Source: Heterodontus francisci | Taxonomy: Eukaryota | Assembly (NCBI RefSeq): GCF_036365525.1 | Contig: NC_090384.1 | Coordinates: forward strand, 50,599,192-50,663,191 | Length of the DNA stretch: 64,000 bases | Reading direction: 5' to 3' | Shown here: piece by piece, positions 1 to 64,000 of the stretch | Position numbering within the stretch: position 1 is the first letter of the stretch | Layout: each line of letters opens with the position of its first letter | Position numbers and translations under genes: made by a program | Notes under the pieces: model-generated | The model's input: the letters and a program-made list of their open reading frames with translations, nothing else | Told to the model about the DNA's origin: nothing | The model's database searches: none

Positions 1-119
1 ATGAGAGTTTTGGGGTGGGGGGGGGGGGGTTGTGACCACTGTACAGTCCTTGTGGAGATGAAGTGCCATCATCAGGGCCTGTTTCAGTGCTGTTTCTCTA
101 AGTCTAAAAAAGTCTAAAT
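1..119 (+). mobile_element. 3' tail of HE1-like SINE or CR1 (truncated by window start)
   Basis: gggcctgtttcagtgctgtttctctaagtctaaa resembles the 3' end of the SINE at 53141-53488. Confidence 0.5.
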
Positions 120-139
120 CACACTGAGGGCATCCTTCA

Positions 140-1400
140 TCGTGTTGTGTGGTAATATCACTGTGCTAAATGGGATAGATTCAGAACAGATCTAACAGCT
201 CAAATCTGGGTATCCATGAGGTGCTGTGGGCATCAGCAGCAGCAGAATTGTATTTCCCCACAATATGTAACCACATGACCTTATTCTGCCATTATCATCA
301 AGCTAGGCGACCAACCCTGGTTCAATGAGGAGTGCTAGCAGCAGCACCAGGCACACCTAAAAATGAGGAGCCAACTTGGTGAAGTTGCAACATAGGACTA
401 CATGCATGCTAAACAGTGGAAGCAGCATGCTATAGACAGAGCTAAGTGATCCTGCAATCAACGAATCGGATCAGAGCTCTGCTGTCCTACAATATCCAGT
501 AGTGAATGGTGATGGACAATTAAACAACTAACGGGTGAATGAGTCTCCACGAGCATCCCCATTTTCAGTGACAGCAGAGCCCCAAAACATGTTGAAAAGA
601 CAAGGCTGAAGCATTGACGACCATCGTCAACCAGAAGTGCTGAGTGGATGATCCATCTCAGCCTCCCTCTTATTTCCTCACTATCACAAAAGCCAATCTT
701 CAGCCAATACGATTCACTCCACGTGATATCAAAGAAAAGACTGAGTGCACTGGTTATAGCAAAGGCTGTGGGCCCCGACAACATCCCAGCTGTAGTGCTG
801 AAGACTTCTGCTCCAGAACTAGCCGCATCTCTAGCCAAGCTGTTCCTACAACACTAACAGGACAAATCCAATCCAGCCAATTACTGCCCCATCAGTGTAA
901 TCTCATTCATCTGCAAAGTGATGGAAGTTGTGGTCGACAGTGCTATCAAGAAGCACTTACTCACCAATATCTTGCTCACTGATATAAAAGCAAAATACTG
1001 CGGATGCTGGAAATCTGAAACAAAAACAAGAAATGCTGGATTCACTCAGCAGGTCTGGCAGCATCTGTGGAAAGAGAAGCAGAGTTAACGTTTCGGGTCA
1101 GTGACCCTTCTTCGGAAGAAGGGTCACTGACCCGAAACGTTAACTCTGCTTCTCTTTCCACAGATGCTGCCAGACCTGCTGAGTGAATCCAGCATTTCTT
1201 GTTTTTGTGTCTTGCTCACTGATGCTCAGTCAGGTTTCTGCCAGGACCGCTCAGCTCCGGAGCTCACTACAACCTTGGTCCAAACATGAACAAAAGAGCT
1301 GAATTCCTGAAGTGATGTGAGAGTGGTTGACCTTGACATCAAAGCAGCATTTGATTGAGTTTGGCATCAAGGAACCCTAACAAAATTGAGGTCAATGAGA
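140..1400 (+). mobile_element. Degenerate LINE family B ORF2 fragment, interrupted by the PLE hairpin at 984-1209
   Basis: Colinear with ~35845-36955 (PIRFTPRDIK, KAVGPDNIPAVVLKT, ttgacatcaaagcagcatttga); many stops and frameshifts. Confidence 0.85.
984..1209. mobile_element. Fold-back (palindromic) insertion of the Penelope-like element 3' end
   Basis: Arms 1020-1113 and 1115-1208 are exact reverse complements; sequence matches PLE 3' ends at 39300-39397 and 57206-57340; flanked by direct repeat TCTTGCTCACTGAT (970-983, 1210-1223). Confidence 0.92.
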
Positions 1401-1669
1401 ATAAGAAGAATGGGCACGGAAGTAAAGAAAGAGCGATTAGGAGGGGGTGATCAAAACCTCAAAGCCATGGGTTTTAAAGAGAGTTTTATTGGAGAGCAGT
1501 GAAGAGGCAAAGGGTTTGGGAAGGAAATTACAGAGAGTAGAGTCAACAGTTTGGTCGGGGGTGGGGAGGCAGGTGTGTGGGGGGGTGGGGGTGGTGGTTG
1601 CGGTGGGGGGGTGGTGGGGGAGGGTGATTGTTCAATGCACAAAAGGCTGTAGTCAAGTAAAGAAAGAAT

Positions 1670-2040
1670 GAAAGATTTGCATTTATTATCTCCTTATCTC
1701 ATTTCTCAGATTGTCTCCAAATGTTTGAAATAGAATGAATTAATTTAAAAGACAGTTGTTGACGTTATGCAGACAAATGCAGCAGCTATGCTGCATACAG
1801 AAGATCCCACAAATAGAAAAGAGATGATTAACCACTTAATCTGTTTTTGGTAGACACATGGAAAACACCCCATTTTCCTTCAAATAAAGTCCAGCTGAAT
1901 AGCTGAATGGATCATTCAAAGACTGGAATCTCTGACAATGCAGCATTCCTCAGAGGTGAGTGTCAGCCTACGTTATACTCTCAAACCCTGCAGTATAGCC
2001 ACAATTTTCTGACACAAAGGCTACCATTATACCAAATGAT
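1670..2040 (-). mobile_element. Degenerate Deu/SacSINE1-like SINE
   Basis: Reverse complement resembles 12119-12560 (aaagatttgcatttat tail, aagatcccacaaatag, ttaatctgttttt). Confidence 0.55.
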
Positions 2041-3194
2041 CCCAGTTGGCCTTAAAATTACATTTTGGCATTTAAAGAAGAACTTATTGCTCATAGTAAG
2101 AGTCTTTCATTGTGCCTGTAAGCAAAGCTTTAATCTAAAATCCCATTATCCTCAAGCAGATGCACTGAGGAGATGGATCTGCCACAGGATTAGCCTTACA
2201 GGACTTTGCAGCTCCCTTAGTGAGAACTGAAATGCCTACATCAGCTCTTCATTACTTAAAATTATTCACATGCGGTACTGAACCAGCGCTGAAGCCTCTT
2301 GACTCACATTGTGAATAAACTGAGCCACCTGATAGGTTTTCTAGGTTAACCTGTGGTTTGGTCAAACTAATTCCAACACAAACATTTGGAAATCCTGCCA
2401 GATTCTCTCACCAACATAGTCTGTTGTTTTTGAGATGCCAGCAGCTGCCCATTAACTTTTGTCATTGCCTGGCTGGAGGTCAGAAACATGCTGGTCGTTT
2501 GGCAATGTAAGTTATGTGCAATGGAAGTGATATACAGAAGAGAAAACTATGGATGGGAATCCTTAGACTTCACTTTTTGTTTCTGTTTGTTGTTTTTTTA
2601 GATGTCAACAGCTGCTTGCTAAATTCTGTATTACACCTCACTATGAGCCAAGAGCATTGCAACAGCTGGGCAGTGTAAATTACAGACATTCACAACAATA
2701 TAGAAGAAGAGAAAAACCTGCAGCAGGGGTCTAGGACATTAACAACATAAATTTCTCCCTGAAAGACCTAAAAAAGGAAATAATTCCAATGTGATGATAC
2801 ATTGAAAACTTTAAAAATCTCAACTAAAATATTAATTACTTGATAACCTGAACAGTGCCATATATATAAATTAAATAAAGATTCACCTAACCTTTAATAA
2901 GTGAATATAAACAAGTATTGTACTGAAACTGCAGAGAATGGCTCATAGTGCTTTCTCTGTTTGACCTTTTGCTATTCAGGGTGAAATTCTCTATAGTGTA
3001 TAGTCCTCTTCATAAGGCTTTTTGTGCACAAGATGACTCACTTCTTGTTTCATGTCATGCATGTTACCGCAACAGATTTTAAAGGTGTTACATTATCTTT
3101 CAAGCAAGGCTATTGAAAAATCAGAAGATTGTAATAGAAATTACAGGGAGTTTTCATAATTTCTTCCAGAGACATTGTTAGCTATTGTGCATAA

Positions 3195-5358
3195 GACGAT
3201 ATAGTAAGGCACTTAGAAAAATTCAAGGTTATCAGGCAGAGTAAGCATGATTTTGTGAAAGGGAAATCATGTCTAACTTGGAGTTCTTTGAAGAAGTAAC
3301 ACCTGCTATGGATAAAGGGGAATCGGTAGATGTACTGTACTTAGATTTCCAGAAGATATCTGATAAGGTGCGACATCAAAAAGTTATCGTGGAAAAATAA
3401 AAGCTCATGGTATAGTGGGTAACATATTGGCATGGATAGATGATTGGCTAGCTAACAGGAAACAGAGAGTAGGCATAAATGGGCCATTTTCTGGTTGGCA
3501 AGATGTAACGAGTGGTGTCCCACAGGCATCAGTGCTGGAGCCTCAAATTTTTCCAATTTATATAAATGACTTGGATAAATGGACTGAAGGTCTGGTTGCT
3601 AAATTTGCTGATGACACAAAGATAGGTAGGAACATAAGTTGTGAAGCGGACATAAAGAGGCTCCAAAGGGATATAGAGAGGTAAAATGAATGGGCAAAGA
3701 TCTGGTAAATGGAGTATAATGTGGGAAAATGTGAAATTGTTCATTTTGGCAGGAAGAATAAAAAGCAAGCATATTATCTAAATGGTGTTATGACCAGGTA
3801 GGAAAGCGGTCTAGGGTTCCCTTTCAGCCTTCACCTGGTCTTACGGTAACAGGATTTAATTTTAAACACACCATGTTTTTAGCTCCCCATTGGTGAATCC
3901 TTGTTCACCTCTTTCCAATTATAAGGCAAAGAAACCAGCACAAACAGGCTTTCTTATGTTTAAAGAAGAAAAGTTGAAATTTATTAAACTTAAACTCTAA
4001 TTCAGTTAATGCCTACAGATGCATGATGCACCCACGCTAGCATGCATACAAGATACACATGCAAATAGAGACAGAAAAGAGCAGGAAAAAAAAGTGGAAA
4101 AGTTTGAGGTAATATCTGAAGAGTTGTTGTTACGGTTCTTTGAGCTCATTGTAGAGTCCTTGATTGTAGGTAGATCTTGCTTTTCGTTGGGGCCCAGTAT
4201 TCTTCTTAAACCTTGTTCGCTGTAGGAGACTTTTCTCTCTTGGTGTTCATGTGTCTTCATTGGATTCAGAGGCTTGTGAGAAAGAGATGGAAGCAGACAG
4301 GTAAAACATCTTCTCAGTCCAGGAGCAAACAGACTTTCTCTCTTCAAACTCTCTGCAGCCAGTTCAGAAGAAAGCCCTGGAACAGCCAGGTAGTCATGTG
4401 ACCAGCTGGTTGAATCAGTCCTGGCCCTTGTGGAGTGTATCCTCCTTAGCAGGCCCTTCAATGTCTGTTAGTATGTAAATGGTTTTTTTCCAGCCATGGC
4501 TGTTCTGTTTAACAAGTCATTTCCTCGTTCCAACAACAGTTAAAAATCAATGTTCATGACAAAATTGATATGCCTCATTCTTGACAGGTGGGGGCCTAGC
4601 ATGACAATGGTGAGAGATTGCAGAGTTTTGAAATGCAGAGGGATCTATGTGTCCTAGTGCACGAATCACAAAAGGTTAGTATGCAGGTTCAGCAAGTAAT
4701 TAGGAAGCTAGTAGAATGTTAACGTTTATTGTGAGGCGAATTGAATACAAAAGGAGGGAGGTTATGCTTCAGTTATACAGGGCATTGGTGAGACCACATC
4801 TGGAGTACTGTGTACAGTATTGGTCTCCTTATTTAAGGAAGGATGTAAATGCTTTGGAAGCAATTCAGAGAATGTTTAAGAGACTAATACCTGGAATGGG
4901 CTGGTTGTCTTATGAAGAAAGGTTGGACAGGCTAGGCTTGTATCTGCTGGAGTTTAAAAGAATAAGAGGTGACTTGATTGAAACATCTAAGATCTTGAGG
5001 GGTCTTGACAAGGTGGATGTGGAAAGGTTCTTTCCCCTTGTGGGAAGATCTAGAAATAGGGGTCACTATTTAAAAATAAGGGGTCGCACATTTAAGACAG
5101 AGATGAAGGGAAATTTTTTTCTCTCAGAGGTTGTGAGTCTTTGGAACTCTCGTCCTCAAAAGGCAGTGGAAGCAGAGTCTTGAAATATTTTAAGGCAGAG
5201 GTAGATAGATTCTTGATAAACAAAGGGGTGAAAGGTTTTCTGGTTAGGCAGGGATGTGGAGTTGAGGTTATAATCAGATCAACCATGATCTTATTGAATG
5301 GTGGAGCAGGCTCGAGGGGCCGAATGGCCTACTCCTGCTCCTAATTCGTATGTTCATA
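3195..5358 (+). mobile_element. CR1-type LINE (family A), 5'-truncated RT and 3' tail, split by a solo LTR
   Basis: ORFs 3415-3684 (SGVPQ..FADDTK) and 4716-5183 (LVRPHLEYCVQYWSP); tail gggccgaatggcctactcctgctcctaattcgtatg. Confidence 0.92.
3786..4606. mobile_element. Solo LTR
   Basis: TGTTATG...CATGACA termini; 4-bp TSD ATGG (3782-3785, 4607-4610); removing it rejoins the CR1 sequence encoding YLNGERLQ. Confidence 0.85.
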
Positions 5359-7854
5359 TGGAAATATATTTGTGCTGTACATTACTGCATGTGATTGTTA
5401 AATTATTTCAAAATTGCTTTATTGAATGTTCAGACTAGCATCCTTCTTTCCCTTTCTCAGTTCCCATTGGCACGCTTCCATCCTGGCTCTTTGCTGGCGC
5501 TCTTCCCCCATTCTTTCTCAGTTTATGTTCCACCACATTTTTTCCACCCCAGTTCCCAGTGGTACTCAGCTCCTCTTCTTCTAATTCATAATGCCCTCTT
5601 CTTTTCTCTTACCTTCAATCTAGGGAGCTAGCCTTTCACAACTTGCCTCTCACCATTGATCCTGACTGCAACCTATTACTGCTGCCATGCAGCATACTGT
5701 GGACAGAAATTCCTGATCTCACAAAACCAATATGTAATCAAGAGTTCACCAGAAGTGTTCAATGTCCTGGAGCAGCAGCAGCAGCATCAGGTAGAAGTCA
5801 GGGTGATGATGAAGGGTGAGTCAGGGAGCAGAGTAGACACATTTTCACAGATTTCACTACAGAAGCACAGTTGTGGTTTTTCAGTAAAACCTCCTTTGCC
5901 CCGAGACAAATGTTTTTACAGTCTGCTTGATATGGTATATTTTTCTGAACTCTGTGGTTAACAAGATAAGCAATTAAATTATTCAGCTCCCTCTGTAAAA
6001 GCCTTCCACAGCATAGCCCAACAAAGACTTTGTAATTTGTATCTTAAAATGTCTACTTTCTAAACATTCCTATTATGCTACATGATTTCCATTGGATTAC
6101 AAATCTGATCATTTTGTCACATATACTTAGCATGCTCAATGATTTTGTTTAAATATTGCTGATAATGAAGACATATTCACTTTCACATCTTTGCATTTAT
6201 GGCCTGAAAATGTATTTGTTATTTGATCACATTCTCCCCTTCCTAAAGCCTCGATCTTTGTAGAATACATTCCCCACTAAAACCATTTTATATAACCCTG
6301 TTCCAATTATACTGAGTAATTGTGCCACTACCTCTGTAGGAAAATAGAAGATATATGTAGGAGTATGATAAAACCACTGACCACCTCCAGGCGCGTATCC
6401 ATTGTCTCTCGAGATAAGGAGGCCCAAAAGGAAAGGATGATAAAAGAGTCATATGAGTGGCAAATGATGGTAGTCTCCTGCAACACAATGGAAAAAAACA
6501 TGATCAGTGAATAATTCCCTGTCATAGATCACAATTTATCATCTTCTGGTATTGAATCATTTACCCCTAATGTTTTGTACTGTGTTGCAGAAGCTTCAAC
6601 ACCCTCCTCTTCTCCAATATTTCCATGTATATATTCCTACATATACTTTTGTTGTTTACAATTTATTCAGTAGCGCCTATGCAACTATGTGGAATCTAAT
6701 TCGAATAATGTTGGGGGGTGGGGAGGGGAGAGTACACATAAATATTGAGAAAACGTCTGAAAGCCAAGATAGCCATCTGAAGACCAGCAGTAATTTGTGA
6801 TTAGGGTCCTTTGGCAGGATTGCTACAAGCAGCCAATACACTTTTGGCTGACCAATTTTTCTCAGCTCCGAACCAATTGCATATGGCAGTTCAACTTAGT
6901 ATATTATCTTTTTAAAAATCTTCCACACTCTCCATTTTTAACTTTTTGTTTTCCCCATTGTTTCCTAAATGCTGAGCCATTTCAGGCTAAAAAGATGTTC
7001 AGACAACTTGCAGTCAGACTTCTGCCAGTGTCAGTCTTGTGCTGGAAGAGTATTTGAGCAGCTCAGATGATACTGTATGGTGAACAACTAAGTTTCTACT
7101 TATTATATTCTTCCTGATGCCATACTCCTGATATCAAGCCGTTGGAAGAATCTCAATTGTCAATCATGTTTTCAGTGGAATTCTTTATCAGATTGCTGAT
7201 AAACATAGGAACAGTACTAGATCATTCAGCCCTTATGTCTGTTCCACCATTCTATCAGATCATTGTTAAACTGTGCCTCAACTCCTGTCTTTGCTCCATA
7301 TTCCTTGATATCCTTATTTATAAAGGTAAAGAATTCATAAATCCTATTGGATGTCTAGTCCCTATAGGAATTGTAATCGTGCTTCTTGTGATTGTTCGAT
7401 GAAAATATGAAAAATCATGTGCTTCTTTGCAGAATTTTGCCATTTTTTGCAGTGACCTGAGTGGGGGCCAGATTGATGAGAACTTGAGAAATGAGAGATG
7501 AAGACAATAGCAAAGAATGGAGAAGGAGGCAGTGGAAGATACAGTGAAATGGAGGAAGAGGAAGCAGAAGAGGAGGAGTAGGAGTAGGAAGAAAAGTAGG
7601 AGAGGGAACATTTATATAGAAAAAGAAAGTTCAAGCTACAGCGAAAGAGGAAGGCAGTGTGATTATCTTTGGATTGCACAGTACAGACACACTGGGCTTT
7701 ATGGTTTCTTTCTGTGTTGTAAACGCTTACACTAAAAAAAAGAGAAATAGGTGAATGGAAAAGCAAACAATCTGCAAAAGGAAGCAATATCAGGAACACT
7801 AACTATTTCCTATGTAATTGAAAACAAAATATGCACAGAAGGAAAAGTGTCCAA

Positions 7855-8226
7855 ATCATTGCTGGCAAGATCAGCCTTTGTTGCCCATCCCTAGATGCCC
7901 TTGACAACTGAATGGCTTGCTAGGCCATTTCAGAGAGCAGTTAAGAGTCAATCCTGTTGCTGTGGGTCTGGAGTCATAAGTCACCCAGACCAATAGATTT
8001 CTTCTTCCCTAAAGGGCATTAGTGAACCAGATGGGTTTTTACAACAATCAATGATAGCTTCCTGGCAGCATTACTGCAACTAGCTTTCAATTCCAGTCTT
8101 TTACTAATTAATTGAATTCAAATTCCACCAGTTGCTGTGGTGGGATTTGAACCCATTTCCCCAGGGCATTAGCCTGGTCCTCTGGATTACTAGTCCAGTG
8201 ACATTATCACTATGCCCTGTCTCTCC
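7855..8226 (-). mobile_element. tRNA-headed SINE sharing body and tail with LINE family B
   Basis: A-box-like GGGCATAGTGA, stem-loop CTGGA-CTAGTAA-TCCAG (8182-8198), B-box GGTTCAAATCCC (8142-8153); body matches 34940-35067; tail matches 44025-44075. Confidence 0.8.
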
Positions 8227-8886
8227 TGATAGCTCATCTTTGGGTGGAGTTGAATCTGGCCCAGACTGGTGTGATCAAAATATATTTTGCCTGTTGTTTG
8301 TAAAGGTCATGTCGGATAAGAATTTGGTATGGGCTTAATCTGGCTGCTGTTGGGCATGAGACCACAGCAAAAATCTGACTCTAATCAGCAATGTAACTTA
8401 TAGGGCCCATAGGATGACAGTATGGGGTTTAAGTATATTGTTGGGATAAAACTTTGATCTTTTCCTTATTGTAGTATGCCTGACCTAGATGCACTTAATG
8501 CTGACACTGGTCGGTTTCATTTCCCCTGTGTACTTTTTTAGCACATTGATTAATACATTCATGTAAATTACTATTTGCACTAACTCAGTTGTTAAGCAAT
8601 TTATTTACCAGTTATTGATGCATTAAAATACTACAGGCAGAAATTTATGCAACTGTGTTAATCAGCACATTACAAATAGTGAAGGAAGAAAGTAAAGGTA
8701 CAGATACCTGAAATGGAAAAGTATTCCACTTCCCAGCACTAATATTACTAGTCTTGGTGTGCAATTAGTGATATAAATGATACCTTTCAAAGTAAGCACA
8801 TTGTATTGGATTAAATTACCTTTTGAGATGTGTTGGTGGGGGAGCATTTTGATGATAGCGACCACAACATGGTACAATTTAAACTT

Positions 8887-11110
8887 GTTATAGAGAAAGA
8901 AATAAGACAAGTTGCAAAAAAAAGGTTTTGGATTGGGGGAGAGTGAATTTTAGTAAAATAAGGCAGGATCTGGCCAAGGTAGACTGGATAGAGTTACTTG
9001 TCGGGAAATCTACAGAAGAGTTTGAGGGGCATTCAAAAAGGAAATGGGCCCAACATGTTCCCTCTAGGGCAATAGGTAGGAGCAACAAGCCCAGAGAACC
9101 ATGGATGACCAGAAACATTCAGGGTACGATGAGAAGGAAAAGAGAGGCTTTTAGCAAATACAAGGAGAGCAAATCTACAGAAGCATTAGTGGAGTACAGA
9201 AAGTGTAGGGTGAGCTTAAGAAAGCAATTAGGAGAGCAAAGAGGGGACATGAGAAAGCTCTGGCTGGTAAAAGTAGGGAAAATCCCAAGATATTCTATAA
9301 GTATATCAATGGGAAGAGGATAACCAGGGAAAGAGTAGGACCCATTAGGGACCAAGGGGGAAATCTGTGGGTGGAGCCAGAGGACGTTGGTAGGGTGTTG
9401 AACAAATACTTCACATCTGTCTTCACCCAAGAGAATGAGGATGTAGCTATGGAACTCAGAGAGAGAGACTGTGAGGTTCTTGAGCAAATTGTCATAGGGA
9501 GTGAGAAGGTATTGGAGGTTTTGGAAGGCTTAAAAGTGGACAGATCTCCTGGTCCAGATGATTTGTGTCCCAGGATGCTGTGGGAGGTGAGGGTGTAGAT
9601 TGCAGGGGCTCTGACCCAAATTTTTAATTCCTCTCAGGCCATGGGGGAGGTGCCAGAGGACTGGAGAACAGCTAATGTGGTCCCACTATTGAAGAAAAGT
9701 TGTAGAGATAAGCCAGGGAACTACAGACCAGTGAGTCTCACATCAGTGGTAGGGAAACTATTGGAGAAAATTCTGAAGGAGAGAATCTATCTCCACTTGG
9801 AGAGGCAAAATTTGATTAGGAATAGTCAGCATGGCTTTGTCAGAGGGAGGTCATGCCTAACAATTTTTTTTTTTGAGCATGTGACCAGGTGTGTAGATGA
9901 GGGTAGTGCAGTTGATGTAGTTTACATGGATTTCAGCAAAGCCTTTGACAAGGTCCCACATGGGATGCTTATCCAGAAAGCAAATGCACATGGGATACAG
10001 GGTAACTTGATAAGGTGGATTCAAAATTGGCTTAGCTGTAGGAGACAGAGAGTGATGACAGACGGCTGTTTTAGTGACTGGAAGCCAGTGTCCAGTGACG
10101 TACCACAGGAATCTGTGCTGGGTCCCCTATTGTTTGTCATTTATATAAACGATGTAGATGACTATGTGGGGGGTAGGATCAGTAAGTTCGCGGATGACAC
10201 AAAGATTGGCTGAGTGGTTAACAGTGAGGTTGAGTGTCTTGGGTTATAGGAAGATATAGACGGGATGGTCAAATGGGCAGAAAAGTGGCAGATGGTATTT
10301 AATGCTGAAAAGTATGAGTTGATGCATTTTGGAAGGAGTAATGTGACACGGAAGTATTCAATGAATGGCCTGCCACTGGGAAGTTCCGATGAACAAAGGG
10401 ACCTTGGCATGTTTGTCCATAGATCTCTGAAGGCAGAAGGGCAGGTTAATAGGGTGGTGAAAAAGGCATATGGGACACTTGCCTTTATCAATCGAGGCAT
10501 AGATTACAAAAGCAGGGAGGTCATGTTGGAGTTGTACAGAACTTTGGTAAGGCCACAGCTGGAGCACTGTGTGCAATTCTGGTCGCCACATTATAGGAAG
10601 GATGTGATTGCACTGGAGGGGGTGCAGAGGCGATTCACCAGGATGTTGTCTGGGATGGAACATTTAAGCTATGAAGGGAGGTTGGATAGGCTTGGGTTGT
10701 TTTCGCTCGAGTAGAGAAGACTGAGGGGTGAACTGATCAAGGTGTACAAGATTATGAGGGGCACGGACAGGGTGGATAGGGAGCAGCTGTTCCCCTTAGT
10801 TGAAGGATCAGTTACAAGGGGACACAAGTTTAAGGTGAGGGGCAGGAGGTTTAAGGGGGATTTGAGGAAGAACTTTTTTACCCAGAGGGTGGTGACGGTC
10901 TAGAATGCCCTGCCTGGGAGGGTGGTAGAGGCAGGTTGCCTCACATCCTTCAAAAAGTACCTGGATGAGCACTTGGCACATCATAACATTCAAGGCCAAG
11001 GGCCGTGCTGGCAAATGGGATTAGGTAGACAGGTCAGGTGTCTTTAATGCATCGGTGCAGACTCGATGGGCCGAAGGGCCTCTTCTGCACTGTATTATTC
11101 TGTGATTCTG
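8887..11110 (+). mobile_element. CR1-type LINE (family A subfamily), 5'-truncated ORF2 and 3' tail
   Basis: ORFs 8928-9323, 9371-9598, 9641-10213 (NYRPVSLTS, DFSKAFDKVPH, FADDTK), 10265-10714; tail ggccgaagggcc...ttctgtgattctg. Confidence 0.93.
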
Positions 11111-11644
11111 GTCATAAATTAACCAGGACATCTAAAACTAGTGAATTACTAAACAGTTTTACCAGAGCAGTTCTTAATATTCAGCATTCAGTAAACACAA
11201 CTTCAACTATTAATGATATTGGTTACAACAGAATAGATGAACTATGAATATACTCAGTTCACCAACCAATAGATTGTCCCTGTTTAATTAAAAACTTATT
11301 TTGCTTTGAGCAACTTTGATTAGATCTCCGCTGTCTGTCTGTTTTGGTGAAAACAGGCCCCAGTCTCACCTCCATAACTGAAGCCTCTCACTCCTGGGGT
11401 TATGTCACTGAATCTATTCTGCATCCTCCGCATGACATTTAACATATTCTGAAAGTAAAATGACCAAATTTTTACAATATTCGAACAGCCTAACAATGTA
11501 TTCATTGGGATAGCACCAGCTCTCTGCTTTTGTATTCTGCAATCCTAATTGTAAAACCTACAATCCTATAAAACTCTTTTAAGCAATATCAAGCTGACCT
11601 CCCATAATTAGATTTGAATTATAAAGTCATCATGGACAGAGAGA

Positions 11645-11955
11645 CAAAGAACAAAGAACAAAGTAAATTACAGCACAGGAACAGGCCCTTCGGCCCTCCA
11701 AGCCTGCACTGATCCAGATCCTCTATGTCGCCTATTTTCGAAGGGTCTGTATCTCTTTTCTTCCTGCCCATTCATGTATTTGTCTAGATACATCTTAAAA
11801 GACGCTATCGTGCCCGCGTCTACCACCTCCGCTGGCAACGCGTTCCAGGCACCCACCACCCTCTGCATAAAGAACTTTCCACGCATATCCCCCCTAAACT
11901 TTTCTCCTCTCACTTTGAACTCGTGACCCCTAGTAATTGAATCCCCCACTCTGGG
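11645..11955 (-). mobile_element. CR1 3' end
   Basis: ORF 11668-11949 TRGHEFKVRGEKFRGDMRGKFF; (acaaaga)n tail repeat. Confidence 0.85.
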
Positions 11956-12118
11956 GGGGATTTTAATGTTTGTTTCCTCCTAAAATGTACCTAATTTCTC
12001 TATTAAATTTTTTCTGACATAGATCTGCTTGATCGATTTGACTTCCTGAAGTCATTTATGGCTGTCTTCACAGTTAAACATCTTCACTATTTTTGCCGCC
12101 TTCAAATTTTGATCTTGC

Positions 12119-12560
12119 ATCAGCTATGGCTCAGTGGGTAGCTCTCTTGCCTCTGAATCTGAGCATTGTGGGTTCATAGTCCCAATGCAGAGAGTTCAGA
12201 GTAAACTCCACTCTAGGGCAGCAATGGAGGGCTGCTGCAGTGTCTGAGGTGCCATCTTTTGGATGAGATGTTTAACTGAGGTCCTGTCTGCCTTTCCGAG
12301 TGGTGGTAAAAGATCCCATGTCACTGTTTGAAGAGCAGGGGTGTTCTCGCTGGTGGCCCGGTCAGTATTTATCCCTCAACCAACATCACTAAAACAGATT
12401 ATCTGGTCATTATCACCTTGCTGTTTGGATCTTGCTGTGCACAAACTGGTGGCCATTTTCTGACATTTTATAAGTGATTACATTTCGTGCTTAATTGGCT
12501 GTAAACGTGCTTTAATACATCTGAGGTTGTGAAAGGTGCTATAGAAATGCAAGTCTTTCA
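12119..12560 (+). mobile_element. Deu-domain SINE (SacSINE1/AmnSINE-like)
   Basis: tRNA-like head tggctcagtgggtagc...gggttcatagtcc; Deu-like core gagatgtttaactgagg...aaaagatcccatg...aaacagattatctggtcatt; L2-type tail aaggtgctatagaaatgcaag. Confidence 0.75.
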
Positions 12561-13166
12561 TTCTTTTTCTTGTACCTCATCATTAACAATGGATTAACTG
12601 GTTATCCATTTCATTGCTGACTCTGGGATCTGGCTGTAGGCAAAATGGATACAACATTTACTCAACCCGCTTAACAGTGATTGCTCCTTGCTGTCCGTTA
12701 AAGTAGTGCTGGATGTGATAGGACACAACATAAAACATTTCTGTCTTTCTGGGACTTCTAAGCAAGAAACGGTAACTGAATTTATCACAGGCAATGTGCA
12801 AACCTGCAGTAGTGCAAGGTTTGTCATCATTGGAATGTTAATTATCCAAAAACTAATGGCAACTGGGGGAACATTTTAGAATTAATTTGTCTCAGTTACC
12901 AAAGACTAGTTAGCAAAGTATGAAGCCAAGATAACAGCATTCGCTGTAGAATGTAAGAAACTGAATAGTCGGAATAAAAATAAGACAGGATTACATCTCC
13001 AAACTGTTTAAGTAATGGAATTCTTCAGACAAGCAATGTTTGGGTAATTCACTGACTTTATTTTGCTGTCTGTGCACAGTCCTTTGAGAAAATATATGCA
13101 GGAAATGGAATTGACACTAGTATCAACTTAAAGAAAAAGCCTATAATTGCACAAAAATGGGAGGTA

Positions 13167-14430
13167 CAAAGAACAATACAGCACAGGAACAGGCCATTCC
13201 GCCCTCCAAGCCTGCGCCGATTTTGATGCCTGCCTAAACTAAAACCTTCTGCACTTCCGGGATCCGTATCCCTCTATTCCCAGCCTATTCATGTATTTGT
13301 CAAGATGCCTCTTAAACGTCTCTCTGGTACCTGCTTCCACCACCTCCCCCGGCAACAAGTTCCAGGCACTCACCACCCTCTGTGTAAAGAACTTACCTCG
13401 CACATCCCCTCTAAACTTTGCCCCTCTCACCTTCAACCTATGTCCCCTAGTAACTGACTCTTCCACCCTGGGAAAAAGCTTCTGACTATCCACTCTGTCC
13501 ATGCCGCTTATAACTTTGTAAACCTCTATCATGTCGCCCCTCCACCTCCGTTGTTCCAGTGAAAACAATCCGAGTTTTTCCAACCTCTCCTCATAGCTAA
13601 TGCCCTCCAGACCAGGCATCATCCTGGTAAACTTATTCTGTACCCTCTCCAAAGCCTCCATGTCCTTCTGGTAGTGTGGCGACCAGAATTGCACGCAATA
13701 TTCTAAGTGTGGCCTAACTAAAGTTCTGCAGCATGACTTGCCAATTTTTATACTCTATGCCCCGACCGATGAAGGCAAGCATGCCGTATGCCTTCTTGAC
13801 TACCTTATCCACCTGCGTTGCCACTTTCAGTGACCTGTGGACCTGTACACCCAGATCTCTCTGCCTGTCAATGCTCCTAAGGGTTCTGCCATTTACTGTA
13901 TACTTCCCACCTGCATTAGACCTTCCAAAATGCATTACCTCACATTTGTCCAGATTAAACTCCATCTGCCATTGTATCAGTCTGCCATGAGGGACCTTGT
14001 CAAAAGGCTTTACTGAAGTCCATATAGTTAACATCCACTGCCCTTCCTTCATCAATCATCTTCATCACTTCCTCAAAAAACTCAGTCAAATTAGTGAGAC
14101 ACGACCTCCCCTTCACAAAACCATGCTGCCTCTTGCTAATAAGTCCATTTGTTTCCAAATGAGAGTAAATCCTGCACCGAAGAATCCTCTCTAATAATTT
14201 CCCTAACACTGACGTAAGGCTCACCGGCCTATAATTTCCTGGATTATCCTTGCTACCCTTCTTAAACAAAGGAACAACATTGGCTATTCTCCAGTCCTCT
14301 GGGACCTCACCTGTAGCCAATGAGGATGCAAAGATTTCTGTCAAGCCCCCAGCAATTTCTTCCCTTGCCTCCCTCAATATTCTGGGGTAGATCCCATCAG
14401 GTCCTGGGGACTTAGCTACCTTAATGCTTA
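13167..14430 (-). mobile_element. CR1 RT and 3' end with internal deletion
   Basis: ORFs 14000-14377, 13714-14055, 13239-13694; motif KVPHGRLIQ joined directly to WQMEFN. Confidence 0.9.
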
Positions 14431-14447
14431 CCTTACCTTACCTTACC

Positions 14448-14855
14448 AAGGTCAGAAGATTGAACAGAATATAAAAAAACGGCAAAGAATGACTTAAAGA
14501 TTGATAAGGAAGGTAAAATTAGAGCACGAGAGAAAGCTAGCTAGGAATATAAAGACAGATAGTAAGAGTTTCCATAGATATTTTTAAAAAGAGTTAACAA
14601 AGTGAATAGAAAGTGAGCCTGGGGAATTAATAATGGATAATAAGGAGATGGCAGATGAATTGAACAGATATTTTGCATTGGTCTTCACTATTGAGGGTAC
14701 AAGTAACATCCCAGTTTTAGCTGTAAGTCAGGGAATGGAATGGAGGGAGGAACTCAAGAAAATTACAATTACCAAGGAAGTGGTACTGAACAAATTGTTG
14801 GAGCTGCAGGCTGACAAGTCCCCGGGTCCTGATGGACTTCATCCTCGAGTGCTCA
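14448..14855 (+). mobile_element. CR1 ORF2 internal fragment
   Basis: ORF 14633-14893 EMADELNRYF...DKSPGPDGLHPRVL. Confidence 0.8.
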
Positions 14856-16227
14856 GGCAGGTGATTTGCAGCATAGGTTGTTTTCAAACATAACATCTCA
14901 GTGTCCTTTCAGTGAACTGTCAACAACAAAACAAAATCCAGCATCTATGAAATCTTCAGCTTTACAAAATCGAATCTGCTTCCACCATTTAATAGGAGTC
15001 CTCAAACAATTTAACAAAAATTGGAAGCACTTTCATAACGTTACATATTTCCCTGTGATTTCTGTTCAAAGCTTTTACATTTTCCATAACAACTCAATTA
15101 AACCCTGGAGTATTGTTCTGAAAATGTAAAAATGAATGAAAGGTTGATCACCAATAAAAGAGTTTTGTACTCAAGGTGCAAAATATTGTAACTGAATTGT
15201 CAATATTTATTCATTTATGTATCTTGCGTTTTTGGATAGTAAATTCCTTTTATATATGTTTACCAAGGTAAGGCATGAAAGTGCTAGGGACTGGATCACT
15301 TTCCATTTAGGGCATTTAGGTTAGGCATAGCATGGTTAGCTCTGGTGTACAACTCCCTCTACTCTGCCTCAAATAATGTGCCTTAGTTGTAACCTCAGAT
15401 AAACACCCACTTCTGCACCGTTGGCCATTATTTTTAAAGACAGCTTTCTACAGTGGTCTCTATGCCCACTAAAAATTCAACCAGGACTATCCAAACTCAT
15501 TACAAATAGAATCATCAGCACACTGACTGCAGCAGTTCAAGAAAAAAAGCCCACCACCACCTTCTCACTGACAAGTAGGGATCGGCAATAAATGCCGACC
15601 TTGCCTTGAGAGTTTAACAAAGAATATAATTTTGCACCTGTCTAACTTTGATCTTTGCTATAAAGTCATGTGAAATATTAATAATGATGGAACTTTGTAA
15701 TAAAATGTATATGTGAAATATGAAAAAATAAGACGCATGTGAAAATTTCCAGATTTACAGTATTTCTAATATAGAAATGAAACACCTGTAGTGAAAGGTA
15801 ATTATTTATTATGGTGCTACTTAAAATTAATTTCTATTAATTATTTAAAAGATGTCATAAAATATTATATAAGGCACAGAGATAAACCAAACATTTTAAG
15901 TAGAATTTAACTCACAAGTGAGAAGGAAGAAGGAGGCGCTCTGGCTGTAGGATGAATGCTGTATTCAATATATCAATTATCCTTTGACAACACAAAGGTG
16001 AATGAAACAATTCAATGGCATCTCTTTGTAAAATTATCCTAATTATTTTCCTCAACTCTATTCAAAGAAAGGAAAGATAAATAGCATGTTTCAGGGATGA
16101 TAAGTACCTTATTAAATTAAAAGAGAAAATAGCTGTTCGAGCTTATGCTGAAGTAAAAGTTACTTAGTAAATTAACCCATTGAAAGTGCAGCTGTCCCTG
16201 CTGCAATTAGGACAATTAGATCCTTCA

Positions 16228-16380
16228 AACCTGAGATTGATAGATTTTTGTTAGACAAGGCTCTCAAGGGGTAGGGGCAAAAGGCAGGTAAATAGATTTT
16301 AGATCATGATCGAATTGAATGACAGAACAGGTTCCAGGAGATGAATGGCCTACTCCTTGTCCTAATAGTCCTATGTTACT
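16228..16380 (+). mobile_element. CR1 3' tail remnant
   Basis: gagattgatagatttttg...gaatggcctactcc...cctatgtt. Confidence 0.6.
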
Positions 16381-16733
16381 ATGCTGCTTCCACTGTATGC
16401 CTCCAAGCTGGAATGACTGAATTAAGTCAGACTCCCTCCCTAATTTTTTTCTTGCTTCACTTTATCCCTTGAAGGCTTTGGCTTCTTGGAATATGGTTCA
16501 CCAGGTGCAAGCAGCCTTCCAGTAGTTCACTCACAACACTGGATCGTCATGCATGAGCTTAGGCATGTTTGAACAAGAAATCATCATAGTTGAGCCTGAG
16601 CTTCTCTTCACCCAGATGTCTTCACATACATAAAGTTTCTAAATTAGTTCATTTGTGTGGGCTGGAGTTGGTATTGCAAAAATGTTTATTAAGCAGATTT
16701 TTCTATCAAACTGGTATGAAATGGGAAGTACAT

Positions 16734-17835
16734 TGTCATGCTCACAGGAAGCGCAGCAACGGAGATACAAAAATAAACCGAAGATTTATTAAAAAAACAG
16801 AACAATTTAAAAAGACTGGTACATTTGCCTTCAAGAAGATGGAAGACAAAGTCACATACCTTCTCCTGCACTGAAATGCACATTCATGTCTGCTAGAACT
16901 GAACATCATGAACCCTGTCTGCATTGAAATTAAACAACTCATCACACATGGATGTGAGCTATACATAAAGTGAACTAAAACAGAGGCACTAGCAGACACT
17001 CCATCTCAAGCTACGATCACTACAATAAAGTGTGAAACAATCAAAATGGGCCAAAATCAGAAGCTATTGTATAACCCTCAGGAACTGAAAGCCTAAAGTC
17101 ACCTGGACGAAACATACACTTTATGAATTTACCTTTAAAGGTAACCTTTCTGGAGAACAAAAGGAGTCATCAGTCATCAAGTCATCGGTACATCAGTCAG
17201 AGATCCCCAGCCACAGAGAGAACATCGCAAGCCATCTTAAATTCCAGCACAAGGCTGAGTGAGAGAGAGAGAGAGAGAGAGAGATCATTTCCAGCTAAGA
17301 CAGTTGAACCCTGCTGAGATGAGTTGGCATCCAACTACAGCAGAGAAATAAGAGAGTACCTCTTGAACAAATCCTCCACCCGTGAAAATTGAACTAAGAA
17401 ATACCAGCACCATCTTTGAACTGAAGTGTTGACTGCCAGAAGATTTCAACAATCCAACAAGAGCAACTCATCCAGGAAAAATGCCTGAAATTTTAAAAAC
17501 GTACCTTCCACGAGGATCCCACAGGTTTTTCCTGAAAACAGCAGACTTTTACACCTCAAACTCTTAATGCCTCTTACCCTTTACCCTCTATTTATCTTCT
17601 TAAGTGTGCATAGGAGAGTGAATACATGCATGGGTGGTGGTGTGAATATTTTGGGTGATTATTGTTCAATAAATATTCAATCTTTTGTTTTAAACTCATG
17701 AGGAAACCTGTCACTGTCTGTTTATTTGGCCAACAAAACACAGGGGCTGAAACAATAGTTCAACAAAAACACTATCTGTGGTCAGTTGAGAGGTGAAAAG
17801 TGGAAACAACCCACATTTCCCACCTGTCCATGACA
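16734..17835 (+). mobile_element. Solo LTR
   Basis: Perfect 7-bp terminal inverted repeat TGTCATG...CATGACA; TSD ACAT/ACAC (1 mismatch); AATAAA near 17668; 3' part resembles 54240-54465. Confidence 0.75.
17261..17284. repeat. (GA)n microsatellite
   Basis: Direct observation. Confidence 0.9.
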
Positions 17836-18519
17836 ACACCTTCACATGCAAATATAGCCTTGCTTTAATCACGGTTGGAAGAAATTCTGAAATGTGAATC
17901 CATATTTTGGCCATCATCTATTTTCAATTTTTGCGCTGCTGACCATGTAATTATTTCTCATTTTGAGCTGCAGCATTTTGATCTGCCCTGAGGATAAGTA
18001 CTTAACACTGCATGAACTATCTGAGTCTTCATTTTTCATTAAAAAAGATCAAAATGTAAAGACAGAGACATATGTACAGATTCATTCCAAGTCTTGAAGT
18101 TGATTCCAGTAATGACGAAGGATTATATTGGTCACAAAAATTTATTAATCCAGATCAACTTATGTGCTGGGAAATGATGCTGTACAATATTATTAGATCA
18201 AATTCCTCTGTTTACTGTTATAACAGAAATGTTAACCTGCTTATTTTAATTAAGTTCAGAAGATCTGCAAAGGAATTCTCAGATGTAGAGTGCTAAGCTA
18301 AAAATGCATGATGTATATAGAACCATGGTGAAGGCCTTCAAACCTAGTCCTTATCCTATTAGCATGATGAGCACAAGAACAACTAGTAAGTATACTATAC
18401 ACAATGTCGCAAGTTAAAGGTCTTATTCTTTTTTTTATTCATTTGTAGGATGTGGGCGTCGCTGGCTAGGCCAGCATTTGTTGCCTATCCCTAATTGCCC
18501 TTGATAAGGTGGTGGTGAG

Positions 18520-21130
18520 CATACAAATTAGGAGCAGGAGTAGGCCACTCGGCCCTTCGGGCCTGCTCCACCATTCAGTATGCTCATGGCTGAACTGATT
18601 ACTCCACATTTCCACCTACCCCCGATAACCTTCCACCCCCTTGCTTATCAAGAATCTATCTACCTCTGCTTTAAAAATATTCAAAGACTCTGCTTCCACC
18701 ACCTTTTGAGGAAGAGAATTCCAAAGACTCACACCCTCTGAGAGAAAGAATTTCTCCTCATCTCTGTCTTAAATGGGCAACCCCTTATTTTTAAACAGTG
18801 ATCCTAGTTCTAGATTCTCCCACAAGGGGAAACATCCTTTCCACATCCACCCTGTCAAAATCCCTCAGGATCTTATATGTTTCAATCAAGTCACCTCTTA
18901 CTTTTCTAAATTCCAGTGGATACAAGCCTAGCCTGCCCAGTCTTTCCTCATAGGGCAGCCCGCCCTATGCATTTACATCCTTCCTTAAATATGGAGACCA
19001 GTACTGTACACAGTACTCCAGATGTGGTCTCACCAATGCTCTGTATAGCTGAAGCATAACCTCCCTACTTTTGTATTCAATTCCCCTTGCGATAAATGAT
19101 AACATTCTATTAGCTTTCCTAATTACGTGCTGTACTTGCATACTAACCTTTTGTGATTCATGCACTAGGACACCCAGATTCCTCTACATCTTAGAGCTCT
19201 GCAATCTGTCACCATTTAGATAATATGCTTCATTTTTATTCTTCCTGCCAAAATGGACAATTTCCGACTTTCCCACATTATATTCCATTTGCCAGGTCTT
19301 TGCCCACTCACTTCACCTATCTATATCCCTTTGTAGCCTCCTTATGTCCTCTTTACAAATTACTTTCCTACCTATCTTTGTATTATCAGCAAATTTAGCA
19401 ACCATACCTTCGGTTTCTTCATCTAAGTCATTTATATAAATTGCAAAAGGTTGAGGCCCCAGCACAGATCCCTGTGGCACACCACTCATTACATCTTGCC
19501 AACCAGAATCTATGTTTCCTGTTAGCTAACCAATCTTCTATCCATGCCAATATGTTACCCCCTACACCATGACCTTCTATTTTCTGCAATAACCTTTGAT
19601 CTGGCACCTTATCAAATGCCTTCTGGAAATCTAAGTACACTACATCCACTGGTTCCCCTTTACCCACAGCAAATGTAACTCCCTCAAAGAACTCCAATAA
19701 ATTGGTTAAACATAATTTCCCTTTCACAAATCTGTGTTGGCTCTACCTGATTACATTGTATTTTTCTAAATGCCCTGCTATAATGTCTTTAATAATAGCT
19801 TCTAACATATTCCCTAAGACAGACGTTAAGCTAATTAGATAAATGTTCATGCACCTTTAGGCAGTTAACTAAATCTGGCTGATTAATCATTACTAAATCT
19901 AATATGACCTGCCCCCTTATTGGTTCTAGGACTTATTGTTGCAGAAAACTATCCCAATAACACTCAAGAAATTCACTACCTTTCTGACTTGTGCTCATCT
20001 GCTTAACTCCATCTATACGAAAGTTACCCCCCCCCCCACCATTAAAACCACACTGCCTTTGCTACTTGCTTGTCTATTCTCTGCATTTTACAAAGCTACC
20101 ACTTCAAGGTTACTACTGGGGTCTATACACAACTCCTGCTAGTCTTAAATCTTTTTCTATTTCTTAATTCTACCCGTACATTCTCCACTGCCTGTTTATT
20201 TCTCATTAAATCATCTCTTATCATTGAAGTGGTTTCACCCCAATTATCAAGGCTACTTCTCCCCCTCTACCATTTTTCCTATCCTTCCTGTGGGCTTTAT
20301 AACCTAGTATATTTAATTACCAGTCCTGACTATCTTGCAGCCATGTCTCAGTAATGGCTGCAGTGACATACCCTCCAAGTTGAAATAGCGCCAGCAATTC
20401 ATTCAAATTGTTCCTTATACTTAGTGTAATTGTATAAAGAATGCTTATTTGGGCCACAGACCCTAACCTGTCCTTCTGTACTAATACCCACACATTTCCT
20501 ATTTCTCTTTCCTAGTTTAATTACTTTACAACTTTCAGTTTTCTCCTTAACCTGCAGTGTCTAAAGCACAATTTCTCACTGTTATTCTACCCTACTCGCT
20601 TTTGTTTGTCCTTGAACTATTATCTATACCACTTTTTCCATCTGATCCCTCTCCCCTCCCCAATTACTAGTTTAAAGTCATTGTGACCGCCCTGTTTTTC
20701 TTCCCACCAGGAGCCTGATCCCAGCCCAGTTCGGTTGCAGCCTATCCCAACAGTACAGTTTCTTTCTGTCCCAGTACAGGTGCAGTATCCCATGAAATGG
20801 TATCCCTCTTTCCCAAACCACTCCTTCAGTCACATGTTCACCTCCCTAATCTTTTAATCCAGTTTGCAAATGGCTTGGGTAATCATCCAAAATTAAAACC
20901 CTTGAGGTCCTGTCCTTTAATATATCTCCGAGATCCTCATATTCTACAAACAGGACCTTTTGTGTCCTCTTTCCTATGTTGTTGGTTCCAACATGCACCA
21001 CAATGATTGGATCCTCCCCCGCTCTTTCCAATTTCCTTTCAAGCCAGTTTGAGATGTCCCTCATCCTGACACCAGGTAGGTGACAAACCAGGCAAGACTC
21101 TCGATTCTGCTTACAAAGGATTCTACCTAC
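18520..21130 (-). mobile_element. CR1 fragments: RT/3' end (18520-19835) and degenerate ORF1 esterase/5' ORF2 (19850-21130)
   Basis: ORFs 18965-19165, 19428-19727 (DFQKAFDKVP); 20846-21175 with LPGVRMRDI..VVHVGTNNI (SGNH esterase blocks of CR1 ORF1). Confidence 0.85.
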
Positions 21131-21134
21131 CAGG

Positions 21135-21698
21135 TTCCTTGAAGAGGTAGCACTGACACTGGTGTGACAAATCAAATCATCTCCTTCTGTGCTGAAACCT
21201 CTATGATTCTATGGCACAAGCACTCAAAGTTTGTGCAGCTCTCTCCCAGTGTTATTGCTTGGAGTGGCCTATTATCATTAATATCTGAATGGGAAAAGAT
21301 AGGTTAATTTTTCATTTTGTTTAAGTCAAAGAAATGGACTACAATGACACATTTCCTATCACGGTGACACAGACCTGTAGCAGTGGAGCCAGTACTCCAT
21401 AGATTCGTGAACACAGCACCACTTGAATTGGTGGTCAGGTTTAGTTTATGCCAGGAAGACAAGAGATGCACACCTCTGTATCAATCCAAACTCACAGTGA
21501 AGTGTCACATGGCATGAAAAGACTAGGAAAATTGAATTAGATGAGACAAGTTCCATGAAGAGGGAGCACTGGCAGGTGTGGCAGGTCAAATGCCATCCTG
21601 TGCTGAAACCTCTATGATTCTATGGCACAACCACTCAAAGTTTGTGCAGCTCTCTCCCAGACAGTGTTATTGTTTGGGGTGGCTTACTACAACTTAAT
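21135..21698 (+). repeat. Direct repeat pair of ~150 bp (21135-21282, 21551-21698)
   Basis: Core tgtgctgaaacctctatgattctatggcacaa.cactcaaagtttgtgcagctctctcccag nearly identical; flanks diverged. Confidence 0.85.
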
Positions 21699-22671
21699 GC
21701 CTTCCCTGTGCACTGCCATTTAGCTTATATTTGTTGCATTCTATTTAAATCAAAATCTGCAGTTAAAATGATCTCTTTAGTGGTGATAGATTTAAATCAC
21801 AGGGATAAAAGAAGACATTCTGGCACTGTTAGAGCTTTCAACATTGTGAAAATGTTAGGAGTGAGATTGATGATTACAACAGTGAAGACAAATCACATAT
21901 CACATTTACGCTGATCTTAGGAAATAAGTTGGCATTAGTACAAAGTGGATTTCCATGCTTTACACTCCTGCCAACACTTTCACTAGCATTAGTGAATGAA
22001 GGTTTCATTTGAATTCATAACAAGTGGGCTTCACTCCAAATGAGTGAAACATATCAGGTCTGGATACTGTACAGTTGATGTAAGAGTTCTTGCAGACAGT
22101 GCAGAAACCAAAGGTTCAAGTTCCAGTGCCTTGGTTTGGCTGAGAAATACAATACCATCTCACCTCAAAAGCATTTTGTGTTGCTCAGCTAATGGAGTAT
22201 GGCTGGTAGCTATCTGCTAGCAAATTATTGAATACCAACAGCCTCTGCCCGGGAAAATCTATATTGAAACTTTGTTTTGCTGCATAAAATGAACGTGAGT
22301 GAGTTTATGTCCAAACCACGACATTAATTCATCTAGATAATGAATAAATAAGACAATCCTGTCAAAGATAAAATCAGAGTGCAAATCAGAGTGGTGTTGG
22401 GTATGAAACTGGGTGCTGTACAAAAAGAATAGGAGAGACAAGTTTTGAATTTCTACCTGTAAACTAAAAAATCCGATTGGAAAACTTTCATTGAAAAATC
22501 ACAAAACCTTTCATATTCAATAATAAATATAACTATTAATATAGGATCCTTGAGCATGTGGCAGGAAAACTTTGAAGAATTGCTAGAATAAGTGTTGACT
22601 TAGGACACCATAAATATCTGAGAAAGTTATGTAAAGCTGATCTAGAAAAGTTAAATTGTTATTTCTGAAAC

Positions 22672-23582
22672 TCTGGTGTCTAGTAGTCTTGGGTTCTACC
22701 TGCCCAGGTAGGTTTAAATCTCACCATGGTAAGTTGTGCAAATAAATTCAATAGATCTGGTAATTTGTGACTGGCATCAGGAAAACAGCATTGAAAGCTT
22801 CCAGATTGTTATAAATACTTCATTGGTTCCCTAACGTCTTTCAGGGAAGAGAAGCTTCTACCCCTACCTGATCTGACCTACCTGTGACTCAGGCCCTGCA
22901 CTATATGGTTGATTCTTAATGTCTTCTGAAGTGGCCCAGCAAGCTACCCAGTTGCAAACAATCACAATAAAGTTCAATATTATGAAAAAAAATAGACAGA
23001 CCTATCGACAATGACTCAGGCATAATATCAGAATAAGACAAAAGCAATCTCAGCTCAGTCAATCCTGCAAAGCCATCTTTACTAATAGCTGGGGTCTCAT
23101 GACCAGATTGGGAGAGCTATCCCACAGATTGGTCAAGCAACAATTTGACACAGTCAAATCATAGAATCATATCCACCAGTCAACGTCTCAGACTTCTCCT
23201 TCAAGATCTCTGAAAATGTTTTGTCTCACCTTAGGACAGACTCACCAGAAGTGGGTTGCAATGATATACATAGACTCTGGACCCCTGAAATCCCATGACT
23301 TCATGTCAAACAGGGTCATGGAAACTTCCTGCTGATCATCAACTGTCCCTTCCCCCCTTCAACTAATGTATAAGTATTCTTCCATGTTAAAAGTTGCTTG
23401 AATGAAGCTCTGAGGGAAAAAAGAGTACAGAATGTACTCTGGGTGGTGAAATCTTAATGTCCATGACCAACATTGGCTTGGTAGTACCACCATTAACCTA
23501 AGTTGCAGAGTTCTGAAGGACATAGCAGCAAGGCTAGGACTATGTCAGGTGCTGAGGGAAACAACATTAGGAAGTAACCTAC
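22672..23582 (+). mobile_element. Old 5' portion of LINE family B, including tRNA-like head remnant, 5'UTR and APE start
   Basis: B-box remnant GGTTTAAATCTC at 22711; colinear with 34940-35720 (gggagagctatcccacagattggtcaagcaac, aatgtactctgggtgg). Confidence 0.75.
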
Positions 23583-23968
23583 TTTTTTTTATTCTTTCAT
23601 GGGATGTGGGTGCCACTGGCAAGGCCAACATTTGTTGCCCGTCCCTAATTGCCCTTGATAAGTGAATAGCTTGCTCAGCCATTTCAGAGGGCAGTTAAGA
23701 GTCAACCGCCTTGCTGTGGGTCTGGAGTCACATATAGGCCAGACCAGTTAAGGACGGCAGATTTCCTTTCCTAAAGGACATTCGTGAACCAGAAGCGTTT
23801 TTATGACAATCGCTGATAGTTTCATCGCACCATTACGAGCTTTCAATTCCAGATTTTTATTAATTAATTGAATTTATTAATTGAAGTTAAATTCCACCAG
23901 CTGCTGTGGTGGGATTTTCACCTGTGTCCCTGGGCATGGGCCTCTGGATTACTTGTTAGGTAACATTA
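23583..23968 (-). mobile_element. Second copy of the family-B-related tRNA SINE
   Basis: Same body-to-tail junction as 7855-8226; A-rich tail at 23583-23592. Confidence 0.8.
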
Positions 23969-24255
23969 TTAGGGGTCGCCCTTTTAGAACAGAGCTGATG
24001 AGAATTTGTTTTTCTCAGAGGGTTGTGCGACTTTGGAATTCTCTGCCTCAGAAGGTGGTGGAGGCAGGGTCGTTGAATATTTTCAAGCTGGAGGTAGATA
24101 GATTCTTGCTAGGCAAGGGAATCAAAGGTTATCGGGGGTATATGGGAGTGTGGAATTTGAGACAAAAACAAATCAGCCATGATCTTATTGAATGGCAGAG
24201 CAGGCTTGAGGGGCCAAATATTCGACTCCTGCTCCTAATTCGTATGTTCGTATGT
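23969..24255 (+). mobile_element. CR1 3' end
   Basis: RGRPFRTELMRICFSQRVVRLWNSLPQ; tail ctcctaattcgtatgttcgtatg. Confidence 0.85.
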
Positions 24256-24317
24256 ACCACTACGCCACCATCTCCCCACTTGATTTAGTATACACACCCT
24301 CCCCTAAAATATATAGG

Positions 24318-24660
24318 ATCAGCCAAGGCTCAGCTGGTAGCAATCTCACTTCTGAGTCACAAATCCCACTCCAGCACTTGAGCAAAAACACAAGGCACAC
24401 TCCAGTGCAGTACTGAGGGAATGCTTCTACTATCGGAAGTGCTGTATTTCAGATGAGATGTTAAACTGAGGTCCCATCTGCCCTGTCAGGTAGATGTAAA
24501 AGATTCCATGGTCCTATTTCAAAGAAGAGCAGGTGAGCTCTTCACAGTGTTCTGACCAATATTTCTCCCTCAATCAGCATCAGAAAAACAGATTATCTGG
24601 CCATTATCAAATTGCTGTTTGTGGGAGATTGCAAATTGGCTGGTGTATTTCCTACATTAT
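24318..24660 (+). mobile_element. Deu-domain SINE, truncated by the Gypsy LTR
   Basis: Similar to 12119-12480; similarity ends at the TG start of the LTR at 24661. Confidence 0.72.
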
Positions 24661-27320
24661 TGTTTAGGGGCGACCTTAAGAAGGGACCACCTTAAGAGCT
24701 TCAAGTGAAGATCACTGGAAGAAGTGATGTTGTGACGCACATGACCAGGTAGTTGCAGATGGAGCCCAACAGAACGAGACATGTGTAGGTGTGCTTGTGC
24801 TGTAACTGTTTGTATATATATATATGTTCCAATTAAGTTATATTAAAACTCATATTTTCTTTGGATATTACTTGTAGTCCTGTGAGTCTGACAATAGATC
24901 ACACACCAAAAGAACAAGTAATATTACATGGTGGCAATGGTGAGATATATTGATTCTGAAGACCACCAAAAATTACATCATGGCAACATTTGATTTACTT
25001 TCTGAAGAACACACTAAGAGCAAACAAAGAACAGCAGGCTGCCTATCTGGAGTGGCTGAAGATCCAGCAGGAGATCCCACATCACTGCAGTGAGGTAGGC
25101 TACAGAGAGGACCCTGGAAGGTGTTGAAACTCTCTGAGTACAGCTGGCAGTCTTCCAGGATATTAGAGCTTTCACCTAATCTGGCTGTGGGTCAAAAAAT
25201 TTGAAAAAACAGTAGCTGAAGCATTTACTGTTTCAGTTTTCCTTTTTTGGCTTTGTGGGTGGGGCCTAAGCTTAAAAGTGCAGGATGCACTTGACAGTGC
25301 CACTGGAGGTCCAGGCTGGTTGTGGCAACTGCCAGTACTGCAAGCTCCAGCCCTCTCGAAAAAAATCTTCTCAGTTAACAAAAGGCAGCTGACAGTTTTT
25401 TAAAAAACTAGCCTGTGTGAAGGCAGCTGTCGATCTGTTTTTAAAAAAAAGATGTAATCTCATTCTTAAAAGGGACAGGGCTGTAAAAACAAGTCTATCT
25501 TAAAGAGGAAATAGAAATATGTCTGCTGTGAAATAGAAAACCTGTGAAAATGCCTGCAGTTATAAAAAATTAGGATCATTAAGACAATGTCTTTCAGATA
25601 TCCTGTTATTGTTTGGAAGGCGGCGGACATAGCAGCTGAATCTAAATTGTTTTGACAGCAAATGGAGTTGTTTTTCTGGATCAAAAAATGACTGAACCAG
25701 AGAAACAAGCTCCCAAAATTAAGATCGCACTGGGCAATGAGGGCCTGAAATGGATCAATATGTCAGGATTGCCAGCTGAGGATCAGAAAGACCCTAGCAA
25801 GATATAGGAATTCCTGGAGCAGCAACTCAAAGTGAAGGTAAATTTCCGCCTACATAGGCTTGAGCTGATGACCTACCAGCAAAGGCAAGATATGTCCATT
25901 AATCAGTTTGTTGCAAGGTGCTGAGACAAAGCTCAATATTGTCACTTCACAGATATCAAACTGTCAGAATGGGTTATAGAGCTAGTAATCACATCTACCC
26001 TATTAGAGGCCTTTCAAAAGGACCTGCTAAAAAAGAGAAAGGACACACCATAAATGCACTACCCAATTATGGAAGGAAATTTGAAGCCATCATGGCTGGG
26101 TGCCAACAGTTGCAAGCATTGGGGGCGGCTATGACAATTGGTATGGTAACCAAGGCTGAGAGGTCTGCAAAGCCTTGCGGCAAATGTGGCCTGACTCGCC
26201 CAGTTTGCAGTTGTGTGGCGTAACAGGACCAATGCAAAGCTTGTGGCATCCGAGGACATTGGGCAAGGCAGTGCAGAAGGCTGCGCTCAGATACTGCACA
26301 CAGGAATGGTGGCAGATCACATGCAGAGAGAATATCTGTAAGACAGGATGGCAACATACAACAAAAGCCCAAGCAGGTACATCAGGTCAGCAGAGAGACA
26401 GATTGTCAGGAGGACAAGGATGAAGAGTGCATTCGTGCAAATAGTGAGCAAGCATTTCACATTATTAACTTGGATCAACATGTCAATGCTATTACGCAGT
26501 CTGAGGCATTCACCATGATCAGGATTATATGCCAACAGAAGAGTGGCAAGCACAAGCTCAGAGTAAAAATTGACACTGGAACAAGTGCAAATATTCTGCC
26601 CATCTGCATACTGAAGGACATGTATTTAAAGAAATGGGAATCTATGGTGCAACTCACCATGGCTAGGCTGACTGCCTACAATGGTTCTCCAATCAAATGC
26701 ATTGGAAAGATAACTTTACAGTGCAGCTATGGGAGCTCCAAATGTCCTCACACAAATGTTTGATATTGTAGACACAACTGTCGCAGGACTTACAGTCTGC
26801 AGAGATTTACAAATTGTCACAATGCATGAGGTCAGCACCACACCGAAAGATATGGAAGGTTGCAACACAGACTGCATTGAGTCGGTTAGAGACCTGAAAC
26901 TACCTTCCTCAGACAAGTTTGATGCAATTGGTGATTTCAAGGATGATGTCATATTGCATGTGAGGGAGGATGCAGTCCTTACTATCGACCCATCAAGGAA
27001 GTGCAGTGTGTACATTCAAGAGAAGCTTAAAGTGGAGCTCATTGAGATGGAGCACAACGGAGTCATCTGCCGAGTGCACCAGCATTCTGATTGGTGCAGC
27101 TCTATTACCTGCCTGCTGAAGAAAGATGGCAATCTCAGTGTTTGCTTGCACCTGAGACAGTTGAATTTAGCCTTGAATAGATGCCAGCCTAAAATTCTAA
27201 CCTTGGAGGAGCTGAATCCTAAGTTTACTTGTGCTAAGTATTTTTCAAAGATTAATGTGAAGCATGGCTACTGGTCTGTCCATTTAGCCAAGAAGTCCCA
27301 GCTACTCACAACTTATAGAA
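24661..27320 (+). mobile_element. Gypsy/Ty3 LTR retrotransposon, 5' half (LTR 24661-24928, PBS, gag, protease, RT N-terminus), decayed
   Basis: TG...CA LTR followed by PBS-like TGGTGGCAATGGTG (24929-24942); CCHC knuckle CKACGIRGHWARQC (26233-26274); protease KIDTGTSANILP; RT motifs KKDGNLSVCLHLRQLN and YFSKINVKHGYWSV. Confidence 0.85.
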
Positions 27321-28296
27321 TGCTTGGTAGTTTGATGAGTTGGTTAAATTTGGTGAAGTTGACAGGGAGTGGAGGTGCACATGGAAAAGGCCTTGGTAGT
27401 GACTTCAAAGGTTCTGGTCAGACCACTTGCTCCCAGTCATGGGTGTTAGAGTTGCAACCCTCCTTGGTCTACAATGTGAGAGGGAGAAGGAGAAGAGTCA
27501 GCAAAGAAGAGGACAAACTGCTTGCAGAGGGAGGAGGAGCTCTCAGCAGGAGGCCTTGTCCACCCATGTTCTCCGGAAGAATTTCTCCCTCCAACGAAGC
27601 TAGAAGCAATGTGTGTGTCATCTGCATTTTACAAAGGATGTGCTCACAGATCTCTGCTGTCTTTTGCAACCAGACCTGCAACCTCAGAGCAGAGTAAGGA
27701 CGGTACTGCCAGTGGATGTGAAGATGACTGTGGCCCTGAATTTATTGGTGTTGGAATCCTTCCAGGCTGGAGCAAGCAACATTTGTACCTCTCCCAATTT
27801 GCCAGTGCTACCTCAGAGAGGAGACAGGTGCTCTTTATTCTAGGAGAGGGTAAACGTCCTGCCTATCACACACATGAGTAATGCGATGTATGAATTTCAA
27901 TGCCAGTGTGATGCTAGATATATAGGCTGTACATCCCAAAGACTGGCAGATCACATCGAACGACATGTCCCTTCCACTGTTCGCAATGGGCAAGGTACAG
28001 GCCGTACCCAACCAGCCCATGCTTGCAAAACACAAAACACATTAGATGTGATTCCATGATTGGACAACATTTGCTAAATAATCCACAGTGTACTAAGAAT
28101 TACACTGACAATCAATTTAAGATTGTCAGTCGGACTCGCAGTGTGGTGCATTTGCGCATATTGGAAGCTACATATATTAATACACAAGGCCCTGTTCTTT
28201 ACAGACAGAAAGAACATGCACACACATTGCACCTGTTTCAGCTAAACAAAATAAGTGACAGCCATTCGTTGGTTCATTCCTAAGGGCAATGCTTGA

Positions 28297-28449
28297 CCAA
28301 TCAAAGTCAAGCTGCCTGGCTTAAATTTCAAACAAAGTTTAGCAGTTAAATGTCAGTCACCATAAACTGGTGCATTCTCCATGGCAATGCCTCTACCAAT
28401 CAGTGTCCAATTGCCAACCAATCAGCACTCTCTTCTCATACAGTATAAA
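28297..28449 (+). promoter_or_regulatory. Putative pLTR promoter: four CCAAT boxes and a TATA box
   Basis: CCAAT at 28297, 28396, 28407, 28418; TATAAA at 28444-28449, ~40 bp upstream of the hammerhead motif. Confidence 0.45.
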
Positions 28450-28484
28450 GTTGTTGCTTTCCCTTACATTGGTATTCTTGTGAA

Positions 28485-28518
28485 TGTCCTGATGGGTGCA
28501 AGATGAAAAGCTTCGACA
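28485..28518 (+). ncRNA. Minimal type-I hammerhead ribozyme motif (degenerate)
   Basis: TGTC-CTGATGG-GTgcaagAT-GAA-AAGCTT-C-GACA: stem I tgtc/gaca, palindromic stem III, UUC site; core A9 replaced by G. Confidence 0.65.
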
Positions 28519-29439
28519 ACATGTCTCCATTTTTAGCAACATTCAAGAGGGTAGTTCATTGTCTTCGCTCTGAACAAGGAGAAACAAATGGAGCATGCAT
28601 GTGACTTTGCCAGGATAGTAGGTTTTCCCATGGTGCAGGGTGCTATCAACTGCACACATGTGGCTTTGTTGGTGCCACATCTAAATGCTGAGATGTGCCA
28701 CAATCACAAAGGTTACTACTTGCTGAATGTGCAGTTGGTGTGCGACCACCTTTAGCACATCATGCTGGTGAAAACCCCCTATCCTGGCGGCAGTAATGAC
28801 TCTTTGATTCTGCAAAGTCCCCTGTTCCCTCAGTGTTTCAGCCACCACGTCAAACCAGTGGCTGCTGGACGACAAGGACTGTCCGCTCTACACTGGCTCA
28901 TGATTTTGCTCCATAAACCAACCACATGTGGCCAACATGCATTCATTGAGAACCATGCTTCCGCTTGAAACATCATAGGGCAGACCATTGGGATGCTGAA
29001 GAAATGGTTACACTGCCTGGACCTAGATAAGGCCTCCAGTACTCACTAGAGTGTGGATCCTGATTTGTGGTGGTCCTCTGAACCCCCCACAACCTGGCCA
29101 CCATGAGTGCACGGCCTGTGCCATCAAGAATACTGTGAGAAACTCAGGAGGAGGATGAAGAGCAGGAGCAAGAGGAGGAACAAAAGGAGGGTGAGGAAGG
29201 GAGGAAGCAGTCAGCACATCCCTGTTCTGGCGAGTCTATCCATGATCACCTCATTCTATTATAGTACCCATGAACACAATCCCATGGAAACATGACCTCT
29301 TTCCTCCTGTTGACCTCCTGGAATGAGGCCTCCAGCACTGCAAACAAGAACCAGGGAGTCCTCTTTTTTTCCTGTTGTTCCATTTGGGGTGCTTCTCTTT
29401 CCCGCCAATTCCTGCAGCGACAGTCAGCATCAGCCTCCT

Positions 29440-30222
29440 TATAATTGGTGCAGAGATTAGAAGAGAAGTCAAAACAACAATTAGGAGGTATAAAGCAACT
29501 ATGAAATTAATTTATCATGGAACATAAAACAAAATAATAAAATATTTTACAGGCCCATAAATAAATGAAGTAAAGTTGTGATGGGAATAGGGCTGCTTAT
29601 TGATCGATAGGATAATATCAAAGGCAAAGATAGAGAAATGGCAGAAATATTAAATAATTGCTTTGCTTCAGTATTTACCAGGGAAGCAGGACAGACAGAC
29701 ATGACATCTGATGGTTCAATTAGAAATGAGATAACTGCATTTAAAATAAAAATAGGTGAAATATTAAATAAACTAATCAAATTTATTGAGGCTAAGTTCC
29801 CCTCATCAGGACTGATTACATCCACACATTTTAGAAGAATCTAGGGAAGAGATAGCAGAGGCAGTATTACATATTTTTAATAATTCACTAGAGAATGATG
29901 ATCTGTCAGAGGGCTGGCAGATAGATAATGTTATACTTATATTTGGGAAGGGAGGTAGAACATGTCTAGGGAACTTTAGACCAGTCAGCTTAATATAGGT
30001 GGTAGGAAAAATAATAGAATCCCTCTAAGGGAGAAAATGGAAGAACAGCTAGAAATCACAAATATAATGAATAGTCAGCATGGATTTCAAAAGGGAACAT
30101 CTTGCCTGATCAATCTCATGGAATTTTTTGAAGAGGTAACTGAGAGTGTAGATAAAGGTCATGCAGTAGATATAATTTATCTAGATTTTCAAAAAGCCTT
30201 CAATAAGGTACCACATAATATG
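29440..30222 (+). mobile_element. Older CR1 ORF2 fragment (resumes at ~33225-33280 and 34508-34930)
   Basis: ORFs 29638-29844, 30037-30234 ([11 protein letters not shown]); downstream continuation ccacaaggatcagtgctgggacc. Confidence 0.75.
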
Positions 30223-33222
30223 CAGGGAGGATGAGCGAACTGACCACAGCACCGTGGGTCAGAGTGCCATTCAAGTGGGGGGAGAAAAGAGAAATGTAGT
30301 AGTAATCGGGGATAACATAGTTAGGAGAATAGATACTGTTCTCTGCAGCAAAGACAGGGAATCTGAAGGCTGTGTTGCCTACCTGGTGCCAAAGTTAAGG
30401 ACATCTCTTCTGGGCTGGAGAGGAACTTGGAGTGGGAGAGGAAGGATCCAGTTGTCGTAGTCCACTCAGATAGATGAATTGCCGGCACAAATAGAAATAA
30501 ATGAATATGACCTGATAGCTATGACAGAGACGTGGTTGCAGGGTGACCAAGACTGGAAACTCAATATTCAAGCATATGCGCTGTTCTGGAAAAATAGGCA
30601 AAAAGGGAAAAGAGGTGGGGTAGCTTTGTAAATGCAGTGGTGAGTAGTGATATAGGTGCAGTAGATCGTGAAGTGGAATCAGTTTGGGTGGAAATAAGGA
30701 ATAGCAAGGGTGGGAGTCATCTATAGGCCCCCGAAGAGTTGCCTCACTGTAGGACAAAGTATAAATTGGGAAATAATGGAGGCATGTAAAAAGGGTGCTA
30801 CAATTGTCATGTGTGATTTTATTCTGTGTATTGACTGGAATAAAATCAGATTGGCAGAGGTAATATGGAAGAATTTGTAGAGTGCATCAGGGATTGTTAC
30901 TTAGAGCAATACATTGCAGAACCAACCAGGGAACAGGCTATTTTAGATCTAGTAATGTGTAATGAGGTAGGATTAATAAGAGGCATTGGAATTAAGGATC
31001 CTCTGGAGGATAACGATCACAACATGATAGAATTTCAAATTCATTTTGAGGGCGAGTAACTCAGGTCTTAACCAGTGTCCTCAACTTAAACAAGGGTAAT
31101 TACGGAGATATGAAGAAAAAGTTGTCTAAAGCAGGCTGGGAAAATAGACTAAGGGGAAGGTCAGTGGATGAGCAATGGCAAACATTTAAGCATATATTTC
31201 ATAACGCTCAGCAAAAAAGTTATCCTGGTCAAAAAGAATGACTCGATGAGAAGAATGAACCACCCATGGTTAACAAAGGCGATCAAGGAGAGTATCCAAT
31301 CAAAAACTAAGGCTTTCAAAGCAGTGAAAACTAGTGGTAGGCCAGAGGATGGGGATTTTTTTAGGAACCAGCAGCGGTTGACTATAAAGCTAATAAAGAG
31401 GGATAAAATTGATTATGAAAGCAAATTGGCAAGAAATATAAAAACAAACAGCAAGAGCTTCTAAGGGTACATAAAAAGAGTAGCTAAAGTGAGCGTGGGA
31501 CCCTTAAAGGATGCGACTGGAGAATTGATAACAGGGAACAGGGAAATGGCAGATAATTTAAACCAATATTTTGCATCGCTCTACATGGAGGAGGGCACTA
31601 TAAACATCCCACAGATATCAGATAGGCAAGGAGCTAGTGGGAGGAAAGATCTTATAAACAGTCTCTATCACGAGGGACAAAGTATTTGACAAACTAATGG
31701 GACTAAAGGCAGACAAGTCGCCAGGACCTGATGGCCTGCATGCAAGGGTTTTAAAGGAAGTGGCTGCAGAAATTGTGAAGGCATTGGTCGAAATATTCCA
31801 GAACTCACTGGATTCTGGGAGGGTCCCAGCGGATTGGAAAACTGCAAATGTGATGCCCCTGTTCCAGAAGGGAGGGAGACAAAAAGCTGGAAACTATAGG
31901 CCAGTCAACCTAACATCGATCGTTGGGAAAATGCTAGAGTCCATTATTAAAGAAGAAATAGCAGGACATTTAGAAAAGCTTAACGTAATCAAACAGAGTC
32001 AACATGGTTTTGTGAAAGGGAAATCATGTTTGACAAATTTGCTAGAGTTCTTTGAGGATATAACAAGCAGAGTTGATAAAGGGGAACCAGTAGATGTAGT
32101 GTATTTGGATTTCCAGAAGACATTCGATAAGGTGCCACATAAAAGATTATTGCACAAGATAGGAGCTCACGGTATTGGGGGTAATGTATTAGCATGGATT
32201 GAGGATTGGTTAACTCACAGAAGACAGAGAGTCGGGATTAATGGGTCTTTTTCAGGTTGGAAAGACGTAACTCGTGGAGTGCCACAAGGATCAGTCCTAG
32301 GGCCTCAACTATTTACTATCTGTATTAATGACTTGGAGGAGGGGGCAGAGTGTAATATATCAAAATTTGCTGATGATACCAAAATAGGTGGGAGGGCGTG
32401 TTGTGATGATGACATAAGGAATCTGCAAGGGGATATAGATAGGTTGAGTGAGTGGGCAAAAACTTGGCAGATGGAGTTTAATGTAGGAAAGTGTGAGGTC
32501 ATGCACTTTGGTAGGAAGAATCAAAAGGCAGACTATTATTTAAATGGAGAGAGACTCCAGAAAAGTGCAGCACAGAGTGATCTGGGTGTTCTTGTGCATG
32601 AAACACAAAAAGCTAGCATGCAGGTGCAGCAAGTAATTAAGAAGGCCAAATGGAATTTTGGCCTTTATTGCTAGGTGGTTGGAGTTTAAAAATAGAGAAG
32701 TCTTGTTACAACTGTACAGGGTGTTGGTGAGGCCGCACCTGGAGGACTGTGTACAGTTTTGGTCCCCGTATTTAAGAAAGGATATACTGGCATTGGAGGC
32801 AGTTCAAAAGAGATTCACTAGGCTGATTCCTGGAATGAAGGGGTTGACTTATCAAGAACGGCTAAACAGGTTAGGCCTTTATTCATTAGAGTTTAGAAGA
32901 ATGAGGGGTGATCTTATTAAAACATACATGATTCTGAGGGGGCTTGCCAGGGTAGATGTTGAGAAGATTTTCCCACTAGTGGGGGAATTTCGAACTAGGG
33001 GACATAGTTACTGAGAGTTGTGGAGGCTAGATCACTGAAAGTATTTAAAGAGGAGGTAGATTGATGTTTGAAATATCAGGGAGTTGAGGGCTATGTGGAG
33101 CTGGCATGAAAGAGGAGTTGAGGTCTGGGGCAGATCAGCCATGATCTTATTGAATGGCGGGCAGGCTTGAAGGGCCGAATGGTCTACTCCTGCCCCTATT
33201 TCTTCTGTTCTTATGTTATGTT
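30223..33222 (+). mobile_element. Younger CR1 (partial esterase ORF1, APE, RT, 3' tail), frameshifted
   Basis: VVVIGDNIVRR esterase block; ORFs 30865-31059, 31168-31464, 31697-32674, 32658-33014; tail gggccgaatggtctactcctgcccctatttc..ttatgttatg. Confidence 0.92.
31697..32674 (+). CDS. CR1 reverse transcriptase domain (fragment of disrupted ORF2)
   Basis: KSPGPDG, NYRPVNLTS, QHGF, DFQKTFDKVPH, GVPQGSVLGP, FADDTK. Confidence 0.85.
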   Translation: MGLKADKSPGPDGLHARVLKEVAAEIVKALVEIFQNSLDSGRVPADWKTANVMPLFQKGGRQKAGNYRPVNLTSIVGKMLESIIKEEIAGHLEKLNVIKQSQHGFVKGKSCLTNLLEFFEDITSRVDKGEPVDVVYLDFQKTFDKVPHKRLLHKIGAHGIGGNVLAWIEDWLTHRRQRVGINGSFSGWKDVTRGVPQGSVLGPQLFTICINDLEEGAECNISKFADDTKIGGRACCDDDIRNLQGDIDRLSEWAKTWQMEFNVGKCEVMHFGRKNQKADYYLNGERLQKSAAQSDLGVLVHETQKASMQVQQVIKKAKWNFGLYC

Positions 33223-33300
33223 CTAATGAATAGGGTCAGGGGACAAGTAGCAGAATAGCAGAATAGATAGCTAGCTGACAGAACCACACAATGAATCTAT

Positions 33301-34057
33301 GGCCAGAATTTTACGGTGGGCAGGGGGGACCCGTTCACCGACCAGAAAGTCGGTCCCAAGCCCGCTTCTGCTGGGCCTGCGGATCCAGACTGGATTTTAC
33401 TCTCACCAGACCCTTAATTGGCCTTGGGCGGGACTTCCACCTCATGGAGGCAGGAAGTCCCGCTTGATGAAGCTGCCGGCCAATCAGCGGGCTGGCAGCT
33501 GTCAGGCCCAGCAGCACCACCAGGAGCAGTGGCCAAAGCGGGGACTATACCCAGCTGTAGGAGGAAGATGATGGATGGTCCAGAAAAAAGGTAAGTTTTT
33601 AGGGCCTCGCCGGGGACAATCAGGCAGGTCCCGGCAAGGCATGGAGGGGAGTCAGTTAGGGGGGCAGGGAGTGTGTTGTATGTTGGGTGTGGTTGGGGCT
33701 TCAGGGGCAGCCCTCCATGGGGCACAGGCTGCCCAATCAGGAGAGCACCCGCCCCCCAGCTCCCCAAAAGGCTGCCTAGTTTTATCAGGTGGGTTTTCTG
33801 AGGACTCAGCCGCCCGCCAGCCAAATGTAAAATAACCCTGGCGGTGGGTGGAGGCCCTTAAGTGGCTGTTAATGGCCACTTAAGGGCCTTGATTGGCCTG
33901 GGGCAGGCAGGCCATTTCTCACTGCTGCCGCCCCACGTACATTGGCAGCAGAGACGGGAGCAGGTAGGGAAGGGCCTACCCAGCCTCCCACTCCATTTTA
34001 CGCCCCTCCCTACTGTCGCCATCAGCCTGCTCTTTTGGTAGGCATAAAATTCTGGCC
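33301..34057. mobile_element. MITE, Harbinger-type TIRs
   Basis: Perfect 13-bp TIR GGCCAGAATTTTA/TAAAATTCTGGCC; GC-rich interior similar to 39530-40030 and 52110-52700. Confidence 0.85.
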
Positions 34058-34089
34058 AGAGGCAAAGACAAAGTAAACAAAGACACTGT

Positions 34090-34410
34090 ATAAATAAAGA
34101 CATTCACAAATTGATGAAGGTACATGTGATAATGAGACTCAAAATGATGGTACAAATGAATAAGCCTATACGATGTTGAAGTTGTATGTTGATGTTAGTT
34201 TTAATAAAGGGGCAATAGTAACTTCAATAGAGATAGAGGGTAAGGTTATTACAATGGAGGTTGATATGGGGTCCAGTGTAACAGTGGTACCTTTGGTCTT
34301 CTATGAAGCCAACTTGCTCATTTTCCTATGTGAGAGGCAGATAAATCATTTGTTAGCTTCACAGGGGCAAATATCAAGCCCACTGGAAAGGTGAAGGTGA
34401 AGGTTAGATA
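34090..34410 (+). mobile_element. Gypsy-type aspartic protease remnant
   Basis: IEIEGKVITMEVDMGSSVTVVP (degenerate DTG motif). Confidence 0.6.
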
Positions 34411-34939
34411 TGTGGGAGATTGAACGGGGAAGTGGGATTGACTGGATTGCTCCATGGGGAGCCGGGATGGACTTTATGAGCCGAATGGTCTCCTTCTATG
34501 CTGTAAATGACTCTATGACTCTATGACTTCAAGACAGAAAGCAGAGTAGGATTAAAAGGTAGTTATTCTGAGTGGCAGAAGGTGGAAATTGGTTGTCCAC
34601 AAGGATCAGTGCTGGGACCACTATTGTTCATAATTTATATTAATGAGTTAGACTTTGGAATCAAAAACACAATTTCTAAATGTGCACCAAATTGGGGGAA
34701 TAGTCAATACTGAGGAGGATTGCAACAAATTACAAGAAGGTATTAATAGACTTGCGAAGTGGGCATATAATTGAGAAATTAATTTCAACATAGATAAAAG
34801 TGAGGTATGACATTTTAGCAAGAGAAATAAGGAAGTTGCAAATTACATAGAAAATAAGAATCTAAATGGGGTAGGGGAGCCAAAGGGATCTAGGAGTACA
34901 AATACACAAATCACTAAAAGTAGTGACATAAGCGACATT

Positions 34940-37915
34940 CTAATGTCCTTTAGGGAAGGAAATCTGCTGTCCTTACCTGGTCTGGCCTACATGTGACTCC
35001 AGACCCACAGCAATGTGGTTAACTCTTATATGCCCTCTGAAATGGCCTAGCAAGCCACTCAGTTGTACCTGACATTGATGAGGTCAATTAAAGGGAATGA
35101 AACCGGACGGACTACCCGGCATCGACCTAGGCACTGGAAACAACAACGGCAAACCCAGCCCTGTCGACCCTGCAAAGTCCTCCTTACTAATATCTCGGGG
35201 CTTGTGCCAAACTTGGGAGAGCTGTCCCACAGACTAGTCAAGCAACAGCCTGACATAGTCATACTCACGGAATCATACGTGACAGACAATGTCCCAGATA
35301 CTGCCATCACCATCCCCGGGTATGTCATGTCCCACGGGCAGGACAGACCCACCAGAGGTGGTGGCACAGTGGTATACAGTAGGGAGGGAGTTGCCCTGGG
35401 AGTCCTCAACATTGACTCTGGACCCCATGAAGTCTCATGGCATCAGGTCAAACATGGGCAAGGTAACCTCCTACTGATTACCACCTACCGCCCTCCCTCA
35501 GCTGATGACTCAGTGCTCCTCCATGTTGAACACCACTTGGAGGAAGCACTGAGGGTGGTAAGGGCACAAAATGTACTCTGGGTGGGGGACTTCAATGCCC
35601 ATCACCAAGAGTGGCTCGGTAGCACCACTACTGATCGAGCTGGCCGAGTCCTAAAGGACATAGTTGCTAGACTGGGTATGCGGCAGGTGGTGAGGGAACC
35701 AACACGAGGTAAAAACATACTTGACCTCATCCTCACCAATCTGCCTGCCGCAGATGCTTCTGTCCATGACTGTATTGGTAGGGGTGACCACCACACAGTC
35801 CTTGTGGAGACCAAGTCCCGCCTTCACTTTGAGGTTACCCTCCATCGTGTTGTGTGGCACTACCACCGTGCTAAATGGGATAGCTTTCGAACAGATCTAG
35901 CAATGCAAACCTGGTCATCCATGAGGCGCTCTGGGCCATCAGCAGCAGCAAAATTGTATTCATCCACAATCTGTAAGCTCATGGCCTGGCATATCCCCCA
36001 CTCTACCAGTACCATCAAGCCAGGAGACCAACCCTGGTTCAATGAAGAGTGCAGGAGGGCATGCCAGGAGCAGCACCAGGCATACCTCAAAATGAGGTGT
36101 CAACCTGGTGAAGCTACAACACAGGACTATCTGCGTGCCAAACTGCGTAAGCAGCATACGATAGACAGAGCTAAGCAATCCCATAACCAACGGATCAGAT
36201 CTAAGCTCTGCAGTCCTGCCACATCCAGCCGTGAATGGTGGTGGACAATTGAACAACTAACTGGAGGAGGAGGCTCCAAAAATATCTCCATCCTCAATGA
36301 TGGGGGAGCCCAGCACATCAGTGTGAAAGATAAGGTTGAAGCATTTGCAACAATCTTCAGCCAGAAGTGCCAAGTTGATGATCCATCTCGGCCTCCTCCT
36401 GAAGTCCCCAGCATCACAGATGCCAGACTTCAGCCAATTCGATTCACTCCGCGTGATATCAAGAAACGACTGAAGGCACTGGATACTGCAAAAGCTATGG
36501 GCCCTGACAATATTCCAACAATAGTACTGAAGACCTGTGCTCCAGAACTTGCCACGACCCTAGCCAAGCTGTTCCAGTACAGCTACAACACTGGCATCTA
36601 CCCTGCAATGTGGAAAATTGCCCAGGTATGTCCTGTACACAAAAAGCAGGGCAAGTCCAACCCGGCCAATTACCGCCCCATCGGCTTACTCTCAATCATC
36701 AATAAAGTGATGGAAGGTGTCACCAACAGTGCCATCAAGCGGCACTTGCTTAGCAATAACCTGCTCAGTGACGCTCAGTTTGGGTTCTGCCAGGGCCACT
36801 CAGCTCCTGACCTCATTACAGCCTTGGTTCAAACATGGACAAAAGAGCTGATCTCAAGAGGTGAGGTGAGAGTGACTGCCCTTGACATCAAGGCAGCATT
36901 TGACCGAGTATGGCATCAAGGAGCCCTAGCAAAACTGAGGACAATGGAAATCAAGGGGAAAACCCTCTGTTTGCTGGAGTCATACCTAGCGCAAAGGAAG
37001 ATGGTTGTGGTTGTTGGAGGTCAATCATCTGAGCTCCAGGACATCACTGCAGGAGTTCCTCAGGTTAGTGTCCTAGGCCCAACCATCTTCAGCTGCTTCA
37101 TCAATCACCTTCCTTCAATCATAAGGTTGGAAGTGGGGATGTTTACGGATGATTGCACAATGTTCAGCACCATTCGTGACTCCTCAGATACTGAAGCAAT
37201 CCGTGTCGAAATGCAGCAAGACCTGGACAATAGCCAGGCTTGGGCTGATAAGTGGCAAGTAACATTCGCGCCACACACGTGCCAGGCAATGACCATCTCA
37301 AGCAAGAGAGAACCAAACCATCTCCCCTTGACATTCAACAGCATTACCATCGCTGAATCCCCCACTATCAACATCCTAGGGGCCACCATTGACCAGAAAC
37401 TGAACAGGAATAGCCATCTAAATACCGTGGCTACAAGAGCAGGTCAGGGGCTAGGAATCCTGAGACAAGTAACTCACCTCCTGACTCACCAAAGCCTGTC
37501 TACCATCTACAAGGCACAAGTCAGGAGTGTGTGGAATACTCTCCATTTGCCTGGATGGGTGCAGCTCCAACAGCACTCAAGAAGCTCGACACCATCCAGG
37601 ACAAAGCAGCCCGCTTGAATGGCACCCCACCTACAAACATTCACTCCCTCCACCACCGACGCATAGTGGCAGCATTGACAAGATGCACTGCAGCAATGCA
37701 CCAAGGCTCCTTAGACAGCACCTTCCAAACCCGTGACCTTGACCACCTCGAAGGACAAGGGCAGCAAATGCATGGGAACATCACCACCTGCAAGTTCCCC
37801 TCCAAGTCACACACCATCCTGACTTGGAACTATATCGCCGTTCCTTCACTGTTGCTGGGTCAAAATCCTGGAACTCCCTTCCTAACCGCACTGTGGGTAT
37901 ACCTTTTGGTTTGGA
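34940..37915 (+). mobile_element. LINE family B (CR1/L2-group non-LTR retrotransposon), near full-length, 3' tail missing
   Basis: Short 5' leader, then a single APE-RT ORF; frameshifted C-terminus 37531-37900; followed directly by the PLE copy. Confidence 0.9.
35063..37618 (+). CDS. Apurinic-like endonuclease plus reverse transcriptase (851 aa, frameshift near 37530)
   Basis: APE motifs ILTES, YRPP, GDFNAH, ILDLILTN, GDH; RT motifs GPDNIP, NYRPIGLL, DIKAAFDRVWH, GVPQVSVLGP, FTDD. Confidence 0.9.
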   Translation: MYLTLMRSIKGNETGRTTRHRPRHWKQQRQTQPCRPCKVLLTNISGLVPNLGELSHRLVKQQPDIVILTESYVTDNVPDTAITIPGYVMSHGQDRPTRGGGTVVYSREGVALGVLNIDSGPHEVSWHQVKHGQGNLLLITTYRPPSADDSVLLHVEHHLEEALRVVRAQNVLWVGDFNAHHQEWLGSTTTDRAGRVLKDIVARLGMRQVVREPTRGKNILDLILTNLPAADASVHDCIGRGDHHTVLVETKSRLHFEVTLHRVVWHYHRAKWDSFRTDLAMQTWSSMRRSGPSAAAKLYSSTICKLMAWHIPHSTSTIKPGDQPWFNEECRRACQEQHQAYLKMRCQPGEATTQDYLRAKLRKQHTIDRAKQSHNQRIRSKLCSPATSSREWWWTIEQLTGGGGSKNISILNDGGAQHISVKDKVEAFATIFSQKCQVDDPSRPPPEVPSITDARLQPIRFTPRDIKKRLKALDTAKAMGPDNIPTIVLKTCAPELATTLAKLFQYSYNTGIYPAMWKIAQVCPVHKKQGKSNPANYRPIGLLSIINKVMEGVTNSAIKRHLLSNNLLSDAQFGFCQGHSAPDLITALVQTWTKELISRGEVRVTALDIKAAFDRVWHQGALAKLRTMEIKGKTLCLLESYLAQRKMVVVVGGQSSELQDITAGVPQVSVLGPTIFSCFINHLPSIIRLEVGMFTDDCTMFSTIRDSSDTEAIRVEMQQDLDNSQAWADKWQVTFAPHTCQAMTISSKREPNHLPLTFNSITIAESPTINILGATIDQKLNRNSHLNTVATRAGQGLGILRQVTHLLTHQSLSTIYKAQVRSVWNTLHLPGWVQLQQHSRSSTPSRTKQPA

Positions 37916-38020
37916 AGGTGCTTTGCTTCCAATTTCCACCCTTCTCTCACCTTTACATGGTCCATCTCTGACACTTCCCTTCCCTTCCTCGACTTCTCTG
38001 TCTCCATCTCTGGGGATAGG

Positions 38021-38929
38021 TTGTCTACCAATATCTATTATAAGCCCACTGACTCCCACAGCTACCTCGACTACACTTCTTCACACCCTACCTCCTGTAA
38101 GGACTCCATTCCATTCTCCCAGTTTCTCCGTCTCCGACGCATCTGCTCTGAAGATGCTACCTTCCATGACGGTGCTTCTGATATGGCCTCCTTTTTCCTC
38201 AACCGAGGATTTCCCCCCACTGTGGTTGACAGGGCCCTCAACCGTGTCCGACCCATTCCCCGCACCTCTACCCTCACCCCTTCCCCTCCCTCCCAGAACC
38301 GTGACAGGGTTCCCCTTGTCCTCACTTTTCATCCCACCAGCCTCCATATCCAAAGGATCATCCTCCGCCATTTTCGCCACCTCCAGCGTGATGCCACTAC
38401 CAGTCGCATCTTCCCCTCCCTTCCCCTGTCAGCATTCCGAAGGGATCGTTCCCTCCGCGACACCCTGGTCCACTCCTCCATTACCCCCACCACCTCGTCC
38501 CCGTCCCAGGGCACCTTCCCTTGCAATCGCAGGAGGTGTAACACCTGCCCATTTACCTCCTCTCTCCTCACTATCCCAGGCCCCAAACACTCCTTTCAGG
38601 TGAAGCAGCGATTTACTTGTACTTCTTTCAATGTAGTATACTGTATTCGCTGCTCACAGTGTGGTCTCCTCTACATTGGGGAGACCAAGCGCAGACTGGG
38701 TGACCGCTTTGCGGAACATCTCCGCTCAGTCCGCAAGCAGGACCCTGAGCTTCCGGTTGCTTGCCATTTCAACACTCCCCCCTGCTCTCATGCTCACATC
38801 TCTGTCCTGGGATTGCTGCAGTGTTCCAGTGAACATCAACGCAAGCTCGAGGAACAGCATCTCATCTACCGATTAGGCACACTACAGCCTGCCGGACTGA
38901 ACATTGAGTTCAATAATTTCAGAGCATGA
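38021..38929 (+). CDS. PLE RT C-terminus plus GIY-YIG endonuclease (open to the stop codon)
   Basis: VVYCIRCSQCGLLYIGETKRRLGDRFAEH...KLEEQHLIYRLGTLQPAGLN. Confidence 0.88.
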   Translation: MSTNIYYKPTDSHSYLDYTSSHPTSCKDSIPFSQFLRLRRICSEDATFHDGASDMASFFLNRGFPPTVVDRALNRVRPIPRTSTLTPSPPSQNRDRVPLVLTFHPTSLHIQRIILRHFRHLQRDATTSRIFPSLPLSAFRRDRSLRDTLVHSSITPTTSSPSQGTFPCNRRRCNTCPFTSSLLTIPGPKHSFQVKQRFTCTSFNVVYCIRCSQCGLLYIGETKRRLGDRFAEHLRSVRKQDPELPVACHFNTPPCSHAHISVLGLLQCSSEHQRKLEEQHLIYRLGTLQPAGLNIEFNNFRA

Positions 38930-39296
38930 CAGCCCCCCACTTTACTTTCATTTTTAGTCATTTTTAGTTAATTTTTCTTCCTTTTTTTTGCATTCCTTTT
39001 TACATTTTTTGCATTTATTTCATTTCATGTTAGTTTGTTCAGTTTGCTTACCCACTGTTTTTTTCAGGTTGTTTTTCTTCAGGTTTGCACTTGCTGATGT
39101 TCTATATTCAGTATATTCACACCTAATCTGTACTAATGCTTTGTCTTTCAAAACACCATTAACATATTGTTTGCCTTTGCTCCGTGACCTTTTGGTCAGC
39201 TATGTGGCCTGGTCCAATCTGCACCTTCTCCTTTGTTATCTCTTGCCCAACCCCCACCTCACTTGTTTATAATCTGTGACTTTTCTAATATTTGTC

Positions 39297-39333
39297 AGTT
39301 CCGAAGAAGGGTCACTGACCCGAAACGTTAACT
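39297..39333 (+). ncRNA. Minimal type-I hammerhead motif, CCGAAGA core variant
   Basis: AGTT-CCGAAGA-A-GGGTC-act-GACCC-GAAAC-GTT-AACT. Confidence 0.65.
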
Positions 39334-39524
39334 CTGCTTCTCTTTCCACAGATGCTGCCAGACCTGCTGAGTGAATCCAGCATTTCTTGTTTTTGTTCCA
39401 ATTTTTATCCTGCTGTTTTGAGACCACTTGACTGGCTGTTTGATTCTTCTTCCCAGAACCTTCAACAGCTGCAGAACTTAAAAGGCAAAGCCCAACAGAT
39501 TGTGGATCAATGACCTGAAACACT

Positions 39525-40030
39525 GTCCGGAAATTTATGCCCCCCAAATGAGTGGAGGGGTGGTGGGAGGGTGGGGTGTAAAATTGAGTGGGAGGTGGAG
39601 GTGGGTGCGTTCCCATCCCCCTTGCAATTAACTGCCACTTACGGGCCTCTACCCACCACTGCGGGTATTTTACCCTTGGCTGCTGGGCGGCTGAGACCTT
39701 AAAAACCCCGCCTGGTGAAACCAGGCGGCTTTCTTTCTGGCTTGGGGGGGGCCCTCCTGATTGGGCACCCTGTGCTCCAATACTCAGCAGGTCAGGCTAC
39801 ATCTGTGCAGGGAGGAACAGAGTTAACGGCCGGAATTTACTTTGAGCGGGGGCCCTGTCCGACGGGTGAAAAGTCAATTGTGAGCCCACCTCCGTCAGGC
39901 CTGGGAGCCAGACCGGGATTTTATGCTCCCCAGGCCCTTAATTGGTCTTGGGTGGGACTTCCTCCTCCTTGAGGCAGGAAGTCCCACCTAATGGAGCTGC
40001 CGGCCAATCAGGGGCCAGTGGCTTTTAGTC
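39525..40030. mobile_element. Partial Harbinger-type MITE containing a short PLE 3'-end fragment (39784-39829)
   Basis: Shares motifs ggcccttaattgg, gggacttcc..gaggcaggaagtccc, gctgccggccaatca with 33301-34057. Confidence 0.65.
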
Positions 40031-40149
40031 CCAAAAGGTCAGTTAACATATGTAGAGAGAGAAAAACAGAGTTAATGGGCCCAATTTTAACTGTGAAAAT
40101 GTATTGGTTTTGAATTAGTTAAAATCTTGCCCAATATTTCAGATTGATG

Positions 40150-40222
40150 ACTCTGCTTCTGAGTATTTCCAGCATTTTCTGTTTTTATTTCAGATTTCCA
40201 GTATCCACAGTATTTTGCTTTT
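40150..40222 (+). mobile_element. PLE family 1-related 3'-terminal remnant
   Basis: ttccagcattttctgtttttatttcagatttccagtatccacagtattttgctttt matches the PLE terminus. Confidence 0.7.
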
Positions 40223-40454
40223 GTAATGCTTTTGATGTTGAAATGCTTTTGCAGATTGTTGTTGCTTTTATTGAGAGTGGAGTAAGTGCTGCATTCCAAC
40301 TAGTTTGTCAAACATGCCAGAAGTTACTCCATCTTGAGCGCAAGTGGAAATTATGGACCTCACAATTTGGTTCAGATGAAATTGGTCCATATCAGAAGGC
40401 CTGCATAATACACTCTCATAAACAGTGAATGATGATGATTATGATATGATTAAA

Positions 40455-40995
40455 AACAACCACAACTTGTATTTATATAGCACTCTTAACATAGTAAAAC
40501 ATCCCAAGGCACTTCACAGAAGTATCATTATATAAAATATGACATTGAGCCACATAAGGAGGTATTTGGGCAGATGATCAAGTGCTTGGCCAAAGAGAAA
40601 GGTCTAATGGAGGGTCTTAAAGGAGGAAAGAGAGGAAGTGAGGCAGCCACGTCTAGGGAGGAAATTGCATTGTTTAGGGCCTTGTCAGCTAAAGGTATGG
40701 CCACCAATTATGGAACGATTAAAATTAAGGACGCTCAAGAGTCCAGAATTGGAGGAGTGCAAATATCTTGGAGGGTTGTAGGAGTTACAGAGATCGGGAG
40801 GAATGAGGTCATGGAGTGATTTGAAAACAAAGATGAGAATTTTAAAATTGAGGCATTGCTTAAACGGGAGTCAAAGTAGATGGCTAGCACAGAGTTAATG
40901 GGTGAACAGGACTTGGTGCGAGTTAGGACATGGGTAACAGAGTTTTGGATTACTTCAAGTTTACGAAGGGAGCCCAGCAGGAGTGTGTTGGAATG
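40455..40995 (-). mobile_element. L2-type LINE 3' fragment
   Basis: RKLEVIQNSVTHVLTRTKSCSPINSVLA; tail gtgctatataaatacaag like the Deu-SINE tails. Confidence 0.6.
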
Positions 40996-41689
40996 GAATA
41001 TGATGAAAATAAAGCATTGATGAGTAGAACATCTCCGCAACAAAATTCTGTACATTGTAATTTGTTCTCAGGCTTAGCCACAATTTCTGTACATGATTAA
41101 TGTGTTTATTTCTGATTTTATTTTGCATATATCAGCTGGTGATATATTTGTAGTATCAACATTCTGTAACATAGTGATGGCTCTTTGATGCTCCTTTCTG
41201 AATATGGAAGTTAAATACTTGTGGAAAGTGAATATTGTGTAAATGATATTGTGATGTATCTTTGTTGGTCAATGGAGGTGTGATAATTGGAATGTTTTTC
41301 ATGAAGTGTTAAATAGCAGATTTTTATAACTTTTATAGAAGAAATCTTAATGTACCATTTTTTGGCCATAAAATATAACCCATTTCAATTAAAAAGTCTT
41401 TGATATGAACATGAACTTTAAGTATCTACGTTGGTCCATTGTGAGCATGAGTCCTGTCAACGTGTACCCTCAGAAGGAATCAGCTCCTGTGTGGAAAGAC
41501 CGTCCGTCAGAACCACCAACTGCTGGTGCACACGTGAAGACACTGCCAGAGAGAAAAGATATGAATCATTACTGACAAGGTAATAATTTTGCAACTTAAT
41601 ATTATGAAGGTGAACATATTTTAGTCGTGGCTGAAGTCCAGTCAACTTGGCTGAGTGTTGTATGACATATGATATTTAATTCAGTCACC

Positions 41690-42330
41690 AGGTAGCTGGG
41701 ATGTCCCCATCTCCCCATTTCTGATGGCCAGTGATGCTGAGATGTCACTGATATCTAGTACTTTCTCCTCTGCAGCTATCGCCTGTGAGATCTGTGTAGG
41801 CCCACCTCCAATTTTCTCCCTCTCCTTCGTGTTTTGTCCTCTCTTCGCCTGCACCGGACACCGTTACAGAATTTTGTGTAATGGTAATGCAATGTGTTCA
41901 CTCGATAGATGCAGTGCATTGGTGAGGATAACTATCAGGGAGAGGCATCAAATTGCATAGGGATGAGGGCGATTGCCAATGCTGGCTGGGTAGATGGGAA
42001 TGTGAGGAAGTGTGTAGAAAGAGAACAATGGGTGCGCTTGCATAGTCAGAACGTATAAGAAATGATGTGATAGACTAGGCTCGACAAGACAGAGTGAGGG
42101 GTTTGGGTGATATTGGCAGCAGAATGTAAGTGAATGAACAACTGTGCTTACGTTTCCTGACCTGGATAGATCATTAAAACGCTCTCTGCACTGAACCCAG
42201 GAGTGTGGCACAATATTCATTCTGTTAACTTCCAGCCATGCCTTCTGTGTGGCAGCAGCAGGCTTTTCCTCCCACTGCTGGGGAAAAGCATCTCTATCTG
42301 ACTCCTCATTCTTCACCCCAACAGCACATT
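41690..42330 (-). pseudogene. Harbinger Myb/SANT-like accessory gene remnant
   Basis: ATQKAWLEV...HSWVQCRERFNDL followed by donor-like gtaagc; parallel to 55030-55700. Confidence 0.65.
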
Positions 42331-42924
42331 AAGAAAGGTGCGCTTTTGAGCAGCCCGAGTCCATGATAAGACTTCTTCATCTCTTCGTTGAAATTCCCAA
42401 TCCCTTCAAAATACGATATTGGATTGGCTCTTTAAGTACTCGAATTGAGATAGTGTCATGTGGGTCAGCACTACAACTGCTGCCATGCATTTGCTGCCAA
42501 ACCTGGAAGTAAAACGATAATGAGGTGGTTGAATTAAAATGCCACACACAGACAGAAATTTCTTCTAGATTTCCCATGCAATATTGGACACCCAGCTTCC
42601 AACATACCCCAAAATTAATATTGAGGCTATTGAATCCACTTGCAGACTCCAGAAAAACTCTATTTTGCTTTAAGTAGAAACACAATCACTTGGGGCAGTG
42701 AGATAATGCTGAAACAACACTTGGGCTGCTCAGTGTATTGCTTCCTTCTAATATGTTTCTATTCCTTTGTATAAATAATTTTCCTGCAAACAAGCACACC
42801 AGAAATATTGGAAAATGTATAGTTTGACAATGTGATAAAGGAATTCAAAGGAAGCACAAACCTCTGAGCCTTTTATTTTGGTATACACGTTGGAGGCACG
42901 TTATACAGCAGCTGTTTGCCTTTC

Positions 42925-43640
42925 ATAGAATAGAATCATAGAATGGTTACAGCACAGAAGGAGGCTATTCAACCCGTCGAGTCTATACTGGCTCCCTGCA
43001 GGAGCAATGCAGCTAGTCCCACTCCCACGGCCTTTTCCTGTAACCCTGCATTTTTTTAAATCTTCAGATGCTTATCCAATTCCCTTTTGAAAGCCAGAAT
43101 TGAATCTTCCTCCACCACCCTCTCAGGCAATGCCTTCCAGATCCTAACCACTCACTGTGTAAAAAAGTTTTTCCTCATGGTGCCATTGGTTCTTTTGCCA
43201 TTCATCTTAAATCATTGTCCTCTGTTTTTCTCTCTATCTACTCTATCTAATCTTCCCACAACCTTCTCATCTCTATGGAGAACAAACCCAGCTTCTCCAA
43301 TCTATCCTCATAACTGAAGTCCATCATCCCTGGAATCATTCTTGTCAATCTTTTCTGCACCCTCTATAAAGCCTTTGCATCTTTCCTGAAGTACAGTGCC
43401 CAGAATTGGACACAATACTCCAGTTGAGGCCAAAGCAGTGTTTTATAAAAGGTCATCAAAACTTGCTGTTGTATGCTATGCCTCTATTTATAAAGCCTAG
43501 GATCCAGTCTGCCTTTTTGAACACTTTCTCAACCTGCCCTACTACCTTCAATGATTTGTGCATGTATACCCCCAGGACTCTGTTCCTGCACCCTCTTTAG
43601 AATTGTACCATTTAGTTTATATTGCCTCTCCTTGTTCTTT
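42925..43640 (-). mobile_element. Degenerate CR1 3' end
   Basis: (ataga)n tail, ccactcactgtgtaaaaaagtttttcctc, cccagaattggacacaatactccag. Confidence 0.75.
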
Positions 43641-43644
43641 CTAC

Positions 43645-44101
43645 CCGGCAGCTCTAACACATTCAAGAAACTTGATGCCCTCCAGCACCTTGCTGCCCAC
43701 TTGATCAGCACCCCATCCACCATCCTAAACATTCATTCCCTCCACCACTTGCACACAGTGACAGCAGTGTGTTCCATCTACAAGAGGCACTGCAGCAACT
43801 TGCCATGCCTGCTTTGACAGCAGCTTCCAAACCTGCGACCTCTACCACCTAGAAGGACACAGGGAGCAGACACGTGGGAACACCACTACCTGCCTGTTCC
43901 CTGCATCATTATGACTTGGAACTATATCGCCATTCCTCCTCTGTCATTGGGTCAAAAACCTGGAACTCCTGTACCTACACCATATGGACTGCAGTGGTTC
44001 AAAAAGGGGGCTCACCACCACCTTCTCAATGGCAATTAGGGATGGGCAACTGGTGCTGGCCTTGCCAGTGACACCCACATCCCATGAATAATTAAAAAAA
44101 A
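43645..44101 (+). mobile_element. LINE family B 3' end with tail
   Basis: Colinear with 37560-37900, then ggcaattagggatgggcaac...cacatcccatgaataattaaaaaaa. Confidence 0.8.
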
Positions 44102-45417
44102 CCTTTTAGTTGATAGTAGACTGCACCTGAAACCTAGGGTTTAGGAACTAAAAGTATGATAGTTAGGAACATTGCCATGTGCTTGTTTCATGAATAAGTT
44201 ATTGAAAGGATAAAAAGTAAGATATGTATGTAGCTGTTTGTATGCACTCCTTTGGAATTGCAAAAGGAAGGAGGGCTCCTGAAAGTGGTTGTTGCATTAT
44301 TAAATGCTGTGTTTCTGCACATGCCATTGAAAGATGTGACGACTTGTATTTACATTATTGATTTTTGAAACAGAAGACATGCATGTGTCAGTTGGTCCAA
44401 CATACTGTCTGAGGGACCAACTCCCCTAGGAACTGGAATAGGGATGGGCAATAGTTCCTTCACTTTTATAAGCTGCCCTCAAATTGTAGTGTCCTGGCTC
44501 ATGCATGAAGAAATGTCACTGAGCTGAGGATCTTGAAGGCTGCCCACAAGAAACCATTTCTCCAGAACCAGTCATTGCATTTAGGACAGGAATGAAAGGA
44601 AAAAATTGGAGAGGAAGCCAGAGGGGGCATAAAAATCTCTGGTACTTAAGTTCTTTCATCTCCTGCTCATGAGCATCTAACTTTCCCATAAAATAATTCC
44701 TGGTTGGCATCCTTCTTTTCTGGTCTCCATTTACATGTGTATTATGAACTAGGTGTTCTGCACTAACTTCATGATTTCAACTTGCTATATCAAGTGATAA
44801 ATTCATTGTATTCACCACACCTGAATGTTAAATCATGCACACATTCACAAAAAGAGAACTTCTTACTATTATGCATGGAGTCATGCCCATTTTCTTCTCT
44901 CTAGCCTGTGCAAGGCAGTCTTTTCCAATAACTTGTATATGATACTGCTGCCTATCTGTGTATTTTATTAGGATTTTGAACTATCACAAATATTTTGTAG
45001 AGACACAAGAAGAACAAATGTAATATATTTTACTTTTTGAACAAAGTTTGGCAAAGGCTCAGATTGCTGAAAGACAGTTACATTCAGTCTCCAGAGAAGG
45101 CCAAACTTAGGAAGAAGGAAATGGGGAGTGACAGCATCACTTAATATAAGACAATAAAATCCTGAAGCCAGTAAATGGCTCTCACATAGTGCAAGTGTAT
45201 GGAGATCAAGGAAGAGGCCAAACCTCAACAGTCAGAGATGTTGCCAGACCTGCTGAATATTTCCAGCATTTTCTGTTTCTTGTCTCATTTGTTGCTTTAC
45301 TGAAGCTTGCCAGTTTAGTTCAGTTGATATATCAGCTTAGTTCAGTTGTTAGTATTCCCAGAAGTCAGAGTCAAAAGGTTGTGATTTCAAGGCCCCAGTC
45401 CAGGGCTTGAACATATA

Positions 45418-48400
45418 GAGCTGGATTTAATGGGCCCCCTGAGGCGAGGCCGGAGGCGGGGGGTGGGGGGAGGGGGACACAGAGAATTGCGACGGGTAGG
45501 TGGGGAGGAGCAGAGGGCCCATCGCCTCCCTGTCACCAAGCAATCTTACTGGGGATGGGGTAAGCCGTCGACGGCCTTCCCATACAGAGGCCAATTCAGG
45601 CCCCTGAGTGGCCTATTAATGGCCAATTAAGAGCCTCTCCCCACCATCGCTGGGATCTTATCAGCCACGTGGGGGTGCCTCCACCATGCGGGCAGAGCGC
45701 CTTGTAAAATAAACATAGGAGCAGGAGTAGGCCATTCAGCCCATTGAGCCTGCTCCACCATTCAATATGATCATGGTTGTTCATCCACTTCAATGCCTTT
45801 TTCCTCAAACTATCCCCATATCCCTTTATGTCATTGGTATTTTGAAATCTGTCAATCTCTACTTTAAACATACTCAATGACTGAGATTTTACAGCCCTCT
45901 GGGGTAGAGAATTCCAAAGATTCACAACCCTCTGGGTAAAGAAATTTCTCCTCATCTCTGTCCTAAGTGGCTTCCTCCTTATTTTGAAATCGTGTCCCCT
46001 GGTTCTAGACTCCCCAACCAGGGGAAACATCTTAACTGCATCTACCCTGTCTATCCCTTTAAGTTTTTTGTAGGTTTCAATGAGATCACCTCTCATTCTT
46101 CGAAACTCTAGAGAATACAGGCCCAGTTTCCCCAATCTCTCTTCATAGGACAGTCCCGCCATCCCGGGAACAAGTCTGGTGAACCTTCCTTGCACTCCCT
46201 CTATGACAATAATATCCTTCCTAAGGTAAGGGGACCAAAATGGCACACAGTACTCCAGGTGTGGCCTAACTAAGGTTCCATACAATTGAAGCAAAACTTC
46301 ACTACTCCTGTACTCAAATCCTCTTGCAATAAAGGCTAACATACCATTAGCCTTCCTAATTGCTTGCTGTACCAGCATGTTAGCTTTCAGTGACTTATTG
46401 ACAAGGACACCCAGGTCCCTTTGTACATCTACACTTTCTAATCTCTTACCATTTAAGAAATACTCTGCACATCTATTCCTCCTACCAAAGTGGATAACCT
46501 CACATTTTCCACATTATATTCCATCTGCCATGTTCTTGCCCACTCACTAAGTTTGTCCAAATCCTCTTGAAGCCACTTTGCATTTTCCTCACAACACACA
46601 TTCCCACCTAGTTTTGTGCCATCCGCGAACTTGGAAATATTACATTTGGTCCCCACATCCAAATCATTGATATATATTGTGAACAGCTGGGGCACAAGTA
46701 CTGATCCCTGCGGTACCCCACTAGTCACAGCCCGCCAATGACCTGTTTATTCCTACTCTCTGTTTTCTGCCTGTTAACCAATCCTGAATCCATGCCGGTA
46801 TATTACCTCCTATCCCATGTGCTTTAATTTTGCTAACCAACCTCCTGTGGGGGACTTTATCAAAAGGCTTCTGAAAATCCAAGAATACTACATCCACCGA
46901 CTCCCCTTTATCAATTCTGTTAGTAACATCCTCAAAACATTCCAACATGTTCATCAAATATGATTTCCCATTCATAAATCCATGTTGACTATGCTCAATC
47001 AGATCATTATTATCCAACTGTCCATTTATCACATCCTTCAGAATAGATTCTAACATTTTCCCCACTACTGATATAAGGCTAATAGGTCTGTCATTCCCTG
47101 TTTTCTCTCTCACTCCCTTCTCAAATAGTGGGGTGACATTTGCGACCTTCCAATCTGCAGGAACCATTCCAGAATCTATAGAATTTTGGAAGATGATCAC
47201 CAATGCATCCACTATCTCCATAGCTACCTCTTTCAACACTCCAGGATGTAGAATATCAGAGCCTGGGGATTTATCAACCTTCAGCCCCATTAATTTCTCC
47301 AATACAACTTTCTTACTAATACTAATTTCCTTCAATTCCTCATTTTCCCTAAACCCTTGGATCTCTAATTCTGGGAGATTTCTTGTATCTTCCTCAGTAA
47401 GGACAGACACAAGTTAATCATTTGGTTTCTCTGCCATTTCTCTATTCCCCATTATAAATCCTCCTGACTCTGCCTGTCATGGACCCACATTGTCTTAGCC
47501 AAACATTTCCTTTTCACGTACCTGTAGAAGCTTTTACAGTCCGTTTTTATGTTTTTTGCTAGCTTATATTCATATTCTATTATCCCTTTCTTTATCAGTT
47601 TCTTGGTCCTCCTTTGTGTATTCTAAAATTCTCCCAGTCCTCTGGTTTACTACTATTTCTGCTCTACTATTTTTAATCTTATACAATCCTTCACTTCCTT
47701 TGTCAACCACGGTTGACTGTCTTTACTTTTAGGGTTTTTGTGCCTCAAAGGAATGTATAGTTGCTGTAAACTATGCAATAATTCTTTAAAGACTATCCAT
47801 TATCTATGCACTGTCATACTTTTTAATGTATTTTCCCATTCCACCTCAGCCAATTTGCCCCTCATACCTTCATAATTTCCTTTGTTAAATTTAACACCCT
47901 GTTTCAGATTGAACTATCTCACTTACAAACATAATGTAAAATTCTATCATGTTATGGTCACTCAACCCCAAAGGTTTGTTTACAAGAAGATTATTAATTA
48001 GCCTTTTCTCATTACATAGTACTGGATCTAAAATAGCCTGTTCTCTAGTTGGTTCCTCTGCATATTGCTCTAGAAAACCATACCTAACACAGTCCAGAAA
48101 CTCGTCCTCCACAGCATTAGTGCTCATTCGGTTTACCCAGTCAATGTCCAGATTAAAGTCACCCATAATTACTGTATTACCCAGGCCACATGCTTCTCTA
48201 ATCTCCTGATCAATACCATGCCCTTCACTACCACTACTGTTTGGTGGCCTATAAATAACTGCTACCAATGTTTGCTGCCCCTTGCTGATTCTTAGCTCCA
48301 CTAAACAGATTCCACATTTTGTTCTTCTGATCTGAGATCCTCCCTTACTAGTGTACTGATCCCATCCCTTATTATCAGCGCAACATCACCTCCTTTTCCT

Positions 48401-50615
48401 TTTTTTCTGCCCTTCCTAAATATTGAATATCCTTGAATATTCAGTTCCCAGTCTTGGTCACCCTGTAGCCACATTTCTGTTATGGCAATTAGATCATACC
48501 CATTTGTGCCTTCAAATCATCTACCTTGTTTTGAATTCTGCATGCATTCAGGTAGAGTGCCCTTAACTTTGTCTTTTTGACATTATTCTGCATTCTAAAC
48601 TTAGTTGATGCTTGACTTTGTTTTGCTTGCCTTCTAATATTGCTTGCTACTTTTCTACCTCCTGTTACCAGTTTTATTTCCTTCCAATCTGAGCTGCCCC
48701 TCAGGTTCCCATCCCCCTGACAAGCTAGTTTAAATCCTCCCCAAAACATTAGCAAATCTCCCTGCAAAGATATTAGTTCCAGTCCTGTTAAGGTGTAGCC
48801 CGTCCATCTTGTACAGGTCCCACCTGCCCAAGAACTGGTCCCAATGCCTCAGAAATCTGATGCCCTCCCTCCTACACCAATTCTCCAGCCATGTGGTCAG
48901 TCAATCATTTCTCCTATTCCTATGCTCACTAGCATGTGGCACTGAGAGTAATCCTGAGATTATTGCTCTTGAGGTTCTGCATTTTAATTTCCTTTCTAAC
49001 TCCCTAAAATCTGCTTTCAGGACCTTATCCCTCTTCCTACCTATGTCATTGGTACCAATGTGAACCACAATCTCTGGTTGTTCACCCTACCCCAGAAGGA
49101 TGTCCTGCAGCCGGCCTGTGACATCCTTGATCCTGGGAGGGCAACACACCATCCTGGAGTCACGTCTACTGCAGCAAAAATACCTGTCTGATCCCCTGAC
49201 TTATTGAATCCTCTATCACTATTGCTCTTCCACTTTTCTTCCTTCTCTCCTGTGCAAGTGAGCCACCAGTGGTTTTGCTCTGGCTGCACTTGCCTAAGCA
49301 ACCATCGCCCTTACCAGTATCCAAAATGGCAAACCGATTAGCAAGCAAGATAGACTCAGGGGACTCTTGCACTGCTTGCCTGCTTCTCTTAGACTGCCTG
49401 GTGGTCACCCATTCCCTCTCTGCCTGCATGGTGCTAACCTGCGGTGTGCCCACCTTCCTAAACATGCTATCCACATAGTCCTCTGCCTCGCGAATGCACA
49501 ACAGTGACTCCAGCCGCCGTTCGAGTTCTGCAACCCGGAGCTCAAGGTTCTGCAGCTGGTGAAACTTCCTGCAGATGTGTTTGTCTAGGACATGTGGTGC
49601 ATCCGTGATTTCCCACATACCGCAGGATGAATATTCCATTTAGCCGAGCTGACCTGCCATACTGTAACTTTAAAAACTATTTATTACAATTAGATGTAGA
49701 ATAACTTACCAGTTACTCACCAATCAGCTTCTTCCCCTGTACTGAAGAGAAAGGCAGCTACTGGAGGCTGAAAATGGTAGAAAAAGAAAGAAAGGGGTCC
49801 CTCTGTCTCTGAACTCCCTCACGCACCAAGTTTCCAGTTAACACTCTGTGCCTCCAGCAGCACTGAGAGTCCCCTGAATTTATGCTCCTTATAAACAATG
49901 CTGCTAGAGTTCGGAAACCAGTTTAAGTTAGCTACCTAATTAGCTAGCTGCAGCTACTCTCAGAGAGCTTGTATACCCCTGTTTAAAAGTGTAAGAAACT
50001 TAACTTACCTCTTAACTTATACAGTAATTTCATTTAGTTGCTAAATGTAAACAAAACAAAAACTAAACATCAGAGAGATTAACCCTTAAAATCCATTCAC
50101 TTAGCAAACTCCCTTCTTCACACTCTGTGCCCTTCAGCAACACTCAGTGTATTTGTACATGGGATGTGAGCGTCGCTGGCAAGACCAGCATTTATTGCCC
50201 TCCCTGCGGGCTTGGGGGTGTGGATCTCTCCTCCGCATGCAATCTGTGGCCCAAGGAGGACCCCTGACGAGACTGACTTCACCTCCCGGGATCCACTTCC
50301 TCCTGGAATGCACAATCACACCTCGGCTCCTTTGCTGGGGCCTGCGGACTGGCCCTGGTGGCCTGACCATTCCTACCTCTGGTCCGGGGTTCCAGCGCAG
50401 GCCTGGGTTCAAGGCCTTTGCAGTACTGGCAGTGGCCACCACTCCCTCTAATTGGCCGGCAGCTCATGGAGGCGGGATCAGGAATCCTGGTTCGTGAAAC
50501 TTTAATGTAAAAAGACCAGAGGATCTTTCCGGGGAGTGCAGGAAAAGTGAGGTGGGGATCCCCTGTCTTTTCGATCTGGCGCCGGGAGCCCTGCCTCCTA
50601 CACAAAATCCAGCCC
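45418..50615. mobile_element. Harbinger-type MITE split by a CR1 (arms 45418-45710 and 50200-50615)
   Basis: Ends GAGCTGGATTT / AAATCCAGCCC; TSD ATA (45415-45417, 50616-50618). Confidence 0.72.
45712..50145 (-). mobile_element. Near full-length CR1 LINE (5'UTR, ORF1 coiled-coil plus esterase, ORF2 APE-RT, 3' tail), disrupted
   Basis: ORF1 49166-49639 (SSCGMWE, LELRVAELERRL, AIVIEDS); APE 47891-48301 (YRPP, GDFN, SDH); RT 46721-47410, 46453-46728, 45596-46378. Confidence 0.92.
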
Positions 50616-50727
50616 ATAATGTGGGTTGACCCTCCTTTACAGTACGGAGGGAGTGCTGTATTGTAGAAAACATTGTCCTTTCGATGAGATGTTAAATTGA
50701 TTCTTTTTGAGTTGTTCAAGTGGACAT

Positions 50728-51030
50728 TTATATTGTTTGTTTATGGGATGTGAGCATCGCTGGCAAGACCAGCATTTATTGCCCATCCCTAATTGCCCTT
50801 GAGAAGGCCATGGTAAGCTACCTTCTTGAACCGCTGCAGTCCGTGTGGTGTAGGTACACCCACAGTGCTGTTAGGTAGAGAGTTCCAGGCTTTTGACTCA
50901 GTGGTGATGAAGGAACAATGATACATGTCCAACTCAGGTTGGTGTGTGACTTGGAGGGGAACTTGCAGATGGTGGTGTTCCTATGCTTCTGCTGCCCTTG
51001 TCCTTTTAGGTGCTGGAGGTTGTGGACTTG
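50728..51030 (-). mobile_element. LINE family B 3' end
   Basis: Reverse complement of 37740-37900 plus family tail; a second short tail piece at 50150-50200. Confidence 0.8.
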
Positions 51031-53140
51031 GAAAGTACTTTTCAGATTCGCTATTCAAAAAAGAGTAGGGAATTCTCATGGTATCTTGGCCAACGTTCTT
51101 CCCTCAACTAACAATTTGCTGTTCGTGGGATCTCACCGTGCATAACATGGTGCTTACATAGCAACAATCATTACTGTAAAGTAGTTCATTCTATGTAAAG
51201 AGTTTTGAAACATTTCTAAAAACTGACTAAGTAAATGCAAGCCTTTATTTCTTTCTTGTGGCTGTGCAGTGAAATGATTCTGTGGAGTGGTAGAAGATTG
51301 AAAGGTGTTGGTCTGAAGCTGATCCATTGATCACATTTAATGAAAATGTCCTACTCTAATACTGTTGATATTAGCTGATAAGAACATGGCTACTTGGTAC
51401 AATTTTTTAATGGGGATGATTTCTCAGGCATTAGTTGATTGTACTATTCTTAAAACAGAAATAATGAGTTTTGCCTGACATAATGGTTTCATTTTCATTA
51501 TGGTGCCCAGATTAACTTTCTTCAACTGCACCTGAAATCAGACTAATTAGTGCAAAGTCATTATATTGAAGTATTAGTTTGACAAATATAATGTCTGCAA
51601 ACTGTACTATTTTCAAATTTTCACTGATTAAAATTTGGCTGTTGGAATATTTAAATTGAGAACTTTTTGCGATAGAACTCAATGACTACATTTGAATGAT
51701 CCAATAGTTTGGATTAATAGATTGAAAATAAGAATACAGAGGAACACAGGTCTCATGACAAAGCCATGTGATTGTACTTAGTTTCATTCCTAAATGGTTT
51801 TTGGCACAAACAAAAGAAGTGAACAGTAATCAGAAAAGTTTTGGGGTCTCTGAAAAAAACACTTCAAATTAAAATTTATTCCATTGCAAAGTTAGAATGA
51901 AGTTTCAATATTTGTTTAAAAAATGTACTTGATTAGAATGGTCCTAGATTTGATTCTTGCTCGGGATAGTCATTTTCCTGCTCTGACTGCTCAGATGTTT
52001 TTGTCCTCTGGGTTTTGGAGCCTGTGAGGACTCCACCAATGACTGCCCCACAAGTACCTATACAGAGGCAGACTTAGCCATTTGGACAGGCAGCAGCATG
52101 TAGGGAGGAGGGCCAGAATTTAATGTTGAGGCGGTGAGCCCAACAACTGGCTGAAAAGTTGGGGACGAGTTCACCTCTGCCAGGCCAGGAAGCCACGCTG
52201 CAATTTTGCATGGCCCAGGCCCTTAATTGGCCTCGGTCGGGACTTCCACCACCTTGAGACAGGAAGTCCCACCTCCAAGTGCTGCCAATCAATCAGAGGG
52301 CTGGCAGCTCTTCAGTCCCAGCAGCAACACTAGGAGCAGTGGGCACTGCTGGGACTGCAACCAGCAAGAAGAGGAACGATGGACATCACCCTTCAAAGAG
52401 GTAAGTGGGAGTCAGGCCTCGTCGAGGACAATTGCCTAGGGAGTGGTGAGCGGGGTGGGGGGGGGGCGAGTGGGTTGGAGAGCAGGACAAGGGGGGTAAT
52501 TTGGGGGGTGGGGAGTAGGTCTGTGCTGCTGGAAGGGCCCTTCATGGGACACAGGGTGCCCGATCAGGAGGACCAACCCCCAGCCTGCAAGGAGGCTGCC
52601 AGGTATTACTAAGTGGCCTTCTTAGGTGCTGAAGTCCCCATCCGCAACTGGTAAAATAGTAGCGGGGGTGGGTAGATGACAGGCACTGTATCACCTGCCA
52701 CCCACATGATTTTATGCCCCCCTGCCTCCTAGCACACTCCCAGGGATGGTTGGGGATTGTTAGATTCCAGCTGAGAAGCGGGAGCACTTTGAGAAAAGTC
52801 CCCACTTCCAGGCACTCTTTCTTCATCTTCCATCTCATGGCCCACCCACACTTCCCTGGTAGCCAGGAGCTGGAGACCAGTTTGTTGTACTTCACTGGGG
52901 CACTGAACAGCCATTGATGAAAACCGGCACGCACTGAGTTTCCTGCCACTTCTGATGCTTCTTGCAGGTGGCCACCCTTTCCATGGACATAGACATTAGT
53001 GCAAAGACCTGTGTTACGAGTGCTTCTATATTTTTAAGCATTTTTTGAGGATTCATGTATTTTAGAGCTGGACATTGACTTATTTTGGGAAAACTGTAAA
53101 GACTCCATGGATGGGTTTTTATCAGGGTCATTGAGAGGTC

Positions 53141-53488
53141 GGGCGGCACAGTGGCGCAGTGGTTAGCACCGCAGCGTCACAGCTCCAGCGACCCGGGTTC
53201 TATTCTGGGTACTGCCTGTGTGGAGTTTGCAAGTTCTCCCCGTGTCTGCGTGGGTTTTCTCCGGGTGCTCCGGTTTCCTCCCACATGCCAAAGACTTGCA
53301 GGTTGATAGGTAAATTGGCCATTATAAATTGCCCCGAGTATAGGTAGGTGGTCGGGAAATATAGGGACAGGTGGGGATGTGGTAGGAATATGGAATTAGT
53401 GTAGGATTAGTATAAATGGGTGGTTGATGGTCAGCACAGACCCGGTGGGCCGAAGGGCCTGTTTCAGTGCTGCATCTCAAAAACTAAA
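53141..53488 (+). mobile_element. HE1-like V-SINE, full length
   Basis: A-box TGGCGCAGTGG, B-box GGTTCTATTC, V-domain-like gcgtgggttttctccgggtgctccggtttcctcccaca, CR1-like tail gggccgaagggcctgtttcagtgctg; TSD AGGTC. Confidence 0.85.
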
Positions 53489-54083
53489 AGGTCTGGCTTT
53501 GAAAACAAACAATCACTGGAAGGATCTTTCAAATAATTACCCAGCAGGACTTGTTTTTGACTTGGAGAAAGATGTTTTCAGAGAAGTGACAGCTCAAGAT
53601 TTATAGGGGTCAGGGGGCTTGTGTCATGTGACAATGTTTATGGTTCCGTTTTGGACTGTGAGTTGGGATATGGACAATGATTAAAAAAGACAGTTGGAGA
53701 AAACTTGCCAAGAACAAACCACCTCAACTCAGTCTGTTCCAGCTGTTTGAAAAAGCCTGCTTGTTATCCATCTCTCGAGAAGCTGAGGAACAAGTGTAAG
53801 AAGCAGACTGAAGCTATTGCTGCATTTCTGCTGTAAGGCCTGTCTGAAACCTCTGTTGCTGCATTTCCTGGAAAGCCTACACAAACTGATTTTCAACGTC
53901 ATCTAAAAAGTATTGTTCCAGGGAGATCCCAGTGACAGCCGTCTATACACATGCCAAACCAAAACAAAGGACATCACTTCATATCTTCTTTTTTTCCTTC
54001 TTCAAGAATTGGCAAGAACTTAGCCCAAGTGTTTTTTTCTCTGTTTTTCTTTGTAATAGAGCTCTAAAACGAAAATCCCTTTA

Positions 54084-54229
54084 NNNNNNNNNNNNNNNNN
54101 NNNNNNNNNNNNNNNNNNNNNNNNNNNNNNNNNNNNNNNNNNNNNNNNNNNNNNNNNNNNNNNNNNNNNNNNNNNNNNNNNNNNNNNNNNNNNNNNNNNN
54201 NNNNNNNNNNNNNNNNNNNNNNNNNNNNN
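54084..54229. other. Assembly gap (146 N)
   Basis: Run of N. Confidence 1.
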
Positions 54230-57200
54230 TTATATTTTGATCTGTGTGTTTATGCTTTGCTTCATTACCGGTTAAGACTAGTTTTATAATAAACTGATAA
54301 TTTTGTTGTTTAGTAAAGAAACCTGGTTGGTGTGTTTTATTCTGGGATAAAAATAGTCAATGACTGACCATTTCGTTAAGTGCAAAACAATTTAAATATA
54401 TGTTGTGACCTGTGGAGAAGTGGAACTAAAATAAACTGTGCACTCCTCCCGCCTCAGTCGTAACACCTGCAACATCACGGCACCCCATGTTGGAGATTGG
54501 CTCCTTCAATCTCTCTCCAATCATGCACAATGCCTCTAGAAATGTTGTCAGGACCTCACACATTTCCTGCTGCTGCTCCAGATCAGTCCTCTTCTCTCTT
54601 CATTGATGATCTCCAAGGCCCAGCAACCTCAGTGTCCAGCTGAGCAGAGCTTAAAGGCTCCCACACCCAGTGATGGAAACTCTCCACTGCTATACTTGTC
54701 GTCAACACATTCTCATGCTCACTTGTGATGTGTGCTTCATCATGTAACAAACCACCCCAGCTCCTCTGAGGTGCATATACCTGAGCTGGTGGAAGGTCTG
54801 CATGAGTTCTGTGATGGTGCATCAGCAGAGTGAGTGACCTCCTCTGAGGAGTTTTCGTCCTCCTCCAACACCAGCTCCTGAGGGAACTTGTAGGACTTGT
54901 TGGCGATGCAGGGCATGAATTAGAACTGACAAGGTGAAAGGGTACTAAGTCATCATTGTGCCGATCATCATATTTCAGTGTCTGCTGACATCAAGTCAAG
55001 AGGATTGAATGTTGTATGCCATGTGGCTGTTATATTTAATTCTGTCACCAATTAGAAGGAGACCCTCATCCCACCAGTGCCTATGGCCAGGCATGCTGAG
55101 ATCTGCCTTATCTCCAGAACTACCTCGGCAGCTGTCAAAGTGAAGATGACTGGAGGGCCAGTTCTGGCTCTCTGCCTTTCCCTGGTGCTCTGTGCTGTTT
55201 TTTCCTGCAGGAGAGAATCAAAAGACCTATGAGTGTGAGGTGTAGAATGTTTTGAGAGGATGGAAGCAGAACACTTGTGGTGGGTGACTATGAGGGATGG
55301 GTGTGACATTGCTATGTGGGTGAGTGTCAGTGATGGCTGGTCAGTTGGGGAATGTGAAGAGATGCAGCGATAGAGATGGATGGGTGCGTTGGTCTGAGAG
55401 GAGTGATGTGCAGGAGAAGGCTGGAGAAGGGAGAGTGAAGTGATTTGAATTTGAATGTCACATGTTAATCTGCTTCCTTTGTCCTGATCAGAGTATTGAA
55501 TCTCTTGCGGCACTGTATCCAGGAGTGAGGCACATACTCTTCCTGCTGACCTCCCCTCCCACTTCCAGCCACACCTGCTTGTTTTATGAGGTTGCCTTCC
55601 TTCCCCTGTCTACAGGGAACAGAATCTCTCGGCAGGCCCTTACAGTCTGCTATATTATCTCTGGAGATGCATCGGAGAAGCCTTTCCATGTTGAGCCTCC
55701 GTTTGTGTAGTTTTTGGGTCTGTCAGAACACATTTACCATCCTTCAGTTCTGACCCTTGCAGGGTCCCTTTAAATAGTGGAGCTGAAAGAGATTGTTGCA
55801 GGTTGTTATTACTCCCGCTCACTGTGATTGGTTGGGAAACACAAAAGTCTGATGCAAATACAGTGGCTGTGTTTAAAAGCCTCTGACAAACGCGCTGCTG
55901 AATCTTTCATATTCTCTTCACATTGCTGGCCTCCTCTACAGCAAGTGGGTGTGATAGTTAAAATTCAGCCCACTGTGTTTGGCCAGAGTTTTTTGTTGTT
56001 CTTAGATTGACTAGTTGGCTATGTGTATGTTGAAATCAATTATAGATCCTTCTGGCCTGAAGGAGACATTGCAGAGTAGATTTTCTTCAGAACTGCTTTG
56101 TCTATAAGCTGGATGGAAGGATTGCAAACCCCTCATAGAACCTGCCTAATTTTCATTCCAATAATTTCAAAGAATGAAAATCAGGTTGGTTTTATAAAAG
56201 GTGGGTTAGATTATTGCTCAGGTGAAGGTGAAAATCTACCCAAATGGGCCGTCATTTCAGAGGTGACTTCGCCAAAGAACTTCAAGAGCTTTACCTACAC
56301 CTAGATTTAGAGCACCCATTCTGAGGATCTAAGGTGGTTGCCAATATCACATCCCATCACCATTTCACAGAGAGCAAGATTGTGTTCATATCGAGACTCA
56401 GTTTTTTTCAAAAATAGGTTTCCATTGCATAAAAACATTTTGGTATGAAATGCTGTCGCAAAATTTTCTGTTCAACCCGAAACTGTTTGAATATAATTGC
56501 AAATGTTATTAACACAATGGAGTTACTCAAAGGTGGGTGTTTTTGTCTGCCCCAGTGATTACCAGATTGAGTTCATGAAGCAAACAATGTTCATTCTCAT
56601 CGTTAACATCCTCCATGACCTTCACGAGGTGTGAGCCATCGCCAGTCACTCTCATACCAACAAAATTATTAATAGCACTTGTCAAAGTGCTCCTGAATAA
56701 ACTGGACAATATTGGTTCGCTCCCTGTCTTGCAAATATATAGCAGGGCTAGACCAAAAGAATGATCATTGGTATGAAGCGTGAAAGTGACCCAGTGTGCA
56801 GTTAAATTCAGAGGTGCATGCAATGCCAAGCTGCTTTATATGTCAGGTGTGAAATGAATTACACTAATGCTTTCCTCATGAGGGACATAACCTTTCCTTT
56901 TACAGATAAATGGATATTGAGAATATCTGGATGTGAGAAAGGAAATGGTAAGGGATAGTACATCTTGGTTAAAAAAGAAGCATCATAATCTTTTGAAGTC
57001 TTAATTTTTAATAACAGAATATGGCTCCAGATCCGGTGTAATTAGTTAACTTATCAGTTGTGCTTTCTGTACAGACGGATTATAATTTTGTAAGATATTT
57101 CCTGGTTTCCAATGTGCAATAGCTAATTAATTAAATTTGCCTTCCTTTTTCAAGCATGTTGGTGGCATGTCTGGAGAAGGGTTGGACAGAACGTAGTGAA

Positions 57201-57303
57201 ATAAATAAAAGCAAAATACTGCGGATGCTGGAAATCTGAAATAAAAACAAGAAATGCTGGAACCACTCAGCAGGTCTGGCAGCATCTGTGGAAAGAGAAG
57301 CAG

Positions 57304-57340
57304 AGTTAACGTTTCGGGTCAGTGACCCTTCTTCAGAACT
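57304..57340 (-). ncRNA. Minimal type-I hammerhead ribozyme motif, canonical core
   Basis: AGTT-CTGAAGA-A-GGGTC-act-GACCC-GAAAC-GTT^AACT; palindromic ACGT stem III. Confidence 0.75.
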
Positions 57341-57748
57341 GACAAATATTAGTAAAGTCACAGGTTATAAGCAAGTGAGGTGGGGGTGGGGCAAGAGATA
57401 ACAAAGGAGGTCTAGATTGGACCAGGCCACATAGCTGACCAAAAGGTCACGGAGCAAAGGCAAACAATATGTTAATGGTGTGTTGAAAGACAAAGCATTA
57501 GTATAGATTAGGTGTTAATACATTGAATATTGAACAGCAGCAAGTGCAAACCTGAAAAAAAACAGTGTGTAAGCAAACTGAACTAACTAAGATGAAATGA
57601 AATAAATGCAAAAAAAAGATAGTAAAAAATGTAAAAAAGAATGTAAAAAAAAAGGAAGAAAAAATAACTAAAAATGAAAGTAAAATGGGGGGCTGTCATG
57701 CTCTGAAATTATTGAACTCAATGTTCAGTCCGGCAGGCTGTAGTGTGC

Positions 57749-58858
57749 CTAATCGGTAAATGAGATGCTGTTCCTCGAGTTTGCGTTGATGTTCACTGGA
57801 ACACTGCAGCAATCCCAGGACAGAGATGTGAGCATGAGAGCAGGGGGAATGTTGAAATGGCAAGCAACCGGAAGCTCAGGGTCCTGCTTGCGGACTGAGC
57901 GGAGATGTTCCGCAAAGCGGTCACCCAGTCTGCGCTTGGTCTCCCCAATGTAGAGGAGACCACACTGTGAGCAGCGAATACAGTATACTACATTGAAAGA
58001 AGTACAAGTAAATTGCTGCTTCACCTGAAAGGAGTGTTTGGGGCCTGGGATAGTGAGGAGAGAGGAGGTAAATGGGCAGGTATTACACCTCCTGCGATTG
58101 CAGGGGAAGGTGCCATGGGACGGGGACGAGGTGGTGGGGGTAATGGAGGAGTGGACCAGGGTGTCGCGGAGGGAACAATCCCTTCGGAATGCTGACAGGG
58201 GAAGGGAGGGGAAGATGCGACTGGTAGTGGCATCACGCTGGAGGTGGCGGAAATGGCGGAGGATGATCCTTTGGATATGGAGGCTGGTGGGGTGAAAAGT
58301 GAGGACAAGGGGAACCCTGTCACGGTTCTGGGAGGGAGGGGAAGGGGTGAGGGTAGAGGTGCGGGGAATGGGCCGGACACGGTTGAGGGCCCTGTCAACC
58401 ACAGTGGGGGGAAATCCTCGGTTGAGGAAAAAGGAGGCCATATCAGAAGCACCGTCATGGAAGGTAGCATCATCAGAGCATATGCGTCGGAGACGGAGAA
58501 ACTGGGAGAATGGAATGGAGTCCTTACAGGAGGTAGGGTGTGAAGAAATGTAGTCGAGGTAGCTGTGGGAGTCGGTGGGCTTATAATGGATGTTAGTAGA
58601 CAACCTATCCCCAGAGATGGAGACAGAGAAGTCGAGGAAGGGAAGGGAAGTGTCAGAGATGGACCATGTAAAGGTGAGAGAAGGGTGGAAATTGGAAGCA
58701 AAGTTGATAAAGTTTTCCAGTTCGGGGCGGGAGCAGGAAACGGCACCGATACAGTCATCAATGTACCGGAAAAAGAGTTGGGGGAGGGGGCCTGAGTAGG
58801 ACTGGAACAAAGAATGCTCGACATATCCCACAAAAAGACAGGCATAACTAGGACCCAT
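57749..58858 (-). pseudogene. PLE RT plus GIY-YIG ORF segment, frameshifted at both ends
   Basis: RYIDD; near-identical to 38021-38929 but with a 1-nt deletion in the C-run near 57845 and a frameshift near 58860. Confidence 0.85.
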
Positions 58859-60654
58859 GCGGTACCCATAGCGACACCTTTTACTTGAAGGAAGTGCGTG
58901 GAGTTGAAGGAGAAGTTGTTCAATGTGAGAACAAGTTCAGCCAGGCGGAGGAGGGTGGTGGTGGATGGGGACTGGTTGGGCCTCTGTTGCAGGAAGAAGC
59001 GGAGAGCCCTCAAACCATGCTGGTGGGGGATGGAGGTGTAGAGCGATTGGACTTCCATAGTGAAGAGGAGGCGGTTGGGACCAGGAAACTGGAAATTGTC
59101 AAAATGACGTAGGGCGTCAGAAGAGTCACGGATGGATGTAGGTCAGAAGAAACTGGACCAGCGGAGAAAAGATAGAGTCTAGATAGGAAGAAATAAGTTC
59201 AGTGGGGCAGGAGCAGGCTGACACAATCGGTCTGCCGGGACAGTCCCGTATTATAGTAGTGAAATAAAGGATCAGTACTCCTGCATGTTTGGATACAATC
59301 TCCTGTTTCAGCAGCACACCTAATATCCTTTTGGGTTTTATGTTAGGTCTTTCATTTAGGTTTAGCATCACTGATCGCTTTTGTAAGTGGATCTTGTGCC
59401 CACTATGAACCTGATCGTGCCTTTATCTTCCCATATATAGATAAATGTAACGAGGCCAAGGAATTAAACAGAGAACACTTGTCACTATACATTGGCTTAC
59501 TGGAATGTGCTCCCATATGGTTTTCTTCATTCCACAGATTGAATCTATACTCTGACAAACCAGGCCTCAGACTACAAGCAACAGCAAATTGATCAGGTAA
59601 ATGAACAGTATTCAGCATATTTACAGAGCTACACATTTTGCTGTGCTATATTATATATAAGTAGTTATATTATATATAATATATATACAACTCCCTGAGC
59701 TATCTCTAAACATACAGTGGTGGCAGTTTACTTCTAATGAGTCAAAACTTTATCAGTGAGTTATTGATTTAGCATAGTCTTTCTGGTACTGGCAAACTAA
59801 TTGCCAATCTAGGTGCCCATAGTCCCAAACAAGATCACATGAGAAACTTCAAGTCACAAAGTAGCCCATGAAAATACTACGGCCAACCATTTACCCTGCC
59901 TCTTCTCACAGGTTTGATATACAGTTGTTAATCAGAACTATCATCTCAGGCTGGCTTGATTCTTTGATCTGTGCCAGATAATTTGAACTACTTGAACTGA
60001 GAAGATGTCAGAACATACAACATTAGAAAATTACCTAATTATGTAGATTGATTGCTATTTCCAAAGTTCAAACACAGCTAATGATTATATGACAAAGATG
60101 AAACTTCTATGGGCTAGTCGATTGAAAATGAAATGCTTTTGTCACTTAAGCAATTAATTTATTAAACTCTCTTTCATTTGATAGGATTCAAAACACAAAT
60201 GCCCATAATTGATTTTGATCTGAAAAACTGGAATGCATCATACAGAATCAACTGATCGAAATCAATGTGAATCCTTTTATGGACTGTGGCCAAGAGTAAA
60301 GAATCAAATTGATAAACTAAAGACATACAGAAGTGCTTAATTTATGTCACAATGTACGCAACTTGATTCGCATCCTTGTATCTCTGCCTAGGCCAAGGAG
60401 TTAGAGGACAGCTAGTACATTCCTCTGTCTCTAGCTTCAAGTGAACATTGACGCAACATCACTATCAATGCTATTGATGCTCTGCAGCTTCACAGATTAT
60501 TATATTGCAGATGCTACATGAAAAAAAGTAATTCAAAATTGCTTTTATTTCAGATATTTGTCTATGTGTCAAACCCAGCCATTAAGAATGACGTGCAAGC
60601 TGTTTTCTGAAAATCAAGTCTCCATTTTACACCCGAATGTAACAATACTACTAA

Positions 60655-61030
60655 GGGCTGAATTTTTCAGCCCATTGTGGGTCCCAGCAGCAGGGCCAGA
60701 TATGAGAGAGGCGCCACTGTACATCACTTATGCGGCCAGCCAATCACAATCATGCGTTTGGGTCGACCCATTTGAACACAGGAGATGCAGGGCCTGTCCC
60801 ATTTGGAGGAAGGGAGCGGGTCCCACGAGACTCCCGTGGCGTTGACGGTTGAAAGCAATGCAGGTGCTGCTGCCATATGTAAAACGCTGCCAACCCTGTT
60901 GAACTGCTCCTTTACTTGTTGAGTTTGATACTGGTTTGCCTTTGTGCTGCTGTGCTACTGGATGTAGACCCACTGCTGTTGACCCCCCTGCCTGGAGCCC
61001 CTGTGCTGCTGTGCTGCTGAGCAGCCCCCC
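60655..61030 (+). mobile_element. Left end of a Harbinger-like element
   Basis: Starts with TIR GGGCTGAATTTT after TAA; transposase-like remnant (KHFIEAHRNTR) appears at 63825-64000. Confidence 0.45.
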
Positions 61031-61940
61031 CCACTTTCTTCTAAACTCCAGAGAATATAGGCCCCATTTAGTCAGCCTCGCATCATAGGACAACCCCCTC
61101 ATCCCAGGGACCATTTTAGTGAACTTTCGCTGTATCGCCTTCAATGCAAGTATATCCTTTCTTAAATGTGGAGATCAAAACTGCTTACGTTACTCCAGAT
61201 GTGGTCTCACCAAAATCCTGGTCAATTGTAGCAAGACGTCCCTATTCCTGTACTCCAATCCCCTTGCAATAAACGCCAACATGCCATTTGCCTTCCTAAT
61301 TGCTTGCTGCACCTGCTTGTTAACCTTCTGCAGTCCTTGTACAAGCATACCCAAATCTCTTTGAACATGAACACTTACAAGTTTCACACTTTTTAAAAAA
61401 TATTCTGCTTTTCTTTTCTTACGACCAAAGTGAATAACTTCACACTTACCTATATTATTCTCCATCTGCCATCTTGTTGCCCACTCACTTAACCTGTCTA
61501 TATCTCTTTGCAGCCTCTCTGTCTCCTCCCCACAGCTTACCTTTCCACCTACCTTCGTATCATCTGCAAATTTAGATACATTAGTCTCTGTCTCTTCATC
61601 TAAATGATTAATATAGATTGTAAATAGCTGAGGCCCCAGCACTGATCCTTGCGGCACTCCACTATTCACTCCTGCCAACATGAAAATGCCCTGGTTATGC
61701 CCACTCATTGCTTCCTGTCTGTTAAGCAATCATCTATCCATGCTAATATATTACCCCCAACTCCAGGAGCCCTTATTTTGCCTATTAACCTTTTATGCGG
61801 CACGTTATTGAAAGCCTTTTGGAAATTCAGGTATACTACATCTACTGGTTCCCCTTTATCTATCGGACGAGTTACATCCTCAAAAAAACTTTAATAAATT
61901 TATCAAACAGGATTTCCCATGTTGACTTGTTCTAATCATG

Positions 61941-62727
61941 GGGCTGAATCTTCTGTGCCCGATGCCGACATCAGCGGTGGGCAAAAAAAACAGCGGCCCA
62001 CACAGTTTTCCGTGCGGCGGCTCATTTCAATAGCCAGGGCGGGCAGCACCCCATGATCACATGGAGAGGACTGGCTTTCCAAACCGGCAATGGTGTCAGC
62101 TGCCTGTGCGCAAGCGCTGAAGCCATTTTTAAAGGATTTTCAGCCCTACCGGGAAACTTAAATATTTAAAGATAAAATTAATAAAAATAAATAAAGACAT
62201 TTCTTCTGCCCCTCTCCCACCACCCCCCCCCACCCCACAATAACAATTAAATTATTTATTTGCTGTCCCCCACCAAAACACTTTCCTTGTCCACCTGACT
62301 TTCCCCCCCCGCCAAACTGCATAAACATTAAACTCCAACGCTTCCCACCATCCCCTACACCAAATGATGTTACGTTGACCCCTGTTCCCCCCACCCCCTG
62401 CACTAAGAAACTTACCTCCTCCCCCCTCTCCACCAGTGTGGCACCTTATTTCCCCGGATCCGAAGGCGTGGGAGTGCCGGCCATCGACCCAAAGATCACA
62501 GTGGGACATCGGGCAGTGGCATAAGTATCATTTATTCATTCATTTTAATTTATTTAAGTATTCAAATGGGGGTCCCGTCACCAAGCGGCGGGGGGCCGCC
62601 ACAAAGCCTCGCGGTAATATCGGGCCGGGCCCTCCCGGAAATGGGGTGCGTAGCGGCCCTCTCCCAGAGTCATCATCAGGTTCCCCCGCCACGGACCCCA
62701 ATGCCTGGGGAGAACAAAATCCAGCCC
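61941..62727. mobile_element. Harbinger-type MITE
   Basis: GGGCTGAATCTT...AAAATCCAGCCC; TSD ATG/ATA. Confidence 0.8.
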
Positions 62728-62970
62728 ATACTGTGCTTTTCTAAGTGCATTGTTAAGACTTCATTAATAATAGATTCCAGCAATTTCTCAATGACTGATG
62801 TTAGGGTAACTGGCCTCTAGATCCCCGTTTCCTCTCTTTCTTCTTTCTTGAAAAGCGGTGTAACATTTTCCAACTTCCAATATGATGGGACCATTCCTGA
62901 ATCTATGGAATTTTAGAAAATTGTAGGTAGCGCATCCACTATCTTTGCAGCCATCTCTTGTAGAACCCTA

Positions 62971-63708
62971 GGGCTGAATTTTACTGTCCTGCTGCCACTC
63001 CTGGTGGCAGGCGAAGAAAATGCGTACCGTACGTCATCACGCTACCGCAATCTTCAACCCAGCGGCTCATTTGAATATGCCGGGCAGGCCCCCCCCCCAA
63101 ATATGTGGCGGGGGTGGCCTCAGCTACACCGTCAACAGCGTTGCCTGTTTCTGCACAGGCGTTGGCGCCATTTTTAGAGGGCTGCCAGGCCTGCATTGAC
63201 AGATCACAGTTGACCCCGCCTCCCCCAAAATGCAACAAAAATTAAAGTTTGACCCATCCCCCCAACTACACCAAAAAAGCCCAGATTACCCCTTTTCCAT
63301 CCCAACTGCACTAAGTGCACAGTTGTCCCTTTCACCCCCACAACTGACCTAAGTGCAGAGCTGACCACTCCCGCCCCCCAACTTTACTACAATGCAGAGT
63401 TCCCCCCTTCCCTACTCTGGGCGGGTAAATGAAGGCATGGGAGTGCTACACATAGCTCGGATGATCAGGAACTGCCAGTAAGATTGCTCCAGCTTCCCTT
63501 TAAATGCATTTAAATAGGTGATTTTAATATTCAAATCCAGTCCCACCGCAGAGCGGCAAAAGTGCCGCCACAGAGCTTCCCCACCGCAGTGAATTTGGCG
63601 CCCGGCATTCCTGGCAACGGGCTTTGTGACGGGCCGCTGCGGCTGTGATCTTCCGCGCCCCCCTGCTGCCACAGAGCCCAATGTCGGGAGCTCAACAAAA
63701 TTCAGCCC
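62971..63708. mobile_element. Harbinger-type MITE
   Basis: Perfect 12-bp TIR GGGCTGAATTTT/AAAATTCAGCCC; 3-bp TSD CTA (62968-62970, 63709-63711). Confidence 0.88.
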
Positions 63709-64000
63709 CTATGATGTAGGCCATCAGGTCCTGGAGATTTGTCAGATTTTAGTCCCTTAAGTTTCTCCAAAATTTTTCTCTGCTGATATTGATTTCATTA
63801 ATCTCCTCACTCTTTTTAACCCTCCAGGCCTCAGGCTGCCAGAGGACGCTTGCCAAGTCACCCCACGCCATGAGGCAGTGTGTTCAGCAGCCTGCCTCTA
63901 GCCCAGCTGCCAACGCAGGGGAAGCACTTCATCGAAGCTCACAGAAACACGCGAACAGAGCACCTAGATGCACTTGGCGTTTCATGGGTGTATGCAACCT

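Follow-up and report, generated by a model that had tools for sequence, protein, structure and literature searches.

Insertions of EN+ Penelope-like elements (PLEs) are described as carrying an inverted 5′-truncated copy, a tail of 30–40 bp on one side only, a TSD, and a palindromic junction (Fig. 2 of PMC8557442, with the pertinent descriptions in PMC3846280, PMC2377424, and PMC8969392). How the inverted repeats and one-sided tails originate is presented as an open problem in the portion of PMC8557442 that deals with them. One example is Pen2a_Av of the rotifer Adineta vaga, which, in the account of its insertions in PMC3846280, has head-to-head pLTR ends, a one-sided tail, a TSD, an overlapping palindromic junction, and both TATA and initiator-like motifs. 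The same account interprets the palindromes as the result of self-priming on an antisense template.

Biochemical data exist for PAc, a Poseidon element from Anolis. In the relevant in vitro experiments of PMC11167929, the protein cleaves and extends both strands, is predicted to form a dimer, and uses two internal reverse transcription (RT) start sites that bound the tail, with uncleaved RNA as the template and hammerhead cleavage being dispensable. That part of the study does not assign the two start sites to the opposite ends of an insertion, and the strands did not differ in the start site used. Minimal type I hammerheads of PLEs occur as opposite-strand pairs 100–700 bp apart and as many lone motifs, according to the survey portion of PMC4209133. 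Hammerheads are also found in non-LTR retrozymes, which, as outlined in bioRxiv 10.64898/2026.07.22.740005, are head-to-tail tandem units that each bear a complete type I hammerhead and are thought to move as circles. The nearest mechanism is, in outline, L1 twin priming, wherein cDNA synthesis from both nicks leaves truncated copies in inverted orientation, flanked by a TSD and meeting at a microhomology. The second priming event of L1 is internal and takes place at variable positions, and there is hardly any overlap between the two segments.

Here we describe a fold-back insert near the start of a 64,000-nucleotide stretch of the Heterodontus francisci genome (hereafter, the window). It shares with Pen2a_Av the head-to-head pLTR ends, one-sided tail, TSD, and overlapping palindromic junction, and its parent element likewise has TATA-like and initiator-like motifs. 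Unlike Pen2a_Av and D. virilis Penelope as portrayed in these sources, the stubs examined here lack the ORF-bearing body, contain copies of only ~100–136 nt, and share one fixed end site. The element resembles PAc in its apparent two-strand cleavage and extension, in putative start sites that bound the tail, in a likely dimer, and in the probable use of uncleaved RNA as the template; it departs from the PAc results described above in that each pair carries one of each start site, with a stagger of 14–15 bp and a symmetric target motif. In contrast to L1, the two putative start sites do not vary in position, and each cDNA would copy the same +1..+100 segment to give a palindrome. The mirror-image structure itself is already known for EN+ PLEs; the fixed ends and the counts given below suggest a mechanism. 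We consider it likely, if well short of certain, that the insert, a promoter-less PLE stub in which copies of the opening ~100 and ~136 bases of the predicted transcript stand head to head, arose when both ends of the target primed reverse transcription (two-ended, or twin, priming). A search of the open literature returned no paper offering a two-ended, run-off-at-start reading for PLEs.

Anatomy of the insert and its parent element

With +1 defined as the A of a TCAGTT motif in the element, the following features are found in the window:

333–1402, plus strand: host, a degenerate LINE-like repeat split by the insertion (paralogue at ~36,060–36,950)
970–983, plus strand: left TSD copy, 14 bp, 100% identical to the right copy; the target is single in the paralogue
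984–1019, minus strand: 36-nt one-sided PLE "tail," element +136..+101; its outer end is the putative first RT start site
1020–1113, minus strand: tailed arm, element +100..+7; 984–1117 is identical to +3..+136 of an intact copy (L138)
1083–1117, minus strand: truncated minimal type I hammerhead motif (+3..+37), from the sequence, the description of minimal hammerheads given in PMC4209133, and folds
1111–1117, no strand: junction, where both arms overlap by 7 nt at element +3..+9; the same junction occurs 314 times in the genome
1115–1208, plus strand: tail-less arm, element +7..+100; its outer end is the putative second RT start site
1209, plus strand: one additional G; the element has T here (+101), and the TSD does not account for it either
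1210–1223, plus strand: right TSD copy, 14 bp, direct repeat of the left copy
37921–39396, plus strand: second 5′-truncated copy of the PLE family, ending tail-less at ~+99
57205–58936, minus strand: longer 5′-truncated copy of the same PLE family, with its tailed end at 57,205 and RT/EN ORF fragments

The two 94-bp arms are exact inverted repeats around G1114. The junction holds a 3-bp micro-palindrome whose mismatched center is G1114 (+6), and it stops 2 nt from +1, the predicted start site; the tail-less arm corresponds to +3..+100 with G replacing C at +6. The first-pass annotation had recognized the palindrome with its single central G, the 14-bp TSD, and the lack of an ORF (none of at least 200 aa overlaps the palindrome), and our reading of the hammerhead core on either strand agrees with its own. 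It had called the structure a 189-bp insertion, which holds for the palindrome; the insert between the TSDs is 226 bp (984–1209), comprising in addition the unpaired 36-nt tail on one side and G1209 on the other, both of which had been omitted. The insert has the makeup of an EN+ PLE complex insertion, with an inverted 5′-truncated neighbor, a one-sided tail whose 36 nt lie within the usual 30–40 bp, and a 14-bp TSD.

On the minus strand, the hammerhead motif retains the core and stem II, and its helix I is missing the first two bases. The motif is mirrored on the plus strand at 1111–1145, where core position 4 is G; most copies have C at this position. An Rfam scan of the insert gave no hammerhead match, and weak matches to mir-350 and SNORA69, below gathering score, were set aside as reflecting the hairpin only. 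In its short helix I, extra base before stem II, and palindromic 15.2–16.2, the motif is like both the minimal hammerheads of PLEs and those of non-LTR retrozymes, as these are characterized in the relevant parts of PMC4209133 and bioRxiv 10.64898/2026.07.22.740005. Identity with a retrozyme, as delineated there, was rejected: the stub is a single head-to-head pair with a clipped helix I, and its motif is buried in a long stem.

The host repeat resumes across the insert and aligns to its paralogue at 36,670–36,874, which carries the target once, with 69 of 89 and 94 of 113 flanking positions identical. This paralogue sits inside an 855-aa ORF (35,051–37,618), a LINE-like RT open frame. The window also contains a run of N at 54,084–54,229.

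The parent element was found at L138 (C1:23220500–23230400), where three tandem PLE units follow one another with a period of 3,290 bp. Two of these have intact 916-aa ORFs, and the third is cut by the locus edge. The ORF matches Pfam RVT_1 (E = 6e-6) and, in its C-terminal part, GIY-YIG (E = 2.5e-4), both just below the curated cut-offs. It carries upstream of the RT core a DKG motif (PADKGG), a feature named for PLEs in the pertinent part of PMC8557442, and a C-x4-C-x2-C motif precedes the GIY-YIG domain, which fits what the same part describes for the Neptune clade. Judged from its sequence, the parent is a young EN+ Penelope-like element, combining a single RT plus C-terminal GIY-YIG ORF, the DKG motif, a tandem pLTR arrangement, and a minimal type I hammerhead; it may be of Neptune type.

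Each parent unit has, in order, a TATA-like box at -30..-25, the minimal type I hammerhead at +1..+37, the tail at +101..+136, and then the ORF, whereas the PAc ORF, as depicted in PMC11167929, starts inside the hammerhead. This hammerhead is a predicted ribozyme, read from the sequence and fold of +1..+40, in which helix I begins exactly at +1 and cleavage is predicted after +33. The tailed side of the window insert matches L138 +3..+136 at 134 of 134 nt, which bears out the earlier proposal that the structure is built only from the ribozyme-bearing PLE end. The longer copy at 57205–58936 continues through the TATA-like box and +1. A pyrimidine-rich CAG just 5′ of the parent ATG resembles a splice acceptor, so the RT start sites at the 5′ end may lie within an intron. 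In element RNA +53..+129 (window 991–1067, minus strand), a long stem is predicted in which the tail pairs back onto upstream sequence. A CAGCA/UGCUG helix appears twice in this fold, nested, one before each putative RT start site; these could be twin protein-binding sites, with a folding z-score (-0.18) that is not significant.

Recurrence, copy ends, and target sites

The exact 39-nt junction has 314 matches in the genome, while its reversed control has none. A 17-nt anchor in stem II occurs 56,422 times, and 3,644 inverted anchor pairs lie within 30 nt at the start-site window, as opposed to 44 inverted junctions in a like window just upstream of +1 and 346 just downstream. The upstream junction rate is ~26-fold lower than the start-site rate when scaled by the 17,856 copies that have the upstream motif next to the anchor versus all 56,422. 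Thus, the genome search for inverted pairs that had been suggested for this locus returns a recurrent structure with strongly non-random axes. Nearby are stronger micro-palindromes, namely stem II (6-bp arms) and two 3-bp even palindromes (+28 and +31). These do not attract the axis as the +1 zone does, given the 346 downstream junctions, a count by which stem II axes are partly covered.

The samples used below are first-listed places (C1–C7) rather than random draws. Two of the 100 listed exact-junction places are absent from the set, and L032 and L034, which duplicate L001 and L002, were left out. An inverted neighbor is present for 48 of 100 sampled anchor hits.

The outer ends of the copies are of two kinds. 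Among 100 anchor hits on C1, 38 copies have their 3′ ends at +97..103 and 45 at +133..141. Exactly one arm is tailed in 95 of the 99 exact-junction loci drawn from the matches listed, with no tail in four and two tails in none; in the general junction set, 49 of 50 loci have exactly one tail and again none has two. Tails on both arms were seen only in 2 of 48 inverted rows, which represent one long-long locus (L092). For the short arm, the end falls within +97..+104 in 68 of the 99 loci, the place where lone copies end too, and about a quarter of short arms stop well short of +97. Most exact-junction loci (84 of 99) have their own TSD of 13–16 bp. Longer inverted pairs at L073, L077–L080, L092, L101, and L132 have random inner ends and are mostly one-tailed (L092 having two tails), which suggests that the same mechanism operates from downstream start sites.

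The 8 bases outside the TSD show alike, reverse-complement preferences on the two sides. This dyad symmetry (r = 0.91) was measured in 122 of 144 loci, 22 being excluded as having no tail or no TSD of at least 12 bp, and it compares with -0.10 for the far-flank control (position-permutation p = 0.0002). Such a symmetric motif is expected of two like nuclease domains.

The 5′ ends of 100 consecutive anchor hits on C1, a sample in which both arms of a locus are counted if both hold the anchor and ends beyond +13 are invisible, fall largely at one place. Specifically, 53 lie at +1..+13 (31 of them at +1..+3), 6 at -1..-3, 6 at -6..-26, and none at -27..-139, and 35 copies run at least 140 nt upstream. 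Of 58 short copies, 32 have an inverted neighbor (itself short in 29 cases), 25 are alone, and one has a direct neighbor. Because lone copies end at the same place as paired ones, the stop is a property of the template.

Matches that begin at +1 number 7,015, compared with 1,288 at +34, the hammerhead cut, and 854 at the control position +37. Ribozyme cleavage was rejected as the origin of the 5′ ends, as there is no marked excess at +34, and 19 of the 100 rows listed for +34 come from one local cluster. In that cluster (C1:235.84–236.11 Mb), 19 matches to a variant of the +34 motif probably represent a locally amplified repeat. A read-through variant subfamily accounts for 7 of 30 loci checked.

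The TATA-like and initiator-like motifs match the canonical spacing of the consensus, so +1 is likely to be a Pol II transcription start. The TATA-like box is no better conserved than neighboring sequence in the parent family, which is young. TATA and Inr motifs are noted for the rotifer pLTR in the passage of PMC3846280 concerned with it, and the D. virilis Penelope pLTR, which is TATA-less, has promoter activity according to the corresponding data in PMC2377424. Of 37 ends at +1/+2, 20 are preceded by G, against 9 of 30 at +4..+12 (p = 0.04); the difference, confounded by microhomology and templated inserts, would be at best a weak cap-G signature.

The first 50 junction loci show 44 junction types, including overlaps, blunt joins, and templated inserts, and the commonest single type is the micro-palindrome (5 of 50). 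The reconstructed target sites (n = 122) contain just three look-alike pairs, which are diverged and apparently within multicopy repeats, and the exact junction is present in several subfamily haplotypes and in both center orientations. The many junction types and the scarcity of shared targets indicate that the structure is made anew at each insertion, rather than copied from a master hairpin. Older subfamily copies (~86% identical) at L059:2012–2178, L078:2824–2958, and L080:480–617 and 2501–2634 also span about +1..+136 or form inverted pairs, and thus the stop at +1 is old. L178 and L038 hold two independent fold-back stubs, located at the equivalent position of what looks, on comparison by eye with window 57,458–57,490, like the 3′ UTR of the PLE itself. 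One PLE stub, together with its flanks, is present three times at ~12-kb spacing at L268–L270 (C1:22.61–22.64 Mb), as a tandem segmental duplication.

Proposed two-ended priming and its alternatives

The observed anatomy, recurrence, arm ends, one-tail rule, TSD of 14–15 bp, and symmetric target are the basis on which we infer the following steps. A tandem source copy would be transcribed from the TATA-like box and the initiator-like +1, the base with which helix I also begins. A PLE dimer would nick both strands ~14 bp apart, and, with one RNA or RNAs of one source locus as the template, cDNA synthesis would start from the two 3′-OH ends at the internal sites +136 and ~+100. Priming would occur at the start-site copy next to the RNA 5′ end, not at the copy 3.3 kb downstream, and both cDNAs would run off at or near +1. 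After trimming, their 3′ ends would be linked either at a microhomology or by templated end-joining. If they anneal via the 3-bp micro-palindrome at +3..+9, a central G–G mismatch would remain, and repair in either direction would give a perfect palindrome and may produce the near-even ratio of center bases reported below. For a single RNA to serve twice as the template over +1..+100, strand displacement would be required, which counts against this scheme.

A stronger form of this proposal is that two-ended priming is obligate for PLEs: a dimer with a symmetric ~14-bp stagger would use +136 and ~+100, one per target end, on a single RNA, with 5′-proximal initiation in the pLTR and run-off at the cap. 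We regard the chances of this version as evenly balanced.

One alternative retains the two-ended mechanism and takes +1 as an RNA processing site, created either by GUC cleavage in an alternative dimeric hammerhead fold or by a splice acceptor. Position +1 comes directly after a GUC triplet, is the base at which helix I starts, and overlaps an AG that resembles a splice acceptor, and an intron end maps to the helix I 5′ end in D. virilis in the example given in PMC4209133. However, the AG of the supposed acceptor is retained in ends at +1 and +2 (20 of 100), and no upstream exon is common to lone copies where they meet the target DNA. In one subfamily, GTC is replaced by GCT and the TATA/initiator-like spacing is preserved, although its truncated copies cannot be distinguished, its downstream haplotypes being common to others. 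Together with the modest G excess before +1/+2 ends, these observations make a processing site unlikely, and a transcription start remains our preferred reading of +1.

The first-pass annotation had favored stalling of the cDNA at the hammerhead and self-priming by snap-back. Spelled out, a single tailed cDNA would fold at the TTC/GAA micro-palindrome and serve as its own template, up to its joining with the second nick. This snap-back model predicts that the center base always follows the tailed arm and that the copy never holds bases the first cDNA lacked. Across 95 listed loci, the center base goes with the tailed arm in 53 and with the tail-less arm in 42 (p = 0.30 versus 50:50). A hand tally of 49 tailed loci finds the tail-less arm extending closer to the RNA 5′ end in 19, the tailed arm in 20, and no difference in 10; in 14, the tail-less arm holds at least 3 nt that are absent from the tailed arm. 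A self-copy also has no reason to end at ~+100, where lone copies end as well. Moreover, a hairpin loop of 1 nt cannot close.

Stalling fares no better. A reverse transcriptase halted by the ribozyme would be expected to end on the 3′ side of the hammerhead, before having unwound it, whereas the cDNAs traverse the whole motif and stop at the far (5′) edge, as lone copies do, with no pile at the cut.

Two findings fit snap-back. First, its micro-palindrome junction is the commonest type. Second, the arms nearly always share subfamily and rare variants: they are identical in 84 of 144 loci, differ at 94 of 9,582 positions overall, and are discordant in just 2 of 127 cases at each of the subfamily sites +79 (~67 expected if independent) and +78 (~40 expected). 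This concordance rules out two random RNAs as templates and implies one RNA, one source locus, or one arm copied from the other, and is thus predicted equally by snap-back. Spacer inversion can occur later in palindromes, and the center flips could in part come from it. Barring frequent spacer inversion and deletion after insertion, snap-back is largely refuted for about half of the loci, and we judge it improbable as the general explanation.

A further possibility is that the palindromes arise by self-priming on antisense RNA, as proposed for the head-to-head palindromic junctions of rotifers in the pertinent section of PMC3846280, or that finished palindromes are re-mobilized as a non-autonomous hairpin family, as had been suggested for this locus. 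Recurrence of the exact junction 314 times would be in keeping with re-mobilization. A MITE- or retrozyme-like family was nevertheless rejected, given the diversity of junctions, the near absence of shared targets, the spread of one junction over several haplotypes and both center orientations, and stubs that lack the upstream TATA-like, promoter-like box. Both outer ends, in addition, fit the putative RT start sites of the element and a symmetric target motif. We therefore rate this pair of explanations as quite improbable, and the counts favor two separately primed cDNAs over the self-priming interpretation in PMC3846280.

Finally, the palindrome is not due to chance, and an assembly or chimera artifact at 970–1223 is very unlikely, indeed close to negligible: although four public read runs gave no read or contig spanning 700–1500 (other copies dominated, and no empty allele was seen), the insert has a clean TSD and an asymmetric tail, the host repeat is collinear with its paralogue across a single insertion, and hundreds of like structures have TSDs of their own, with no match to the reversed junction.

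Fate of the stubs and implications for PLE biology

The window locus is an ordinary dead-end by-product, one of ~3,600 such stubs in the genome. With the TATA-like box absent, the stub was likely dead on arrival. The hairpin predicted for a stub transcript has a folding energy of about -189 kcal/mol on either strand, and because both hammerhead motifs would be buried in it and helix I is clipped, ribozyme activity is unlikely. Read-through transcription from either strand would give a 94-bp perfect duplex, which could then be a substrate for siRNA production or ADAR, as the first-pass annotation had supposed. The genome is seeded with at least 3,644 near-perfect hairpin templates of ~190 bp, which are candidates for relevance to double-stranded RNA sensing, silencing, and genome stability.

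The value of this locus lies in the population evidence it opens for two-ended PLE priming, which is testable in the existing in vitro PLE system. Minimal stubs present by the thousands keep both ends and the junction visible, such that the question of how PLEs form their inverted repeats and one-sided tails becomes one of counts. The one-tail rule, the symmetry of the centers, the symmetric target, and the hard stop at +1 all point to two-ended priming. If priming is indeed two-ended and obligate, a single rule would account for tails on one side only, inverted pLTRs, solitary pLTR stubs, and perfect ~190-bp palindromes in their thousands in each genome, and the transcription start of an element could be mapped from DNA alone. 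Two-ended copying to the predicted start of the RNA, followed by joining, would thus explain a long-puzzling feature of PLEs, their inverted repeats and one-sided tails.

Follow-up and report, generated by a model that had tools for sequence, protein, structure and literature searches.

Elasmobranch Zenon LINEs begin with a tRNA-like head, a candidate RNA polymerase III promoter for a coding retrotransposon

As a working rule, LINEs use RNA polymerase II (Pol II) and SINEs use RNA polymerase III (Pol III), which is regarded as serving short non-coding RNAs only. In the available parts of the literature, SINE-type Pol III elements are said to be limited to 100-700 bp (PMC10886601). The tRNA-derived, bipartite LINE-derived SINEs (PMC5786205) and the T+ SINEs (PMC8466645) resemble the element described here in having an A/B-box head, a LINE-derived body or tail and an AATAAA near their end, but they are short and non-coding, whereas here a complete coding LINE bears the head. 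Kojima's model has the head joined to a LINE that has lost its interior beforehand (PMC5786205). Retrotransposons with Pol III promoters derived from small RNAs are also found in the TRIMp3 group (Cassandra, Helenus and Ajax; PMC10886601) which, unlike this LINE, are of LTR type, non-autonomous and at most ~1.3 kb long. RTE-1_DAn and related elements are a precedent for an autonomous-type LINE with a tRNA-like sequence, but they belong to the RTE clade, and the position and role of that sequence are unstated in the available text of PMC5786205. Lepidopteran Zenon (PMC6740152) likewise has a single ORF and a poly(A), and in Persaeus, its short, internally deleted element, the 5' end is fused to the 3' end; Persaeus is stated, in the part of that paper at hand, to have neither tRNA homology nor a Pol III promoter, whereas both the LINE and the derivative studied here have a tRNA-like head.

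Zenon elements themselves are reported in sharks and rays, always without an ORF1 and with a poly(A) (Stuart et al. 2026, PMC13343379). The CarCar, ScyCan, RhiTyp, SquAca and HypSab_Zenon elements of that paper share with the LINE described here a length of ~3.3 kb, a single APE-RT ORF, the lack of an ORF1 and an A tail; within the available part of the source no structural difference was found, and the first 400 nt are near-identical by eye. All seven elasmobranch consensuses in the supplement open with the same head (first 400 nt, by eye), and within this stretch both boxes, A and B, are conserved between rays and sharks and their spacer is not; the three rows from hagfish and coelacanth are headless and hold TTTT runs over the same length (by eye). 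The initial annotation had named the element a candidate for an undescribed system and had regarded the lack of an ORF1 as unusual. Neither view stands, as the family is already catalogued as elasmobranch Zenon and Zenon elements are all known to be without ORF1. Neither "tRNA" nor "polymerase III" occurs in the main text of PMC13343379, in whose available parts the head, the T-run depletion, the missing AUG and the short derivatives are not discussed, and a literature search by titles and beginnings of abstracts, outside repeat databases and subscription journals, returned no account of elasmobranch Zenon elements with a Pol III head. A whale shark preprint (10.1101/443036) names CR1-Zenon, in its available part, merely as a repeat class. 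The family is known, and its tRNA-head architecture is apparently unremarked.

The window, that is, the whole 64-kb stretch of Heterodontus francisci DNA that was analysed, contains at 22672-23582 what is, judging by alignment, a decayed copy of this 3.3-kb elasmobranch Zenon LINE with its single APE-RT ORF. This old copy had been described as running without a break from a degenerate tRNA-like head through the body into the APE start. From the B-box region onwards this contiguity is confirmed, since window positions 22701-23584 correspond to element nt 66-980 in a single-piece alignment (E=2e-134) to a profile of nine full-length genomic copies. The tRNA-like head held up in its B-box half, which is homologous, and did not in its 5' half, which is degenerate and has no A box. 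This 5' half lies at 22673-22707 (plus strand): the segment 22655-22710 matched 33 heads of the older subfamily weakly (shuffle P=0.04), the head up to 22709 gave no hit with a profile of older heads and no recognisable A box, and ARAGORN called a tRNA on it at an 80% threshold and none at default. The B box and T-arm follow at 22708-22724 (plus strand), with the B-box-like GGTTTAAATCTC at 22711-22722; this is the sole stretch that the older-head profile aligned, and BLAST matches to 39 other places begin near it. An inverted head was also considered for the old copy and ruled out (P=0.76). The body, a 5' untranslated region of older-subfamily type that is common to the short derivative, aligns at 22725-22939 (plus strand), and the broken 5' part of the ORF occupies 22940-23582 (plus strand), with its APE motif from ~23067; this part is 72% identical to genomic copy L065 over 515 nt and aligns to a young copy elsewhere in the window, to which the old copy is 67.5% identical across 797 nt. 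The subfamily of the old copy is an older one whose head is shorter, and the copy stops at 23582 because a minus-strand short derivative of the same family was inserted there.

The young copy (34940-37905, plus strand; profile alignment) covers element nt ~198-3174, its 3' end being cut by another element. The expected long APE-RT frame near its 5' end is there, in the form of 855 open codons at 35051-37618 (plus strand; ORF list) that start 111 nt past the 5' end of the copy, contain both Pfam Exo_endo_phos and RVT_1 and hold no TTTT. As this copy is headless and 5'-truncated at nt ~198, it cannot exclude an ORF1 alone, contrary to what had been argued from it; other genomic copies do.

Searching the 6-Gb genome of the species with window positions 22660-23300, we scored 40 places of 4167 candidates and examined 29 loci besides that of the window. 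In 26 of these 29, the common head is preceded by unrelated flanks, and the three others are 5'-truncated inside the body; the headed loci include five duplicates of one insertion and one interrupted copy, and 22 independent insertions were counted. For L015, L016, L018, L023 and L024, and again for L070 and L071, the same insertion and flank recur on several small contigs, as either segmental duplications or uncollapsed haplotypes. In an unbiased check, copies were chosen by their 3' end alone: 35 of 39 other matches were taken, two of which were on the wrong side, and among the 33 informative ones four reach the head, four more start at nt 97-268 and the rest are shorter. Together with five copies from the search for head plus ORF, these four give the nine full-length copies (3260-3607 nt, 94% mean identity, short A/T tail), whose upstream flanks show no similarity over the up to 1.3 kb compared. 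The prediction that full-length copies have their 5' ends at the tRNA-like head is therefore supported by 26 of the 29 loci and by 4 of the 33 unbiased copies. Since the element starts ~437 nt before the APE motif, directly after unrelated flanks, it has no room for an ORF1, as had been proposed.

The family layout consists of a head of ~100 nt, a body to nt ~310, an APE-RT frame of ~2.9 kb, a short 3' end and an A-rich tail of ~10 nt (median 10 nt for the A/T tail in 37 copies), with AATAAA ~45 nt ahead of the tail in 31 of 37 LINE copies. The 5' boundary is sharp and lies just upstream of the A box. No convincing target-site duplications were found in the nine full-length and 24 truncated copies, the longest exact repeats being of 4-9 nt and mostly off the junction, and copy L078 is inserted into another family copy flush within 3 nt, so that such duplications are unable to mark the element ends. 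Of 24 sequence runs considered, all consisted of contigs and one is recorded as RNA; the four that were aligned span the element and two show the joint of the short derivative, these contigs being silent on transcription start, strand and polymerase. In Heptranchias perlo, the gene model of an aldo-keto reductase includes a piece that is 85% identical to a quarter of the LINE's ORF, and this model has likely swallowed a LINE fragment. In a quick RT tree of 47 rows, which included no labelled Zenon protein, the element was grouped (SH-aLRT 96) with unlabelled proteins, invertebrate-type and lepidopteran, and stood apart from the CR1 family of the window; the canonical description of vertebrate CR1 (an esterase ORF1 or clustering with CR1, and no poly(A) tail) does not fit it.

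Across the family, ARAGORN folded the head as tRNA-Thr(AGT) in 7 of 25 cases at default, in 20 at a 90% threshold and in 24 at an 80% threshold, compared to 3 of 500 shuffles, and the A-to-B box spacing was 63-65 nt wherever both boxes were scored; Rfam made no tRNA call on the single head scanned. Older heads read AGC, and the longer head holds the anticodon arm twice, which is plain in the SquAca_Zenon-1 row and in copy L244. In the older copies L241 and L254 the head likewise leads on to the ORF, L244 being intermediate. When 30 loci were compared as possible parents, the only tRNA genes among them were Thr(TGT) and Lys(TTT), with best scores of 63 for Thr and 53 for Lys; the LINE's head may first have come from either a tRNA gene or a lost SINE.

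Comparing the three older headed copies (window, L241 and L254) with young ones, we found that the shared differences are distributed over codon positions 1/2/3 as 13/9/25 (P=0.012), while private changes are distributed as 81/67/75. Since the shared changes are concentrated at position 3, the protein was under purifying selection while the element was headed, in agreement with the proposal that it was autonomous with its head on. Non-coding and non-autonomous status applies only to the ~400-nt derivative. How the ORF is opened is less conventional. Some ten conserved ATGs precede the APE motif, and one codon past the last of them that is in frame stands a TAG in 18 of 25 copies (CAG in three, GAG in three, TCG in one) and also in six of the seven published elasmobranch Zenon rows (PMC13343379 supplement). 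No ATG downstream of this TAG is conserved among the copies compared, the ATG at codon 10 of the window copy being private. All 23 indel-free copies retain a TTG at codon 5. A 17-codon upstream frame (element nt ~215-270, window 22835-22890) is in phase with the ORF and is opened by an overlapping stop-start; it shows five synonymous and two other changes between subfamilies (P=0.03, post hoc), a pattern that base pairing could produce too. With no conserved AUG opening the ORF, we infer a non-canonical initiation. A conserved IRES-like fold of the body was tried and set aside as weak: the consensus of ten copies has 15 pairs at -7.6 kcal/mol, and one pair is altered on both sides in four copies (weak).

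Considering that a coding element starts with a tRNA-like head and lacks T runs, we propose that the elasmobranch Zenon LINE is probably transcribed in full by Pol III, with this head's A and B boxes as the promoter. The family has the features of a type 2 Pol III unit, namely a 5' head with both boxes and no internal oligo(T) terminator except a TATTT at nt 58, within the head, in six of the nine full-length copies. In mammalian SINEs, TATTT is a moderately efficient terminator (PMC8466645). TFIIIC would bind the internal boxes, so that every full-length insertion would bring its own promoter, and selection for a full-length template would have rid the coding strand of Pol III terminators. 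Translation of the uncapped RNA would be non-canonical, by reinitiation after short upstream frames, by TAG read-through past the in-frame ATG or from a near-cognate start, and the protein would use target-primed reverse transcription, begun at the A tail, to copy the RNA. SINE-like parasites would have arisen at least twice through internal deletion. The full scenario of an autonomous coding retrotransposon that has used 3.3-kb end-to-end Pol III transcription and cap-free, AUG-free translation since the shark-ray ancestor, and has spawned tRNA-type SINEs by internal deletion, looks to us evenly poised between right and wrong on these sequence features.

The ORF had been judged by eye to be poor in T runs, and counting upheld this impression: T5+ runs are absent from all nine full-length copies, which share, in a majority, no TTTT but 14 A4+ runs, and observed/expected ratios for TT/TTT/TTTT are 0.72/0.33/0.12, with A, C and G words less depleted, compared to 1.17/1.36/1.58 in the CR1 pieces of the window. 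Interrupted T tracts are scarce as well. As the nine copies come from one ancestral sequence, as their 94% mean identity indicates, this depletion counts as one observation. Shuffling synonymous codons in the young frame led to an expectation of 3.1 TTTT where there is none (P=0.016); under a dinucleotide-preserving null the expectation was 1.4 (P=0.25, not significant), because TT itself is depleted. Among 80 metagenome sequences of distant relatives, 65 had a coding match of at least 1.5 kb and 42 had at least 400 nt of upstream DNA. None of the 65 contained fewer than four TTTT runs, the lowest TTT ratio being 0.72, and none of the 42 showed a tRNA fold or a B box; these relatives have a higher T content (22-35% vs 21%) and other hosts. 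Past the tail there is no family-wide terminator, and TTTT occurs in 8 of 37 tails. The copies with TTTT or longer inside the ~10-nt tail are L043, L051, L056, L058, L063, L065, L073 and L074. T-run growth beside short A tails is known for mammalian T+ SINEs (PMC8466645, available part) and, by analogy, could equip single copies with a terminator.

Alternatively, and in our judgement unlikely, the full-length RNA would be made by Pol II, from an internal promoter in the body or by host read-through, the head being a passenger or an enhancer for the short derivatives only and the T-poverty being compositional. LINEs are generally described as Pol II transcripts (PMC10886601, PMC5786205, available parts), the non-significant dinucleotide null fits a compositional origin, and the AATAAA before the tail, which suits Pol II 3' processing too, is found in 31 of 37 LINE copies, when 21 of 24 short derivatives read AACAAA near their 3' end instead. 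However, a Pol II origin fits poorly with A and B boxes that were kept from rays to sharks despite the change in their spacer, with a depletion that is specific to T and absent from 65 of 65 distant relatives, and with the ~ten conserved upstream ATGs, which are ill-suited to cap-dependent scanning.

Ribozymes release defined 5' ends for R2 and RTE elements. The head could similarly act as RNA structure rather than as a promoter, as a tRNA mimic that RNase P would cleave (or as a recruiter of ribosomes), freeing a defined 5' end from longer host transcripts. The cloverleaf fold that most heads still have, the sharp 5' ends and the lack of a conserved AUG are compatible with this possibility, which we nevertheless consider improbable, as it leaves the T-run depletion across 3.3 kb unexplained and as the ARAGORN folds have mismatches in the acceptor stem and begin a few bases downstream of the element start.

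The initial annotation saw in the short elements a SINE whose tRNA promoter had been captured by the LINE. This direction was not sustained: in 24 of 25 short elements checked, LINE nt ~1-325 is joined to nt ~3217-3293, and older short elements, namely those at 4 of 24 loci and L247, L257 and L260, have the older head and a junction that lies ~30 nt earlier. Since there are two types of junction, each with the head of its own subfamily, repeated internal deletion of a headed LINE fits better than SINE capture, and the short element would most simply be an internal deletion derivative of this LINE. Chance nesting, or repeated recombination, of the very abundant short element (6287 first-look candidates) with headless LINE copies can hardly be entertained, since 22 independent loci, three older copies and seven published consensuses all show the head-body-ORF order without a seam, body and ORF being separated by neither a poly(A) nor a tail; this order is thus the structure of the family.

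If the Pol III reading is correct, the rule that equates LINEs with Pol II would be broken by a natural coding transcript of 3.3 kb made by Pol III, and an uncapped Pol III RNA would be able to supply the reverse transcriptase needed to fill the genome of a vertebrate. It would also mean that a SINE can be born directly, by deletion of the ORF while head and tail are kept, which is the opposite of the usual head-addition model. As the family is abundant and defined by its sequence, the predictions on promoter, terminator and start codon can be tested by ordinary reporter assays.

Other copies of the family lie in the window. The short non-coding derivative inserted into the old copy (23583-23965, minus strand; alignments) consists of LINE nt ~26-325 plus the last ~75 nt; its 5' end with the A box was read at 24255-24277 (minus strand), with a CR1 3' fragment in between (CR1-like frame 23881-24288). 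A second short derivative, with its head nearly whole, aligns at 7857-8217 (minus strand), an internal fragment of the LINE at 29-1405 (plus strand), and 5'-truncated 3' ends were found by profile alignment at 43648-44101 (plus strand) and 50725-51040 (minus strand). The window also contains a run of 146 N at 54084-54229, a decayed repeat at ~24318-24660 that we take to resemble the shark Deu-domain SINE SacSINE1, and fragments at 26224-27697 and ~34200-34400 that, from their motifs, presumably resemble Ty3/gypsy-type gag-protease-RT coding sequence. Two frames that are almost the same and contain RT-end and GIY-YIG-like motifs, at 37886-38929 (plus strand) and 57749-59142 (minus strand), are presumably Penelope-type elements, and one of them interrupts the 3' end of the young LINE copy.
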